IMG/VR virus record: IMGVR_UViG_3300049489_000585
Location: 1 to 54,913 of that record
Direction: 5' to 3' (one strand)
DNA: 54,913 nt
From: a virus
Lineage: Duplodnaviria; Caudoviricetes
The position numbers and the translations under genes are program-made. This document shows, one piece after another, positions 1 through 54,913 of the stretch. Below the pieces are notes generated by a model. It saw only the letters and a program-made list of their open reading frames with translations. It was not told where the DNA came from and ran no database searches. Numbering within the stretch: position 1 is the stretch's first letter; every line of letters starts with the position of its first letter.

Positions 1-127
1 ATGTCAGTCCTTTCGCGTCGGCGCATTGAGGCCGAACCCTTCGTTCCACCGGACAAGCCCCGGCGGGTGGCATTGGCGCAATGACCTACTTGGTCAGCGC
101 CGGGTCTTGCCGGTGAACTCCGACGTT
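1..127 (+). repeat. Exact duplicate of 53924-54050 (end of cassette 7 with attC7), here joined directly to cassette 9
   Basis: Identical up to CGACGTT, then diverges (GTGCCG at 128 versus AGGCGT at 54051). Confidence 0.95.
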
Positions 128-784
128 GTGCCGCACTGAACACCGCCGCGCCAGTTCCACCAGCCAAGCGCGGAACTCCGGCGGCGTGTGCTCTCGCTCG
201 GCCTTGCTCATGATCTCGACCGTCGTGCATTCGGGCATCCGCACCACGACGGCGGTGTGCTGGCGCGGGGGCGGTATCGTCGGCAGGTCGTCGGGGCCAG
301 CGCCTACGATGTACAGCCAAGTGCGCTTCTCTGCGCGGTGGCCCCAGTCCACTTGCCGAACCTCGGCTGTCCAGCCGCCGAACTGGTCGGGCGTGCGCCC
401 GCGCTGCGGCAGGCCGTAGTGCCGCCATGCGCGGCTGCCTGCCGGGTGCTCCAGCACGCCGCCGCAGCGACGCACCGTGTCCAGCGCGAACTTGAACGTG
501 CCGCCGTCGTTGCCCCAAGCGAATTCCGCGGCCTTGTGCGGGTAGCGAGACAGCACCACGCCATTGATCATCGACCAGCGCGTGCAAGGTGGATGCGCCA
601 CAACCGGCAGCGTGCCTCGGTACGTCGTGGCATCGCGCACCTTGTCCCACACGTCCACGCCTGGCATGGCCTTGTAGCCGCTGTCCTCGCGCGCAAAGAG
701 CACGGCCACGCCTGCGCGGTGCGGCACAACACGCCCATCGAGCCGAGGCCCAACAGCGGCAACGGTAGTGGCTTCGTCCAGCAT
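86..784 (-). CDS. Cassette 9: DNA cytosine methyltransferase-like protein
   Basis: VAVLF SAM-binding start, HPPC (motif IV PC), VLEHP (ENV-like), WGH..KRTWLY. Starts inside attC9 and stops inside the preceding attC. Confidence 0.65.
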   Translation of the reverse strand: MLDEATTVAAVGPRLDGRVVPHRAGVAVLFAREDSGYKAMPGVDVWDKVRDATTYRGTLPVVAHPPCTRWSMINGVVLSRYPHKAAEFAWGNDGGTFKFALDTVRRCGGVLEHPAGSRAWRHYGLPQRGRTPDQFGGWTAEVRQVDWGHRAEKRTWLYIVGAGPDDLPTIPPPRQHTAVVVRMPECTTVEIMSKAEREHTPPEFRAWLVELARRCSVRHNVGVHRQDPALTK

Positions 785-823
785 GCTCAGCGCTGTTGGT
801 CCCGGCTCATGGGCACGTTGTGC
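724..823 (+). other. attC: attC9 (100 bp)
   Basis: GCACAAC...imperfect palindrome...GTTGTGC. GTGCGGCACAAC pairs with GTTGTGCCGCAC at 125. Confidence 0.9.
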
Positions 824-824
824 G

Positions 825-1142
825 TCAGTAGCAGATCACGCGCGCCAGGTGCGCCACCGTCGTGACCTTGATCGTCTTCCCGCTGGTGCTGGTCACTTCC
901 AGGCCCTTGGCGCCCATGTCGTTTTCCCAGCAGTACCATTCCAGCCACTCGGCGTCATCGCCCAGCTCGCGGGCCAAGCACGATGTGTAGGCATCCCACA
1001 TGCGGCCCATGGCAAGCGCTATCGGCGCCTCGGGGCCGCACTTGGTTAGCGCCTGCAGTGCCGTGTATTGGGCCTGCCAGTCGTCATACATGCGCTGCCA
1101 CTCAAGCAAGCGCGGCGCAATGTCTCGGGGCTTCTTCTTCAT
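825..1142 (-). CDS. Cassette 10: hypothetical protein
   Basis: ORF fills the cassette and has a GGAG RBS upstream. Confidence 0.75.
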   Translation of the reverse strand: MKKKPRDIAPRLLEWQRMYDDWQAQYTALQALTKCGPEAPIALAMGRMWDAYTSCLARELGDDAEWLEWYCWENDMGAKGLEVTSTSGKTIKVTTVAHLARVICY

Positions 1143-1169
1143 GCCAATGCACTCCTACTTCCACCAGCC

Positions 1170-1258
1170 GCACAACTGGTCGTTGCAACGGACGGCCCTA
1201 CGGCCGTCCTGTGGTCCGCGAAGGCCCGGCAGGGCCGCCGCTGAACTGGTCGTTACAC
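1170..1258 (+). other. attC: attC10 (89 bp)
   Basis: GCACAAC...GTTACAC. CGCACAAC pairs with GTTGTGCG at 817. Confidence 0.88.
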
Positions 1259-1885
1259 AGCAAAGTCGCGGCACTTGATCTTGGCGATCAACCGATGCCC
1301 ACTGCGGGTGTTCAACTCGATCTGAGGCCTGGCAACGATGCCCTCAGCCTGGAAGTCACCCCACGTCGATTGAATGCCGCGCTTTGCCCAAGCGACTGCA
1401 TCGTGCAACGTGCCAGCCCCAATCACCGGCGCAACATCAAGGCCCAACTTCTGCGCCACGTCATGCACATCATCGCGCTGCAGCCACCACTGCCCAACGC
1501 GCACATCGAACAGCGCGAAGCCTTGGTCTGGCCGGTAGTTGCCGCCGCCCTTCTGGATCTTGGCGCCGTAGCCCTCGCCATACAGCACCGCCTGGCCGTC
1601 TGCAAACACCTCGCCCAGCTTTGCGGCCAGTGGCAAGAAGCGTTCATTCAGGCGGCCCACCAGTTGCGCCGGGATCTGCGCGTCCTCGGTGCGCCCACCG
1701 AACGTGATGCCGCCGTCCTTGAAGATCACGCGGATGTTCGTGCCGTCCACCTTCTCGGTGAAGGTCCACACGTTGCCTGCAAGGTACTCAAACTCAGGCA
1801 GGGTCCATTGGCCTTCAAGCAGCGTCTTGTGCTTGCTGGTCATGTCGCGCTTGAAGAGGGTCTGAATCTTGTGGTACTCGCTCAC
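1253..1885 (-). CDS. Cassette 11: RNA ligase (Rnl2-like nucleotidyltransferase domain)
   Basis: Motifs EKVDGTN, YGEGYG, FALFDV, EGIVARP, KIK. The TAA stop lies in the recombination core. Confidence 0.88.
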   Translation of the reverse strand: MSEYHKIQTLFKRDMTSKHKTLLEGQWTLPEFEYLAGNVWTFTEKVDGTNIRVIFKDGGITFGGRTEDAQIPAQLVGRLNERFLPLAAKLGEVFADGQAVLYGEGYGAKIQKGGGNYRPDQGFALFDVRVGQWWLQRDDVHDVAQKLGLDVAPVIGAGTLHDAVAWAKRGIQSTWGDFQAEGIVARPQIELNTRSGHRLIAKIKCRDFAV

Positions 1886-1904
1886 GGGTCATTTCCTGGT
1901 TGCT

Positions 1905-1994
1905 GTGTAACCCTGCGCTCAACCGGAGCGCCTCGGGCAGCATCACGCTGCGGGTGAATTCGGCTCGTGGCTCCCGGTTATCTCCACGTTATGG
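1905..1994 (+). other. attC: attC11 (90 bp)
   Basis: GTGTAAC...GTTATGG. TTGCTGTGTAAC pairs with GTTACACAGCAA at 1252. Confidence 0.9.
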
Positions 1995-2168
1995 CGCCAC
2001 TCGCTTCGCCACCCGAAGCCGCCTGCGAGCGATCTTCGCGGCGGCTTCCTTCACTTCGGCGTGGTCGTCCGGGTGCGCGAAGATGCCGCGCACTTCGGTT
2101 GCTGTCGTCTCAGCCTTGCGCTGGCGAAACTCTCGCTGGCGCTCGGCGTTGGTCTTGGCGGGGCTCAT
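1989..2168 (-). CDS. Cassette 12: small basic putative DNA-binding protein (59 aa, MSPAKTNAERQREFRQRK...)
   Basis: Hand-translated, below the ORF-track cutoff. ATGA overlap with the upstream ORF and TAA stop in the core site. Confidence 0.7.
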   Translation of the reverse strand: MSPAKTNAERQREFRQRKAETTATEVRGIFAHPDDHAEVKEAAAKIARRRLRVAKRVAP

Positions 2169-2578
2169 CGCGCAACATCAGACGCCGCGTCCTCAAGCGA
2201 GGTAGCCTTGCTAGGCAGCAACCCGGCGGCGATGCGCGTCAGTTCAACCACGCGCTGCGCGACGACTTCGGTGCTTGCCGCGTTCTTGGCGGCCGCACGC
2301 ACAACACCATCAAACGCGCCCCTGTACTGACTCGCAAGCGAATTGGCAATCTCTTTCTCGATGCTCTTCATGAGGGACGGTGAAACGCATGCCTGCGCGA
2401 TGCCAACCTTGAGGGCCGCGAGAATTTGCGCCTCGGACTCGGAGACAGCCTTGTCCATCGCCTTCTTGAGCTGATTCCCGGTTCCGTACTGGTCGCGCAT
2501 CATCGATTCGATGGCCTGCTGAAGGCCGCGCTGAATCCAGCTCTGAATGGTTTCTTCGGTGATAGTTACTGCGGGCAT
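2165..2578 (-). CDS. Cassette 12: hypothetical alpha-helical protein
   Basis: ORF with AAGGA RBS, in an operon with its neighbours. Confidence 0.75.
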   Translation of the reverse strand: MPAVTITEETIQSWIQRGLQQAIESMMRDQYGTGNQLKKAMDKAVSESEAQILAALKVGIAQACVSPSLMKSIEKEIANSLASQYRGAFDGVVRAAAKNAASTEVVAQRVVELTRIAAGLLPSKATSLEDAASDVAR

Positions 2579-2600
2579 GGTTTAGTCCTTTGTGTGTGGT

Positions 2601-2846
2601 TCACAGGTCTCTCCAGTTCGTCTGCTTTTCGTCGGCGTAGTCCAGACCGAAGCAGCACTTGATTCGCATGCACAGGGTTTCGTCTGCGCCGTTGATGATG
2701 ATGCGGCCTTTGCCAAGGAAGCGGCCGAACAATGCGCGTTGCTCAGTGGCTGACATGCGGCCCATCCACTCGCCGAACACGGTGCCAGTCTTCTCCACCA
2801 AGAACAGGGCCATCTGTGCGGCGTAGTCGGTGCGGGTGGCTTGCAT
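2601..2846 (-). CDS. Cassette 12: hypothetical protein
   Basis: GGAG RBS before ATG 2846. Confidence 0.7.
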   Translation of the reverse strand: MQATRTDYAAQMALFLVEKTGTVFGEWMGRMSATEQRALFGRFLGKGRIIINGADETLCMRIKCCFGLDYADEKQTNWRDL

Positions 2847-2871
2847 GTCGTTCTCCGGTTGCTGTGCGTTC

Positions 2872-2900
2872 ATTGTGCGCCACCGTTACGCGTAACACAA
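2872..2900 (-). promoter_or_regulatory. Cassette-internal sigma70 promoter with palindromic operator
   Basis: TTGTGT-17-CACAAT on the minus strand. Perfect palindrome GTTACGCGTAAC (2885-2896) lies over the spacer. Confidence 0.6.
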
Positions 2901-2936
2901 GCTGCATTTGCATCTTTACATTCGCGTGCCTACGCG

Positions 2937-2990
2937 CCATAACCCTGCGCTCAACCGGACCGAGTACGGCCGGTTAGCTCCACGTTGGGC
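2937..2990 (+). other. attC: attC12 (54 bp)
   Basis: CCATAAC...GTTGGGC. GCGCCATAAC pairs with GTTATGGCGC at 1988. Near copy of attC3. Confidence 0.9.
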
Positions 2991-3574
2991 TTCATGAACA
3001 CCAGCCAGTGCGTGCCGGCCTTCTTGCCGCTCGTGTTGCCGAACAGCGGTTGATGCGGCGTCAGCGCCAGCACTTCCGACAGCTTCACCTGCGTCTCGTT
3101 CCACTTGAACACCAGCACGCCATCGGGGTGCAGCACGCGGAAGCACTCGCTGAAGCCGGCGCGCAGGTCTTCGCGCCAGTCCTGGCCCAGCTTGCCGTAC
3201 TTCGCGGCCAGCCAAGAGCGCGGGCCTGCGCGCACCAGGTGCGGCGGGTCGAACGCCACCAGCCGGAACGTGCCGTCATCGAAGGGCAGTGCGCGGAAGT
3301 CCATCAGCAAGTCGGGGCATACCGTCAGCGTGCGCGTGCCATCCTGGCGGCCGTGGCTGCGGTCGGTCACTGTCAGCGTCTCGCTGCGGCGGTCGCCGAA
3401 CACCGCGTCCGGGTGTCCACGGTCGAACCACATCATGCGGCTGCCGCTGCACGGGTCCAACACGCGGGGCGAGGAATCGGCGTTGAAGCCCAACCCTTCG
3501 TGCGAGCCGACATGCCCCGGCGGGGCTTCGGTGGTCATCGAATCATCGTTGCGGGGCATGCGGCTCCACTCCAT
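2951..3574 (-). CDS. Cassette 13: SAM-dependent (probable DNA amino-) methyltransferase
   Basis: VLDPCSGSRM motif I, FDPPH motif IV, FKWNE. Candidate starts lie inside attC13 and the stop lies inside attC12. Confidence 0.85.
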   Translation of the reverse strand: MEWSRMPRNDDSMTTEAPPGHVGSHEGLGFNADSSPRVLDPCSGSRMMWFDRGHPDAVFGDRRSETLTVTDRSHGRQDGTRTLTVCPDLLMDFRALPFDDGTFRLVAFDPPHLVRAGPRSWLAAKYGKLGQDWREDLRAGFSECFRVLHPDGVLVFKWNETQVKLSEVLALTPHQPLFGNTSGKKAGTHWLVFMKPNVELTGRTRSG

Positions 3575-3582
3575 CGTTGAGC
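3488..3582 (+). other. attC: attC13 (95 bp), last site of array
   Basis: GCCCAAC...GTTGAGC. TGAAGCCCAAC pairs with GTTGGGCTTCA at 2984. Confidence 0.9.
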
Positions 3583-3583
3583 C

Positions 3584-4426
3584 TCACTCGACATCGGCGG
3601 CCTTGCGCGAGCGGCGGCCGCGAGGCTTCGGCGGCTCAGGATCGGCGCCCGTCGTCTCGCCGGCGCCAGCATCCGGCCCGCCTGCCGCACCTTCCGTCCC
3701 GTCGCGCGGGAAGGGCCAGTCCTTGCCCAGCTGCTCGTCTGACGACCCAGCGCCGGGCGCCCCGTCAGTGTCCGGGTGGCCGCTACCGTCGTCGTCGGTG
3801 TGCTCTTCGTCGGGGCCGCCGTGCTCGGCCGAGAAGGCATCGCCGGCCTCGGTGTCCAGCAGGTCGGCCTGGCCATCCGCAGCGCCCGGGTGGTCCTTCT
3901 TGAAGGCCTCGGTGCTGCCGTCGATGGCCTTCGGCGGCGCCTCGGGCGGCGTGACGGTCACGAAGACCTTGCGCTTCTGCCGGCCCCAGAGCATGCCAGC
4001 GCCAGCCTCGTCCACGTCGGCGGTGCTGACGCGGAAGTCGACGTCCATGTGCCCGCCTTCGAAGAAGTCGAAGCGGAAGTCGTCGATCTTGCAGCTGCCC
4101 ATCTGCAGCGCCGAGTCCTCGGTGATGCCGCGGGCCACCACCACGGTCCAGCCTTCAAGGCAGGTCTCGGGCGCCCAGTGCTTCAGGTCCTTGGAGCGCA
4201 GGATGGGCGTGGTGACCTCCACGCCGGGCAGCTGCTCCTGGCCCTCGACCGGCGCGTAGACCGTCAGGCGCATGGTGGGCGAGAACAGGTCCAGCAGCTC
4301 GTTGCGCACGCTGGCGAGCTTGAGGCGGAAGCTGACAGCGGGCACGTCGTCCTTGCCGCTCTTCTGCGTGCGGCCGACGAAGGTGGTCAGCTCGCACTCG
4401 GTGTCGTGGTTCAGGTGGAAAAGCAT
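3584..4426 (-). CDS. Phage early hypothetical protein with acidic low-complexity tail
   Basis: 280-aa ORF with AGGAG RBS, in the leftward operon. Confidence 0.8.
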   Translation of the reverse strand: MLFHLNHDTECELTTFVGRTQKSGKDDVPAVSFRLKLASVRNELLDLFSPTMRLTVYAPVEGQEQLPGVEVTTPILRSKDLKHWAPETCLEGWTVVVARGITEDSALQMGSCKIDDFRFDFFEGGHMDVDFRVSTADVDEAGAGMLWGRQKRKVFVTVTPPEAPPKAIDGSTEAFKKDHPGAADGQADLLDTEAGDAFSAEHGGPDEEHTDDDGSGHPDTDGAPGAGSSDEQLGKDWPFPRDGTEGAAGGPDAGAGETTGADPEPPKPRGRRSRKAADVE

Positions 4427-4453
4427 GGGGCTCCTTGGTGGTGGTGGGCTTGG

Positions 4454-4789
4454 TCAGAACTGGCTGTCGGGGCCTTCGTCGACGCCGCTGTGGGCCAGCT
4501 GGCGCGAGGGCTCGACCGGGCGCAGCTCATACGCCGACACCGGCCGCGCCTGCAGCGTCCCGGCCAGGCGGCGCGCCACGTCCTCGGTGGTGACCGTCAT
4601 GCCGTAGATCGCGCCCTGGGTGAAGAAGCTCGTGTAGGGCGGCACGTCGCCGACGGCGGGCACGTCGATGCGCAGGAAGTGCACGCCGCCGATGGTCTGG
4701 TCGCTGAGCTTGCCGGCCAGGCGCTGGTGGCCGAACAGCTCGAGCAGGCCCCAGGCCTCGAACTTCTCGGTGGTCTTGTCGTCGTTCAT
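4454..4789 (-). CDS. Phage hypothetical protein
   Basis: AAAGGA RBS. WGLLELFGHQRLAG N-terminus resembles prophage early proteins. Confidence 0.8.
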   Translation of the reverse strand: MNDDKTTEKFEAWGLLELFGHQRLAGKLSDQTIGGVHFLRIDVPAVGDVPPYTSFFTQGAIYGMTVTTEDVARRLAGTLQARPVSAYELRPVEPSRQLAHSGVDEGPDSQF

Positions 4790-4908
4790 CGGGTCCTTTC
4801 GGTGGTGGTCAGAAGAAAGGCGGGCGGCCGTTGCCGGCGCGTGGTGGGAATCGAGGGAGGGAGGAGACAGGAGGTGCCCACCGCGCAGGATTCGCCCGTG
4901 GAAATGGG

Positions 4909-5088
4909 TCAGTCGCAGCGCGTGCAGCGATTGAGCTCGGACACGCCGTGCGGACAGCGGGAGGCCCGCGCAGCGTTGCCGGCGGCCAGCGCGAGTTGGC
5001 GCTGCAGGCGTTCGATGGCGTCGGCCGCCTCTCGCTGCAGAAGCACGTTGGGCGGGCTCTCGCGAAGCCGCTGGATGAGAGCGTCCAT
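4909..5088 (-). CDS. Small hypothetical protein (CPHG...C..C)
   Basis: TGATG coupling with the upstream ATPase. Confidence 0.65.
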   Translation of the reverse strand: MDALIQRLRESPPNVLLQREAADAIERLQRQLALAAGNAARASRCPHGVSELNRCTRCD

Positions 5089-6884
5089 CAGGCTGCCTCC
5101 CTCAGTGCTTGGCGCCCAACGACGCCGGCCTCGATCCACTCGACCTGGACGCGCTCGCCCAGGCCGGCGGGTGGTTGCTTGAGCGTCGCGAACAGCAACG
5201 CGCTGTCGATCTCGCCGGTCTCGGCCAGCACGTCGAGCCACGCGAACAGGTCGCTGCGGCCCGGCAGGTCCAGCACGTCGACGCGGTCCAGCACCAGCAT
5301 GCGGGCGCTGGACACGTGCGCGATGGCCTCGGCCAGCATCGCGTCGGCACGCCAGCGCTCGGACTCGCTGCAAAGCGCGTAGGGCCTGCCGGCGCCGTAG
5401 GTGATCGCCATGTCGCTGTCGATCGACACCACCGGCCAGGCGGCATCGGCCGATGACTGCGCCAGGCGGGCGTTCACCGGGCCCAGGGCTTCGGACAGCA
5501 GATCGGCCGGGATGCCGTCGGGCGACAGTGCCTGCGCAATCGCGTCCCAGGCGGTCACGTCGGCGGCGTGCTGGCCGGCCTGCTTGGTCTTGGCCTCGGC
5601 GGCGTCGGCCAGCGCCTTGATCGACTTCAGCTTGTCGCCCTCGGCCACCGCGGCGGCGCGCTCGGCCTTCAGCTTCTCGACCTGGTCGCGGGCGTCCTGC
5701 AGGGCCGCGGCGTCGAAGGTCTCGTTCAGCTCGTCGGCGATGGCCTTGGCCTGGGCGTGCGCATCCTGGGCCGCAGCCAGATCGCGCTTGGCGTTGGCCA
5801 CGGCGCGCTGCATCAGCTCGAGCGCGCCGCACAACTCCGGCAGCCGGCTGCGGGCACCGTGGTCGCCGACGGCCAGAGCATCGATCGGGCCGTGCTCGGT
5901 TTCGTAGGCAGCCAGTGGGGCTGCCCAGGCTGCACGGAACTGGTGGTCGGCACCGACGAAGAACAGCGTGTCCCGCAGCGCGTGCGCCAGGTCATGCACC
6001 AGCCCAACACGCGGCCCTGCGCCGGCCTTCGCGGTGGCTTGCGCAAGCGCGGCCTCAGACTCGCTCAGGCCTCGCTGGTCGGCCTGCAGCTTGGCCTCGA
6101 GGCGGGGCACCTTGGCCGCATGCTCCTGCAGCGCCGGCAGCTTCGCCCGCAGCCCGGCACGGCGCTGCTCCTCGGCCTGCAGCCGTCCAATGGTCTGCTG
6201 CCAGGATGCGATGGCCACGTCAGCGTGCTTCGCGGCGGTGGCGTGCTTCGCGGCGGCCTCGGCGTCGTACGGCGGCACCGCGGCCTTCCAGCCCTTGGCC
6301 TTCTCGCTGCCGTAGGTCTCGCCGGTGACGGTGCGCCAACTACCTTTGCTTTCGGTCGCCTTGGTCTTGGCCTCGGTGCACGCGGCGTCGAAGCCAGAGC
6401 GCAGCAGCGGCAGCACGCGCTGCACCTTGGCGTCGTCGCAGCCCTTGGCCTTCAGGCGGGCAGCGATGTCGGCCTGCGCCATCTTCACGCCCATCAGGCC
6501 GAAGAGGAAGGCGCGGCGCTCGGTCAGTGGCAGCCGGGCGAACCGCTGGGCGTCCAGCACGTAGGCCAGCACCGGGTCGGTGTCGCGGCCCTTCTGGCTG
6601 TCGTGGATCTTGCCGCTGCGGTTGATGGTGACGCGCCACTCGTCGCCGTCGGCGTTCTTGACCTCGCACACGGCCAGGTCGGCGCCCTCGCGGATCAGGG
6701 CCGGCGCGTCCTTCTTCAGCGACACGCGGCCCAGGTCGGCGGTGATGGCCAGGGCCACGGCGTCCCTGAGACTCGACTTGCCGGCAGCGTTTTGACCGGC
6801 GAACAACGCCACCGGTGCGCGCAGCTGGATCTCGGCATGCTGGATGCCGAGGAAGTTTGTGACGTAGAGCGAACTGATGCGCAT
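5088..6884 (-). CDS. SMC/SbcC/Rad50-like coiled-coil ATPase
   Basis: NFLGI, Walker A GQNAAGKSS, long coiled coil, signature-like LCSESE, Walker B LVLDRVD. Confidence 0.85.
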   Translation of the reverse strand: MRISSLYVTNFLGIQHAEIQLRAPVALFAGQNAAGKSSLRDAVALAITADLGRVSLKKDAPALIREGADLAVCEVKNADGDEWRVTINRSGKIHDSQKGRDTDPVLAYVLDAQRFARLPLTERRAFLFGLMGVKMAQADIAARLKAKGCDDAKVQRVLPLLRSGFDAACTEAKTKATESKGSWRTVTGETYGSEKAKGWKAAVPPYDAEAAAKHATAAKHADVAIASWQQTIGRLQAEEQRRAGLRAKLPALQEHAAKVPRLEAKLQADQRGLSESEAALAQATAKAGAGPRVGLVHDLAHALRDTLFFVGADHQFRAAWAAPLAAYETEHGPIDALAVGDHGARSRLPELCGALELMQRAVANAKRDLAAAQDAHAQAKAIADELNETFDAAALQDARDQVEKLKAERAAAVAEGDKLKSIKALADAAEAKTKQAGQHAADVTAWDAIAQALSPDGIPADLLSEALGPVNARLAQSSADAAWPVVSIDSDMAITYGAGRPYALCSESERWRADAMLAEAIAHVSSARMLVLDRVDVLDLPGRSDLFAWLDVLAETGEIDSALLFATLKQPPAGLGERVQVEWIEAGVVGRQALREAA

Positions 6885-6888
6885 GGCG

Positions 6889-7989
6889 TCACTCCACGGC
6901 AGGGCCAGCGGCGCGGGCGCGGCGGGCGGTGGGGGCTGCCGTCGCAGCGGCAGGCGCCTGGCCGGCGGCCTCGGCCTGTTCGCGCGCGCGGATCGCGGCT
7001 TCCTCGGCGGCGCTGGGTGCCCAGTCGTCGCCGGGGCCTTGGTCCGGCGGCGGGGCCGGGGCAGGCGGCGCAACGGCGGTGACGGCCGGCGGTTTCGGTG
7101 GCTTCGGCGGATCGACCTCGCCGGTCGGATCATCGCCACCACCGGCGCCGTCAGCCTCGGCATCCGGCAGGAATCCGAAGTCGCCGTCGATCACGTCCAT
7201 GCGCTGGTCCTGGCCACGCGAGGCAGCTTCATCAAGCCCAGCCGCGGTCTGGAACTCGATCGACAGCGGCAGGTACTTGGCCAGCCGACGGATCACCGTC
7301 TTGCGGCCCATCTCGACGAAGTGAGCGACCCACGGATGAGCGGCTTCCTTCTTGTACTTCTGGGCCTGTTGGAACCCCTGCGACGCGGCGCGGATGGCCT
7401 CGATCTGGTGGGTGCTCATGAACTCGAAGCAGTGGCCGCCGTCCTTCAGCTTGGCCACTGCGTAGAAGCCGACCACGCCGCCGCGGTCGCCCATCGCAGG
7501 CGTGTGGTTCAGCTTCTCGTCTAGGCCGTAGACCAGCTCGAATCGATCGTTCTCGCAGACCTCGTGCGCGGCGATGCTCACGATCTGCCCACTGCGCCGG
7601 GCCAGGTCGATCAGCCCCTTGTAGCCGATGATCACCTGCACGCTGTTGACCCAGCGCTCGTTGCCGTCGGCGTCCTTGCGCTTGGTGTTGAAGGGCACGA
7701 GGTAGGCGTGGCCGAGCACGGTGTTCGGCTCCAGGCCCATCTGCGCGCACTGGCCGATGGCGCCGACCAGAGACGCCACATCGCACTTGGCCAGGGCCGG
7801 CGTGGTGGTGGCCGCGATCTGCGCAACCTTCAGCAGCCGATCGATGCTCAGCGTCTTCGGCAGCATCTTGGCCAGGTCGCCCTTCTTCTTCTCAAGCAGG
7901 TAGGCGATCTGCTCCTTCGGCTTCATGTCGGCCAGCGGCCGGGTGGCGACCGCGCTGGCGGACTTCAGTTCTGCGATGTTGGTGGACAT
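6889..7989 (-). CDS. recT: RecT-family ssDNA annealing recombinase
   Basis: GLEPN..LGHAYLVPF, IIGYKGLIDLARRSG, EMGRKTVIRRLAKYLPLSIE. Confidence 0.93.
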   Translation of the reverse strand: MSTNIAELKSASAVATRPLADMKPKEQIAYLLEKKKGDLAKMLPKTLSIDRLLKVAQIAATTTPALAKCDVASLVGAIGQCAQMGLEPNTVLGHAYLVPFNTKRKDADGNERWVNSVQVIIGYKGLIDLARRSGQIVSIAAHEVCENDRFELVYGLDEKLNHTPAMGDRGGVVGFYAVAKLKDGGHCFEFMSTHQIEAIRAASQGFQQAQKYKKEAAHPWVAHFVEMGRKTVIRRLAKYLPLSIEFQTAAGLDEAASRGQDQRMDVIDGDFGFLPDAEADGAGGGDDPTGEVDPPKPPKPPAVTAVAPPAPAPPPDQGPGDDWAPSAAEEAAIRAREQAEAAGQAPAAATAAPTARRARAAGPAVE

Positions 7990-7996
7990 GGTGTTC

Positions 7997-8839
7997 TCAC
8001 TCGTGGAAGTTGCAGGTAGACCAGCGCGCGCAATACTTCTCAGCGCACAGCATGGACTGGGGGTTAGGCGGGAACAGTCCCGTCCGAAACATCTCGGCCG
8101 CGAACTCGATCAGCCCGCGCTGGCCGTCGGCGCCGACCATCACGCGCTTGGCATCGAAGACCTTCGACGCCATGACCTGCGGCTTGCTGCTGGTCTGCAG
8201 TGCCAGCACCTGGCCGCCTAGGGTCTCCACCTGTTCGGTGTGCTCGTACATCAGTTGGTAGGTGCCGACCTGGGCGCTGCGGCCCTTGACCTTGGCCTCG
8301 CCCTTCTCGATGACGCGCGAGCCAGACTTGAGGTCCGGGATCACGATGCCGTCATCGGTGGCGGCCACGCGAGCGCGATCCATGGTGCCGGTCAGCCGGA
8401 TGACGATGCCACTGCCGCAGTCGATGTCGAGCGGGTCGAGCTTCTGCTCCACGCTCTTGAACGTGAACCGGGGCGACAGGTCCAGGCAGTACATCGTGTG
8501 CAGCTGCAGGCCGATCTTCTCGGCGTCGCTGACGGTCAGGTCATCCTTGCTGTAGTCCACGTCACGATCGGGCTTGTGCAGCGCGTCGACAAAGGCGCCC
8601 GCGGCGTCGTTGACCGACATGCGGCTGCCGCCCGGCAGGCGCCCGCTGTCGAAGGCCGCGGTGCTGGCGTGGAGTGCGGTGCCCAGCTGCGCGCGCAGGC
8701 CCGAGGCGTTGCGCATGCCCAGCAGGTGCTCGCCTTCCCACCGATGGGCGCAGTCGAACAGGCCACCCCAACTGGATGCGCGCACGGCGGTGACGCTGCG
8801 CTCAGCGACGACGGGGATGATGCGTTCAGGCGCGTTCAC
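7997..8839 (-). CDS. PD-(D/E)XK RecB/Cas4-like exonuclease (RecT partner)
   Basis: GTALH, LTGTMD, PDLKSG, QVGTYQL, C-terminal Cys cluster. Confidence 0.85.
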   Translation of the reverse strand: MNAPERIIPVVAERSVTAVRASSWGGLFDCAHRWEGEHLLGMRNASGLRAQLGTALHASTAAFDSGRLPGGSRMSVNDAAGAFVDALHKPDRDVDYSKDDLTVSDAEKIGLQLHTMYCLDLSPRFTFKSVEQKLDPLDIDCGSGIVIRLTGTMDRARVAATDDGIVIPDLKSGSRVIEKGEAKVKGRSAQVGTYQLMYEHTEQVETLGGQVLALQTSSKPQVMASKVFDAKRVMVGADGQRGLIEFAAEMFRTGLFPPNPQSMLCAEKYCARWSTCNFHE

Positions 8840-9374
8840 AGCGGATTCCCCCAGAACTCAAACACCTTCGCCCAGGCCTTGGCCGCAGCGTTGCGGCGCG
8901 TCATGCCACTGCGGCGGTAGAAGCGATACAGCCGGATGAGCGTCACAGCAGCACCACCGCGGCGGCAGCGCCCAGGATCGCGGCAATGGCGGCCCACTGC
9001 ACCCAGGGCAGCCACCGCGACGTGCTGCGGGCCTCGGCGTCGACCAATGCGGCGAGCTCGCTGCTGTACTCCAGGCCGTCCCGGATGTCGGAGTCGTGCG
9101 TCATGCCGGCCTCACGCTCAGGCGCTGCAGGTCGTCGTCCAGCGCATCGATGGCAGCGATCACGGCATCGCAACTGCTGCGCGCGATCAGGGTCAGCGTG
9201 CCACTGGCGCCGCTGCGGAGAACGTAGCGGGCGAGGAAGGTGCGCATCACGGCTTCACCTCATCAACAACGGTGCCGCCGACCAGCGCCCCGGCTGCCCA
9301 CATGGCCAGCATCGACAGCGCGATGCCGGACAGCAGGCCCAGCAGGAACGCGAACGCAAGAAGGTCGGGGCGCA

Positions 9375-9764
9375 TCACGTGTTCCTCGGCATCTTGTCCA
9401 GCGCGCGCTGCAGTTCAGTGGCGAGGTGCTCCATCCAGTCGGACGAGATCCACACCTCGTTCAGCTTGACCGCGAACACCGTGTACCCGTCGTGCGGGTG
9501 CCGCTCGTCCGCCGGCTCGACCTCGCACGCGACATCCCACACCGCGCCGCGGTACGGCACGCCGACGATCGCGTCACCGGGGCGGATCTGGATCTGGTGC
9601 TGCGGGCCGCGGCGGGCGGGGATCAGCGCTGCCTCAGCGGCAAGCGCGGTGTAGTGCTCGACGGCGCGGGCCTTGTCGACCGGCCGCTCAAGCACCGCCT
9701 GCGCGGCCTCGAATTCACCGAACGAGCTGTCCGACACGTCGGGCGTGGGGATGCGGGCGTTCAT
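9375..9764 (-). CDS. Hypothetical protein
   Basis: GGAGG RBS and ATGA coupling. Confidence 0.7.
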   Translation of the reverse strand: MNARIPTPDVSDSSFGEFEAAQAVLERPVDKARAVEHYTALAAEAALIPARRGPQHQIQIRPGDAIVGVPYRGAVWDVACEVEPADERHPHDGYTVFAVKLNEVWISSDWMEHLATELQRALDKMPRNT

Positions 9765-10018
9765 GCTGCCTCCGCGACGAGCCCGGCCGGCAACGCTTCA
9801 CGCCGCCCCGCCTTGGCGGCCTTGACGGCCTGCCGGCGGCCCAGCGCCTTCACGTTGGCGCGGCGCAGCTTCTTCTCCGCGCTGGCCGTGTGCTGACCCA
9901 GCCAGTCGCCACCCTTGGCCGGCTTCGGTGCGGCCGGGTGCTTCACGCCCTGGCCATGTCGGCGCCCCGAGCCCTTCTTGGTCGGGTGCTCCGTTCGTTG
10001 GTCGGTGATCTGCGGCAT
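9761..10018 (-). CDS. Basic hypothetical protein, first gene of leftward operon
   Basis: GGGAG RBS just downstream of the PL-like promoter. Confidence 0.65.
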   Translation of the reverse strand: MPQITDQRTEHPTKKGSGRRHGQGVKHPAAPKPAKGGDWLGQHTASAEKKLRRANVKALGRRQAVKAAKAGRREALPAGLVAEAA

Positions 10019-10051
10019 CTGCGGCTCCCGGTGCGTGTTGCGATGGGATGA

Positions 10052-10080
10052 AATCTACACGCACCGTTTATGCATGTCAA
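10052..10080 (-). promoter_or_regulatory. Leftward early promoter (PL-like)
   Basis: TTGACA-17-TAGATT on the minus strand. Confidence 0.8.
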
Positions 10081-10114
10081 CGGGTTGTGAAGAAAATTCT
10101 TTTCTCACGGGCCG

Positions 10115-10143
10115 TTGACTGTCTCAAACGAAGCGTTTAGCAT
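10115..10143 (+). promoter_or_regulatory. Rightward early promoter (PR-like), probably leaderless cro mRNA
   Basis: TTGACT-17-TAGCAT with the ATG 7 nt after the -10. Palindrome AAACGAAGCGTTT in the spacer. Confidence 0.8.
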
Positions 10144-10150
10144 CGGCGCT

Positions 10151-10387
10151 ATGGACGAAATCATCGACAAGGCTTGCGAGGCCGCAGGCGGGCTGACAAA
10201 GCTCGCAGAGGCCATCGGTCAGAGTACGCAGACTGTCTCGAACTGGCGATCTCGCGGCGTCCCCGTCGTGCACTGCGCAGCCATCGAACAGGCCACCGGC
10301 GGCAAAGTCACGCGCCGCGATCTGCGACCCGACGACTGGGCTCGCATCTGGCCCGAGCTGGCCGAGCCCACCAAGGCCGCAGCGTGA
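10151..10387 (+). CDS. cro: Cro/YdaS-like HTH regulator
   Basis: GGLTKLAEAIGQSTQTVSNW HTH and IEQATGGKVTRRDLRPDDW..IWPEL. Confidence 0.88.
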   Translation: MDEIIDKACEAAGGLTKLAEAIGQSTQTVSNWRSRGVPVVHCAAIEQATGGKVTRRDLRPDDWARIWPELAEPTKAAA

Positions 10388-10582
10388 CCGGAGCCGCTGC
10401 ATGACCATGCTCTCCCAACGCACCGCGCTCGCGGTCATCGGCCGGCTGTCGGCCAATCCGATCCCACTGCGCCCGCTGTGCGCGTGCTTCCCCGGCACCT
10501 GCCGCGGTGGCCAGGTCATCGACGGGCGGCTGGCCACCGGACAGTGGTGCAGGGCGCAGGTGCAGGCGGGGAGGGCGGGATC

Positions 10583-11434
10583 ATGACCGCCCCCCGCCCA
10601 GGCTCCTCGATCGACCGCGCCATGCGCGCGCTGCAGGCGTCCGGCCCGCTGCCGCGCGCTGAGCTGGCCCGCCTGATCGAGCGCGAGGACGACGAGCTCG
10701 ACGGCCTGCTTCGCTACGGCTTGCGCATGGGCCTGCTGGTGCGCAGCAACGGCGGCGATGACGTGTCCTATGCGCTGGGGGATGGGGTGCCGGTGGAGAT
10801 CGAGGCTCGGCCATCGGAGCCCCCAGCGAACGAATACACCGCGCGGCGGGGATCGCAACACGTTTTGAAGGCAGAGGCCGCCAGGCCCGACGCTACGGAC
10901 CGCGACACCCCCGCCATCATCAGCCCGGTCGGCGGACCCATGGGCATAGGGCAAGCTGCCGCCGCAGCCCCACGACAGAGCCTTGGCCAGCCGACTGCCG
11001 TGCTGGCCGAGCTGCGGCCCGGCCCCTACCAACCTCAGTCCGGCAGTCAGGCCGCGATCCTGCTGGCCTACCTGCAGCAGCACGCGCCGCACGGCGGGGA
11101 AGCGTGGCTGTCGCCTGCCGATCTCGCCGCGTCCGGGGCCAAGCAGTTCACCGTGCGCGCGAGCCTGGACACCGCGATGAAGTGCGGCGCCGTGTTGTCC
11201 AGGGGTAAGCCTCAACGCTATCAGTGCGGGCCGAACGCGCCCGTGGTGGCGGGCGTGGCGCCGACGGCAGAGCCTGCTGCTGCGCCTGCGCCTGACACCG
11301 CCGCAGCTGTCGAGCTCGCGGCCTTTCTGCTGAAGCAGATGGACGGCGAGATCGAGCGCCTGCAGAACAACCTGCGGGTGGTGCGCCGGCGGCGCGAGGA
11401 CTTCGCTGCGGCGATGAAGGGGAGGCGCGCTTGA
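10583..11434 (+). CDS. Hypothetical protein with possible winged-helix segments
   Basis: Coupled ORF in the rightward operon. Confidence 0.65.
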   Translation: MTAPRPGSSIDRAMRALQASGPLPRAELARLIEREDDELDGLLRYGLRMGLLVRSNGGDDVSYALGDGVPVEIEARPSEPPANEYTARRGSQHVLKAEAARPDATDRDTPAIISPVGGPMGIGQAAAAAPRQSLGQPTAVLAELRPGPYQPQSGSQAAILLAYLQQHAPHGGEAWLSPADLAASGAKQFTVRASLDTAMKCGAVLSRGKPQRYQCGPNAPVVAGVAPTAEPAAAPAPDTAAAVELAAFLLKQMDGEIERLQNNLRVVRRRREDFAAAMKGRRA

Positions 11435-11649
11435 GCGACCAACTGCCTGCCCCGCTGGTGCCGGCCGAAGTCGACCTGCGCACCGCCGCCGCAACGCGCG
11501 GACAGGCTCGCTACAGCGACGGCCGGCCGTGCATCCATGGGCACGTCGGAGACCGGTACACGCGCAACGCGTCATGCGTCGAGTGCCAACGCATTCGATG
11601 CCGAGCGGACAAGGCTCGGATTCGCACCCTCCTGGGCTCGCCACGTTGA
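11431..11649 (+). CDS. Small Cys/His-rich protein
   Basis: GRPCIHGH...CVEC motif, overlaps both neighbours. Confidence 0.6.
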   Translation: MSDQLPAPLVPAEVDLRTAAATRGQARYSDGRPCIHGHVGDRYTRNASCVECQRIRCRADKARIRTLLGSPR

Positions 11650-12464
11650 ACTACTACGAACACCACCTCGGCGACTACGACGGCGCCACCGCGCACTTGA
11701 CGTGGCTGGAGGACTGCGCCTACCGGCGGATGCTGTGCCTGTACTACCGCACGGAGTCACCGCTGCCGGCCGATTTGAAGCAGGTCTGTCGCCTCGTGCG
11801 CGCTACCTCCAAGCCCGAGCGCGATGCGGTGCAGCAGGTGCTGGGGGAGTTCTTCGTTCTGGCCGACGACGGCTGGCGCAACACCAGGTGCGACGAGGAC
11901 ATCGCGGCGTATCACGAGCTAGAGCCCGAGCGCGAGGCCAAGCGCGAGAACGCGAAGGAGCGCCAGCGCCGGGCCCGTCAGCGGCGTGCGGAGCTGTTCG
12001 AGTCGCTACGCGGTCACAACATCGTGCCGCCGTACGACACCACGACGAAGGCACTTGAAGCGCTGCTGTCACGCGTGACAGATGCTCCACAAGTCACGGC
12101 ACCTGTCACACCTGTCACGTGTGACAACACGGCTACCCATACCCACCTCCCACCTCCCACCTCCCAGATTGAAGAGAAGAAGCCTTCGGCTTCTGGGCGC
12201 GGTTCGCGCCTTCCCGCCGACTGGGACCCCGGTCAGCCTGGCTTCGCGTTTGCCACGACGCTGGGGCTGGCGAACGGCGTCGTGACCGCCGAGCTCGACA
12301 AGTTCCGCGACCACTGGGCCGCCAAGACTGGCAAGGACGCCACCAAGGCCGACTGGCAGGCGGCGTGGCGCAACTGGTGCCGCAGGTCCGTCGAGATGCG
12401 TCCGCCGGCCCACGGCGGCCAGCACGGCGGCGGTGCGCCGTTCGACGCGTCGGAGGTGCGGTAA
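11646..12464 (+). CDS. YdaU/DUF1376-family replication initiator
   Basis: NYYEHHLGDY..ATAHL..LED.AYRRML..YY N-terminus, C-terminal FRDHW...DWQAAWRNW. TTG start. Confidence 0.85.
   Translation: MNYYEHHLGDYDGATAHLTWLEDCAYRRMLCLYYRTESPLPADLKQVCRLVRATSKPERDAVQQVLGEFFVLADDGWRNTRCDEDIAAYHELEPEREAKRENAKERQRRARQRRAELFESLRGHNIVPPYDTTTKALEALLSRVTDAPQVTAPVTPVTCDNTATHTHLPPPTSQIEEKKPSASGRGSRLPADWDPGQPGFAFATTLGLANGVVTAELDKFRDHWAAKTGKDATKADWQAAWRNWCRRSVEMRPPAHGGQHGGGAPFDASEVR
12066..12126. repeat. TGTCAC/GTGACA iteron-like cluster, candidate replication origin
   Basis: TGTCACGCGTGACA, AGTCAC, CTGTCACACCTGTCACGTGTGACA inside the initiator gene, as in lambdoid origins. Confidence 0.6.
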
Positions 12465-12823
12465 TGCGCGGCCACGAACCCCTCATCGCTCTGCGTCGCC
12501 GCGGCCTGAAGCCAGGGCTCGTGAACATCGACCTGGAGCCTAGCCTATGGCGCGATTGGGCAGACTGGCCGGAGTGGACCGCCGTGCCGCAGATCGAGGT
12601 GCTGCCGTCCGACAGCATCCGGCTGCTGGACCTGCGGTTCCTGGTCGGCCTGCACGTGATGCTGGGTGGCTTCGATGACCGCCGAGTGTGGGCGCTCTTC
12701 GACGCCTGCAAGGCGGCCGGCGCAGCCCGCGTGCTTGGCTTCGTGCAGGTGTCGACGAACGGCGGCGACACGGTGCGCACGATCGAGGCGCGCGACAGCC
12801 TGGCCGAAGCGGTGGAGGCCTGA
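12464..12823 (+). CDS. Hypothetical protein
   Basis: TAATG coupling and GGAGG RBS. Confidence 0.7.
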   Translation: MRGHEPLIALRRRGLKPGLVNIDLEPSLWRDWADWPEWTAVPQIEVLPSDSIRLLDLRFLVGLHVMLGGFDDRRVWALFDACKAAGAARVLGFVQVSTNGGDTVRTIEARDSLAEAVEA

Positions 12824-12826
12824 CCC

Positions 12827-13789
12827 GTGGCGCAATTCATCCCCGACGACATCGACTTCGCGGCCTACGAACGCGAGACCGAGTGCAAGGCCAAGGTGCG
12901 CCGGGCCAGCGACTTCAGCGACGAGCTCGACACCGAGTTCGCCCCGCGCACCGGGCCGCGCAAGGCGTCGATGTTTTCGACCAAGCTGCGCGACGTGATC
13001 GAGTTCCGTCCGGGCGAGGTGACCTGCTGGGCCGGCTTCAACGGGCATCGCAAGTCGATGTTCACCGGGCAGGTGGCGCTGGACCTGTGCGTGCAGCGCG
13101 AGCGCACGCTGATCGTCAGCCTGGAGATGAAGCCGCGCAAGACGCTGGCCCGCATGTGCCGGCAGGCCACGGCGCGCGCAATTCCAACGCCGGATGAACG
13201 CCGCCGATTCATGTCCTGGTCCGACGGCCTGCTGTGGCTGTTCGATCACGAAGGCCGGCTGCTGCCGGACCGAGCGATCGCGGTGTGCCGCTACTTCGCC
13301 AAGGAGCTGCAGGGCCGGCACGTGGTGATCGACAGCCTGATGAAGGTCGTGCAGTCCGAGGAAAGTCTCGACGAGCAGAAGCGCATGGTCGGCGACCTGT
13401 GCGACATCGCCAAAGAGACGGACCTGCATGTGCACCTGGTGGCGCACTGCAAGAAGCCCGCTGGAATGGGTGAGGACAAGCCGCCGACGAAGTACGACAT
13501 CCGCGGAAGCGCGGCCATCAGCGACCAGTGCTCGAACGTCATCCTCGTGTGGCAGGACAAGGCCAAGCGCGCGAAGCAGACAGCCGCGCAACTGACAGGC
13601 CAGCCGACCGGCGAGGACCTCCTCAACCGCTGGGACGCGATCCTGGCCATCGACAAGCAGCGAAACGGTGAGGTCGAAGGGAAGTTCGGCCTGTTCTTCG
13701 ACGACGCCACGCTGCGCTTCACCGACAACCCACTGACGGCCGTCGAACCGTATGCATTCATGCACGAGAGGACCGACGATGTCTTCTGA
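12827..13789 (+). CDS. DnaB/SF4-like replicative helicase (C-terminal domain only)
   Basis: AGFNGHRKS, SLEM, VVIDSL, HLVAH, DIRGS..I, DKQRNGE. Confidence 0.85.
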   Translation: MAQFIPDDIDFAAYERETECKAKVRRASDFSDELDTEFAPRTGPRKASMFSTKLRDVIEFRPGEVTCWAGFNGHRKSMFTGQVALDLCVQRERTLIVSLEMKPRKTLARMCRQATARAIPTPDERRRFMSWSDGLLWLFDHEGRLLPDRAIAVCRYFAKELQGRHVVIDSLMKVVQSEESLDEQKRMVGDLCDIAKETDLHVHLVAHCKKPAGMGEDKPPTKYDIRGSAAISDQCSNVILVWQDKAKRAKQTAAQLTGQPTGEDLLNRWDAILAIDKQRNGEVEGKFGLFFDDATLRFTDNPLTAVEPYAFMHERTDDVF

Positions 13790-14027
13790 CCCGCAAGCCG
13801 GCCGCGCTCCGGCGCTCACCCCGGAACAGCAGGAGCTTTTTCGCCGCTGCGGCGAGCGGATCCTGGAGAACCACCGCCTGGGCCGCAAGGTGACGCCCGA
13901 GGCGCTGGCCGATGGCAAGCGGTGGGCTGCCCTGCCGAAGCTGCCGCACGCATTGAGCAGCGGCGAGCCCGTCCCCGACAACCAACTGCCGCCCGCGCTA
14001 CGCGGCGGTGCACTGGAGGTGTTCTGA
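13779..14027 (+). CDS. Hypothetical protein
   Basis: GAGG RBS, overlaps the helicase stop. Confidence 0.6.
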   Translation: MSSDPQAGRAPALTPEQQELFRRCGERILENHRLGRKVTPEALADGKRWAALPKLPHALSSGEPVPDNQLPPALRGGALEVF

Positions 14028-14172
14028 TGTCCTGGCTCATCGTGAAACTCATCAACGGCCTGCCAGTTCCCATCGACATGCGGCAGATGCCAGAAGCAGA
14101 TGCGAAGGCCGAACTGGCCCGGCTGCGCGCTGCCGAGCCGTCCGAACAGTTCATCGCGCTGGCGGTGCTCTG

Positions 14173-14730
14173 ATGCCCGTCAAACACGGCGCGTACCTCG
14201 GCAGCGTGCGCTGCATCGACAGTCTGCGCGACAGCTGCGTGATCGGCCTGGGTGGATGCTGGCACCTACGCTCTCCACGCGGCAAGCCGATGACGATTGC
14301 AGCCGCATGCCATCAGGTGTGGGTGCACGGCATCGGGAAGATCAGCGCGACCAAGGCGGCATGGCTCCTCAAACACGGCAAGTCGCCGGCTGCCGGCCTG
14401 ATCGTGTTCCGGGCTTGCGAAAGCTACGACTGCGTCAACCCTTCGCACCTGCGCTGCGGCACGCGTCAGGAGTGTGGTGAGCACCTGACGGCTACCGGCC
14501 GACTCAAGGGCAAGTCGCGGTCACTCGCGGCAAACCGCCAGGGCGCCAGATCCAGGCGCAAGCTGACCGACGAGCAGGCGAGCCTGATCCGCAGCAGCGA
14601 CGAGTCTGCTCGCGTGATGGCGGCCAGATTTGGGCTGTCGATGACGACGATCAACGACATCCGACGAGGGCGGAGATACCGGGATCTCGTGAGTGGCGCA
14701 AGCGTTTTCGCGCTTGGCGGTCAGTCATGA
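14173..14730 (+). CDS. HNH-endonuclease-like protein with C-terminal HTH (possibly degenerate)
   Basis: CW..., CESYDCVNPSHL, KLTDEQ..IR. The His and Asn of the HNH motif appear substituted. Confidence 0.7.
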   Translation: MPVKHGAYLGSVRCIDSLRDSCVIGLGGCWHLRSPRGKPMTIAAACHQVWVHGIGKISATKAAWLLKHGKSPAAGLIVFRACESYDCVNPSHLRCGTRQECGEHLTATGRLKGKSRSLAANRQGARSRRKLTDEQASLIRSSDESARVMAARFGLSMTTINDIRRGRRYRDLVSGASVFALGGQS

Positions 14731-14838
14731 CCACCGACCCCGCCGAAGTCAAGCCCGCCCGCATTGGCCTGGTGCTCGTGCTGCTGCCGCTTGCGGTCGT
14801 TGCGATCGTGGCCCTCATTGCGCGGTGGCTGGCATGAC

Positions 14839-15042
14839 ATGGATTCCTCGGAACAGCACCGCCACCGAACTGAGGTCCGACAGGTCCTCGCCTGGCGCGT
14901 CGAGCGCGGCCTCGACTGGGTCAAGGAGTGGCTCGCGGGCGTCCCCAAGTACCGCGGCCAGGCCGCAGCGGATCGACTGCGCAACGATGCGCGAGAGCAG
15001 TGGCAACGTGGAAACCGTGGGGCTCGCGATGACTGGCGCTGA
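14839..15042 (+). CDS. Small phage hypothetical protein
   Basis: SEQHRHRTEVR...QWQRGNRG...W. Confidence 0.6.
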   Translation: MDSSEQHRHRTEVRQVLAWRVERGLDWVKEWLAGVPKYRGQAAADRLRNDAREQWQRGNRGARDDWR

Positions 15043-15484
15043 GGTTGTGCTCACGCTGCCCTACCCGGTGAGCGCGAACCGCTACTGGAACGCGATCACG
15101 ATCCCGGGCCGCACGATGATGGCGCCGAGCAAGGATGCCAAGGCCTACCGCAAGGAGGTCGCGCGCATCGCCAACGCCAGCGGCATCGCCAGTCCGTTCC
15201 CGTGGCGCGTGGCCGTCGAGCTCGACCTCTACCCGCACCGGCCCCAGGACTGGGCCAGGCGCACTCGCCTTGACCCGATCGGCTGGGACGACGACGTCAG
15301 GTGCATCGACCTGGGCAACGCCGAGAAGGTGCTCAGCGACGCGCTGCAGGGCATCGTGTTCGAGGACGACCGCTGGATCTGGGACCTGCACAAGCGCCGG
15401 AAGGAACCCGACGGCGAGGGCAGGGTCGTATTGCGTATTCGTCCACTGCCGCGCGTCGCACCGCAGCTGGCGCTGATCTCGTGA
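15029..15484 (+). CDS. rusA: RusA-family Holliday junction resolvase
   Basis: [32 protein letters not shown]. Confidence 0.88.
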
Positions 15485-15536
15485 AAACGGGGTCAGTCAG
15501 CGCCCCATCACTGCTGACGCAACGAAAGGCAACACC

Positions 15537-16007
15537 ATGAACCGCAAACACTCAGGCTTCACGCTCATCGAGTTGATGATCGTCGTGGCCATCATCGGCA
15601 TTCTGGCCGCGGTCGCACTGCCGGCCTACAAGGACTACACCATCAAGGCGAAGATGTCCGAGGTGATCCTGGGCGCCAGCCAGTGCAGAACCACGATCTC
15701 CGAGACCTACCAGACGGCCCCAGAGGGCACGGCTATCGCTGCTGACGGGTGGGGATGCGGGGAGGGGGTGGCCAACGCCACCAAGTACGTCGCATTGGTC
15801 GCCACCGACCCGAACGGCGAGATCACGGTCACCGCGCAGAACATCGACGCGGACGTGAACGGCAAGGCGATCACGCTGACCCCGCAGGACAAGGACAACA
15901 ACCCGCTGACGACAGCGGCCATCCCTTCCCAGGTGTACCAGTTCAAGTGCAAGTCGGCTGCTTCGAACGGCGTGCCGCTCAAGTACCTGCCGGGGTCGTG
16001 CAAGTGA
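15537..16007 (+). CDS. pilA: Type IVa major pilin
   Basis: Class III signal G|[27 protein letters not shown]-terminal Cys pair, GAAAGG RBS. Confidence 0.93.
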
Positions 16008-16353
16008 ACACCAAGACGGAGGTGGCCGCGGCGACGGAGACCCCGAGGCAGCGGCTCTGGAGACGCGCGGAGACGATCTGCTGCGCGCTGGTGGCGGCAT
16101 TGGTGGCGACGCTGACGGTGCTGGGGGCCCTCGACCCCATGCTCCGCCCATGAACCGCAAGGAATGACCCTCCAGTGACAGCCCGCCAGCGCCTCATCCC
16201 CTGCAGCGTCGTCGGTGGTCGCAGCCCGAAGACCGGCCGCCGCGTTGGATCGCGCCATCGGTGGAGCGGGGAGGGCGGTCGCAAGGGGTGGGGGATCGGT
16301 CAATGCCTGTTCTGCTTCTCCACCATCGACCAGGTGCGAAAGGCTGGCCCGTG

Positions 16354-16761
16354 ATGCCCAACCCACCGCCAGAGTCCACCGACAAGGTCACCAGGATGCA
16401 GGTGGCCATCGCGGAGCTGACATCGGTGCTGACCTTCGCCGAAGCCCTGGAGATCGTGCGCCGCTGGGGCAATCGCCGCTTCCGAGTGCCGATGAAGGTC
16501 GGCGTCGAGGACCCGCTGGCCCTGACCCTGGGCCTGGAGTGCGCGCAGCGGCTGGTGACTGCTTACGGCGGCCAGGTGCTCGAGCTGCCGGTCGAGAAAC
16601 ACGCCCTGCGCCAAATGCGAAACGAGGCAATCTGGCGGGCCTGCGTCGTCAACGGCAGGTCACCGGCTGAGGTGGCGCTTGAGTTCGGGCTGACGCGGCA
16701 GAGCGTGGCCTGGCTGATTGAGCGGATGCGGGCAAGGCGACAGGAGGCGGCGACATGTTGA
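16354..16761 (+). CDS. Mor/C-family late transcription activator
   Basis: LV.AYGG..LELP, RNEAI..., EVALEFGLTRQSV HTH. Precedes the terminase genes. Confidence 0.8.
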   Translation: MPNPPPESTDKVTRMQVAIAELTSVLTFAEALEIVRRWGNRRFRVPMKVGVEDPLALTLGLECAQRLVTAYGGQVLELPVEKHALRQMRNEAIWRACVVNGRSPAEVALEFGLTRQSVAWLIERMRARRQEAATC

Positions 16762-16810
16762 GCCTCGCGCACCGAATCAGGAACGCATCAGAGGTGGGAA
16801 GAACCGCGCC

Positions 16811-17251
16811 ATGAGGACAAACCGCACCAGCCCGGCAAAGGCGCGGCGGCTTGAGCTGCAGGCCCAGGCGCTCGAGCTGCGCCGTGCTGGCAACGGCTAC
16901 GAGGACATCGCGGAGAAACTGGGCATCGGCAAGTCGTCGGCGCACCGGATGGTCGAAGCCGCGATGGCTGGCGCCAGGGCGCAGATCGAGGCATCGGTCG
17001 ACGAGCTGCGCGCCGATGAACTCTCGCGCCTGGACGGCATGCTGGCCAAGCTGTGGCCGAAGGTGACCGACGACCCGGACGTGGCGGTGATCGACCGCAT
17101 CATCAAGATCGGCGAGCGCCGCGCCAAGCTGCTGGGACTGGATGCCCCCGTGCGCACATCGATCCAGGGCGGCGGCGACGATGCGCCACCGATCTCGACG
17201 GTGACAGAGACCAAGGTCACGTTCTACATGCCGGACAACGGCCGTGGCTGA
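16811..17251 (+). CDS. terS: Terminase small subunit (HTH)
   Basis: ALELRRAG.GYEDIAEKLG HTH, ERRAKLLGLDAP, overlaps terL. Confidence 0.75.
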   Translation: MRTNRTSPAKARRLELQAQALELRRAGNGYEDIAEKLGIGKSSAHRMVEAAMAGARAQIEASVDELRADELSRLDGMLAKLWPKVTDDPDVAVIDRIIKIGERRAKLLGLDAPVRTSIQGGGDDAPPISTVTETKVTFYMPDNGRG

Positions 17252-18734
17252 GACCCTGGCCATTCGCCCCCAGGCTGGCCCGCAGGAGCAGTTCCTCTCG
17301 TCGCCTGCCGACATCGTGATCTACGGCGGCGCGGCTGGCGGCGGCAAGTCGTGGGGCCTGCTGATGGAGCCGCTGCGCCACGTCACCACGAACCACCAGT
17401 TCGCGGCCGTCTTCTTCCGCCGCAACACCACACAGATCCGCAACCCGGGCGGCCTGTGGGACGAGAGCCGGACGCTGTACCCGCTGCTTGGCGCCAGGCC
17501 GGCCAAGGCGGTGCTCGAGTGGCGCTGGCCCTTTGGCGGGCTGGTGAAGTTCGGCCACCTCGAACACGAAAGCACCGTGTACGACTGGCAGGGCGCGCAG
17601 ATCCCGCTGATCTGCTTCGACGAGTTGACGCACTTCTCGAAGGGGCAGTTCTTCTACATGCTCAGCCGCAACCGCAGCACGTGCGGCGTGCGGCCCTACA
17701 TCCGGGCCACGACCAACCCGGACGCCGATTCCTGGGTGCGCGAGTTCATCGCATGGTGGATCGACCAGGAGACAGGCCTCGCCATCCCGGAGCGGTCTGG
17801 CGTGATCCGGTGGTTCCTGCGGTTGAATGACGCAATCATCTGGGCCGACTCGCTCGATGAGTTGGTCACGCGCTACGGGCGCGCGGACCTGCCGCATGAC
17901 CACGAGGACCAGCCGCGACCGAAGTCGGTGACCTTCATCACCGCGAAGCTGTCGGACAACAAAATCCTGTTGGCCAAGGACCCGGGCTACAAGGCAAACC
18001 TGGAGGCACAGAACGCCGTCGAACGCGCTCGGCTGCTGGGCGGCAACTGGAAGATCCGGCCAGCCGCCGGGCTGTACTTCCGCCGCGAGTGGTGCAAGGT
18101 CGTCGACGCAGCACCGGCCGACATTGAGGTGGTGCGCTACTGGGACCTGGCGGCCACCGAAAAGACCGAGAGCAACGATCCCGACTGGACCGTGGGCATC
18201 AAGCTCGGCCGGTCGCGGTCGACGCGCCGGTTCATCGTGCTGGACGCGCGCCGGATGCGGGCGGGGCCGCACAAGGTGCGCGAGGCCATCCTGAACACGG
18301 CCGAGGCCGACGGCCGGCGCGTGAAGATCCGGCTGCCGCAGGACCCTGGCCAGGCCGGCAAGGACCAGGCGCAGGAGTACGTGGCCGCGCTGTCGATGTT
18401 CGAGGCGAGGGCCCGCCGCGAGACGGGCGACAAGGTCACGCGCTTTGGGCCCTTCAGCGCGCAGTGCGAGGCCGGCAACGTCGACTTCCTGCGCGGGGGC
18501 TGGAACAGCGTCGTGTGGGACGCCCTGGAGGCCTTCCCGGAGGCGACGCACGACGACGATGCAGACGCCTGCAGCGGCGCCTACGCATCGCTGATCGGCA
18601 CGGCCGGTGACATCGATTCCGCCGGCTCAGGCGTCGCGCGCGTCAGCGCCGGCAACCAGGCCCCGCTGACCGAGAGCCACGACGGCTACGGCAGCCTGCG
18701 GCGCGAAGAGGAATCGACGGAAGGCTTCGCGTGA
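17244..18734 (+). CDS. terL: Terminase large subunit
   Basis: YGGAAGGGKS, FDELTHF, ATTNP, RYWDLA, HDDDADA. Confidence 0.95.
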   Translation: MAETLAIRPQAGPQEQFLSSPADIVIYGGAAGGGKSWGLLMEPLRHVTTNHQFAAVFFRRNTTQIRNPGGLWDESRTLYPLLGARPAKAVLEWRWPFGGLVKFGHLEHESTVYDWQGAQIPLICFDELTHFSKGQFFYMLSRNRSTCGVRPYIRATTNPDADSWVREFIAWWIDQETGLAIPERSGVIRWFLRLNDAIIWADSLDELVTRYGRADLPHDHEDQPRPKSVTFITAKLSDNKILLAKDPGYKANLEAQNAVERARLLGGNWKIRPAAGLYFRREWCKVVDAAPADIEVVRYWDLAATEKTESNDPDWTVGIKLGRSRSTRRFIVLDARRMRAGPHKVREAILNTAEADGRRVKIRLPQDPGQAGKDQAQEYVAALSMFEARARRETGDKVTRFGPFSAQCEAGNVDFLRGGWNSVVWDALEAFPEATHDDDADACSGAYASLIGTAGDIDSAGSGVARVSAGNQAPLTESHDGYGSLRREEESTEGFA

Positions 18735-18809
18735 GCACCGTTCGTGCAACTGCTGGCGGACAATTCGCGCATCGCAGCGACAACCAACCCACGGAAAGGC
18801 GGGACTGAC

Positions 18810-20375
18810 ATGGCAACCGAACAGGACACCACCCCGCCGGCGCCGCCGCTGGGCGAGATCGCGCCGATCGACGACGGCCTGTCGCCGCTGCGGCTGGACT
18901 CGCTGAAGGCCAGCGACCCGTTCATCGCGCTTCTGGAACCCACCGACTCGGTGCTGCAGAGCAAGGGCGGCATCGCGAACTTGAAGATCTACACCGAGCT
19001 GCTGCGCGACGACCAGGTGGCGTCGACCTGGGCACAGCGCCGGCTTGCGCTCACGAGCTGCGAGACCGTGGTCGAGGCCGGAGCCAAGGACGCGGCGTCA
19101 AAGCAGGCCGCGGTCGAGCTGCAGGCCGAGCTCGACGCCATCAACTGGGACGACATCACCGACAAGGCGCTGTACGCCGCCTTCTTCGGCTGGGGAGTGG
19201 CCGAAGTGATGTGGCGCCCCGAAGGCGATCGGGTGCGGTTCGATCGCATCCTGGTGCGCGACCGGGCCCGCTTCCGGTTCGACCGCGAGCGCGCGCTGCA
19301 CCTGTGGACCACCGGCAGCAGCTGGCGCCAGATGCCCGAGCGCAAGTTCTGGCCCGTGGTGTCCGGCGGCGACAACCACGACCAGCTCTACGGCCTGGGC
19401 ATCGCCAATGCGCTGTTCTGGCCGGTGTTCTTCAAGCGCAACGACATCAAGTTCTGGCTGATCTTCCTCGAGAAGTTCGGCATGCCCACGGCCATCGGCA
19501 AGATGACCGCCGGCCAGCTCGACGACCCCGAGCAGCGCAAGAAGGGCCTGGCCATGCTGCGCCAGATCGCCACCGACGCCGGCGTGCTGGTGCCGGTCAA
19601 CGACAAGGGCGAGGCCATCGTCGAGCTGCTGGAGGCCGCGCGCAGCGGCGCCGCCGACTATGAGTCGCTGCAGCGCGTGATGAACGAGGCGATCTCCAAG
19701 GTGGTCATGGGCCAGACCATGACGACCGACAACGGCGCCAGCCTGTCGCAGGCCAAGGTGCACGCAGGCGTGGCGCAGAAGATCGTGTCGGCGGACGCTG
19801 ACCTGCTGTGCGGCAGCTTCAACCAGGGCCCCGTGAAGTGGTGGACGGAGTGGAACTTCCCCGGCGCGATGCCGCCGCGGGTCTACCGCCACACCGATCC
19901 GCAGGAAGACCTGAACGCGCGGGCCGAGCGGGACGGGAAGATCAAGGCGCTGGGGTACGAGCCGACCGAGGAGTACGTGCGCGAGACCTACGGCGACGGC
20001 TGGGTCAAGTCGAAGGCGCCGGTCCAGGCGCCCGGCATGCCACCGATGGGCGCGCCAGGCGGCGATCCGAATGCCCAGTTCGCCGAGGGCGAGGTCGCAG
20101 CGCTGCAGGCCATGCGAGCGGCCAGGCGCGGCGACCAGAAGGCTCTGGCCGATGCTGCGGTGATGTTCGCCGAGCAGTACCAGACGATCATGGGCCGCCA
20201 GGTGGGGGCCATTCTTCAGGCGGCCGAGGACAGCGGCGACCCGGAGGTGTTTCGCCGCCGGCTCGACGAGCTGCTCGAGCAGCAGCCGGCGCCCGAGCTG
20301 ATCGACAAGGTCAACAGGGCCGGCATCTTCGCCCGCATGCTCGGCGCACTGCGGCAGCAGCGCCGCGCGGCCTGA
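18810..20375 (+). CDS. Portal protein (Mu gp29/DUF935-like)
   Basis: FLEKFGMP, ISKVVMGQTMTT, position after terL. Confidence 0.9.
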   Translation: MATEQDTTPPAPPLGEIAPIDDGLSPLRLDSLKASDPFIALLEPTDSVLQSKGGIANLKIYTELLRDDQVASTWAQRRLALTSCETVVEAGAKDAASKQAAVELQAELDAINWDDITDKALYAAFFGWGVAEVMWRPEGDRVRFDRILVRDRARFRFDRERALHLWTTGSSWRQMPERKFWPVVSGGDNHDQLYGLGIANALFWPVFFKRNDIKFWLIFLEKFGMPTAIGKMTAGQLDDPEQRKKGLAMLRQIATDAGVLVPVNDKGEAIVELLEAARSGAADYESLQRVMNEAISKVVMGQTMTTDNGASLSQAKVHAGVAQKIVSADADLLCGSFNQGPVKWWTEWNFPGAMPPRVYRHTDPQEDLNARAERDGKIKALGYEPTEEYVRETYGDGWVKSKAPVQAPGMPPMGAPGGDPNAQFAEGEVAALQAMRAARRGDQKALADAAVMFAEQYQTIMGRQVGAILQAAEDSGDPEVFRRRLDELLEQQPAPELIDKVNRAGIFARMLGALRQQRRAA

Positions 20376-20392
20376 GCGAGCCGGGGCCCGAC

Positions 20393-23300
20393 ATGGGAGC
20401 CCGGCACGAGCGCGTCGACTTCGTGCGCCTGGTGGAGCAGGCGCAGGACATGGCCGAGCTCGAGCAGGCGCTGGCCGAGGCGGTTCAGGCCGTGGCCACG
20501 CCGGCCGACGTGGCATCGATCCTCGACTTCCTCGAGATCCCGGCCAGCGGCGCCTTCGACGTGCCGCCCGAGCAGGCCATCGGCTACTTCAAGGCCAAGG
20601 GGCTGAAGGCCACCTTCTCCTATGCCGACATGCTGGACTACCAGCACGACCAGGCCTTCACCGTCGCCAAGATGATGGACATCGACATGCTGGGGCAGGT
20701 GCGCGCCAGCCTCGACGCGGCGATGGCCAACGGGACGGCGTTCAAGGAGTGGACCAAGGAGATCACGCCGGTGCTGCAGTCCGGCGGCTGGTGGGGCAGC
20801 AAGCAGGTGATCGACCCGCTCACGGGGCAGGAGATCGTCGCCCAGCTCGGCAGCCCGTGGCGCCTGGAGACCATCTTCCGCACCAACATGCAGACCGCCT
20901 ACGCGGCCGGCGCCTGGCAGGAGATCGTCGACCAGAAGGACCTGGCGCCACTGCTGATGTACGACGCCGTCGACGACTTCCGCACGCGGCCGCTGCACGC
21001 CTCCTGGGACCGCAAGGTGGTCGCAGTCGACTCTGTCTGGTGGCAGACCCACTACCCGCCGAACGGATACAACTGCCGCTGCGGGGTGATCCAGCTGTCG
21101 CACGACGAGGCCCGGGCCATGGGCCTGAAGGAGTCGGTGGACCCGCCGGAGGACGGCACCTACACCTGGAACAACCCGCGCACCGGCGAGAAGATGGAGA
21201 TCCCGCGCGGCCTAGACCCGGGCTTCGCGCACAACAGCGGCAAGCTGCTGCAGATGAAGAGCCAGCTGGCCAAGCTGGCGCAAGAGAAGGCGCAGGCCCT
21301 GGCCCCGGACATGGCGGCCGCGGCGAAGAAGGCGCTGGCCGATGCCGAGACGAAGAAGGTCCTTGATGGCCTGACATCCGACGCGGCCCGGGCGCAGCAG
21401 AAGGCCGCGGCCGCCGCCGGCAAGGCAGCCCTCGAGCGCGCAAAGGCACTGGCCGAAGAGAAGGCCGCGCAGTGGGCGGCCCAGCAACAGATCGACGCGA
21501 TCGCCAAGGGCAAGGAGACCGCCGGCGCTGGCGCGGCCTACAAGGTCAAGGCCCTGGCCGAGGCGAAGAAGATCACGGGCTGGGACGACCTGAAGCCGAC
21601 CGAGCAACTGAACCAGGTGCTCGACACCGCGGCCGGGTTGAAGGTCAAGGCGGACCTGTCGAAGGGCCTGTCGGCCTACAAGAACGCCATCCTGAAGGGC
21701 AAGAACCCGCCGCCGTCCGCGGTGAAGGCCTTCAAGTCGCTGGAGCCGGCCGAGGCCGATGCGTTCATCTCCAAGGTCGACGCCGAGAAGGCCGCGATCG
21801 AGAATGCCGCAGCCGACGCCGCGGCCAAGGCAGCGGCCGAAGCCGCAGCGCAGGCCCAGGCGGCAGCGCCGGTCAAGCCGGCATTCGTCGACACGCCGGA
21901 GCCGGACCCGGACACCATGGTCGTCATCGGCCGCAAGCCCAAGGGTGGCACGCCCGGCGCGCTGTACCAGGACACCGCCACCGGGCAGAAGTGGCTGGTC
22001 AAGTTCAACGGCAGCGTCGACGCGGTGAACAACGAGGTGCTGTCCTCGAAGCTGTACAACCTGGCCGGCGTCGAGGCGCCTGACCTGCACGCGATCACGA
22101 TCGACGGCAAGCCGGCCCTGGCCTCGCGCATCGTCGACGGCATCACCGAGGTGCCGGCGAAGGTGCTGGCGTCCACCCAGAGCGTCACCGAGGGCTTCGC
22201 AGTCGACGCCTGGATGGCGAACTGGGACGTCGCCGGCCTGAACTTCGACAACGTGGTGCTGGTGCAGGGCAGGGCGCTGCGCATCGACGTCGGCGGCAGC
22301 CTGCGGTATCGCGCCGTCGGCGGCCTGAAGGGGCAGGCCTTCGGCTCCAAGGTCAACGAGATCGAGAGCCTGCGCGACGGCACCAATGCCCAGGCGCGCC
22401 AGGTGTTCGGCGGCATGTCAGCGGCCGACGTCGAGCGCAGCGTCGAGAAGGTGCTGGCGGTGGCCGACGAGGACATCCGGGCCGTGGTGCTGCGCTACGG
22501 GCCGCCGGACGCTGCCGACCGTGAGGCGCTGGCCGACCTGATGATCGCCCGCAAGCGCGACCTCGAGCTGCGATTCCCGGCGGCCGCCGAGCGGGTGCGC
22601 GTGCGCCTGGGCACGGCCGAGCAGGCGCCCAGCCAGGCGGCCAAGCGGGTGACGGCTGCCGAGCAGGAGGCGGTCGATGCCTCGCGGGTCAACGGCTATG
22701 GTTTCAGCACCGACAGCGATCAGGTCGAGGACCACCAGGTCATCGTGCACGCCTTCAAGCGCGCGAACGGCGACGACGCGACTCGGGGATTCTTCAAACT
22801 CCTGCCGGGCGCATCGAATGACCTGCAGCAGGCGATCGCAGCCACCTCGCAGGACACCGCGCCGAGCGTGAACGTGGCCACCGCGCGCGACGCTGTGCTG
22901 TCGGCGGTGAAGTCGATCAACTACCGCGCCGACAAGGGCCAGAAGTTCGACGAGACCTGCATCGCCAAGGTGAAGGCGGCCCTGACCCAGGTCGACAAGC
23001 TGCTGGCCGACGTGGGCAAGATGAAGACCGGCGCCATGAAGCCGGAGACCTTGGCGTTCGTCGAGGCCGAGTTCAAGGCCTGGCGCGAAGCGCTGGCCCA
23101 GTCGCTGCCGGAGATCCAGAAGCTGGGGCCGGCCAAGAAGGTGACGAAGCTGTTCCCGGCTGGCCAGCTGCCCGACCAGGTCGACTTCCACGCGTCGGCT
23201 CGCGCCGAGAAGGTCGCAGGCCCGGCCTGGCGCCGCGTGACCGGCGAATACGCCTTCACCACCTCGAAGTTCGAGCGCAGCTTCGCAACCGAGACCGGCG

Positions 23301-24346
23301 GCCGCGCGACGGTGGCCGGCACATCGGTGCGATACGAGACCACGCTGCCCGACGGCACCACGGTGACCTACTTCCCGCATGACAGCGGCGTGGCCTGGGC
23401 GATGCAGGGCGTGGTCAAGATCGACGTGCCCGGCCGCGGCGTGGACTCGACCACAAGGGTGTTCGGGGCGATGGACGAGATCGGCCTGAAGTCGGTGCGC
23501 GCCACCGAGGTCGACCGGCAGCACCTGTACCTGAACGCCTTCGCGCGCATCGCGCTGCTGCGCAAGGGGAGCGCGCTGAAGTCCTTCGAGGCGATCACCG
23601 ACCGCACCGAGGCAGGCGTGCAGGCGAAGCTGGGCATGCTGAAGGCGGCCACCGGCCTGGATGTCGATGCCACCGAGGGCTGGCGGCAGATCGACGGCGT
23701 GCGGCAGGCCTTCGGTCACGGGCGCTCGTACCAGCTGCGGCCGGACCTGGATGCCGCCGAGATGGCCCGGCTGGACACGACGCACGTGCTCTTTCACAAC
23801 CCGCAGGGCCTGGGCACGAATGCCGGCGCCGGCGTGTTCGAGCGGCTGAAGGTCGTGATCGACGGCGGCGGCGTGTTCGCCAGCCTGACCGACCGGGTGC
23901 GCCGTGGCGTGGCCCTCTCCGGCTCATCGGTGTCGTCGGACCTGGCCAGCGGCGGGGGCGACTATCACTTCACCCGGATCAGGTCGCGCGCGCACCAGGC
24001 CGGCAGCACGGGCGTCTACTGGAAGACCTCGACCCTGCGGCGGATGGACGCGATCACCTACGAAGGCGATATGTTCGGGCGCACCACCGGGGCCAGCGTC
24101 GAAACCTATCGCCGAGGCCAGGACGTGGACAGCTTCCGGACCGTGGCCGGCACTACGTCGAACGAGACCATCTTCAAGGGCGGCATGTCGATCTTCGACG
24201 AGCTCGACCGCATCGTCCTGTCCTCGAAGGCTGAGGTCGACGAGGCGATCAAATGGATGCAGGCCAAGGGCTACAAGGCCTGGCCGGATGGCCGCCCGCT
24301 GGCAGAAGTCATCATCACGAAGGACAAGCACCGTGCAAAGCCTTGA
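20393..24346 (+). CDS. MuF/SPP1-gp7 head morphogenesis protein with long C-terminal extension (kinase-like and putative toxin domains)
   Basis: AFTVAK, RLETIFRTN, DFRTRPLH, YPPNGYNCRC in the N-terminal ~280 aa, followed by ~1000 extra aa. Confidence 0.88.
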   Translation: MGARHERVDFVRLVEQAQDMAELEQALAEAVQAVATPADVASILDFLEIPASGAFDVPPEQAIGYFKAKGLKATFSYADMLDYQHDQAFTVAKMMDIDMLGQVRASLDAAMANGTAFKEWTKEITPVLQSGGWWGSKQVIDPLTGQEIVAQLGSPWRLETIFRTNMQTAYAAGAWQEIVDQKDLAPLLMYDAVDDFRTRPLHASWDRKVVAVDSVWWQTHYPPNGYNCRCGVIQLSHDEARAMGLKESVDPPEDGTYTWNNPRTGEKMEIPRGLDPGFAHNSGKLLQMKSQLAKLAQEKAQALAPDMAAAAKKALADAETKKVLDGLTSDAARAQQKAAAAAGKAALERAKALAEEKAAQWAAQQQIDAIAKGKETAGAGAAYKVKALAEAKKITGWDDLKPTEQLNQVLDTAAGLKVKADLSKGLSAYKNAILKGKNPPPSAVKAFKSLEPAEADAFISKVDAEKAAIENAAADAAAKAAAEAAAQAQAAAPVKPAFVDTPEPDPDTMVVIGRKPKGGTPGALYQDTATGQKWLVKFNGSVDAVNNEVLSSKLYNLAGVEAPDLHAITIDGKPALASRIVDGITEVPAKVLASTQSVTEGFAVDAWMANWDVAGLNFDNVVLVQGRALRIDVGGSLRYRAVGGLKGQAFGSKVNEIESLRDGTNAQARQVFGGMSAADVERSVEKVLAVADEDIRAVVLRYGPPDAADREALADLMIARKRDLELRFPAAAERVRVRLGTAEQAPSQAAKRVTAAEQEAVDASRVNGYGFSTDSDQVEDHQVIVHAFKRANGDDATRGFFKLLPGASNDLQQAIAATSQDTAPSVNVATARDAVLSAVKSINYRADKGQKFDETCIAKVKAALTQVDKLLADVGKMKTGAMKPETLAFVEAEFKAWREALAQSLPEIQKLGPAKKVTKLFPAGQLPDQVDFHASARAEKVAGPAWRRVTGEYAFTTSKFERSFATETGGRATVAGTSVRYETTLPDGTTVTYFPHDSGVAWAMQGVVKIDVPGRGVDSTTRVFGAMDEIGLKSVRATEVDRQHLYLNAFARIALLRKGSALKSFEAITDRTEAGVQAKLGMLKAATGLDVDATEGWRQIDGVRQAFGHGRSYQLRPDLDAAEMARLDTTHVLFHNPQGLGTNAGAGVFERLKVVIDGGGVFASLTDRVRRGVALSGSSVSSDLASGGGDYHFTRIRSRAHQAGSTGVYWKTSTLRRMDAITYEGDMFGRTTGASVETYRRGQDVDSFRTVAGTTSNETIFKGGMSIFDELDRIVLSSKAEVDEAIKWMQAKGYKAWPDGRPLAEVIITKDKHRAKP

Positions 24347-24710
24347 AGAAGGCACCCGCGACTGGCCCGGCGCCACGATCGCGATCACGGAGGGCGACGA
24401 CACCATGTTCCGCCCGGCCGCGTTCGTGTTCGACGTGCCCGGCGGCGTGGCCTGGGTCGAGCCGAACTACGCGGACCCGGCCGGCGCCTCTTCGCCAGGC
24501 TTCCACGTGTGGAGAGGCGATCGCAAGGAGTGGAGCGTGTTCACCAGGCCGAACGGCAGCAGGCTGTCGGTGCTGCGCTACGACCAAGACCACCGCGACC
24601 TGATCGGCGACGCTCTCGACTGGTTCGCCGACTGGCTTAAGGCCGAGGGCCGCACCTGGGCCGAAGAACGCGAGCGAGTGCGGGCGCTGGTGGCCGACGA
24701 GCTGGTCTGA
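24333..24710 (+). CDS. Small protein overlapping MuF stop; candidate immunity protein
   Basis: GTG start with AAGGA RBS. Immunity role is inferred from position only. Confidence 0.55.
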   Translation: MQSLEEGTRDWPGATIAITEGDDTMFRPAAFVFDVPGGVAWVEPNYADPAGASSPGFHVWRGDRKEWSVFTRPNGSRLSVLRYDQDHRDLIGDALDWFADWLKAEGRTWAEERERVRALVADELV

Positions 24711-24714
24711 CGGG

Positions 24715-25056
24715 TCAGCGCAGCAGCGCGCGCTCCTGCTGCTCCCGGTTGAAGATGGACCATACCCGCATGGCGATCGACTTGCGCCACTTCGCGATGA
24801 TCGAGTCCTTGAAGTTCGGGTACTTGATCTTCGAGACCGCGCGCAGCATCGCGTGCGCGACCTCTTCACGTGGAACAACCGCGCGGAAGCGATAGTCGGC
24901 CGATGGCGTGACCTCCTCGACCACGCGCATGCCATTGGCCAGCGGGTTGAGGAAGCGCTCGACATCGCCCTTGAAGCGGCCGCGCACGATCAGCTTGCTG
25001 GCGTCGTCGCGGTGCTCGACGATGGAGACGAAGGCGGTGTTGGTGATGATCCACAT
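24715..25056 (-). CDS. Hypothetical phage protein
   Basis: MWIITNTAFVSIVEHRDD...YPNFK. Last gene of the inverted operon. Confidence 0.7.
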   Translation of the reverse strand: MWIITNTAFVSIVEHRDDASKLIVRGRFKGDVERFLNPLANGMRVVEEVTPSADYRFRAVVPREEVAHAMLRAVSKIKYPNFKDSIIAKWRKSIAMRVWSIFNREQQERALLR

Positions 25057-25058
25057 GA

Positions 25059-25283
25059 TCAGGCCTCGATGATGGTGATGGTGCCCGGCTGCAACTTGCG
25101 CAGGGCTGGGTTCTGGTGCTGGCGCGCGCACTCGATGTGCAGGTCGACCATCTGGCCGACGCGGCCGCTCTTGTCGCGCACGTGAAAGTGCGTCGTGCTG
25201 TCGAACGAGTTCGGGCCGATGAGCTCGCCGCACGCCGCGCAGGTCGGCAGGTACTTCAGAAAAGTGTCGTCGCCCACGGTCAC
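25059..25283 (-). CDS. Small zinc-finger-like protein
   Basis: CAACG...HIEC, GTGA coupling. Confidence 0.6.
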   Translation of the reverse strand: MTVGDDTFLKYLPTCAACGELIGPNSFDSTTHFHVRDKSGRVGQMVDLHIECARQHQNPALRKLQPGTITIIEA

Positions 25284-25498
25284 GCCTTCCTGCGGCGCCT
25301 GGCCGCGAGGTACTTCGGCAGCAGGGCCCGGATGGTGGTGAGGTAGCGCGGCGCCATCGCGCGGTGCGATGCGGCCGAAGGGTCGGCAAGCCAGCCTTCG
25401 ACCGCCTTGATCGACACGCCGGCGACCTCCGCGACATCGCGCTGGGTGAGGCCGCGATCGGCCATCAGCTGGCGGAGATGGTCGGCGGGCGTCGTCAC
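25280..25498 (-). CDS. XRE-family HTH regulator
   Basis: LRQLMADRGLTQRDVAEVAGVSIKAVEGWL. Confidence 0.8.
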   Translation of the reverse strand: MTTPADHLRQLMADRGLTQRDVAEVAGVSIKAVEGWLADPSAASHRAMAPRYLTTIRALLPKYLAARRRRKA

Positions 25499-26352
25499 TT
25501 CGGGGCGGGCAGCGCGCCCGGGTAATGCTTGGCGATGATCAGGTTCATCTTGTCGACCAGGTCCGGCCGCTTGAACGTGACGTGCCCGTTGCAGTTCTTG
25601 AAGGTGCGGATCGACAGATACTCGGTTTCCAGCACACCGGTCTTGCGCCCGGTCCACGTGTTGAAGCTCGCTGCCTGCAGCTGCGAGTTCACGCCCTGCC
25701 TGTGATCCGGCTCCGGCTTGCCGTCCAGCACGCACAGCACCCGCACCAGGTCGTCCAGCGAATCGCAGCGGCTGTAGCTGCCTGATCCCGTCAGGTAGGT
25801 GATCACGATCCGCTTGCCGAACTTCTGCGGCAGGTTCGTTTTGTAGTCCCAGGCCAGCGACTTGAAGCAGGCGATCACGCCACGCTCGAACATCTCGCCG
25901 CGGCTGTCGTGCAGCATCTTGAAGGTCGACCGGACGTTGGGCGCGTTCAGTTCGGGGATGTCGCCGGATCTGATCGCCTTGTCCCACTTCTCGCGGGCCG
26001 CCGCGTCCATCAGCGTGCGCAGGCCAGACTCGTGCATCAGGTACTGCCACGCGGCCGCGTCGACACCCAGGCGCACCAGCTTGTCGACCTCCGATCGGTC
26101 GGCCGCAGCATGTTCCCAGGCTGTGCCGTCGCGGCGCGCCCCTATGCGGCTGTCGCACACGCTTCGCTGGTTGCTGCCGCTGTTGTAGTCGGTGCCGATT
26201 GAGATCCGAGGCACGCCCAGGTGGGCGGTCGACGCAATCTTTGAGGCCTCGCGGATCAGGTCGATGGCGGCATTGATCCGCTCGACGACGGCCGCGCGCT
26301 GGTTCACCAGGTTCTCGATGCTGACGGATGGGACGAGGTCTGTTGTTGTCAT
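25495..26352 (-). CDS. DUF4942-family protein
   Basis: FERGVI..FKSLAWDYKTN.PQKFGKRIVI, LDDL.R..CVLDGKP, FKNCNGHVTFKRPDLV. AAGGAG RBS. Confidence 0.8.
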   Translation of the reverse strand: MTTTDLVPSVSIENLVNQRAAVVERINAAIDLIREASKIASTAHLGVPRISIGTDYNSGSNQRSVCDSRIGARRDGTAWEHAAADRSEVDKLVRLGVDAAAWQYLMHESGLRTLMDAAAREKWDKAIRSGDIPELNAPNVRSTFKMLHDSRGEMFERGVIACFKSLAWDYKTNLPQKFGKRIVITYLTGSGSYSRCDSLDDLVRVLCVLDGKPEPDHRQGVNSQLQAASFNTWTGRKTGVLETEYLSIRTFKNCNGHVTFKRPDLVDKMNLIIAKHYPGALPAPK

Positions 26353-26374
26353 TGTTGGAGTCTCCTTGCTGCGA

Positions 26375-26403
26375 ATAGTACCCCTGCAATGCAGGGTGCA
26401 CAA
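26375..26403 (-). promoter_or_regulatory. Promoter of inverted operon with palindromic operator
   Basis: TTGTGC-17-TACTAT with CCCTGCAATGCAGGG palindrome in the spacer. Confidence 0.7.
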
Positions 26404-26479
26404 GTAGACGACAAGCTGGCCGACTCGTCAAGTATTTGCACCTAGGCGCGGCGGGAAGCCCCTCCTACATTCCCGCCCC

Positions 26480-27592
26480 ATGAAGCCCTTCGAGCTTTTC
26501 AAGGCAGGCAGGCACACGGCATCGGGCGGGGCCTCGCTGTCGTTCAGTGCCGAGGATCTGCAGGCGGCCGTCGCTGCCTACGATCCTGCCGTCCACGAAG
26601 CTCCGATCGTCGTCGGCCACCCGAAGGACAACGCGCCGGCCTACGGCTGGATCAAGTCGCTGTCGTTCGCTGACGGCTCGATCACCGCCGAGCCCGCGCA
26701 GGTCGACGCCGACTTCGCCGAGATGGTCAAGGCCGGCCGCTTCAAGAAGCGCTCGGCCAGCTTCTACACTGCGGACGCGCCGAACAACCCGAAGCCCGGG
26801 TCGTACTACCTGCGCCACGTCGGCTTCCTCGGCGCGCAGCCGCCGGCCGTCAAGGGCCTGAAGGAGGTCGCCTTCTCCGATGCCGAGGAAGGCGTCGTCG
26901 AGTTCAGCGACTACGAGGCCTACGGCTTCAGCACGATCGCCGGCCTGTTCCGAGGCCTGCGCGAGTGGTTGATCGCCGAGAAGGGCGTGGACGCTGCCGA
27001 CAAGGCGATCCCGAACTACCTTATCGGATCGGTCGACGATGCAGCCAAACAGGCGGCGGACTCGGCCAAGCAAGACGCAATGGCCGGCGGCGCGATGCCG
27101 GCTTTCTCTGAAGGCGACGACATGAACATCCAGCAACTGCAGGCCGAGGTGACCCGCCTGACCGCGGAGAACACCGCCCTCAAGGCGAGCCAGCTGCCGG
27201 CCGACTTCGCCGAGCGCCAGACGAACCTGGCCGCGCGTGAAGCTGCCGTCGCCGCCGCCCAGGCGAAGGCCGACCGCGCCACCGTCGAGGCCCGGGTCGA
27301 CGCCGCCGTCAAGGCCGGCCGCCTGCTGCCTGCGCAGAAGAAGCACGCGGTCGACTTCGCGATGGCCCTGACCGATGGCGACGCCGTCATCGAGTTCGGC
27401 GAGGGCGACAAGGCCAAGAAGGTCAGCCAGCGCGAGGCCTACCTGCTGGACATCGAGTCGCGCGGCAAGGTCATCGAGTTCGGCGAGCTGTCCAGCCACA
27501 CCGACACTGGCGACGGCCGCCCACCCATCCATGCCGTGCAGCAGACCCTGGCTGATCAGGTCTTCAGCGGCGGCAAGAAGGCCGCTGCCTGA
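26480..27592 (+). CDS. Mu gpI-like prohead protease/scaffold
   Basis: APIVVGHP, PAYGW, KKRSASFY, HVGFLGAQPPAVKGL, coiled-coil C-terminus. Confidence 0.88.
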   Translation: MKPFELFKAGRHTASGGASLSFSAEDLQAAVAAYDPAVHEAPIVVGHPKDNAPAYGWIKSLSFADGSITAEPAQVDADFAEMVKAGRFKKRSASFYTADAPNNPKPGSYYLRHVGFLGAQPPAVKGLKEVAFSDAEEGVVEFSDYEAYGFSTIAGLFRGLREWLIAEKGVDAADKAIPNYLIGSVDDAAKQAADSAKQDAMAGGAMPAFSEGDDMNIQQLQAEVTRLTAENTALKASQLPADFAERQTNLAAREAAVAAAQAKADRATVEARVDAAVKAGRLLPAQKKHAVDFAMALTDGDAVIEFGEGDKAKKVSQREAYLLDIESRGKVIEFGELSSHTDTGDGRPPIHAVQQTLADQVFSGGKKAAA

Positions 27593-27625
27593 CCAGCGCA
27601 CCCCAACTGACGAGGTACACCGACC

Positions 27626-28003
27626 ATGACCACCTACACCGAAGCAGCCCGCGGCCTGGAGTTCCTGCTGTGGGAGCAGGAAGAGGGCTACAGCCGAGAG
27701 CAGGTCACGTTGACCGCGTCCCAGGGCGCACTGTTGGCCGGCACCGTCATGGCCAAGGTCACCGGTACCGGCAACTACGTCCCGTATGACGACGACGCGA
27801 ACGGCACCACCGCCGGCACCGGCATCGCCGCCGGCATCCTCTGCTATGACGTTGCCAACAGCGGTTCGACGCAGCCGGTCGTGATCATCGCCCGCCAGGC
27901 CATCGTCAAGTCGGCGCTGCTGGTGTGGGAGGCGTCGAACGACAGCACCGAGAAGGCCGCGGCCGTCGTCGAGCTGACGGCGCTGGGCATCCTGGTGCGC
28001 TGA
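27626..28003 (+). CDS. Head decoration protein
   Basis: SREQVT, GTVMAK, AAGIL, LGILVR. Precedes the capsid gene. Confidence 0.85.
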   Translation: MTTYTEAARGLEFLLWEQEEGYSREQVTLTASQGALLAGTVMAKVTGTGNYVPYDDDANGTTAGTGIAAGILCYDVANSGSTQPVVIIARQAIVKSALLVWEASNDSTEKAAAVVELTALGILVR

Positions 28004-28041
28004 AGCGCCGGCACTGAGACCACGAACGGAGCATCGACATC

Positions 28042-29028
28042 ATGGACATCTACACCGACTTCTTCAACCGCTCGGAGCTGCTGCGCGTCCTCTCGCTGCA
28101 GCCCTACACCCCGGGCCAGCTGGGCGCGCTGGGCATCTTTCAGTCGGTCCCGCTGTCGAGCACGATCTTCGCGGTCGAAGAACAGCCCAAGGATGCCGGC
28201 CGGCTGTTGACGGCGATGCAGCGCGGCGCGCCTCGGCAAGTCAACACCCAGGACAAGCGCAAGGTGCACACCTTCGCGGTCACCGATCAGTACGGCGACC
28301 AGGCTTCGGTGATGGCTGACGAGGTGCTGAACGCCCGCAGCGGCATCACCGGCGCGAAGGATGTGGTCGAGAACCGCCGCGCCGTCCAGATGGCCAAGCT
28401 GCGCCGCACCATGGACCGCACGCACGAGGTGCTGCGCATGACCCGCCTGCTGAGCCCGGCTTCCACAGAGTTCGGCTCGGCCGGCTCGTCGGCGATCCTG
28501 GCGGTGCAGACCGATGCCACGAAGACCCGCAAGGAGATTTTCGACAAGATCATCGTGCCGATGGAGTCCGCGCTGGACGGCCGCACCTACACCAGCATCC
28601 TGGTGCTGTGCAGCGACGGCTACTGGTCGGACCTCATGGACAACAAGCAGATCCGCGACACCTACGTGAACTGGGAACAGGCCCAGCTGGCGCGCAGCGG
28701 CCTGCAGGGCGAGAACGGCTCGATCGCGCCGCCGTTCCCCTGGGGCGACGTGGTGTGGCAACGCTACCGCGGCACCAGCGACTGCAAGATCCCCGACAAC
28801 GAGGCCCGCGCAATCCCGCTGGGCGTCGATGACCTGGCCTGGCAGGCGTTCGCGCCGAACACCACGGTCGAGTCGGTCGGGTCCGGCGCCATGGGCCAGC
28901 CGTACTACGTCGGCAGCAAGCCCATCACCGACAGCCAGGGCACCCTGGGCTGGGAGATGTCGATCCAGTCGCATGTGCGCATGGTCTGGGGCCGCCCGGG
29001 CTGCGTCCTGCCGCTGACCAAGTCCTGA
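28042..29028 (+). CDS. Major capsid protein (lambda E-like family)
   Basis: PG.LGALGIF, RGAP, THE..R, FAP motifs and gene position. Confidence 0.88.
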   Translation: MDIYTDFFNRSELLRVLSLQPYTPGQLGALGIFQSVPLSSTIFAVEEQPKDAGRLLTAMQRGAPRQVNTQDKRKVHTFAVTDQYGDQASVMADEVLNARSGITGAKDVVENRRAVQMAKLRRTMDRTHEVLRMTRLLSPASTEFGSAGSSAILAVQTDATKTRKEIFDKIIVPMESALDGRTYTSILVLCSDGYWSDLMDNKQIRDTYVNWEQAQLARSGLQGENGSIAPPFPWGDVVWQRYRGTSDCKIPDNEARAIPLGVDDLAWQAFAPNTTVESVGSGAMGQPYYVGSKPITDSQGTLGWEMSIQSHVRMVWGRPGCVLPLTKS

Positions 29029-29059
29029 CCCGAGGACGGCGAGAGCCAGCCGCAACCAG

Positions 29060-29084
29060 CAGGGGCGCGCGGCGCCCCTGTTTC
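29060..29084 (+). terminator. Hairpin/terminator after capsid gene
   Basis: CAGGGGCGC-GCG-GCGCCCCTG-TTTC. Confidence 0.6.
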
Positions 29085-29103
29085 ACTTCCGGAGCACTGA
29101 CGC

Positions 29104-29520
29104 ATGGCCTCACTCATTTTCAATCGAGCGCTGGAGCTCTGGGCCCGGGGCTCAATCGACTTCGACACCGACCCGTTCAAGGTGCTGCTGACGACCTCGG
29201 CGTACACCGAGAACAAGGACACGCACGACTTCCGCGACGATGTGACCAACGAGGTCACGGGCACCGGCTACACGGCCGGCGGCAACACCGTGACGGTCAG
29301 CGTGACGCTCGACACCGCGAACGACCGGGTCGACATCAGCCTGGGCGGCACGACCTGGCCCACGTCGACGATCACCGCGCGCAAGGGCGTGTACTACAAG
29401 GCCCGCGGCGGTGCCTCGTCGGCTGATGAGCTGTTGGCGGTCAACGACTTCGGCTCGGACGTGGTGACCAGCGCAGGCACGTTCACGCTGAACGCCAGCA
29501 CGCTGCGCATCCAGAACTGA
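29104..29520 (+). CDS. Virion structural protein
   Basis: IDFDTD.FKVLL, EVTGTGYTAGG, DFGSD. Confidence 0.75.
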   Translation: MASLIFNRALELWARGSIDFDTDPFKVLLTTSAYTENKDTHDFRDDVTNEVTGTGYTAGGNTVTVSVTLDTANDRVDISLGGTTWPTSTITARKGVYYKARGGASSADELLAVNDFGSDVVTSAGTFTLNASTLRIQN

Positions 29521-29528
29521 GGCGAACC

Positions 29529-29804
29529 ATGACCGATCCCAACACCACCACCGTGTCGATCAACCTGTCCGAGCTGAGCCTCGAGCAGCTGGTGCAGCTG
29601 TCCCAGGGCCTGGGCAGGAAGATCGACGCCCTGCGCGACCAGCGCGCCTACCTGTCCATCAAGATCGCCGAGCGCGTGGCCAAGGGCGAGCGCACTTGCA
29701 CCGACCCCGCAATCGTCGGCGAGGTCGAGACGATCACCGCCGCCGACGTGGGCGTGCTCGATGCCAGCGCGCCTGGCGCCGACATCGACGTCTCTGCCGG
29801 CTGA
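29529..29804 (+). CDS. Hypothetical protein
   Basis: Coupled ORF with GAGG RBS. Confidence 0.6.
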   Translation: MTDPNTTTVSINLSELSLEQLVQLSQGLGRKIDALRDQRAYLSIKIAERVAKGERTCTDPAIVGEVETITAADVGVLDASAPGADIDVSAG

Positions 29805-29823
29805 AGACATGCCGAGGAATGGC

Positions 29824-30165
29824 ATGTCGCAGATCCCAACTCCCAGCGACTTCGCTGCGCTTGTTGATCTGCAGCAACGCCAGGAGGCGCAGATCCGAGT
29901 GATCGCTGCGGGCCATGTCCAGCTCGTGGACCAGATCAGCGAGATCACGGTAACGCTCCGACACCAGGATGAGCGAATCGCGGTCAACGACATGCAGCTG
30001 AGGCGGATTGAAACCGCCGTCGGCGAGAACACCGAACTGACTCGCGACATCAGGGACGCGATCACGGCCGGACGGGTCGCCGGCAGTCTGGTGCGATGGA
30101 TGGCGGCCACCGTCGTCACGCTGTCGGCCGCCTGGCTGGCACTGAAGGGATTCTGGAAACCATGA
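29824..30165 (+). CDS. Coiled-coil protein with C-terminal TM (lysis-associated?)
   Basis: ENTELTRDIRD followed by a hydrophobic tail. Confidence 0.6.
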   Translation: MSQIPTPSDFAALVDLQQRQEAQIRVIAAGHVQLVDQISEITVTLRHQDERIAVNDMQLRRIETAVGENTELTRDIRDAITAGRVAGSLVRWMAATVVTLSAAWLALKGFWKP

Positions 30166-30386
30166 CCAAGCAACAAAATCCGACCGAGCCCGGCGTCGTG
30201 TTCGTGCGCATCAAGGGCAAGCGCAACGAGCAGGCGCACTGGTTCGACGGCCGCAACTTCTCGCGGGCCGGGTACGACTCGACGGCCGACGCGCACGCGG
30301 CCAGCCAAGGCGGCAAGCGCGTGCTTGTCGGGGGCGCGATCCTGCCCAAGGCCACCGAGCTGACCTGGCGGCCTGTCAAGGGCTGA
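30162..30386 (+). CDS. Hypothetical protein
   Basis: ATGA coupling. Confidence 0.55.
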   Translation: MTKQQNPTEPGVVFVRIKGKRNEQAHWFDGRNFSRAGYDSTADAHAASQGGKRVLVGGAILPKATELTWRPVKG

Positions 30387-30396
30387 GGGAGGACAC

Positions 30397-30615
30397 ATGC
30401 TGATCGAAGGCGGATTCCAATGGTGGTGGCGCAAGTACAGCGCCGCTGCGTTGGCGGCGATCATCTCGATCCAGGCCGCCTGGAAGATGAGCGCCGACCT
30501 GCAGGCGCTGCTGCCCAAGGACTGGCTCGACACGGCCACGCTGATCCTGGCCGTGCTGGGCTTCATCGGCCGCTTCATCGCACAGACGCAGACCACCAAG
30601 GACGACCCGCGGTGA
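30397..30615 (+). CDS. Holin (2 TM)
   Basis: WWRKYS + two hydrophobic helices + GRFIAQ. Overlaps the endolysin start. Confidence 0.75.
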   Translation: MLIEGGFQWWWRKYSAAALAAIISIQAAWKMSADLQALLPKDWLDTATLILAVLGFIGRFIAQTQTTKDDPR

Positions 30616-31037
30616 TCACCCTGGCCCACTACTTCCGCGACTTCGAGCGCACGCATGGGCTGCTGCTGAGCGTAGATCTGCGGGCCAATGCTGCACGCAC
30701 GGTCGACCTGGCCAATCGCCTGATGGTGATGGCCAAGGGCGCGGGCGTGACGCTGGTTCAGATCCCCGGCACCGACAGCATCGTCCCCAGCGGCTGGCGG
30801 CCGGCCGACTACAACGCCACGCTGCCGAACGCCAAGCCGCGCAGCCTGCACATCACCTGCGAGGCGATAGACGTGAACGACCCGGACGGCGACCTCGACG
30901 AGTGGCTGATCACGCCGGATGGCCAGCGTGTGCTGACCGACCTGGTGCTGTGGCACGAGCACCCGGCCGCCACCAAGGGCTGGGCACACCTGCAGACCAA
31001 GCCGCCACGCTCAGGCCGGCGGACCTTCTACCCGTGA
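30612..31037 (+). CDS. Endolysin, peptidase M15 family
   Basis: SGWRP..YN, S.H....AID, WAHLQ zinc-peptidase motifs. Confidence 0.82.
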   Translation: MITLAHYFRDFERTHGLLLSVDLRANAARTVDLANRLMVMAKGAGVTLVQIPGTDSIVPSGWRPADYNATLPNAKPRSLHITCEAIDVNDPDGDLDEWLITPDGQRVLTDLVLWHEHPAATKGWAHLQTKPPRSGRRTFYP

Positions 31038-31047
31038 GGCCACCGCC

Positions 31048-31269
31048 ATGACTCGCTTCCTCATCATCGCCATGGCCACCATCGTGCTGAGCGGCTGCAG
31101 CGCGTTCAAGGGCACCTTCGAGAACCGCCTCGCGTGCTCCATGGACGGCATCGAGGCCTACTTCGTCAGCAAGTACGGCTGGCTTGGAATCAGCGCCGAG
31201 GTGGCCCAGAAGGACGCCTCGCTGGTGTGCGCACCGAGGGTGATCATCATGAAGGCAGCGGGGGCGTGA
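31048..31269 (+). CDS. Lipoprotein (candidate o-spanin)
   Basis: Signal peptide with LSGC lipobox right after the endolysin. Confidence 0.65.
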   Translation: MTRFLIIAMATIVLSGCSAFKGTFENRLACSMDGIEAYFVSKYGWLGISAEVAQKDASLVCAPRVIIMKAAGA

Positions 31270-31271
31270 GC

Positions 31272-31667
31272 ATGCTCGCAAACGACGCGCTCAGCGATGT
31301 GGCCGCGGCGGATGCTGCGGTCCGTTGGCTGGTGCTGCTGGCGGTGGTGCTGGCCATGGTCGCCATCGGGCTGGGCGCCGCGCTGTACGCCACGCGCCAG
31401 GAGCTGAAGCGCTCCCACAGGCTGTGCATGCACGCGTGGGTGAGCCTGGGCGCAGAACAGAGGACCGTGAAGCGCGGCCAGCAGGAACGAGATCAGCTGG
31501 TGCTGCAGATCGACCGGATGCTGACCCGAATCACTGAACTGCAAGAGGCCGCCAGGATCCTAGGCGGTCTGGCCGGCGAGCAACTCGACCGCATGAGCGC
31601 GGAGGCTTCTGGTCTGAGCCAGGTGCGGCGAGACTGGTCAGGCGCTTCAGTTGCGCAGGACACATGA
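31272..31667 (+). CDS. N-terminal TM + coiled coil (candidate i-spanin)
   Basis: Hydrophobic helix followed by a heptad-rich region. Confidence 0.55.
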   Translation: MLANDALSDVAAADAAVRWLVLLAVVLAMVAIGLGAALYATRQELKRSHRLCMHAWVSLGAEQRTVKRGQQERDQLVLQIDRMLTRITELQEAARILGGLAGEQLDRMSAEASGLSQVRRDWSGASVAQDT

Positions 31668-31705
31668 TGCATTCGAAGGCCCGCATGACCGCAATGGAGT
31701 AGACC

Positions 31706-32215
31706 ATGGCCCAATTTCTGATTTTCAACGGCCCAGCGCCGACCACGGCCGCTCTTGCCAGCGTGACAACCGGCACTGCGATCAAGACGCTGTTGCAGTT
31801 CAAGCCCAGCGCAACGCTCCCTGGCAAGATCATCGCCTGGGGCATCTCGTTCGATGGCGCGGCAGACGCAGCAAAGATCAAGTGCGAGTTGATCGAAGTC
31901 GACGTGGCTGCAACTGTCACCGCGTCCGTGGCTGCGGACTTGACGAAGCTCGACGCTGCCGCGCTGGCCTGCGGCGATCCGACGACCAATTTGATCCAGG
32001 TCGGCACCACATCTACTGGCTACACCGCGACGGCAGAGGGAAGCATCACCGCGACGCGCTTGCTTGACGCTCAACTGGTGTCGCCAGCCGGTGGCTACGG
32101 CATCCAGTTCCCGTTAGGACAAGAGCCGCTGATTCAAGTCGCCAAGTTCGCGCGCATCCGCGTCCTGGCGGCTGCCGCAGTCAATGCCTACTGCTGGATG
32201 CGCGTCGAGATCTGA
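31706..32215 (+). CDS. Virion structural protein
   Basis: GGAG RBS, Thr/Ala-rich beta protein. Confidence 0.7.
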   Translation: MAQFLIFNGPAPTTAALASVTTGTAIKTLLQFKPSATLPGKIIAWGISFDGAADAAKIKCELIEVDVAATVTASVAADLTKLDAAALACGDPTTNLIQVGTTSTGYTATAEGSITATRLLDAQLVSPAGGYGIQFPLGQEPLIQVAKFARIRVLAAAAVNAYCWMRVEI

Positions 32216-32217
32216 TC

Positions 32218-32628
32218 GTGGCCGAATTGCTCATCAAGGCGCGCGACGCCAGCCACGACGATCCGGAGACGGACCGCCGCGGCTGCTACAAGCGCGGCGA
32301 CGTGGTGACGGTGCAGGACGACGGGCACCCGTGGGGCCGCAAAGAAGGGTTGCCTAACTTCATCATCCTGCGCATCCCCGGTGCCGCGCGAGCGCTGGCC
32401 GAACGGCTGGCCGATGAGCAGGACGACGACGACAGCGGCACCCTGCTGCAGGATGCGGACGGCATGCGAGGCAGGCACCGCCGCCGCCGCTGGCGCATCG
32501 ACATCGACGACCTGCCGGCAGCCGTGCGGACCGCGCTGATGACCACCGGCGCGGCACCCATCACCCGGGTGCAGATCCGCACCCGGCTCAAGCGCAAGCG
32601 CGACGGCGCTCTATTCACTGACCTGTGA
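32218..32628 (+). CDS. Hypothetical protein (paralog of next gene)
   Basis: RGDVVTVQDDGHPWG.KE motif. Confidence 0.7.
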   Translation: MAELLIKARDASHDDPETDRRGCYKRGDVVTVQDDGHPWGRKEGLPNFIILRIPGAARALAERLADEQDDDDSGTLLQDADGMRGRHRRRRWRIDIDDLPAAVRTALMTTGAAPITRVQIRTRLKRKRDGALFTDL

Positions 32629-32635
32629 GGACACC

Positions 32636-32980
32636 ATGCACCTGATGCTCTATGTAGGCGACGAGGGGTTTACCGACATCGACCTGCGCGATGGCGACAT
32701 CTTCGCCGTGCAGCCCGACGACTGGACCCCCGGCTCGAAGGAAAAGCAGCGCTACTTGATCGTCAAAACGCCGGACTTCACTGGCCCGTGGGACGAGCTG
32801 GTCAAGTCCGAGTACATGCAGGGCCCGGGCGAGGCGCCGGTGATCCGGCGCATGCGCTCGTACCGCGTCGACTACGTGCCGCTGCTGGACGCGGAGGAGC
32901 TGGCCGCAACGCGCGACCGCGCAGTTGCCGTCGAGCCCATCGTTGGCCGCTTCACCCTCGGTCACATCGCCCGAAAGTGA
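32636..32980 (+). CDS. Hypothetical protein (paralog of previous gene)
   Basis: DGDIFAVQPDDWTPG.KE motif. Confidence 0.7.
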   Translation: MHLMLYVGDEGFTDIDLRDGDIFAVQPDDWTPGSKEKQRYLIVKTPDFTGPWDELVKSEYMQGPGEAPVIRRMRSYRVDYVPLLDAEELAATRDRAVAVEPIVGRFTLGHIARK

Positions 32981-33078
32981 CGTGGGAGGGGCGCGAGCAG
33001 CCGCTGCATCGCTGCTCTCACCCCGGGTGCCCGACGAACAAAAGACCCAAGCCGAAACAACCACCGAAGCGCTGACCC

Positions 33079-34041
33079 GTGGCCACTGAAGTCATCAGCA
33101 CGATCCGCTCATCAGGGGGCGACTACACGACCCTGTCCGCGTGGGAGGCTGGCGAGCAGGGCAATCTGGTCACGGCTGACGAGATCCGCACGGCCGAGTG
33201 TTACGACGACTGGCCGAGTGGGCTGGCGGACAACGTGTCTATCGTTGGCAGCACGGTGGACTCCACGCGCTACATGCGGATTACCGTGGCGGCTGGGCAT
33301 CGCCACAACGGGACGCCGCAGACCGGGTTTTTCCTCAAAAAGTCAACCGGGTTCAGCGGTCTGATCTACAACGATCAGAGCTACACGCGGATGTCGTGGC
33401 TGGACGCGGAGAACACGCACACCACCACGAATTTGGTCTACCGGATCGGAAACGTCACCGCACCGAAGATGGAGAACTGCCTGGGCAAGAGCGCAGGCAG
33501 TGGCGGGGTAGTGTTTGCGGACATCGCCAACACAGCGAAGCTGATTTGCTGTCTGGCCTATGGGTCCGCGACCGGGTTCGCGGTCACGTCCGGGGTCACG
33601 ACGACCACGCTGCTGAACTGCGTCGCTGCAGGATGCACCACTGGATTCTTGCGCTCGATCGGCACGACCAAGAATTGCGTCGCTTACAACAACACCACCA
33701 ACTGGGGTGCTGGTACGCCCGAGGCAGCCAGCACCAACAATGCCACCAGCAGCGGCAGCGACGATGCGCCGGGTGGCAGCAGTGTGATCAGCGTTGCCAG
33801 CGGTGATTTCGTCAACGCTGCGGCGAATGACTTCCACCTGTCCAGCGGGTCTGTGCTGATCGGCGCTGGCGCGAATCTCACCAGCGATTTCACGATCGAC
33901 ATCGACGGCGACACGTGGCCCAGCAGCGGCGCGTGGGACATCGGGTTTGATCGCTATGTGTCTGCCGGTGGGGGCGCGGTCGTGCCCGGCGCCAACTACC
34001 GCAGGTACGGTCAGGCCGTGAACCGCGCCAGCACTTACTGA
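33079..34041 (+). CDS. Beta-helix (pectin-lyase-like) virion protein
   Basis: DYTTLSAWE, repeated NC strands, DFHL..GS.LI.AG...DIDG...WDIG. Confidence 0.75.
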   Translation: MATEVISTIRSSGGDYTTLSAWEAGEQGNLVTADEIRTAECYDDWPSGLADNVSIVGSTVDSTRYMRITVAAGHRHNGTPQTGFFLKKSTGFSGLIYNDQSYTRMSWLDAENTHTTTNLVYRIGNVTAPKMENCLGKSAGSGGVVFADIANTAKLICCLAYGSATGFAVTSGVTTTTLLNCVAAGCTTGFLRSIGTTKNCVAYNNTTNWGAGTPEAASTNNATSSGSDDAPGGSSVISVASGDFVNAAANDFHLSSGSVLIGAGANLTSDFTIDIDGDTWPSSGAWDIGFDRYVSAGGGAVVPGANYRRYGQAVNRASTY

Positions 34042-34042
34042 C

Positions 34043-34807
34043 ATGGCCCGCGCAGGTCGCTCATTCCCGATCCAGGCTTGGCGCCGGTACCCGGCGCCGG
34101 CTGGCGGTGGTGGCGCGACAGCCACAGGCCAGACGATCACTGCCACGGCAAGCCTGATTGCTGGATCTGCGAGCGGCGAGGTCAACGCTACCTCTAGCGG
34201 CGTGACGCTGACAGCGACTGCCAGCCTCGTACTGGGCTCGGCCAGCGGCAGCGCGACCGCGGCCGGCCAGACGCTCACGGCAACCGCAAGCCTGCTGGCC
34301 GGCAGCGCCACCGGCGAGGTCAACTCTACGGCCACGGGCCAGACGCTCACGGCCACCACCAGCCTTGTCGCCGGCTCAGCGTCGGGCGGCAACGCTGGCA
34401 CGGCCGCAGGCGCAACGGTCACCGCCACCGCCTCGCTCATCGCTGGCGTGGCCACCGGCGAGGTCAACGCGACGGCGGCTGGCACCACGCTGAGCGCAGG
34501 CGTCAGCCTGATCGCCGGCTCTGCATCCGCGGCCAACGACGCCACGGCATCCGGCGTGGTGATCGAGGCCTCGGCCTTGTTCATCGCCGGCTCGGCAACT
34601 GGCAACGCCGGCGCCACCGCGCCTGGCGTCGTGATCAGCCTGCAGGCCTTGCTGGTAGCGGGCAGCGCCTACGGGCCGAACATGTCGGCCTCGCCAGGGT
34701 TCATTGCCGCAGGCACCCCGCGCCGCTACAGCGCCACGCGGTCAAAGCCGATCTTCGAGGCCGCCATCGGCGCGGACGGCCGCAACCTACCGAGGCGCAG
34801 GGCATGA
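34043..34807 (+). CDS. Ala/Thr/Gly repeat virion protein
   Basis: About 9 tandem ~20-aa repeats of the type ATATGQTLTATASLIAGSASG. Confidence 0.75.
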   Translation: MARAGRSFPIQAWRRYPAPAGGGGATATGQTITATASLIAGSASGEVNATSSGVTLTATASLVLGSASGSATAAGQTLTATASLLAGSATGEVNSTATGQTLTATTSLVAGSASGGNAGTAAGATVTATASLIAGVATGEVNATAAGTTLSAGVSLIAGSASAANDATASGVVIEASALFIAGSATGNAGATAPGVVISLQALLVAGSAYGPNMSASPGFIAAGTPRRYSATRSKPIFEAAIGADGRNLPRRRA

Positions 34808-35103
34808 CAACGCGATTCGACAGCAAGGACCCAAGCGAGAGCGTGAGGGTCGGTTTCGACTACACGCGCCTGGGCGTTCCCGGCAATCCTGATGTGCAGG
34901 TCACAACGCGCGTTGGTGAAGACGCCAGCCCTGGCTCGATCAAGTCGGGCAGTGCGATCGTCAACGGGTACTGGGTGTACCAGGCAGTGATCGGCGGGCT
35001 GGACGGCGTCGACTACGACTTCAAGTGCTTCGCCGACGTGGGCTCAGAGCGGCTGCTGATCGACGGAATCTTGCCGGTGCGCGCGAAGCCGCCACGGCCC
35101 TGA
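34804..35103 (+). CDS. Fibre-tail adaptor-like protein
   Basis: KDPSE....FDY, GGLDGVDY. Confidence 0.65.
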   Translation: MTTRFDSKDPSESVRVGFDYTRLGVPGNPDVQVTTRVGEDASPGSIKSGSAIVNGYWVYQAVIGGLDGVDYDFKCFADVGSERLLIDGILPVRAKPPRP

Positions 35104-35117
35104 ACGGAGGCACATCG

Positions 35118-35516
35118 ATGGCCTACATCACAGACCAAGAGTTCGAGCAGGCGTTCGGCGATGAAGAGCTGGCCGACCTGACCGGTGACGGTTCGGAGTT
35201 CGCAAAGGTCGCAGAGGCTGCGTCCAGCCTGATCAACGGCTACATCGCTTCGAAGTACACGCTACCCCTGCTGACCGTTCCCGACGTGGTCAAGGGCTGG
35301 GCCCTGGACATCACGCGTTACCGGCTTTGGGACGAAGCCGCACCAGCGGAGGTGCGCCGTCGGTACGAGGACGCGCTGCAGCAGCTGCGCGACCTGGCCG
35401 CCGGCCGCCTGGCGCTGCCGCCCGGTGTCGACGGAACGCCTTCGACTGGGGGCTTCGAGTCCGAGGGCTTCGCTGACGAGCGGGTCTTCACGGCCACCAC
35501 CCTCGAGGACTTCTGA
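35118..35516 (+). CDS. Head-tail adaptor (Mu gp36/DUF1320-like)
   Basis: INGYIASKYTLPL, DITRYRL, RYEDALQQLRD.A.G. Confidence 0.85.
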   Translation: MAYITDQEFEQAFGDEELADLTGDGSEFAKVAEAASSLINGYIASKYTLPLLTVPDVVKGWALDITRYRLWDEAAPAEVRRRYEDALQQLRDLAAGRLALPPGVDGTPSTGGFESEGFADERVFTATTLEDF

Positions 35517-35518
35517 CC

Positions 35519-36037
35519 GTGGGCAAGATCGTCTTCCGCATCGACGACAGCAAGGCCACCGCCAAGCTGAAGCTGCTGCAGTCGGCGATCGACAACCCGC
35601 AGCCGGTGTACGCCACGGTCGGCCGGGTGCTGGTCAACCGCATCCGCCTGTGCTTCAAGCTCGGCATCGACCCGTGGGGCAACCCATGGCAGGCGCTGAA
35701 GTTCCGCAAGGGCCAGCCGCTGCGCGACACCGGGCGGCTGAACCGCTCCATCGTGTCGAAGGTCGACGCCACCGGCGTGACGGTGGGCACGAACCTGATC
35801 TATGCGCCGGTCCACCAGTTCGGGGCCACCATCGTGCCGAAGAACAAGCCGCGCCTGGTGTTCCCTGGCCCGAACGGCAAGCTGATCTTCGCCAAGAAGG
35901 TGACCATCCCGGAGCGCCCATACATGCCGCTGCGGCGCGGCGCAACGGAGGTGGCCCTGCCGCCCGATTGGGCACTGCTGGTGATCCGCTCGATCAAGAG
36001 CTACCTGCAGCACGCGCCCGACAAAGCGAAGGCCTGA
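35519..36037 (+). CDS. Virion morphogenesis/tail completion protein (Mu gpG-like)
   Basis: DPWGNPW, LRDTGRLNRSI, VGTNLIYAPVHQFG, IPERPY. Confidence 0.88.
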   Translation: MGKIVFRIDDSKATAKLKLLQSAIDNPQPVYATVGRVLVNRIRLCFKLGIDPWGNPWQALKFRKGQPLRDTGRLNRSIVSKVDATGVTVGTNLIYAPVHQFGATIVPKNKPRLVFPGPNGKLIFAKKVTIPERPYMPLRRGATEVALPPDWALLVIRSIKSYLQHAPDKAKA

Positions 36038-36041
36038 CCCC

Positions 36042-36470
36042 ATGTTCCACGACACCGAACAGAAGATCGTCGACCGCCTGAAAGCTGTGCTTGGGACGGA
36101 GGTGTACGTCGACACCCTGCACGCGATCGAGAGCGTGCCTGAGCTGCGCCAGAAGGCGCCGGCCGTGTGGGTGATCTATGACGGCTTCAGCGTCGGGTCG
36201 ATGGTCGGGTCCGGCTCGGTGCAGCAGATCACGCAAGAGTGGTTCGTTGTCATCGCCGCGAAGTCGGCGAAGGGCCGCGGCGACAGCAGCGCAGCGCGCG
36301 ACGAGGCCGGCGAGATCGCCCTGCAGGTGCTGCAGGCCCTGCTGGGCTTCCACCTGGGCGGCGGCAAGTATTTGCACCTGTCAGATGCGCCGGGTCCTGA
36401 ATACAGTGCCGGCTACGCTCATTTGCCCCTGGCCTTCACCAACGCGGCCACCTTCAAGGGCCAGACCTGA
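36042..36470 (+). CDS. Tail terminator (Mu gp37-like)
   Basis: PAVWVIYDG, QEWFVVIA, ALLGF, and gene position. Confidence 0.75.
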   Translation: MFHDTEQKIVDRLKAVLGTEVYVDTLHAIESVPELRQKAPAVWVIYDGFSVGSMVGSGSVQQITQEWFVVIAAKSAKGRGDSSAARDEAGEIALQVLQALLGFHLGGGKYLHLSDAPGPEYSAGYAHLPLAFTNAATFKGQT

Positions 36471-36485
36471 TCACTGGAGAAACCC

Positions 36486-37406
36486 ATGGCCACTGACTAC
36501 AGCTACATCGGCATCGGCAAGATCTACCTCCGCGAGATCGGTGCGTCGCTCGGCTTCCTCGAAGTGGGCAACTGCTCGGCCCTCGGCTTCGGCGTCACCG
36601 AGGAAGAGAAGAAGCTCAAGGACTTCACCGAGCCAGGCGGCGGCACGCGCAACAGCGTCAAGCGCATCGACGCGGTGACCGCCAGCTTCACGATGCACGA
36701 CATCAACGCGAACAACCTGGCGCGCGCCCTGTATGGCACGGTCTCCGCGGTGGCATCGGCCGGCGTGGTCGATGAGGCTCACACGGTCTACGAAGACACG
36801 TTCGTGCCCCTCACCTTCATGCCTGCCGCGTCACCGGTGCCGACCGTTGTCGGGGCGCCTGACGCCGCGACCAGGGCGAACTCGACGGCCTACGCGCTGG
36901 GCGACTTCATCAAGCCGGCCACGCCGAACACCTTCTTCTACGTCGTGACGGTGGCAGGCACTTCGGCCGGCTCGCCGCCGACCTTCCCGACCACGATCGG
37001 CGGCAGTGTTGCCGACGGCACGGCCACCATCGTCTGCGCCGGCCTGCTGGCGCCGGCGTCCGGTACCGACTACGAGGTCCGTGCTGGCGGCCTCTTTGTC
37101 CTGGCTGACCGGGTCTTCGGCGGCGTGCCTTGGGAGATCAGCTACACCAAGGCAGCCGCCGACGTGATGAACGCGCTGACCAGCTCGGGCAAGGAATACG
37201 AGATGGTCTTCGACGGCCTGAACGAGGCCCGCAGCGGCAAGCGCACGCGCGTCACCGCCTACCGCGTGAAGCCCGGTGCGCTGCAGAACCTGGGGCTGAT
37301 CGGCGAGGACTACGCCGCGCTCGAGGTGTCCGGTGAGGTGCTGCAGGACACCACCAAGGTCGGCGCCGGGATCTCGAAGTACCTCAAGGTCGAGATGGAA
37401 GCCTGA
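36486..37406 (+). CDS. Major tail tube protein with inserted carbohydrate-binding-like module
   Basis: YIG.GKIYL, VGNCS, FDGLNEA.SGK. Insert STAYALGD...YVVTVAGTS...DGT. Confidence 0.82.
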   Translation: MATDYSYIGIGKIYLREIGASLGFLEVGNCSALGFGVTEEEKKLKDFTEPGGGTRNSVKRIDAVTASFTMHDINANNLARALYGTVSAVASAGVVDEAHTVYEDTFVPLTFMPAASPVPTVVGAPDAATRANSTAYALGDFIKPATPNTFFYVVTVAGTSAGSPPTFPTTIGGSVADGTATIVCAGLLAPASGTDYEVRAGGLFVLADRVFGGVPWEISYTKAAADVMNALTSSGKEYEMVFDGLNEARSGKRTRVTAYRVKPGALQNLGLIGEDYAALEVSGEVLQDTTKVGAGISKYLKVEMEA

Positions 37407-37408
37407 CC

Positions 37409-38031
37409 GTGACCGGCATGACGCGCGACGAGTTCAGCGCCATCGAGCCGGCAGCACTGGGCGCCGTCGACATCGGCGACGAGGCGAACGGCACCGCCCA
37501 GCGCGTCGTCGTCAGGGCGCTGAAGGTTGGCCAGCTTCCAGCCTTCGCGCGCGCTGTGCGGCCGCTGACGGCGCAGGTCGAGGCGCTGATCGCCGGCGGC
37601 CTGTCGGTGAACGCCGTGCTGGCGCTGCTGGAGCAGCACACCGACAAGGTCGTCGAGGCCCTGGCGGTGGCCACCGGTGCGTCGTCTGCCGCGCTGAACG
37701 ACAGCAGCGTCGAGCAGATCGGCGAGCTGCTGCTGGCCGTGCTGGCGGCGAACAAGGATTTTTTGCGCGGCCGGCTGACGGCAGCCCTTCGGACGGCCGC
37801 GACGTTGAACCCTGGGGCTGGGCAGACACCGTCGCAGCCCTGAAGGCGTCCGGGTCGTGGTCGCTCGACGAGATCAAGGGGCTGACGCTTGAGCAGGTTC
37901 GCGACTTCCTGACGGCAGCCGACAGGCAGCAGCGCGACCGCCGGCTCGGCGACGCGATCGCCGCACGGATGGCCCAGGCCGAAGGCAAGCACTGGAAGGC
38001 CTACGTGAAGGGGATCAAGGGTGGCCGCTGA
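37409..38031 (+). CDS. Tail assembly chaperone G (37409-37843) and -1 frameshift G-T extension
   Basis: Slippery GGATTTTTTG at 37756-37765. The -1 frame is open up to the tape-measure start. Confidence 0.8.
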
Positions 38032-40765
38032 CCTTACCTTCCGCATTGGTGCGGAACTCACCGAGATCAAGGGCGCTCTGGCGGGCCTGAAGAAGGACAT
38101 CGCCAGCGTCGGCCAGGCCGCCAATGCATCCGGCGGCCAGCAGACCTTCAAGGGCGTCGAGGGAGGCGCACGCGCGGCGCTGGGCGGCGTGGCTCGCTTG
38201 GTGGCCGGCTTGGTGACGCTGGCCGGCGTGATCAAGCTGATCGGCGCGGCCGACGAGTTGAACACGCTGAACGCGCGCATCAAGCTCGTCACCAACAGCA
38301 CCGAGGAATACAACCGGGCGCAGGTCGCCCTGTTCGACCTGGCGCAGCGCACGCGCAGCAGCCTAGGCTCGACGATCGACCTCTACGCCAAGATCGCCCA
38401 ATCGACCAAGGACGCCAATGTCGGCCAGGAGGTGCTGCTCTCGGTCGTCGAGACCATCAACCAAGCCGTGCAGCTCTCCGGCGCCAGTGCGCAGGCCGCC
38501 GAGGCAGCGCTGGTGCAGTTGGGCCAGGGTCTGGGCAGCGGCACGCTCCGCGGCGAGGAACTGAACAGCGTGCTCGAGCAGACGCCGGCTCTGGCCGACG
38601 CGATCGCCAAGGGCATGGGCATCACCCGGGCCGAGCTGCGAAAGTACGGCGAGGAAGGCAAGATCACCAGCGAGCAGGTGATCAAGGCCCTGCTGGCGCA
38701 GCGCGACGTGGTGGCCGAGCAGTTCGCCTCGCTGCCGCTGACCGTGGGCCAGTCGGTCACGCTGCTGAAGAACGCCGGCCTGCAGCTGCTGGGCGCCTTC
38801 GACGACAGCAGCAAGGCCACCTCCGGCCTGGCCAGCGTGATCAAGGACCTGGCCGACTACCTGGCCAGCGATGAGGCGGCCGGCGCCGCGGTCGAGTTCG
38901 CCGCCACCTGGTCGAACGCCTTCCGCCTGTTCGTCGACGACGTCAAGGATGCGGTGCGCATCGTGCGCGAGGCGACCGGCGACATCGTCGGCAGCAGCGA
39001 GGATCTGGTCAGCATCGTCGCGCGCGCCTTCCGCGAGCTGCCGGTCAACGTGCGCACCGGGATCCAGATCGTGACCGTACAGGCGGCCGCGATGTTCGAC
39101 CGCCTGGTGTCATACGCCACCTTCGTGAAGGACAACTTCAAGGCGATCTTCACCAACGACACGCAGGACGCGGCCTTCGCGCGGTTCCAGCGGCGCAATG
39201 CGGCAATCGCGGAGGCCGCCAGTTCAACCGTCGACGACGCCTTGGCCGAGCGCGACAAGGCCCTGGCAGACGCGAAGGCAGCCGGCACCGAGGCGCAGCG
39301 CCGGCGTCAGCAGGCGCGCAACACGCGCGGCAGCACCAGCCTGGGCACCTTCAAGCCGCAGACATCCGACAAAGACAAGGCCAAGGCCGACGCCCTGCGC
39401 AAGGCCGAGATCGACAGCCAGGAACGGCTGCTGAAGGACTCGTCGCAGCGGCAGATCAGCATCCTCCAGGAGCTCTACGAAGACGCCAAGATCGCGGCGG
39501 CCGACTACTTCAGCCGGCGCCAGGCGCTGGAGATCGAGGGGCTGGATCGCGCGATAGCCATCGAGCGGCAGCGCGCGGCAGCCGGCGGCGCCGAGAGGGT
39601 CAAGGCGCTGGCCGACATCGAACTGCTGGAGCGCCAGAAGGGCGACGTACAGCGCCGCATCCAGCGCGAGCAGGCGGCCGATGCACGCAAGCTCGACGCC
39701 GAGCTGGCCCAGGCCCGGGCGCAGGAGGCCGAAAACGAAGGCCGCACCGCCGACGCGGCGCGCATCCGCCTTGAGGCCCAGTACCGCGACCTGCTGGCCC
39801 GGATGGAAGCCGATGGCAACGCGGCCGGCGCGCGGCTGATCCGCGGCCTGATCAACACCGGCGTGGCAAAGGCGCAGTTTGACGAGATCAGGCGGCAGGC
39901 CGAGGCCGTGTTCGCGGACCTGGAGCGCCAGCGCGGTCGCATTGCTGGCCTTGTGGACACCGGCGCGATCACGCCGGAGCAGGGCCGGACCCAGGGCCAG
40001 GCCGCGCAGGTGGACGCCGCCGCGCGCCTAGCGCCCATCAATGCGCAGCTGCAGGAGCTGGCTGGCACCCTGAAGGACCCCGGGCTGGTGCAGGCAGCGA
40101 ATGACCTGGGCGACGCGATCGGCCGGATCGGGCAGGGGCCTCTCACCGGCCTGGATGCGGCTATCGTCAACCTGCGCAAGAGCCTGGACGACATGAGCCA
40201 ACAGTTCGCGCAGACGGCCACGAACGCAGGCGTCGACGCGGTGACGCAGCTGTTCACCGACCTGGCCAGCGGCAGCAAGTCGGCCGGGGAGGCGCTGCGC
40301 GACTTCGTGCGCAACTTCGCCACTTCGATGGTGCAGATCGCCGCGCGCGCGTTGGCCACCTACGCGGTGCTGACGCTGCTGGATGCGGCCTATCCTGGCC
40401 TCGGAAAGATCGTCGCCGCCGGCGCATCGGTCGGTGCCAACGTCAAGCACGGCGGCGGCATGGCCGGCACCGGCGCGACCCGTCAGGTGCCGGCCTGGGC
40501 CTTCGCCGGCGCCCCGCGCTTTCACGGCGGCAGCGGTGTGCTGGGCCTGAAGCCCGACGAGATCCCGGCGATCCTGCAGACCGGTGAACGGGTGCAGTCC
40601 CGCGCCGAGGTGGCGTCGATGCAGGGCGGCGGCGGTGGCACCCGGATCATCAATGTGATCGACCCGAACCTGGTGCAGGACTACCTGACCAGCGCGGCCG
40701 GCGAGCGCACGATCGTCAACGTGATGCAGCGCAACGCCGGCGCGGTGAAGCAGGCCCTGGCGTGA
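38021..40765 (+). CDS. Tape measure protein
   Basis: QLGQGLGSGTLRGEELNSVLEQ, long helical body, APRFHGG...DEIPAILQ.GE.V. Confidence 0.95.
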   Translation: MAADLTFRIGAELTEIKGALAGLKKDIASVGQAANASGGQQTFKGVEGGARAALGGVARLVAGLVTLAGVIKLIGAADELNTLNARIKLVTNSTEEYNRAQVALFDLAQRTRSSLGSTIDLYAKIAQSTKDANVGQEVLLSVVETINQAVQLSGASAQAAEAALVQLGQGLGSGTLRGEELNSVLEQTPALADAIAKGMGITRAELRKYGEEGKITSEQVIKALLAQRDVVAEQFASLPLTVGQSVTLLKNAGLQLLGAFDDSSKATSGLASVIKDLADYLASDEAAGAAVEFAATWSNAFRLFVDDVKDAVRIVREATGDIVGSSEDLVSIVARAFRELPVNVRTGIQIVTVQAAAMFDRLVSYATFVKDNFKAIFTNDTQDAAFARFQRRNAAIAEAASSTVDDALAERDKALADAKAAGTEAQRRRQQARNTRGSTSLGTFKPQTSDKDKAKADALRKAEIDSQERLLKDSSQRQISILQELYEDAKIAAADYFSRRQALEIEGLDRAIAIERQRAAAGGAERVKALADIELLERQKGDVQRRIQREQAADARKLDAELAQARAQEAENEGRTADAARIRLEAQYRDLLARMEADGNAAGARLIRGLINTGVAKAQFDEIRRQAEAVFADLERQRGRIAGLVDTGAITPEQGRTQGQAAQVDAAARLAPINAQLQELAGTLKDPGLVQAANDLGDAIGRIGQGPLTGLDAAIVNLRKSLDDMSQQFAQTATNAGVDAVTQLFTDLASGSKSAGEALRDFVRNFATSMVQIAARALATYAVLTLLDAAYPGLGKIVAAGASVGANVKHGGGMAGTGATRQVPAWAFAGAPRFHGGSGVLGLKPDEIPAILQTGERVQSRAEVASMQGGGGGTRIINVIDPNLVQDYLTSAAGERTIVNVMQRNAGAVKQALA

Positions 40766-40774
40766 GGTCCCGGC

Positions 40775-41977
40775 ATGCCCGCTGATGTCGTCGTCGATGG
40801 CCTGACCTGCGTCCCGTGGGTGTACCGGCCGGGAGACCAGGTGCTTGAGCGCCTGGAGTGGCTGACCGACGTGATCCCGGCCTACGATGGCTCGGAGCAG
40901 CGCATCCGGCTGCGCGGATCGCCCCGGCGCGCGTTCGAGGGCGAGTTCCTGCTGAGCGGCCGCGACCGGCGCACGGCCGAGAACCTGCTGCACGGCTCTC
41001 AGGCGCGAGATTGGGCTGTGCCGGTGTGGATGGACGCCCAGACCCTCTCGGCGCCCGTTTCTGGTGGCAGCACCGTGCTTTCGGTGGACACCACCACCCG
41101 GGACTTCCACGCCGGCGGCGCGGTGTACGTCGGCACCGGGCCGGACGCCTTCGAGGTTAAGTCGATCGCGAGCCTGACGTCGTCGAGCATCACGCTTTCC
41201 GTGGCGCTGGGGGCTGGCTGGCCGGCCGGCACCGAGGTGCTGCCGCTGCGCGCGGCGCGCATGCCGGCCGACTTCCGGCTGTCGCGCTTCGACTTCGACA
41301 CGATCTACGGGCGGGTGCGCTTCGAGTGCATCGGCGGCGACGACGGCGTGACGGGCGCCGACCCGGGGCCCACCTACCGCAGCGCGCCGGTGCTCACGCT
41401 GCGGCCGAACTGGACCGAGGACGTCGACGCCCGGCTGCTGCGCAAGCTGGCGGCGCTGGACGCCGGCACCGGGCCGCTGTTCTATGACGACGAGTCGGAC
41501 GGGCCCGTGCGCCAGCAGTCGCACCGGTGGCTGCTGTCCGGGCGCGCCGAGATCCACGCCTTCCGGCAGTGGCTGTACGCCCGCCAGGGCCGCTTGGTGG
41601 ACTTCTGGCTGCCATCCTGGGCCGCCGACCTCGTGCTGGTGGCCTCGGCCGGCTCTGGCGCCACGCAGATCGACGTGGAGGCCTGCGGCTACACCGACCG
41701 CGTGGCGCAGGACATCGGCCGGCGCGACATCCGCATCGAGCTGGCCAGCGGCTCGTCGATCACCCGGCGCATCACCGCCAGCACCGTCGTCAGCGCCAGC
41801 GTCGAGCGGCTGACCATCGATTCCGCGCTGGGCACGGCCATCGCGCCGGCCGACGTGGTGCGCATCACCTTCCTCGACCGGGTGCGCCTGGACGCCGACG
41901 CCGCGGAAATCGCCTGGTGGACATGGGACACGGCCGAGTCGCGGCTGCTGACAAGGGGCTCACGCAATGATCTGTAG
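40775..41977 (+). CDS. Distal tail/baseplate protein
   Basis: ERLEWLTDV, EQR..LR..PRR, GR...FWLPSW. Confidence 0.8.
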   Translation: MPADVVVDGLTCVPWVYRPGDQVLERLEWLTDVIPAYDGSEQRIRLRGSPRRAFEGEFLLSGRDRRTAENLLHGSQARDWAVPVWMDAQTLSAPVSGGSTVLSVDTTTRDFHAGGAVYVGTGPDAFEVKSIASLTSSSITLSVALGAGWPAGTEVLPLRAARMPADFRLSRFDFDTIYGRVRFECIGGDDGVTGADPGPTYRSAPVLTLRPNWTEDVDARLLRKLAALDAGTGPLFYDDESDGPVRQQSHRWLLSGRAEIHAFRQWLYARQGRLVDFWLPSWAADLVLVASAGSGATQIDVEACGYTDRVAQDIGRRDIRIELASGSSITRRITASTVVSASVERLTIDSALGTAIAPADVVRITFLDRVRLDADAAEIAWWTWDTAESRLLTRGSRNDL

Positions 41978-41983
41978 CACGCC

Positions 41984-42802
41984 ATGACGTACAACGCCCG
42001 AGAGATCAGCACCGCCGACGGCGCGCCAGTCGAGCTGTACACCTTCGTCACCGGCGCCATCACCCGGCGCTACACCTCGGCCGATGCCGACATCGTGGTC
42101 GACGGCAACACCTACACCGCGGCGGTGCTGCAGCGCTCGGCCATCACCACCACCGCCGAGCGCGCGCGCAACGCGCTGCAGATCACATGCGCGCGCGACT
42201 TCCCCATCGCCGAGCTGTTCCGGGTGGCGCCGCCGTCGGAGATCATCGCGCTGACCGTGCGTCGGGTGCACCGCGGCGACACCGACGTGGCCGTCGGGTG
42301 GATGGGCCGGGTGGTCAACTGCGAATGGCAGTCGGGCAGCACCGCGCGCCTGAACTGCGAGCCGGTGTCGGCATCGCTGCGGCGCATGGGCCTGCGGCGC
42401 AAGTACCAGCGGCAGTGCCCGCACGTGCTCTACCTGCAGGGCCCTGGGCAGTGCAACGTGGTCCGGGCAAGCCACAGCACCACCACCACGATCACCAGCG
42501 TCACCGGCCTGCTGATCGGCGTAGCCTCGCTGCCGTCCAAGCCCTGGCCTGGGGGCTTCGCCGAGTGGACGCTGCCCGACGGCAGCATCGAGCGCCGCTT
42601 CATCGAGGCCCAGCCCTCGGCCGGTGTGCTGAAGATCACCCAGGCCTTCCAGGGCATCACCATCGGCCAGACCGTGACCATCAGCCCGGGCTGCGACCAC
42701 ACCCAGGCCACCTGCATCGCCACCTACTCCAACGGCGACAACTACGGCGGATTCCCCTTCATCCCGTTGAAGAACCCCTTCAACGGCACGCCGGTCTACT
42801 GA
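41984..42802 (+). CDS. Baseplate hub protein (BR0599/GTA-like)
   Basis: PVELYTF, C.H.LY...C, PGCDHT..TC...N..NYGGFPFIP. Confidence 0.85.
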   Translation: MTYNAREISTADGAPVELYTFVTGAITRRYTSADADIVVDGNTYTAAVLQRSAITTTAERARNALQITCARDFPIAELFRVAPPSEIIALTVRRVHRGDTDVAVGWMGRVVNCEWQSGSTARLNCEPVSASLRRMGLRRKYQRQCPHVLYLQGPGQCNVVRASHSTTTTITSVTGLLIGVASLPSKPWPGGFAEWTLPDGSIERRFIEAQPSAGVLKITQAFQGITIGQTVTISPGCDHTQATCIATYSNGDNYGGFPFIPLKNPFNGTPVY

Positions 42803-42821
42803 CCCACCGACGAGGCACGCC

Positions 42822-43058
42822 ATGGATCCATGGACCGCTTTCTACCTTCTCATCGTCGCGGCGCTGATCTCCTATGCGCTGGCCCCGAAGCCGCCGTCGC
42901 CGAAGCCCGCCAGCATCGAGGACTTCGACATCCCGACGGCCGAGCAAGGGCGCGAGATCCCGGTGGCCTTCGGTACCGTCACCGTGACCGGGCCGAACGT
43001 CATCTGGTACGGCAAGCTCGGCACCGAAGAGATCGTGGCGTCAGGCGGCAAGAAGTGA
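42822..43058 (+). CDS. Small tail assembly protein
   Basis: PTAEQGREIPVAFGT....PNVIWYG. Confidence 0.75.
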   Translation: MDPWTAFYLLIVAALISYALAPKPPSPKPASIEDFDIPTAEQGREIPVAFGTVTVTGPNVIWYGKLGTEEIVASGGKK

Positions 43059-43288
43059 ACGCAGAAGACCCGCTCGTCATGGTGCGCCACTGCACGGCCG
43101 GCGGCGCTCGGTACTGCGCGCCAGGCTTGCGCGCCTTCTGCCGCCGGCACGGCCTGGACTTCCGCGCCTTCCTGCGCGGTGGCCTGCCGGCCAGCGTGAT
43201 CGAGCGGACAGGGGACGCGATGGCCCAGTGCGCCGTGGCCAACGCCCGGGCGGAAGTGGCAGAGAGGGCTGACCATGGGCAGCAGTAG
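43055..43288 (+). CDS. Small tail assembly protein
   Basis: YC.PG.R.F..RHGLDF..FL..G. Confidence 0.7.
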   Translation: MNAEDPLVMVRHCTAGGARYCAPGLRAFCRRHGLDFRAFLRGGLPASVIERTGDAMAQCAVANARAEVAERADHGQQ

Positions 43289-46200
43289 CAGCAGCCGGGT
43301 CGCTGGCTACCGGTACAAGATGGGCCTGCACTTCGGCATCTGCCAAGGCCCCATCGACCGCCTGCGCAGCATCATCGTCGGCGAGCGCATCGCCTGGCAG
43401 GGTGGCAAGACCGACAACGCGAGCTTCCGCGTCCAGGCCCAGCAGCTGTTCGGCGGCGACGAGCGCGAGGGCGGGATCGCGGGCGACGCGGTGGCCATGT
43501 TCGGTGCCAACACCCAGACGCTGCCGGGCGCCGTGGCTGCGCTGCTGCCGTCCCCATCGCCAGCCTTCCGGGGCGTGTTCACGCTGGCCTACGATGGCCT
43601 GATCGGGTCGAACAACCCGTATATCAAGCCCTTCGCCTTCAAGGTGCAGCGCACCCTGGCCGGCTGGAACGCCGGGCCCTGGCTGCCGGACAAGTGCGAG
43701 ATTGGCGCGCTGGGCGCCGAGACCTTCTCTTTCACGGTGCTGCAGTCGCGGTTTGCCGGCGGCGATGCGTCCGACGAGAGCGGCTTCCTGCACGGCGCAC
43801 CGACGCAGTCTGGCGGCTCGGTCACCTCGAGCGGCTTCCGCGTCGACAGCGACAACGCGGCGACCCCTTCGACCCCTTCGACCCTCACCTATGACTGGCC
43901 CGGGTTCGGTGACGCAGGGGTCGGGCCGCTGACGCTGGAGTTCTTCATCGAGTGGGAGGCCACGCCGAACATCGCATACACGCCCTGCGTGCGCCTGATC
44001 ACCGACACCACCAACGTGTCGGGCACGACCCAGGACTTCGGCTTCACCGGCAGCGGTGGCGCGATGGTGTACAACGATGCGGGCTTCGGCGTCGAGTACA
44101 GCGGCAGCGTTGCGCCAGTGTTCCCGGTGCACTGCGCGGTGGTGCTGGACGACGACGAGAAGTCGGTCTACATCGGCGGCACGCGGGTGCACAACGCGAC
44201 CGGTGCGATTCCGCCCAGCGCGAACCCGATGCGCCTGATCCTGGGCGACCCGGCAGGCTACACGTCGGGCCTCACGCGCTTCAGCATCAGCGGCTTCCGC
44301 GTGCGCCGCGAGGCCCTGTACTCCGGCGCCACGATCACGCCGCCGACATCGATCCCTGACCCTGACGTGGCGGCCGCGCAGACCGGCAACGTCGCGATGA
44401 ACCCGGCGCACATCATCTACCAGTGCCTGACCGATCCGGTGTGGGGCATGGGCTACCCGACGGCCACCATCGGGTCGACCTTCGAGGATGCCGCGAATGC
44501 GCTGTACGACGAGGGCTTCGGCCTGTGCCTGCTGTGGAACAAGCAGGAGGAGCTGGGCGCCTTCATCCGCATCGTGCTGGACCACATCGGGGGCGTTCTC
44601 TACGCCGATCCGAAGACCGGGCTGTTCGAGCTGAAGCTGTTGCGCGCGGACTATGACCCAGGCACCCTGCCGGTGTTCGGGCCGACCGAGATCCGCGAGG
44701 TCGAGAGCTTCCAGCGGGTGGGCTACGGCGAGACCATCAACGAGATCACGGTGGTGTTCCGCGATGTCGAGACCAACAAGGACACGCCAGTCACGGTGCA
44801 GAACCTGGCCAACGTGCAGGCCCAGGGCGCCGTCGTCAGCACAACCCGGCAGTACCCTGGCCTGCCCAGCGCCGACCTGGCCCTGCGGGTGGCGCAGCGC
44901 GACCTGATCGCAGCATCGACTCCGCTGGCTAAGGGGCGGGTGACCATGAACCGCGAGGCTTGGTCGCTGGTGCCCGGCGGGGTGTTCAAGCTGAGCTTCC
45001 CTAAGCTGGGCCTGGACAGCGTCGTGGTGCGGGTGCTGGACATCGACTACGGCGAGCTGGCCGACGGGACTGTGTCGGCCCAGGTCGCCGAGGACGTGTT
45101 CGGCTTGCCGGACAGCAGCTACGCGGCGCAAGAGCCGATCGGCTGGGAAGAGCAGGACAACGAACCGGCCGCCATCGTGCATCAGGAGATCATCGAGGCG
45201 CCCTACCGCGGCCTGGTGGGCGCGATGACGGTGGCCGAGCTGGCGGCCGTCGACGAGGATTCTTCCTACCTGTGTGCCCTCGCGGCCCGGCCGTCGGACA
45301 CCGCGACCGGCTTCTCGATCTACAGCCGGGTCGGCGCCGCGGAGTTCCTGCGGCGCGGCGCGGGCAGCTTCGTTCCATGGGGCGAGCTCGACGCCGACAT
45401 CGGACACACCGACACCGCCCTGGTGCTGGCGGCCGGCGCCCTCGACCTCGAGGCCGTGGTGCTGGGCGGCCTGGCGATCATCGGCACCGGCGCGGCGGCC
45501 GAGTGGGTGCGGGTGGACGCGATCAACATCGGCACGCGCACGCTGACCGTCGCGCGCGGCATGCTCGACACCGTGCCAGCGGCGCACGCGGCCGCCGCGC
45601 CTGTGTGGCTGGGCGACGGGTCGCTCGGCATCGAGGGCATCGAGCGGGTGACGGCAGAGGATGTCGACTTCCAGCTGCTGACCCGCGACGGCCTTGGCAG
45701 CCTGCCGCTGGGCGAGGCGACGACGATCAGCCTGGCCGGCGACCAGCGCCAGGCGCGGCCGTACCCGCCGGGCAAGCTGCAGATCAACGGCACCAGCTAT
45801 CCGTCCAGCGCCAGCGACGCGCTCACGATCACCTGGGCGCACCGCGACCGCCTGCAGCAGACCGCCGACTTCATCGCCCAGACCGCCAGCAGCATCGGCC
45901 CGGAGGCCGGCACGACCTACAGCGCTGAGCTGCGCAACGCGGCCGACGTCGTGATCGCTTCCGCCTCGGGCCTGACCGGCACCATCTGGGTGCCGACGAT
46001 CACCCAGGGCGGCACCTACGACGCCACCGTGCGCCTGTGGTCGGTGCGTGGCGGCCTGGAGAGCTGGCAGGTGCACGACCACACCTTCAGCTACACCAGC
46101 GCGGGCGTGAGCATCGGTGCACCGGGCCAGACCGGCGTCGTCACCGCCAGCCTTGTGTTCCCGGCGGCAGGTGCGGCGATCGCTTTGGCGTTGACTCAGA

Positions 46201-47570
46201 CGGCACAGGCTGCGCGCGCGGCATCCGGCTGGAGGTCCACCATCACCCTGCAGAACATCGGCGGCGGATCGTCGGTGGGCGTTGGGTCGGTGCTGACCGC
46301 GCAGTTCACGCGCTACTACACGGTCGGCCCCGACCTGTTCGGCGATGTCACGCAAGCCGGCATCACGTTTTCGACCACCAGGACGCGGGCGCAGGCCCTT
46401 GGAGACTGGGCGACCATCGCGAACCTGAACAGCGTGCTTCGGGCGCGCGGCTGGAACATCTACCTGGACGGCAGCGACGCCAATCCGTCGGTGCAGCTGT
46501 TCGGACCGATCGGCGAGGAATGGGATGTCTACCCGACGCCTGCGGGCACGCCGCCGAACTCGATCTTCTTCGGCCTGGAGCAGAGCATCGCGACGCGAGG
46601 CGGCCCGGCCATCCTGACAGACCGGCCGCAGATCGTCACGGCGACGCTGACCGGCACGCCGAACCCGGGCGACCTGTACACGGTGACCCTGAATGGCGTG
46701 GACTACACCTACACCGCGCTGACGACCGACGACCTCGCTGGCGTGGCCTACGGGCTGGCCACGGTGATCAACGCAGCATCTACCTTCAACGCCACGTCGG
46801 CCGCTAGCGTGATAACGATTGACGGCATCCTGGCGTCCAACGTCTACACCTACTCCGGGTCCGCCTCCGGTGCGCACGCCTACGGCCAGGTCGGCGCCGA
46901 CGCCTTCTGGACCAGCACCACCTTCCTGCTGAACACGCTGGGCGCCGACAACTCGACGACCTTCACCGACGCCAGCACGCTCGGCCACACGGTCACCACG
47001 AACGGCGGCGCAAAGGTCACCAGCAGCCAGCTGGACGCCGACGGCAACGGGGACTTCCTGTCAGTGCCGGGCCATACCGGCTTCGACTTCGGCTCCGGCG
47101 AATTCTGCGTCGAGGCCATCGCAGCGGTGCGCAACAACCCAGGGACAGGCCCGCGCCCGATCATCGCCAGATGGAAGAACGGGCTCAACCAGCTGGCGTT
47201 CTTCCTCGGCGTCGACAACTCGAACAAGCTGGTCTTCTACTACTCGACGGACGGAACCAACGGGGTGTTTACGCCGGTCACCTCGAGCTCGATCGCCGTT
47301 GGCACGACGCCGCAGCACTTCATGGCGAACAGGATCAGCGGCACGCTGCGCCTGTTCATTGCTGGGATCAAGCTGTACGAGGCGACGCACTCCGGGGCGA
47401 TCTTCGTGCCCACCAGCACCCCGCTGACGATCGCCGGCGTCGACTACTCGTCGTCGAGCTCGCACACCGACCTGCTGGGCAAGCACCGGACGTTCCGCAT
47501 CACCAAGGGGTCCGGCCGCGGCTACACGGCGAACTTCACGCCGCCGACGGGGCCGTTCGCGAACTACTGA
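43275..47570 (+). CDS. Tail tip/central fibre protein with LamG-like domains
   Basis: GYRYKMGLH, MNPAHIIY.CLT...WGMG, RPYPPG, C-terminal DFGSGEFCVE...FRITKG..RGYTANFTPPT. Confidence 0.9.
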   Translation: MGSSSSSRVAGYRYKMGLHFGICQGPIDRLRSIIVGERIAWQGGKTDNASFRVQAQQLFGGDEREGGIAGDAVAMFGANTQTLPGAVAALLPSPSPAFRGVFTLAYDGLIGSNNPYIKPFAFKVQRTLAGWNAGPWLPDKCEIGALGAETFSFTVLQSRFAGGDASDESGFLHGAPTQSGGSVTSSGFRVDSDNAATPSTPSTLTYDWPGFGDAGVGPLTLEFFIEWEATPNIAYTPCVRLITDTTNVSGTTQDFGFTGSGGAMVYNDAGFGVEYSGSVAPVFPVHCAVVLDDDEKSVYIGGTRVHNATGAIPPSANPMRLILGDPAGYTSGLTRFSISGFRVRREALYSGATITPPTSIPDPDVAAAQTGNVAMNPAHIIYQCLTDPVWGMGYPTATIGSTFEDAANALYDEGFGLCLLWNKQEELGAFIRIVLDHIGGVLYADPKTGLFELKLLRADYDPGTLPVFGPTEIREVESFQRVGYGETINEITVVFRDVETNKDTPVTVQNLANVQAQGAVVSTTRQYPGLPSADLALRVAQRDLIAASTPLAKGRVTMNREAWSLVPGGVFKLSFPKLGLDSVVVRVLDIDYGELADGTVSAQVAEDVFGLPDSSYAAQEPIGWEEQDNEPAAIVHQEIIEAPYRGLVGAMTVAELAAVDEDSSYLCALAARPSDTATGFSIYSRVGAAEFLRRGAGSFVPWGELDADIGHTDTALVLAAGALDLEAVVLGGLAIIGTGAAAEWVRVDAINIGTRTLTVARGMLDTVPAAHAAAAPVWLGDGSLGIEGIERVTAEDVDFQLLTRDGLGSLPLGEATTISLAGDQRQARPYPPGKLQINGTSYPSSASDALTITWAHRDRLQQTADFIAQTASSIGPEAGTTYSAELRNAADVVIASASGLTGTIWVPTITQGGTYDATVRLWSVRGGLESWQVHDHTFSYTSAGVSIGAPGQTGVVTASLVFPAAGAAIALALTQTAQAARAASGWRSTITLQNIGGGSSVGVGSVLTAQFTRYYTVGPDLFGDVTQAGITFSTTRTRAQALGDWATIANLNSVLRARGWNIYLDGSDANPSVQLFGPIGEEWDVYPTPAGTPPNSIFFGLEQSIATRGGPAILTDRPQIVTATLTGTPNPGDLYTVTLNGVDYTYTALTTDDLAGVAYGLATVINAASTFNATSAASVITIDGILASNVYTYSGSASGAHAYGQVGADAFWTSTTFLLNTLGADNSTTFTDASTLGHTVTTNGGAKVTSSQLDADGNGDFLSVPGHTGFDFGSGEFCVEAIAAVRNNPGTGPRPIIARWKNGLNQLAFFLGVDNSNKLVFYYSTDGTNGVFTPVTSSSIAVGTTPQHFMANRISGTLRLFIAGIKLYEATHSGAIFVPTSTPLTIAGVDYSSSSSHTDLLGKHRTFRITKGSGRGYTANFTPPTGPFANY

Positions 47571-47644
47571 TGGCCGGCGGTTGACGGGCGTCTGTCGCGC
47601 GCCTGTTTCCGCCCGAGCCGACTTGTCCCGCCGTTGTCCCGCGA

Positions 47645-48928
47645 TCAGCCGACTTTGCGGTCTTTCGACTTGCGCAAGTCATTGATTTTCAACACGTGCG
47701 CACCGCGGGAACGGGTTGTGATTCTGGTCGTCGTGGGTTCGAGTCCCATCAGCCACCCCACCCTATGAGAATCGGCCACTTCGGGGGCCTTTTTCTTGGC
47801 CGGCTCGGACGGCACTTGTCGCGCCGTTGTCGCAGGCCCGATGTTCCCGGCCCATGCCGCGACGTGGCTCGGCGCCAAGTGGGCGTAGCGCTGCAGCATG
47901 TCGGCCGAAGCCCAGCCGCCGAGTTCCTGCAGGGCGCTGTCAGGCGTTCCGGCCATGCGGTGCCAGCTGGCCCAGGTGTGCCGCAGGTCGTGCCAGCGCA
48001 GCGTGGGTAGCCCGGCCCGAATGCAGGCCTTGCGCCAGGCCGCGCTGCTGGCCTTGCCGGTGGGCATCTCCCAGGTCAGCCGCGGCTTGTCCTCCGGCCG
48101 GCGCTTCTTGGTCCACCGCGGGGCCGGGAACACCCAGCGCTTGTGCATGCCCTGCTGGCCGCGCAGCACGTCCATGGCGTCGGGGTTCAGCGGCACCGAG
48201 AGCGCCTTGCCGGCCTTGGCCTCGTCGGCGTGCACCCAGGCGGCCGCCCGCGGCAGGTCGACCTCTGACCACTGCAGCAGCCGGACGTTGCTCTCGCGCA
48301 GGCCGGTGGCCAGCGCGAAGCGGGCCATGGCGCGCAGGTGGTCCGGCAACTCGGCCAGCAGCGCCAGCGCTTGCTCGTGCGTGATCCAGTTCGTGCGGCC
48401 CTCGGGCTCGTGCAGCTTGGGCACCGGGGGCGGCGCCGGCAGCCAGCCGCGCAGTTGGGCGTGCTTCAGGATGCGCGACAGGTCGCTCAGGTAGCGGTTG
48501 ACGGTGGCCGGCGACAGCATGCGCGGCGCCGGTGGCCTCTCTCCGGCAGCCTTGGCGGCCTCGATGTCGGCGGCGTTCGCCGGCTCGGCCTGGCGCTCGC
48601 TGCTGATCTTGCGCACCATGTCGGCGGTGATGCCGGCCAGCGGCTTGCCGATCAGGCGGGCGGACAGCCAGCGGAGGTTCCGCTTGGCCTCCTCGAGGCT
48701 GCGCAGGTGCTGGTGCTCATCCAGCCACGACAGGACCGCTTCGTCCCAGGTGTGGGACGGCGCCTCACCTAGACGGTGCTGCCGCCACTGATCGCGGTAA
48801 GCCGTGGCGGCCCACTCCTTCGCCGCGGCTTCGTCCGTGGTGCCAGTGCTGCGGACAAAGCGCCGGCCGTCCTGGGCGGTGAAATCGACCCACCAGGTGC
48901 CGCGCTTGCCTCGTCGGTAGACCCGCAT
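47645..48928 (-). CDS. int: Phage tyrosine integrase
   Basis: STGT, ATVNRYL, TGLRESN, HDLRHTWASW, LGGW, RYAH. Confidence 0.95.
   Translation of the reverse strand: MRVYRRGKRGTWWVDFTAQDGRRFVRSTGTTDEAAAKEWAATAYRDQWRQHRLGEAPSHTWDEAVLSWLDEHQHLRSLEEAKRNLRWLSARLIGKPLAGITADMVRKISSERQAEPANAADIEAAKAAGERPPAPRMLSPATVNRYLSDLSRILKHAQLRGWLPAPPPVPKLHEPEGRTNWITHEQALALLAELPDHLRAMARFALATGLRESNVRLLQWSEVDLPRAAAWVHADEAKAGKALSVPLNPDAMDVLRGQQGMHKRWVFPAPRWTKKRRPEDKPRLTWEMPTGKASSAAWRKACIRAGLPTLRWHDLRHTWASWHRMAGTPDSALQELGGWASADMLQRYAHLAPSHVAAWAGNIGPATTARQVPSEPAKKKAPEVADSHRVGWLMGLEPTTTRITTRSRGAHVLKINDLRKSKDRKVG
47716..47760 (+). other. attP: attP core = 3' half of tRNA-His(GTG)
   Basis: TTGTGATTCTGGTCGTCGTGGGTTCGAGTCCCATCAGCCACCCCA gives the anticodon loop, T-arm, acceptor strand and CCA. 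The 5' half is absent. Confidence 0.9.
47774..47797 (+). terminator. Terminator for reconstituted tRNA
   Basis: GGCCACTTCGGGGGCC followed by TTTTTCTT just after the CCA. Confidence 0.6.
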
Positions 48929-49122
48929 TCGTCCTTGCTCCCTGCCGCTGGCGGCCGATGGTACTGGGTGCGCACCCACTCGATCAGATCCTCGTCGATG
49001 AACAGCCACGCCCGCCCGACCTTGGTCGCCGGCAGCCCGCGGCGCTCGATGGCCTCGGTGACGGTGTCCGGGTGCGCCTTCAGCATCTTGGCGGCGCGGG
49101 TGAGGGTGAGGATGCGGGCCAT
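48769..49122 (-). CDS. xis: Excisionase-like HTH protein
   Basis: LTLTRAAKMLKAHPDTV...GLPATKVGRAWLF. Overlaps the int start. Confidence 0.8.
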   Translation of the reverse strand: MARILTLTRAAKMLKAHPDTVTEAIERRGLPATKVGRAWLFIDEDLIEWVRTQYHRPPAAGSKDECGSTDEASAAPGGSISPPRTAGALSAALAPRTKPRRRSGPPRLTAISGGSTV

Positions 49123-49124
49123 GG

Positions 49125-50222
49125 TCAGACCAGCGAGTCCAGCGGGCTGCGCACGCACATGCCGCCCTGCTTGGCCGGCAGGACGTGGGTATAGATCATC
49201 GTGGTCTCCAGATCGGCGTGGCCGAGTAGGGCCTGAATCGTGCGGATGTCGTACCCGTCCTGCAGCAGGTGGGTGGCAAAGGAGTGCCGCAATGTGTGCG
49301 GGGTGGCGCGCTTCATGATCCCGGCGCCGGCCACGGCCCGGGCCATCAGGCGCTGGATGCCGTCCTCGTGAAGGTGGTGGCGCCTGACAAGGCCAGTCCG
49401 CGGGCACGTGACGTAGGTGTCGGTGGCGAAGATCCACTGCCAGCGGATGTCCTGCCCGGCCCGCGGGTACTTCAGGTGCAGCGCGTGCGGAAGCTCGACG
49501 TCGGCCCGGCCGGCAGTGAGGTCGACCTGGTGCAGCGCCTTGCGCGCTTCCATCACCTCGCGCAGCTGGCCGGCCAGCGATCGCGGCAGCATGACGGTTC
49601 GATCCTTGGCGCCCTTGCCGTCGCGGACGGTGATGCTGCTCGACTCGATGTCCGCGTCCTGCATGCGCAGGCGCAGACCTTCCGTCAGCCGCAGGCCAGC
49701 GCCGTACAGCAGGCGCAACACCAGGCCGCGGATGTTGGCCTGCGGGATCTGCAGCCACAGGCGCGCCACCTCGTCCCGAGTGAGCACGACCGGCAACTTC
49801 TGCGGCTGCTTGGCGCGCACGATTCCCTCGACCCATGGCAGCTCGACCTGCAGGGCTTGCTGGTACAGGAAAAGCAGCGCGGCCAGGGCCTGGCGCTGGG
49901 TGCTGGCCGACACGTCGCGCACCTGGGCAAGATGCGTGAGGAACTGCGACACCTCCGGCGCGCCCATCTCGAGCGGGTGGCGCTTGCCGGACCACAGCAC
50001 GAACTGGCGCGTCCAGTGCCAGTAGGCCTGCTCCGTACGGCGCGAATAGTGTTTGGCCCTGATCGCGCCGACCACCAGGTGGCGCAGGTGGCCAGGCTCA
50101 CCCGGCTGCGGCTCACTCGCGGATGCAGGAACGCTGCTGCGGGCCAGCCCATCTCCGCGAGCCAGCGCGACAGCGCGGCGCGTAACGGGCTGGCAGGTCG
50201 GCGGTGCTTGGAGGATGGCCAT
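49125..50222 (-). CDS. intI: Integron integrase
   Basis: HYSRRTEQAY, STQRQALAALLFLY, LPVVLT, LLYGAGLR, GKGAKDR, IntI-specific insertion LPHAL..KYPRAG...WQWIF...RRHH, HTLRHSFATHLL, LLGH.D..TTMIYTHV, RSPLD. Confidence 0.97.
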   Translation of the reverse strand: MAILQAPPTCQPVTRRAVALARGDGLARSSVPASASEPQPGEPGHLRHLVVGAIRAKHYSRRTEQAYWHWTRQFVLWSGKRHPLEMGAPEVSQFLTHLAQVRDVSASTQRQALAALLFLYQQALQVELPWVEGIVRAKQPQKLPVVLTRDEVARLWLQIPQANIRGLVLRLLYGAGLRLTEGLRLRMQDADIESSSITVRDGKGAKDRTVMLPRSLAGQLREVMEARKALHQVDLTAGRADVELPHALHLKYPRAGQDIRWQWIFATDTYVTCPRTGLVRRHHLHEDGIQRLMARAVAGAGIMKRATPHTLRHSFATHLLQDGYDIRTIQALLGHADLETTMIYTHVLPAKQGGMCVRSPLDSLV

Positions 50223-50229
50223 GGCGTCG

Positions 50230-50270
50230 GGTGTTACACCGCAGATCCTGCGGTCGAATTGAAGTTAGGC
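50230..50270 (+). other. attI: attI site
   Basis: Core G|TTAGGC at 50264 is not part of an attC hairpin. Upstream TGTTACACCGCAG resembles the attI1 accessory repeat at similar spacing. Confidence 0.8.
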
Positions 50271-50518
50271 GTCTCAACGCGCTCCCACCAGCCGCCCCAC
50301 TCAGCAGGCGTCAGTCTGTCGGCGTGCAAGTGTTCGTGCGGCTGGCAGCACTTCAGCTTGCGCGGCATGTAGTCGTTCGGCCTATCGCCTTGCAAGCGCG
50401 GCGCGCTGGCGTTGGTGTAGCCAACGAACAGCACTTGTTCGCGCATGCGTCCGAGCACGTCGCTATAGCGGTTCCGGTAGGTGCCAACCTCGGTCGGCAA
50501 GGTCTTTGTGTACGCCAT
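50234..50518 (-). CDS. Cassette 1: hypothetical protein
   Basis: AAGGAG RBS. Reads through attI and stops 11 nt before the intI ATG. Confidence 0.7.
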   Translation of the reverse strand: MAYTKTLPTEVGTYRNRYSDVLGRMREQVLFVGYTNASAPRLQGDRPNDYMPRKLKCCQPHEHLHADRLTPAEWGGWWERVETPNFNSTAGSAV

Positions 50519-50564
50519 CGCTTTCTCCTTTGTTCGCTGGCCTGGGTCACGCGCCGGTGGCAAC

Positions 50565-50630
50565 GCCTAACCCGTCGTCCGACCTGACAGCCCCGGCAAG
50601 CCGGGTCTGCAGGTCAACTTTGCGTTAGGG
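50565..50630 (+). other. attC: attC1 (66 bp)
   Basis: GCCTAAC...GTTAGGG. ACGCCTAAC pairs with GTTAGGCGT at attI. Confidence 0.92.
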
Positions 50631-50631
50631 C

Positions 50632-51381
50632 TCAAAACCCCATGCCCTGCTGCTCCGGCACGGGCTGCGCCAAATCGAGCAGGGAACCTTGCGCGTAAGC
50701 GGCTTCTATCCGCTGGCACGCCAAATCGAAGGCAGCGCGGTCAACCTCGCAGCCTATGAACTTCCGCCCAGCGCGGGCACATGAAACGCCAGTCGTTCCT
50801 GCGCCCATGTGCGTGTCCAGCACCGTGTATCCGGGCCGCGAGTAGTCCGCCACCAGCGCATCCATCAGCAGGGTCGGCTTGCCACCCATGCGGGCCTTGT
50901 CGTTCCAGCCAGGCCCGGCCACGTAGCCGCCCGGCAGCGTGCCCCACTTCATCTGCGCCTTGGTGCGCGCCACCACAATCCAGTCCGTCCACGAGCTGGG
51001 GCCGTCACCACTCAGGCGCACAGCGCGCCCCGGCTGGTAAAAGGGCAGCGGTGCAAACGCATAGCGCCCGGCCTTCTCCAGCGCGGTGCGCACAGCCAGC
51101 GCCAAGTCGCTGTCGGTCATCCACACCACCCAGCCGCTGCACACCCGCGTGTACTGCTCGGCAAAGTACGCCACGTCTTCAAGCGTCAGCGCGCGGTAGC
51201 CCAGGGCCTGCCGTTCGGCGCTGTCGCGTGCTTTCGAGGCACCGGCATCGTGGCCCGCGTGGCACCGTTCGCTGTAGGGCGGGTCGGTTATCACCGCGTC
51301 CACGCTGGCAAGCGTGGGCAGCACTTCGCGGCAATCACCGCGGTGCAGTGTGGCTTGCCCAATGGTCACGGTCTCCAGCAT
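50632..51381 (-). CDS. Cassette 2: N6/N4 DNA methyltransferase (beta class)
   Basis: GDC.EVL, ITDPPY, KP, VLDTHMGAGTTG, FIGCE. Confidence 0.92.
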   Translation of the reverse strand: MLETVTIGQATLHRGDCREVLPTLASVDAVITDPPYSERCHAGHDAGASKARDSAERQALGYRALTLEDVAYFAEQYTRVCSGWVVWMTDSDLALAVRTALEKAGRYAFAPLPFYQPGRAVRLSGDGPSSWTDWIVVARTKAQMKWGTLPGGYVAGPGWNDKARMGGKPTLLMDALVADYSRPGYTVLDTHMGAGTTGVSCARAGRKFIGCEVDRAAFDLACQRIEAAYAQGSLLDLAQPVPEQQGMGF

Positions 51382-51405
51382 TCGTTGTCCTCGTAGCAAA
51401 TACAG

Positions 51406-51464
51406 CCCTAACAGGTCGCTCAAACGGACGGGCCTACGGCCCGCCGTTTAGCTTTGCGTTAGCC
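51406..51464 (+). other. attC: attC2 (59 bp)
   Basis: CCCTAAC...GTTAGCC. AGCCCTAAC pairs with GTTAGGGCT. Confidence 0.92.
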
Positions 51465-51922
51465 CGCTCAAGCGGATCCAGCACAAATTCCGCGATGTGA
51501 CGGCCGGTGCCCTTTCCTGCGGATCCGTCCTCGGTCGCAAGCCAGCGCACGTCGCCCAGGTTGCGTACCTTCGCGCCCTCGGCCAGCAGCATCAGCACCC
51601 ACTTGTCTATCGGGTACACCAGCACCACGCGCTTGCCCTTCTTGGCTTCGGCAATCGCCTTCCGGGCCCAGGCCGTCGGCCCCTTCTTCTTCCCCTGGTG
51701 CATCACGGATCCAAAGGGCGGGTTGACGTAGTTACTTTCGCCCCACTCGCACGTAAGGCCGTCGAACTCGGGCGGCTTCGGGTAAGGGCACGGGTCGAAG
51801 GTGAAGCTGTAGCGCGCGTGCAGGTCTGCGAACAAATCCGGCGGCGTCAGCCAGTAGTGCTTGCCATCGTCGCCGTTGCCAGCGTGGAACTTGTTTGCGT
51901 CAGGTGCTAGGTTGTTTGCCAT
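51434..51922 (-). CDS. Cassette 3: phage Dam-like N6-adenine methyltransferase
   Basis: WLTPP, FDPCP, DGL..EW, YVNPPF. Stop lies inside attC2. Confidence 0.85.
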   Translation of the reverse strand: MANNLAPDANKFHAGNGDDGKHYWLTPPDLFADLHARYSFTFDPCPYPKPPEFDGLTCEWGESNYVNPPFGSVMHQGKKKGPTAWARKAIAEAKKGKRVVLVYPIDKWVLMLLAEGAKVRNLGDVRWLATEDGSAGKGTGRHIAEFVLDPLERANAKLNGGP

Positions 51923-51947
51923 CGTTCTCTCATTTGTTGTTGCAGCG

Positions 51948-52001
51948 GGCTAACCCGCCGCTGAACCGGACTGAGTACAGCCGGTTAGCTGCACGTTCGG
52001 C
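51948..52001 (+). other. attC: attC3 (54 bp)
   Basis: GGCTAAC...GTTCGGC. AGCGGGCTAAC pairs with GTTAGCCCGCT. Confidence 0.92.
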
Positions 52002-52009
52002 TTCATGCC

Positions 52010-52354
52010 TCAGTTCGCCATGTCGGCGGCAGCCAGCACAATCGCGCGCCTCGTGGCGGCCCGCGGGTCCGTTCCCCACAGCACATCGTGCGCCACAGCC
52101 TCGCCGTCAAAGGCAACGCCGGCCACCGTCACCGCGCCCTCGGTCAGAGTCTGCGCAATGTCTAGTTCCAGCGTCACGGCAAGGTCCAGCGCCTGGCCGC
52201 TGTCGGTCAGAGGGTTCCACCACGTCGCGTGCGTCAGCCACAGTGAGGGCTCGTTCGGCATCTCGGCCTCACGCTCGCTCTGCTTGCGTGCGTTCAGTCC
52301 GTAGCCGGCGGCTTGCGCGGCCTTCAGCAGCAGTTCTTTGTCCGTCAGCATCAT
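52010..52354 (-). CDS. Cassette 4: phage hypothetical protein (possibly NinX/ABA-sandwich-like)
   Basis: WNPLTDSGQALDLAV...ATRRAIV.AAA. AGGAG RBS. Confidence 0.75.
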   Translation of the reverse strand: MMLTDKELLLKAAQAAGYGLNARKQSEREAEMPNEPSLWLTHATWWNPLTDSGQALDLAVTLELDIAQTLTEGAVTVAGVAFDGEAVAHDVLWGTDPRAATRRAIVLAAADMAN

Positions 52355-52387
52355 CTCGCTCCTTTGAATTCACGCGCTCCGGCCGCA

Positions 52388-52439
52388 GCCGAACTACTCG
52401 CTCAAGCCGACCTTCGGCGGCTTAGCTCGAACGTTATGC
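52388..52439 (+). other. attC: attC4 (52 bp)
   Basis: GCCGAACTACTCGCTCAAGCCGACCTTCGGCGGCTTAGCTCGAACGTTATGC, a typical top-strand attC pattern. Confidence 0.92.
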
Positions 52440-52440
52440 A

Positions 52441-52851
52441 TCAGTAACCCGGGTAGTTGCGCTCGGCCTGCGCATCGTTGTGCTTGCTCCAATACTCTGC
52501 CTTCGCCGTGGTGTAGCTCCACTCGTTGCGCCCGTCTTCAGGCCCAGCCACCGTGTACGGTCCGAACTCACTTTGCACATTCCTTGCCCGCAGCGCCGAC
52601 AGAATGCAAGCCGGGCAATCGTTCGCAGCCTCACACATCGCCTTGAACCCACTCGCATCCAGCAGGCGCAGCAGTTCATCGCGCGGCGGCGCTGGCTCTG
52701 GCCCGCCATCGTCGTGCAGATTGGCGCACATGCCGCACACACGCTGCGGGTTCAGCGTGCAGCCGCGCTCGTGGCGCTTCATTGCGCTCGGGCTTCCGTT
52801 GCCCTTGTTGCAGTGGTCGCAGTAGTAGCGCGGCCTCATTGCGGTTCTCAT
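52441..52851 (-). CDS. Cassette 5: zinc-finger protein
   Basis: CDHC...H...C...C..C, CPAC. GAGGA RBS. Confidence 0.78.
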   Translation of the reverse strand: MRTAMRPRYYCDHCNKGNGSPSAMKRHERGCTLNPQRVCGMCANLHDDGGPEPAPPRDELLRLLDASGFKAMCEAANDCPACILSALRARNVQSEFGPYTVAGPEDGRNEWSYTTAKAEYWSKHNDAQAERNYPGY

Positions 52852-52878
52852 GCTTGTCCTCTCCGTTCACCAACTGAT

Positions 52879-52936
52879 GCATAACCCTTCGCTCGAACGG
52901 ACGGCCTACGGCCGCCGTTCAGCTCCCACGTTAGCC
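52879..52936 (+). other. attC: attC5 (58 bp)
   Basis: GCATAAC...GTTAGCC. ACTGATGCATAAC pairs with GTTATGCATCAGT. Confidence 0.92.
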
Positions 52937-52946
52937 AGACACATGC

Positions 52947-53294
52947 TCACTTCAGTATCTGGCGAAGAGCCCAGTACTCGGGGTTGACGATGGCGGTCAT
53001 GGCATCGCTGAACACCAGGCCGCCAATCAGCGCGGTAAGCCCGCAAACGATGCCGACGCCAATCCAAGCAAGGCCGCGGTCAAACTCATCGTTCCATTCG
53101 GGCCTATCACCAGATGTTTTCCTGCCCACAAAGCGCGCGACCCACACGCACGCAGCAGCCCACGCGGTCAACACCACCAAGTCAAGCGCGCCAGAGAGCG
53201 GAGCCTGCTTCACCAGCACGCCCCACAGATACTCCGCCGTTGTGCCGAGTTTGTTTGCCAGCGCCGTCACGGCCTGCAAGGTCTTGTCGTCCAT
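52947..53294 (-). CDS. Cassette 6: two-TM membrane protein
   Basis: LA.KLGTTAEYLW.VL.KQA, two hydrophobic helices, NPEYWAL. Confidence 0.78.
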   Translation of the reverse strand: MDDKTLQAVTALANKLGTTAEYLWGVLVKQAPLSGALDLVVLTAWAAACVWVARFVGRKTSGDRPEWNDEFDRGLAWIGVGIVCGLTALIGGLVFSDAMTAIVNPEYWALRQILK

Positions 53295-53331
53295 GTCATT
53301 CCTATTCGCATGCCAGCATTTCACCAGTGCT

Positions 53332-53394
53332 GGCTAACTGGCGCATGCAGCGGACTCGCCCTAGCGGGCTCGCGCGCTGATGCTGTCGTTCGGC
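53332..53394 (+). other. attC: attC6 (63 bp)
   Basis: GGCTAAC...GTTCGGC. CTGGCTAAC pairs with GTTAGCCAG. Confidence 0.9.
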
Positions 53395-53395
53395 C

Positions 53396-53713
53396 TCAAG
53401 TTCCAACCTTGTCGGCCGTCCCCTTCCAGGTGAATTCGCCATCGGCGCCCACCGGGAAGTGCGCGCGGCAGATGGCGCAGAACGTGCCGCTGTAGAAGGC
53501 GGGCTCGCGGGCATAGGTCTCGGCCAGCGCCAGGCCCATCGTCGTCACGCCGCCGCACTTTTCGTGCACGTAGGACTGGCGCACGGGCCGCACAAAGCCC
53601 TTCGCGCGCTCTTCGGCGCTCAGCACCACGTAGCCCTTCTGCTGCCCCGTGGCCGGGTCAATCTCGCGGTGGTCGGGCGTGACGGGCGAACCGTCTGTCA
53701 GCGTGGTGTTCAT
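53396..53713 (-). CDS. Cassette 7: zinc-ribbon hypothetical protein
   Basis: KGFVRPVR.SY.H.KCG, TFC..C..HFPV. Confidence 0.78.
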   Translation of the reverse strand: MNTTLTDGSPVTPDHREIDPATGQQKGYVVLSAEERAKGFVRPVRQSYVHEKCGGVTTMGLALAETYAREPAFYSGTFCAICRAHFPVGADGEFTWKGTADKVGT

Positions 53714-53926
53714 TGCTTCTCCGCAAGCTCGAAATTGAAGGCGCCGCCTTCGATGTTGAAAGAACAGACGAAACGCCCGGTCTCGTCCACCTCTTGCGCC
53801 GGAATCGACACCTTGCTGCCCAGCCTGCGCAGCAGCGCAATCAGAAGCTGGTCCTTGAAGTCGTCGATCACGTCCGCGTGCAGCCCAGCGCCAGCGGCGC
53901 GAGCGGCATCAGTTCCCTTGCCCATG
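53710..53926 (-). CDS. Cassette 7: hypothetical protein
   Basis: AAAGGA RBS before ATG 53926, ATGA coupling. Confidence 0.7.
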
Positions 53927-53953
53927 TCAGTCCTTTCGCGTCGGCGCATTGAG

Positions 53954-54054
53954 GCCGAACCCTTCGTTCCACCGGACAAGCCCCGGCGGGTGGCATTGGC
54001 GCAATGACCTACTTGGTCAGCGCCGGGTCTTGCCGGTGAACTCCGACGTTAGGC
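53954..54054 (+). other. attC: attC7 (101 bp)
   Basis: GCCGAAC...GTTAGGC. TTGAGGCCGAAC pairs with GTTCGGCCTCAA. Confidence 0.9.
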
Positions 54055-54269
54055 GTCTTGCTGTCATCGAAGCCGTGCTCCACGGCTCGCCAGTCGCCGC
54101 GCCTGGCTTCGCGCATGTCCAGCGCGCGGAATTCGGCCGTGATCTGCCTGCGGAACTTGCGCGCCGCGTTCACATCGGCAGTCACGGTCATGTTCACCTG
54201 ACAGGCCATGTAGAGCCCGGTGGACTTCCCGTCCTTGGTGAAGTTCTCCACCAGCCACGAGTACGTCAT
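54009..54269 (-). CDS. Cassette 8: hypothetical protein
   Basis: GAGGA RBS. Stop lies inside attC7. Confidence 0.7.
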   Translation of the reverse strand: MTYSWLVENFTKDGKSTGLYMACQVNMTVTADVNAARKFRRQITAEFRALDMREARRGDWRAVEHGFDDSKTPNVGVHRQDPALTK

Positions 54270-54484
54270 GAGTAGTCCTCGTCAAAGTTGCACGGCACCG
54301 TCCACTGCTTGCCGCAGCGGCTGCACTCGATGATGTCGTGATCGTCTATTACGCCGCAGCAGTCCACAGTGCGCGGCGCCGGGCATCTTTGCAGGTGCTT
54401 CTGGCAAAGCTCGGGCTTCTCGGCATCGTGCAGGCTGCACCCGCCTTTGATACGGCCACCTTCGTAGCGCTTAGGCGTCGTCAT
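54266..54484 (-). CDS. Cassette 8: small Cys-rich protein
   Basis: Multiple Cys, ECSRCGKQW..PCNFDEDYS, overlaps neighbours. Confidence 0.6.
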   Translation of the reverse strand: MTTPKRYEGGRIKGGCSLHDAEKPELCQKHLQRCPAPRTVDCCGVIDDHDIIECSRCGKQWTVPCNFDEDYS

Positions 54485-54746
54485 ACAGGTCGTATCGCTG
54501 GCAAAGCGCGTCCATGTCAAGCCGGGCGCGCTGCGTCACCAGTTCGCGTCCGTCACGAAATACCACGCAGCGGTAGCGCTGGCCCGGACGAATCTTCCAC
54601 TTGTCGGCCTCAACGCCTTCAAGCACCAGCCGCTCGTCAGCAGTTACGGCATCGCGCGGCTGGCCGTAACTGCGCCACATTTCGCTGGCGTCGCAGTCGT
54701 AGAACTTGCGCGCGGTTCTCACTTCGTCTTTCAGTACCAATACCAT
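54471..54746 (-). CDS. Cassette 8: hypothetical protein
   Basis: GAGGAG RBS. RTARK.Y.CDA...I.PGQRY. Confidence 0.72.
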   Translation of the reverse strand: MVLVLKDEVRTARKFYDCDASEMWRSYGQPRDAVTADERLVLEGVEADKWKIRPGQRYRCVVFRDGRELVTQRARLDMDALCQRYDLYDDA

Positions 54747-54769
54747 CGTTTGCTCCTCTGCGCCACGAC

Positions 54770-54823
54770 GCCTAACCCGTCATTCGAGCCGACCGTTCCG
54801 GCGGCTCAATTCCCACGTTGTGC
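54770..54823 (+). other. attC: attC8 (54 bp)
   Basis: GCCTAACCCGTCATTCGAGCCGAC...CGGCTCAATTCCCACGTTGTGC. GACGCCTAAC pairs with GTTAGGCGTC. Confidence 0.93.
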
Positions 54824-54913
54824 CGCACTGAACACCGCCGCGCCAGTTCCACCAGCCAAGCGCGGAACTCCGGCGGCGTGTGCTCTCGCTCGGCCTTGCT
54901 CATGATCTCGACC
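54815..54913 (+). repeat. Exact duplicate of 123-221 (start of cassette 9); circular overlap
   Basis: ACGTTGTGCCGCACTGAAC...GATCTCGACC is identical at both places. Confidence 0.95.

What the first reader, a model, noticed from the sequence alone, without database searches (positions are those of the whole stretch)
54049..54817. Contig ends capture a cassette excision/insertion event (cassette 8 present versus absent)
Seen: 1-127 equals 53924-54050 but continues directly into cassette 9, whereas at the right end attC7 is followed by a 769-bp three-gene cassette and attC8 before cassette 9. The two junctions share only ACGTT, which contains the G|TT crossover. That is far too short for homologous recombination or a k-mer collapse. 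Inference: the phage population contains both array alleles, so the integron is or recently was active.
Basis: seen in the sequence. Interest (0 to 1): 0.9.

Follow-up and report, generated by a model that had tools for sequence, protein, structure and literature searches.

The report
Phage integron caught losing a cassette
The two ends of this circular phage genome overlap but differ by one 769-base gene cassette cut out exactly at integron recombination sites, so a gene-shuffling system normally seen in bacteria is carried by a phage and has recently been at work there.

Summary
Observation confirmed. Window 1-127 equals 53924-54050 and 126-221 equals 54818-54913. The right end alone carries 769 bp (54049-54817), and the junctions share only ACGTT.

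The segment is a true integron cassette, number 8 of 13. IntI lies at 49125-50222(-) and scores 412.7 bits on TIGR02249 against a cutoff of 265. The attI crossover is at 50264|50265. All 13 attC sites sit on the + strand.

The element is a complete temperate phage, and the array spans the contig ends.

An independent k=31 assembly of run X1, probably the source sample, shows both alleles. Backbone depth is 48-51, cassette 8 depth about 9.5, and a 9,955-nt contig of depth 48.9 joins attC7 directly to cassette 9. So an assembly artefact is excluded, and the cassette-less allele is the majority.

Cassette 8 also lies directly after attI in a related phage contig and in another sample.

Caveats: only contigs were available, not raw reads. 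No circle junction was seen. The event cannot be dated.

Beyond the finding, every cassette gene is antisense to its attC, the reverse of the two control integrons. The IntI belongs to a mostly viral clade linked to a phage integrase.

The parts
1..127 (+). Left contig end: second copy of the cassette 7 5' end plus attC7 (= 53924-54050), here followed directly by cassette 9 (the cassette-8-less allele)
   Evidence: Identity test. The attC model hits 28-131, 51.1 bits. 127 nt equals a common maximal k of de Bruijn assemblers (recalled), so the contig plausibly starts at the branching node of a bubble (inference).
128..221 (+). Start of cassette 9, identical to 54820-54913
   Evidence: 126-221 = 54818-54913.
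54049..54817 (+). Cassette 8 (769 bp): starts TTAGGCGTC and ends with attC8, whose R'' GACGCCTAAC is the exact complement of the start. Present only at the right end.
   Evidence: Depth in X1 is 9.46 and 7.92 against 48-51 for the flanks; the joint 54045->54815 skips 769.
53953..54048 (+). attC7 (96 nt, long type); R' crossover G54048|T54049
   Evidence: Model hit 53951-54054, 53 bits; this site was not in the model's training set.
54769..54817 (+). attC8 (49 nt); R' crossover G54817|T54818
   Evidence: 66.5 bits.
54009..54269 (-). Cassette 8 gene 1 (86 aa, no family). Its last ~13 codons and its stop lie in attC7, outside the cassette.
   Evidence: Nearest Atlas clusters are viral hypothetical proteins (a lead only).
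54266..54484 (-). Cassette 8 gene 2 (72 aa, Cys-rich, no family)
54471..54746 (-). Cassette 8 gene 3 (91 aa), phrog_13613, unknown function
   Evidence: 2.7e-23, full length.
49125..50222 (-). Integron integrase IntI (365 aa), intact
   Evidence: TIGR02249 412.7 bits, cutoff 265. PF00589 plus PF13495. R178 K203 H309 R312 H335 Y344 and the ALxxKYP..W..F patch are invariant in the alignment with IntI1 and phage IntIs.
50264..50270 (+). attI core GTTAGGC; crossover G50264|T50265
   Evidence: Nucleotide homology to 9 related loci stops at 50269-50288. The X3 contig joins 50263 directly to 54048.
50265..54913 (+). Cassettes 1-8 and the start of 9 (cassette starts 50265, 50625, 51459, 51996, 52434, 52931, 53389, 54049, 54818)
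222..3576 (+). Rest of cassette 9 and cassettes 10-13 (starts 818, 1253, 1989, 2985). The last attC13 ends at 3548 (chain script) or 3576 (model alignment).
51996..52930 (+). Cassettes 4+5 (935 bp): a second segment skipped by an attC3-to-cassette-6 joint in X1
   Evidence: joint 51991->52927, depth 21.5, side 24. Cassette 4 contig has depth 22.3 but the cassette 5 contig has 47.2, so the depth bookkeeping is not closed.
47645..49009 (-). Phage integrase, immediately downstream of intI
   Evidence: phrog_1 7.4e-65. The int+intI module is conserved in 7 IMG/VR loci.
10052..10080 (-). Promoter-like site (TTGACA-17-TAGATT) at the head of the leftward gene block that runs through the array to intI and int
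   Evidence: consensus match only. Gene strands.

Best explanation
The window is a complete, circularly closing genome of a temperate tailed phage. It carries a full integron between its early recombination genes and its own integrase: intI, attI and 13 cassettes, about 8 kb. The sequenced population holds two versions of the array that differ by cassette 8. The difference is what IntI makes when it recombines the folded bottom strands (here the minus strand) of attC7 and attC8 at G|TT. The cassette leaves as a 769-nt circle and, after replication, one daughter genome lacks it. The reverse reaction, insertion at attC7, is possible but less usual (established integron knowledge, recalled). In the assembly graph the two versions form a bubble. 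The assembler went round the circle, taking the short branch at the start and the long branch at the end, so the contig ends overlap with a 769-bp indel and the record was classed as linear. Shown: the sequence anatomy, the two alleles in an independent assembly, and the mobility of cassette 8 among related arrays. Inferred: that IntI of this phage did it, the direction (loss rather than gain) and the timing.
For: Anatomy:
- IntI scores above the curated cutoff and has all six catalytic residues.
- 13 of 13 cassettes begin with 7 nt that are the exact complement of their own attC R'' box.
- On 9 short attCs the helix is 88.9% paired, against 14-44% when slid, and 7 of 15 pairs carry compensatory changes.
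- A model built from those 9 finds the 4 untrained long attCs and nothing else in the other ~47 kb at E<0.1.
- The minus strand folds with bulged T and G in its 3' arm.

Polarity: the cassette-less allele keeps the whole attC7 body and loses the attC8 body. That is what crossover at the R' ends of + strand attCs predicts.

Both alleles in the sample: in X1 the backbone contigs have depth 48.4 and 51.5. The cassette 8 contigs have depth 9.46 and 7.92. The attC7->cassette 9 joint lies on a 9,955-nt contig of depth 48.9. No base differences from the window were listed for X1.

Whole-cassette joints: all 4 joints longer than 700 nt equal exact sums of cassette lengths (769 = c8; 935 = c4+c5; 3784 = c1-c7; 1118 = c6+c7).

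Mobility: homologues of cassette 8 are the first cassette after attI in L028 and L016. In L016 it occurs again as the third cassette.

Phage identity: terminase, protease, capsid, tape measure, tail, RecT and integrase are all present.
Against: - Only contigs could be laid, not reads. Allele frequencies therefore rest on mean k-mer depths.
- The tool warns that joints with a side under 30 at likeness 90 often come from other organisms. The X1 joint has side 25 plus 5 ambiguous letters, which is the k-1 overlap.
- X1 may be the very sample the contig came from. It then gives independence of assembler but not of data.
- The right junction (cassette 8 to cassette 9) is seen only in the IMG/VR contig (96 nt), not in the X1 pieces listed.
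- In X1, attC8-like ends are also followed by other sequences (2 contigs, loose ends at 54819). Some of the cassette 8 depth may therefore belong to other integrons.
- No circle-junction ('goes back') joint was listed.
- The crossover cannot be placed within ACGTT.
Confidence: 0.8

Rival explanations
1. Two related phage strains with different, long-fixed arrays coexist in the sample. The cassette difference is an old IntI event and says nothing about present activity.
For: Metagenomes mix strains. Cassette 8 is widespread in other samples (X2, X3 and X5 hold it at depths 53-209). A second array difference exists in the same sample.
Against: The flanks of the two alleles are identical over 127 + 96 nt. 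Logan's contigs through the flanks are single and show no listed differences from the window in X1. However, contigs drop rare variants.
Confidence: 0.12
2. The deletion arose without IntI. Possible routes are replication slippage or template switching between the two ACGTT repeats, helped by the attC hairpins, either in vivo or during library preparation.
For: There is a 5-nt microhomology at both junctions. Hairpins promote slippage (general knowledge, recalled).
Against: The end points are the canonical G|TT of two attCs. The other three large joints also fall exactly on cassette boundaries. Cassette 8 homologues in L028 and L016 are bounded at the same points. A depth near 40 for the deleted form is not that of a library artefact.
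Confidence: 0.04
3. Assembly or windowing artefact: the attC7->cassette 9 junction does not exist in any molecule.
For: The left overlap is exactly 127 nt, a typical k. The record is classed as linear.
Against: Only 5 nt are shared, too few for a k-mer collapse at k=31 or k=127. A second assembler reproduces the junction on a 9,955-nt contig. The window is the whole record.
Confidence: 0.02

Closest known systems
Integrons reported in phage genomes (Qi, Rajabal, Ghaly, Tetu, Gillings 2023, PMC9892861; I read the abstract, the first of three parts of its Results section (up to the heading of 3.2), and passages found by search)
   Same: A complete integron (intI, attI, attC cassettes) in a temperate phage, with DNA methyltransferases among the phage cassettes.
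   Different: That study found 3 complete integrons and 1 In0 among 10,705 NCBI phage genomes. The parts I read describe the Vibrio case as a subset of the host's chromosomal integron and the P1 case as a mosaic of class 1 integrons. Here the IntI belongs to a mostly viral clade linked to a phage integrase. The array has 13 cassettes. Two array alleles coexist in one sample. All cassette ORFs are antisense to their attC. In the Shewanella phage M16-3 control the ORFs are on the attC strand.
attC x attC cassette excision in bacterial integrons (class 1, Vibrio chromosomal integrons; recalled textbook knowledge)
   Same: Loss of exactly one cassette between the G|TT points of two successive attCs. 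The upstream attC body is retained. The bottom strand carries extrahelical T and G.
   Different: The host replicon is a phage. No LexA box lies near intI. No Pc-like promoter was found.
Class 1 integron integrase IntI1
   Same: 53% identity over the alignment, with the same catalytic residues and the IntI-specific patch.
   Different: The window protein scores below the cutoff of the class 1-type equivalog NF011946 (357 against 435). It is a different IntI lineage, and its cassette ORF polarity is the opposite.
'Inverted-integrase' integrons such as that of Treponema denticola (recalled, not checked in a paper here)
   Same: intI and the cassette genes point the same way.
   Different: There intI is turned relative to attI and the ORFs stay sense to attC (as I recall it). 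Here the intI/attI/attC geometry is canonical and it is the ORFs inside the cassettes that are turned.

Membership tests
Integron (complete) | Integron-type tyrosine recombinase IntI with the IntI-specific extra patch and the catalytic RKHRHY residues | tested here: met
   TIGR02249 412.7 bits against cutoff 265, while XerC/XerD models score 142-152. R178 K203 H309 R312 H335 Y344 and P245 A247 L248 K251 Y252 P253 W261 F265 are invariant across 6 IntIs.
Integron (complete) | attI next to the 5' end of intI, with a G|TT crossover where the platform ends and the cassettes begin | tested here: met
   GTTAGGC at 50264-50270, 42 nt from the intI start. Homology with 9 related loci ends at 50269-50288. 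An X3 contig joins 50263 to cassette 8. IntI binding sites were not tested.
Integron (complete) | attC sites: imperfect palindromes R''-L''...L'-R' with conserved AAC/GTT, a variable loop, and extrahelical bases on the bottom strand | tested here: met
   There were 14 hits at E<=1.8e-5, all on the + strand: 13 sites plus the end duplicate. Four long sites were not in the training set. IntegronFinder's own attC model was not available, and Rfam has no match.
Integron (complete) | Cassette structure: the first bases after G|TT are complementary to the cassette's own R'' box | tested here: met
   13 of 13 cassettes, exact over 7 nt.
Integron (complete) | Promoterless cassette ORFs in sense to the attC top strand, expressed from Pc in or near intI | tested here: not met
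   ORFs are on the minus strand in all 13 cassettes by GC3, and by homology in cassettes 2, 3, 8, 9, 11 and 13. The attCs are all on the + strand. In the controls, class 1 and Shewanella phage M16-3, the four best attC hits (E<=0.0024) are on the ORF strand. 0 promoter-like sites lie in 49000-54913. This feature describes typical integrons and is not needed for recombination.
Integron (complete) | Evidence of IntI-mediated cassette movement | tested here: inconclusive
   Presence/absence alleles at exact attC boundaries in one sample, and cassette 8 at other array positions elsewhere. There is no biochemical test, no circle junction, and only contigs were available.
Temperate tailed phage (complete genome) | Packaging, head and tail genes plus an integrase on one closed replicon | tested here: met
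   TerL phrog_979 3.2e-163, protease, major head protein, tape measure, tail protein, RecT, integrase. The ends overlap. CheckV completeness is 100. attP and the host were not identified.
Captured fragment of a host chromosomal integron (as described for the Vibrio anguillarum phage in PMC9892861) | IntI and cassettes nearly identical to a chromosomal integron of the host | tested here: not met
   Of the 80 best of 564 relatives found in 185,579 species genomes, the top hit is 68% identical. It lies on a Rubrivivax MAG contig of 34,391 nt, the same length as IMG/VR locus L013. The rest are at most 55% identical. In the quick tree the window sits in a group of 24 rows, 23 of them viral.

The most novel reading that the evidence does not exclude
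This may be a phage-adapted form of the integron, not a stray bacterial one. A lineage of temperate phages of Burkholderiales-like hosts keeps intI welded to the phage integrase. It stocks cassettes whose genes run antisense to their attC, so the whole array is read as the tail of the phage's leftward early operon, ending in intI itself. That would tie cassette expression, integrase expression and exposure of the recombinogenic bottom strand (the non-template strand of that transcription) to lytic growth or induction. It would let co-replicating phage genomes shuffle a library of counter-defence genes: here 3-4 DNA methyltransferases, an RNA ligase and small unknowns. The cassette 8 polymorphism would be that shuffling caught in the act.
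Probability: 0.35. Interest if true: 0.85.

Novelty: new variant of a known kind. Interest (0 to 1): 0.72.

Why it matters
Integrons are known as bacterial devices for stockpiling and reshuffling genes, most famously resistance genes and lately anti-phage defence genes. Phage-borne integrons have been reported only a few times, and in the parts of that report I read two of them are described as pieces of host or plasmid integrons.

This record adds four things:
- A full 13-cassette integron lies inside a complete phage genome.
- Array variants coexist in one natural sample, cut at exact recombination points.
- The same cassette occupies other positions in related phage arrays.
- The cargo looks like counter-defence genes.

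If the inverted gene polarity and the viral IntI clade hold up, phages have their own version of the system, the mirror image of bacterial defence integrons. That is directly testable: induce a lysogen, follow cassette junctions by long reads, and assay IntI on its attC sites.

There is also a practical point. Such polymorphic arrays break assemblies and make complete circular phage genomes look linear.

Tried and rejected
- The Rfam gathering search of the whole window gave 0 matches. Rfam seems to hold no attC family, so I built my own model.
- An exact scan of viral contigs for the 3' end of attC7 found 0 stretches.
- The same scan of metagenome contigs found 2 contigs (L131, L132). In both, an attC7-like site belongs to other cassettes. 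Neither shows either allele of this phage.
- The strict 7-nt chain rule undercounts cassettes in relatives. It was replaced by the covariance model.
- The GC3-based strand call was uninformative for the 15 bacterial loci tried, because few or no ORFs passed the filter. The bacterial contrast therefore rests on the two annotated controls only.
- LexA-box search: 7 matches against 17.9 expected, none near intI.
- Promoter and terminator scans: nothing above chance inside the array.
- Function of the cassette 8 proteins: no Pfam or NCBIfam family. Only phrog_13613, of unknown function, matched. The Atlas neighbours are hypothetical, mostly viral clusters.
- No 'goes back' (circle) joint was listed, but contigs cannot show rare forms.
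- Nine further joints skip 50-245 nt inside cassettes 2, 3 and 5. Their sides are 21-30. Eight come from X2, X3 or X5 and one from X1 (depth 3). I take them as alignments of diverged homologues, not recombination.
- Depth bookkeeping for the second X1 joint does not close. Cassette 4 has depth 22.3 and the skip joint 21.5, which together roughly match cassette 3 at 48.4. But cassette 5 has 47.2 and cassette 6 has 51.5. Replacement of cassette 4 by another cassette with a near-identical attC is possible (loose ends at 52397 and 52444) but not shown.
I draw nothing from them about habitat or spread.
- The careful tree search did not finish. The tree cited is the quick one.
- The paper's supplements were closed, so supplementary tables of PMC9892861 that may list ORF orientations were not seen.
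- Literature searches for phage integron polymorphism or inverted cassette polarity found no such report in the held library. This is not proof of absence.

Full report
**The observation.** Window 1-127 is letter for letter 53924-54050, and the last 96 bases (54818-54913) equal 126-221. The left end is therefore the right end minus 769 bp. The two junctions share only ACGTT (123-127 = 54046-54050 = 54815-54819). The window is the entire IMG/VR virus record: 54,913 b, classed 'linear' because no exact end repeat exists, CheckV completeness 100. The implied circles are 54,692 bp with the segment and 53,923 bp without it.

**What the segment is.** It is a textbook integron cassette.
- *Integrase.* A tyrosine recombinase at 49125-50222(-) scores 412.7 bits on the integron-integrase model TIGR02249 (cutoff 265), against 142-152 bits for XerC/XerD.
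- It keeps R178, K203, H309, R312, H335, Y344 and the IntI-specific ALxxKYP...W...F patch in an alignment with IntI1 and phage IntIs.
- *attI.* Forty-two bases from its start lies GTTAGGC (50264-50270).
- *Cassettes.* From there I could chain 13 cassettes by one rule: the 7 nt after each G|TT are the exact complement of the R'' box of the attC that closes that cassette. The rule held for 13 of 13.
- The chain runs off the right end of the window and continues at 222, ending at attC13 (3548 or 3576). The contig ends therefore lie inside the array.
- *Helix support.* On the nine short attCs the proposed helix is 88.9% paired, against 14-44% when the partners are slid. Seven of 15 pairs carry compensatory changes.
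- *Model test.* A covariance model built from those nine finds the four long attCs it was not trained on (30-53 bits) plus the duplicate of attC7 at the left end. Nothing else in the remaining ~47 kb scores at E<0.1.
- *Bottom strand.* The minus strand folds with bulged T and G in its 3' arm, the arrangement I recall for the recombinogenic bottom strand.
- *Polarity.* The cassette-less end keeps the whole body of attC7 and lacks the body of attC8. That fits crossover at the R' ends of + strand attCs and does not fit the opposite polarity.

**The replicon.** Terminase, head protease, major head protein, tape measure, a 1,431-aa tail protein, RecT and a phage integrase (47645-49009, next to intI) are all present. 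The order is tail genes, int, intI, attI, cassettes, early genes, so the integron is internal to the phage.

**Are both alleles real?** One public run, X1, holds 98% of the sampled words of 50200-54913 and may be the source sample. Its Logan contigs (k=31, a different assembler) were laid on that stretch.
- Backbone contigs have depth 48.4 (50200-51997) and 51.5 (52927-54050).
- The cassette 8 contigs have 9.46 (54021-54670, starting with the last 30 nt of attC7) and 7.92.
- A 9,955-nt contig of depth 48.9 starts with 25+5 letters of attC7 and continues at 54815. This is the skip of 769.
- No base differences from the window were listed for X1.

Both junctions therefore exist in the sequenced DNA. 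The cassette-less form is the majority, roughly four to one. With only 5 shared letters, neither junction can be a k-mer collapse. That the left overlap is exactly 127 nt fits a contig starting at the branching node of a k=127 graph. This is my inference, because the assembler is not on record.

Limits:
- The data are contigs, not reads.
- The short side of the Logan joint is under the 30 letters below which the tool advises caution.
- The cassette 8 to cassette 9 junction is seen only in the IMG/VR contig.
- Two X1 contigs continue differently after an attC8-like end, so other integrons in the sample share similar sites.
- No circle junction was listed.

**Further signs of cassette traffic.** All four joints longer than 700 nt equal exact sums of the cassette lengths measured independently:
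- 769 = cassette 8 (X1).
- 935 = cassettes 4+5 (X1, depth 21.5, attC3 joined to cassette 6).
- 3784 = cassettes 1-7 (X3, attI joined directly to cassette 8, side 34).
- 1118 = cassettes 6+7 (X5, an attC5-like end joined to cassette 8, side 30).

The X1 4+5 case is not clean. Cassette 4 has depth 22.3 but cassette 5 has 47.2, so something other than simple joint loss is going on. The nine other joints are short (50-245 nt), lie inside genes, and come mostly from the other runs. I read them as diverged homologues.

In IMG/VR relatives, a 78%-identical three-gene homologue of cassette 8 is the first cassette after attI in L028. A 93%-identical two-gene version is the first cassette in L016 and occurs again as the third, where that contig ends.

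**Beyond the finding: gene polarity.** All cassette ORFs lie on the minus strand, antisense to the attC top strand and pointing towards intI.
- GC3 supports this in all 13 cassettes.
- Family matches support it in cassettes 2 and 3 (DNA methyltransferases), 8 (phrog_13613), 9 (phrog_12600, methyltransferase-like), 11 (RNA ligase PF09414, 1.4e-20) and 13 (DNA methyltransferase phrog_954, 2.3e-69).
- In two annotated controls, a class 1 integron and Shewanella phage M16-3, the four best hits of the same attC model (E<=0.0024) fall on the strand of the cassette genes. One of the three weaker hits falls on the other strand.
- In 21 related IMG/VR loci, 64 of 64 model hits lie upstream of intI on the strand opposite to it; 20 of the 21 loci have at least one hit.
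- In the 17 related loci examined, 75 of 87 GC3-supported ORFs in the 5 kb beside intI are on intI's strand. This is a crude filter, and the 5 kb may run past the arrays.
- Several ORFs have no stop of their own and read into the neighbouring attC. Losing cassette 8 therefore changes the last 10-12 residues of the cassette 9 protein.
- No sigma-70-like promoter and no LexA box was found in or beside the array.
- The only promoter-like site heading this leftward gene block is at 10080-10052.

Expression by read-through from the phage early-left operon is thus my inference, not a result.

**Lineage.**
- Forty-seven IMG/VR loci encode relatives of this IntI.
- Seven share the int+intI+attI module at about 72% nucleotide identity.
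- In nine loci, homology that reaches attI stops at 50269-50288, the crossover.
- Tail genes and a phage integrase flank intI in four and two further loci respectively, of the 10 proteins from 6 loci that I tested.
- In 185,579 species genomes the best hit is 68% identical, on a Rubrivivax MAG contig of the same length as IMG/VR locus L013. The next hits are at most 55% identical.
- In a quick tree of 105 IntIs the window falls in a group of 24 rows, 23 of them viral (SH-aLRT 87). An inner group of 13 rows has 12 viral members and support 98. The careful search did not finish.

**Comparison with what is known.** Qi et al. 2023 (PMC9892861; I read the abstract, the first of three parts of the Results, and searched passages) report 3 complete integrons and 1 In0 among 10,705 phage genomes. 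They also note methyltransferase cassettes and show that phage attCs work with IntI1. In the parts I read, the Vibrio example is described as a subset of the host's chromosomal integron and the P1 example as a mosaic of class 1 integrons. My four literature searches found no report of array polymorphism within a phage population, nor of a lineage with antisense cassettes. The supplements were closed.

**Verdict.** The contig ends record a cassette 8 presence/absence polymorphism at exact attC crossover points in a phage-borne integron. I file it as a new variant of a known kind. The bolder reading, a phage-adapted integron with inverted cassette polarity serving as a shuffled counter-defence library, is open and testable.

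Noticed in passing
window 50265-54913 and 222-3576: All 13 cassettes carry their ORFs antisense to the attC top strand and co-directional with intI. This is the reverse of the class 1 and Shewanella phage controls. The same holds in related IMG/VR loci.
   Followed up: yes
window 86-784(-) and 54009-54269(-): Cassette ORFs without a stop codon of their own read into the neighbouring attC. The cassette 9 protein ends ...NVGVHRQDPALTK when attC7 is its neighbour and ...NVGIEPPERSARMTG when attC8 is. The cassette 8 gene 1 protein carries the same attC7-encoded tail.
   Followed up: partly
window 51996-52930: In run X1, cassette 4 has about half the depth of its neighbours (22.3 against 48) and a contig joins attC3 to cassette 6, yet cassette 5 keeps full depth (47.2). 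The 3' half of attC4 (about 52397-52436) reaches depth about 131, so it is shared with other integrons in the sample.
   Followed up: partly
L016 1-1300 (IMG/VR contig of 16,802 nt): A two-gene version of cassette 8 occurs twice, as the first and the third cassette, and the contig ends inside the second copy. In this version the start codon and 17 codons of gene 2 lie inside the long attC.
   Followed up: partly
L006, L009, L012, L013, L014, L025, L029: In 7 of the 29 related loci examined, the contig ends within 210 nt of the intI start. This suggests that variable arrays routinely break assemblies of these phages.
   Followed up: no
window 12066-12081 and 12112-12127: Two near-identical 16-nt palindromes (CTGTCACGCGTGACAG and a one-mismatch copy) lie 46 nt apart. 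They could be operators of LexA-box shape. Overall such matches are fewer than chance.
   Followed up: no
window 37419-37507 (-): ARAGORN calls an 89-nt tRNA-Asp(GTC) on the minus strand, overlapping the plus-strand ORF 37409-37843 in the tail-gene region. It is possibly a false call.
   Followed up: no
window 1253-1885 (-), cassette 11: An RNA ligase (PF09414, phrog_548) is carried as an integron cassette beside three to four DNA methyltransferase cassettes. This cargo reads like counter-defence.
   Followed up: partly
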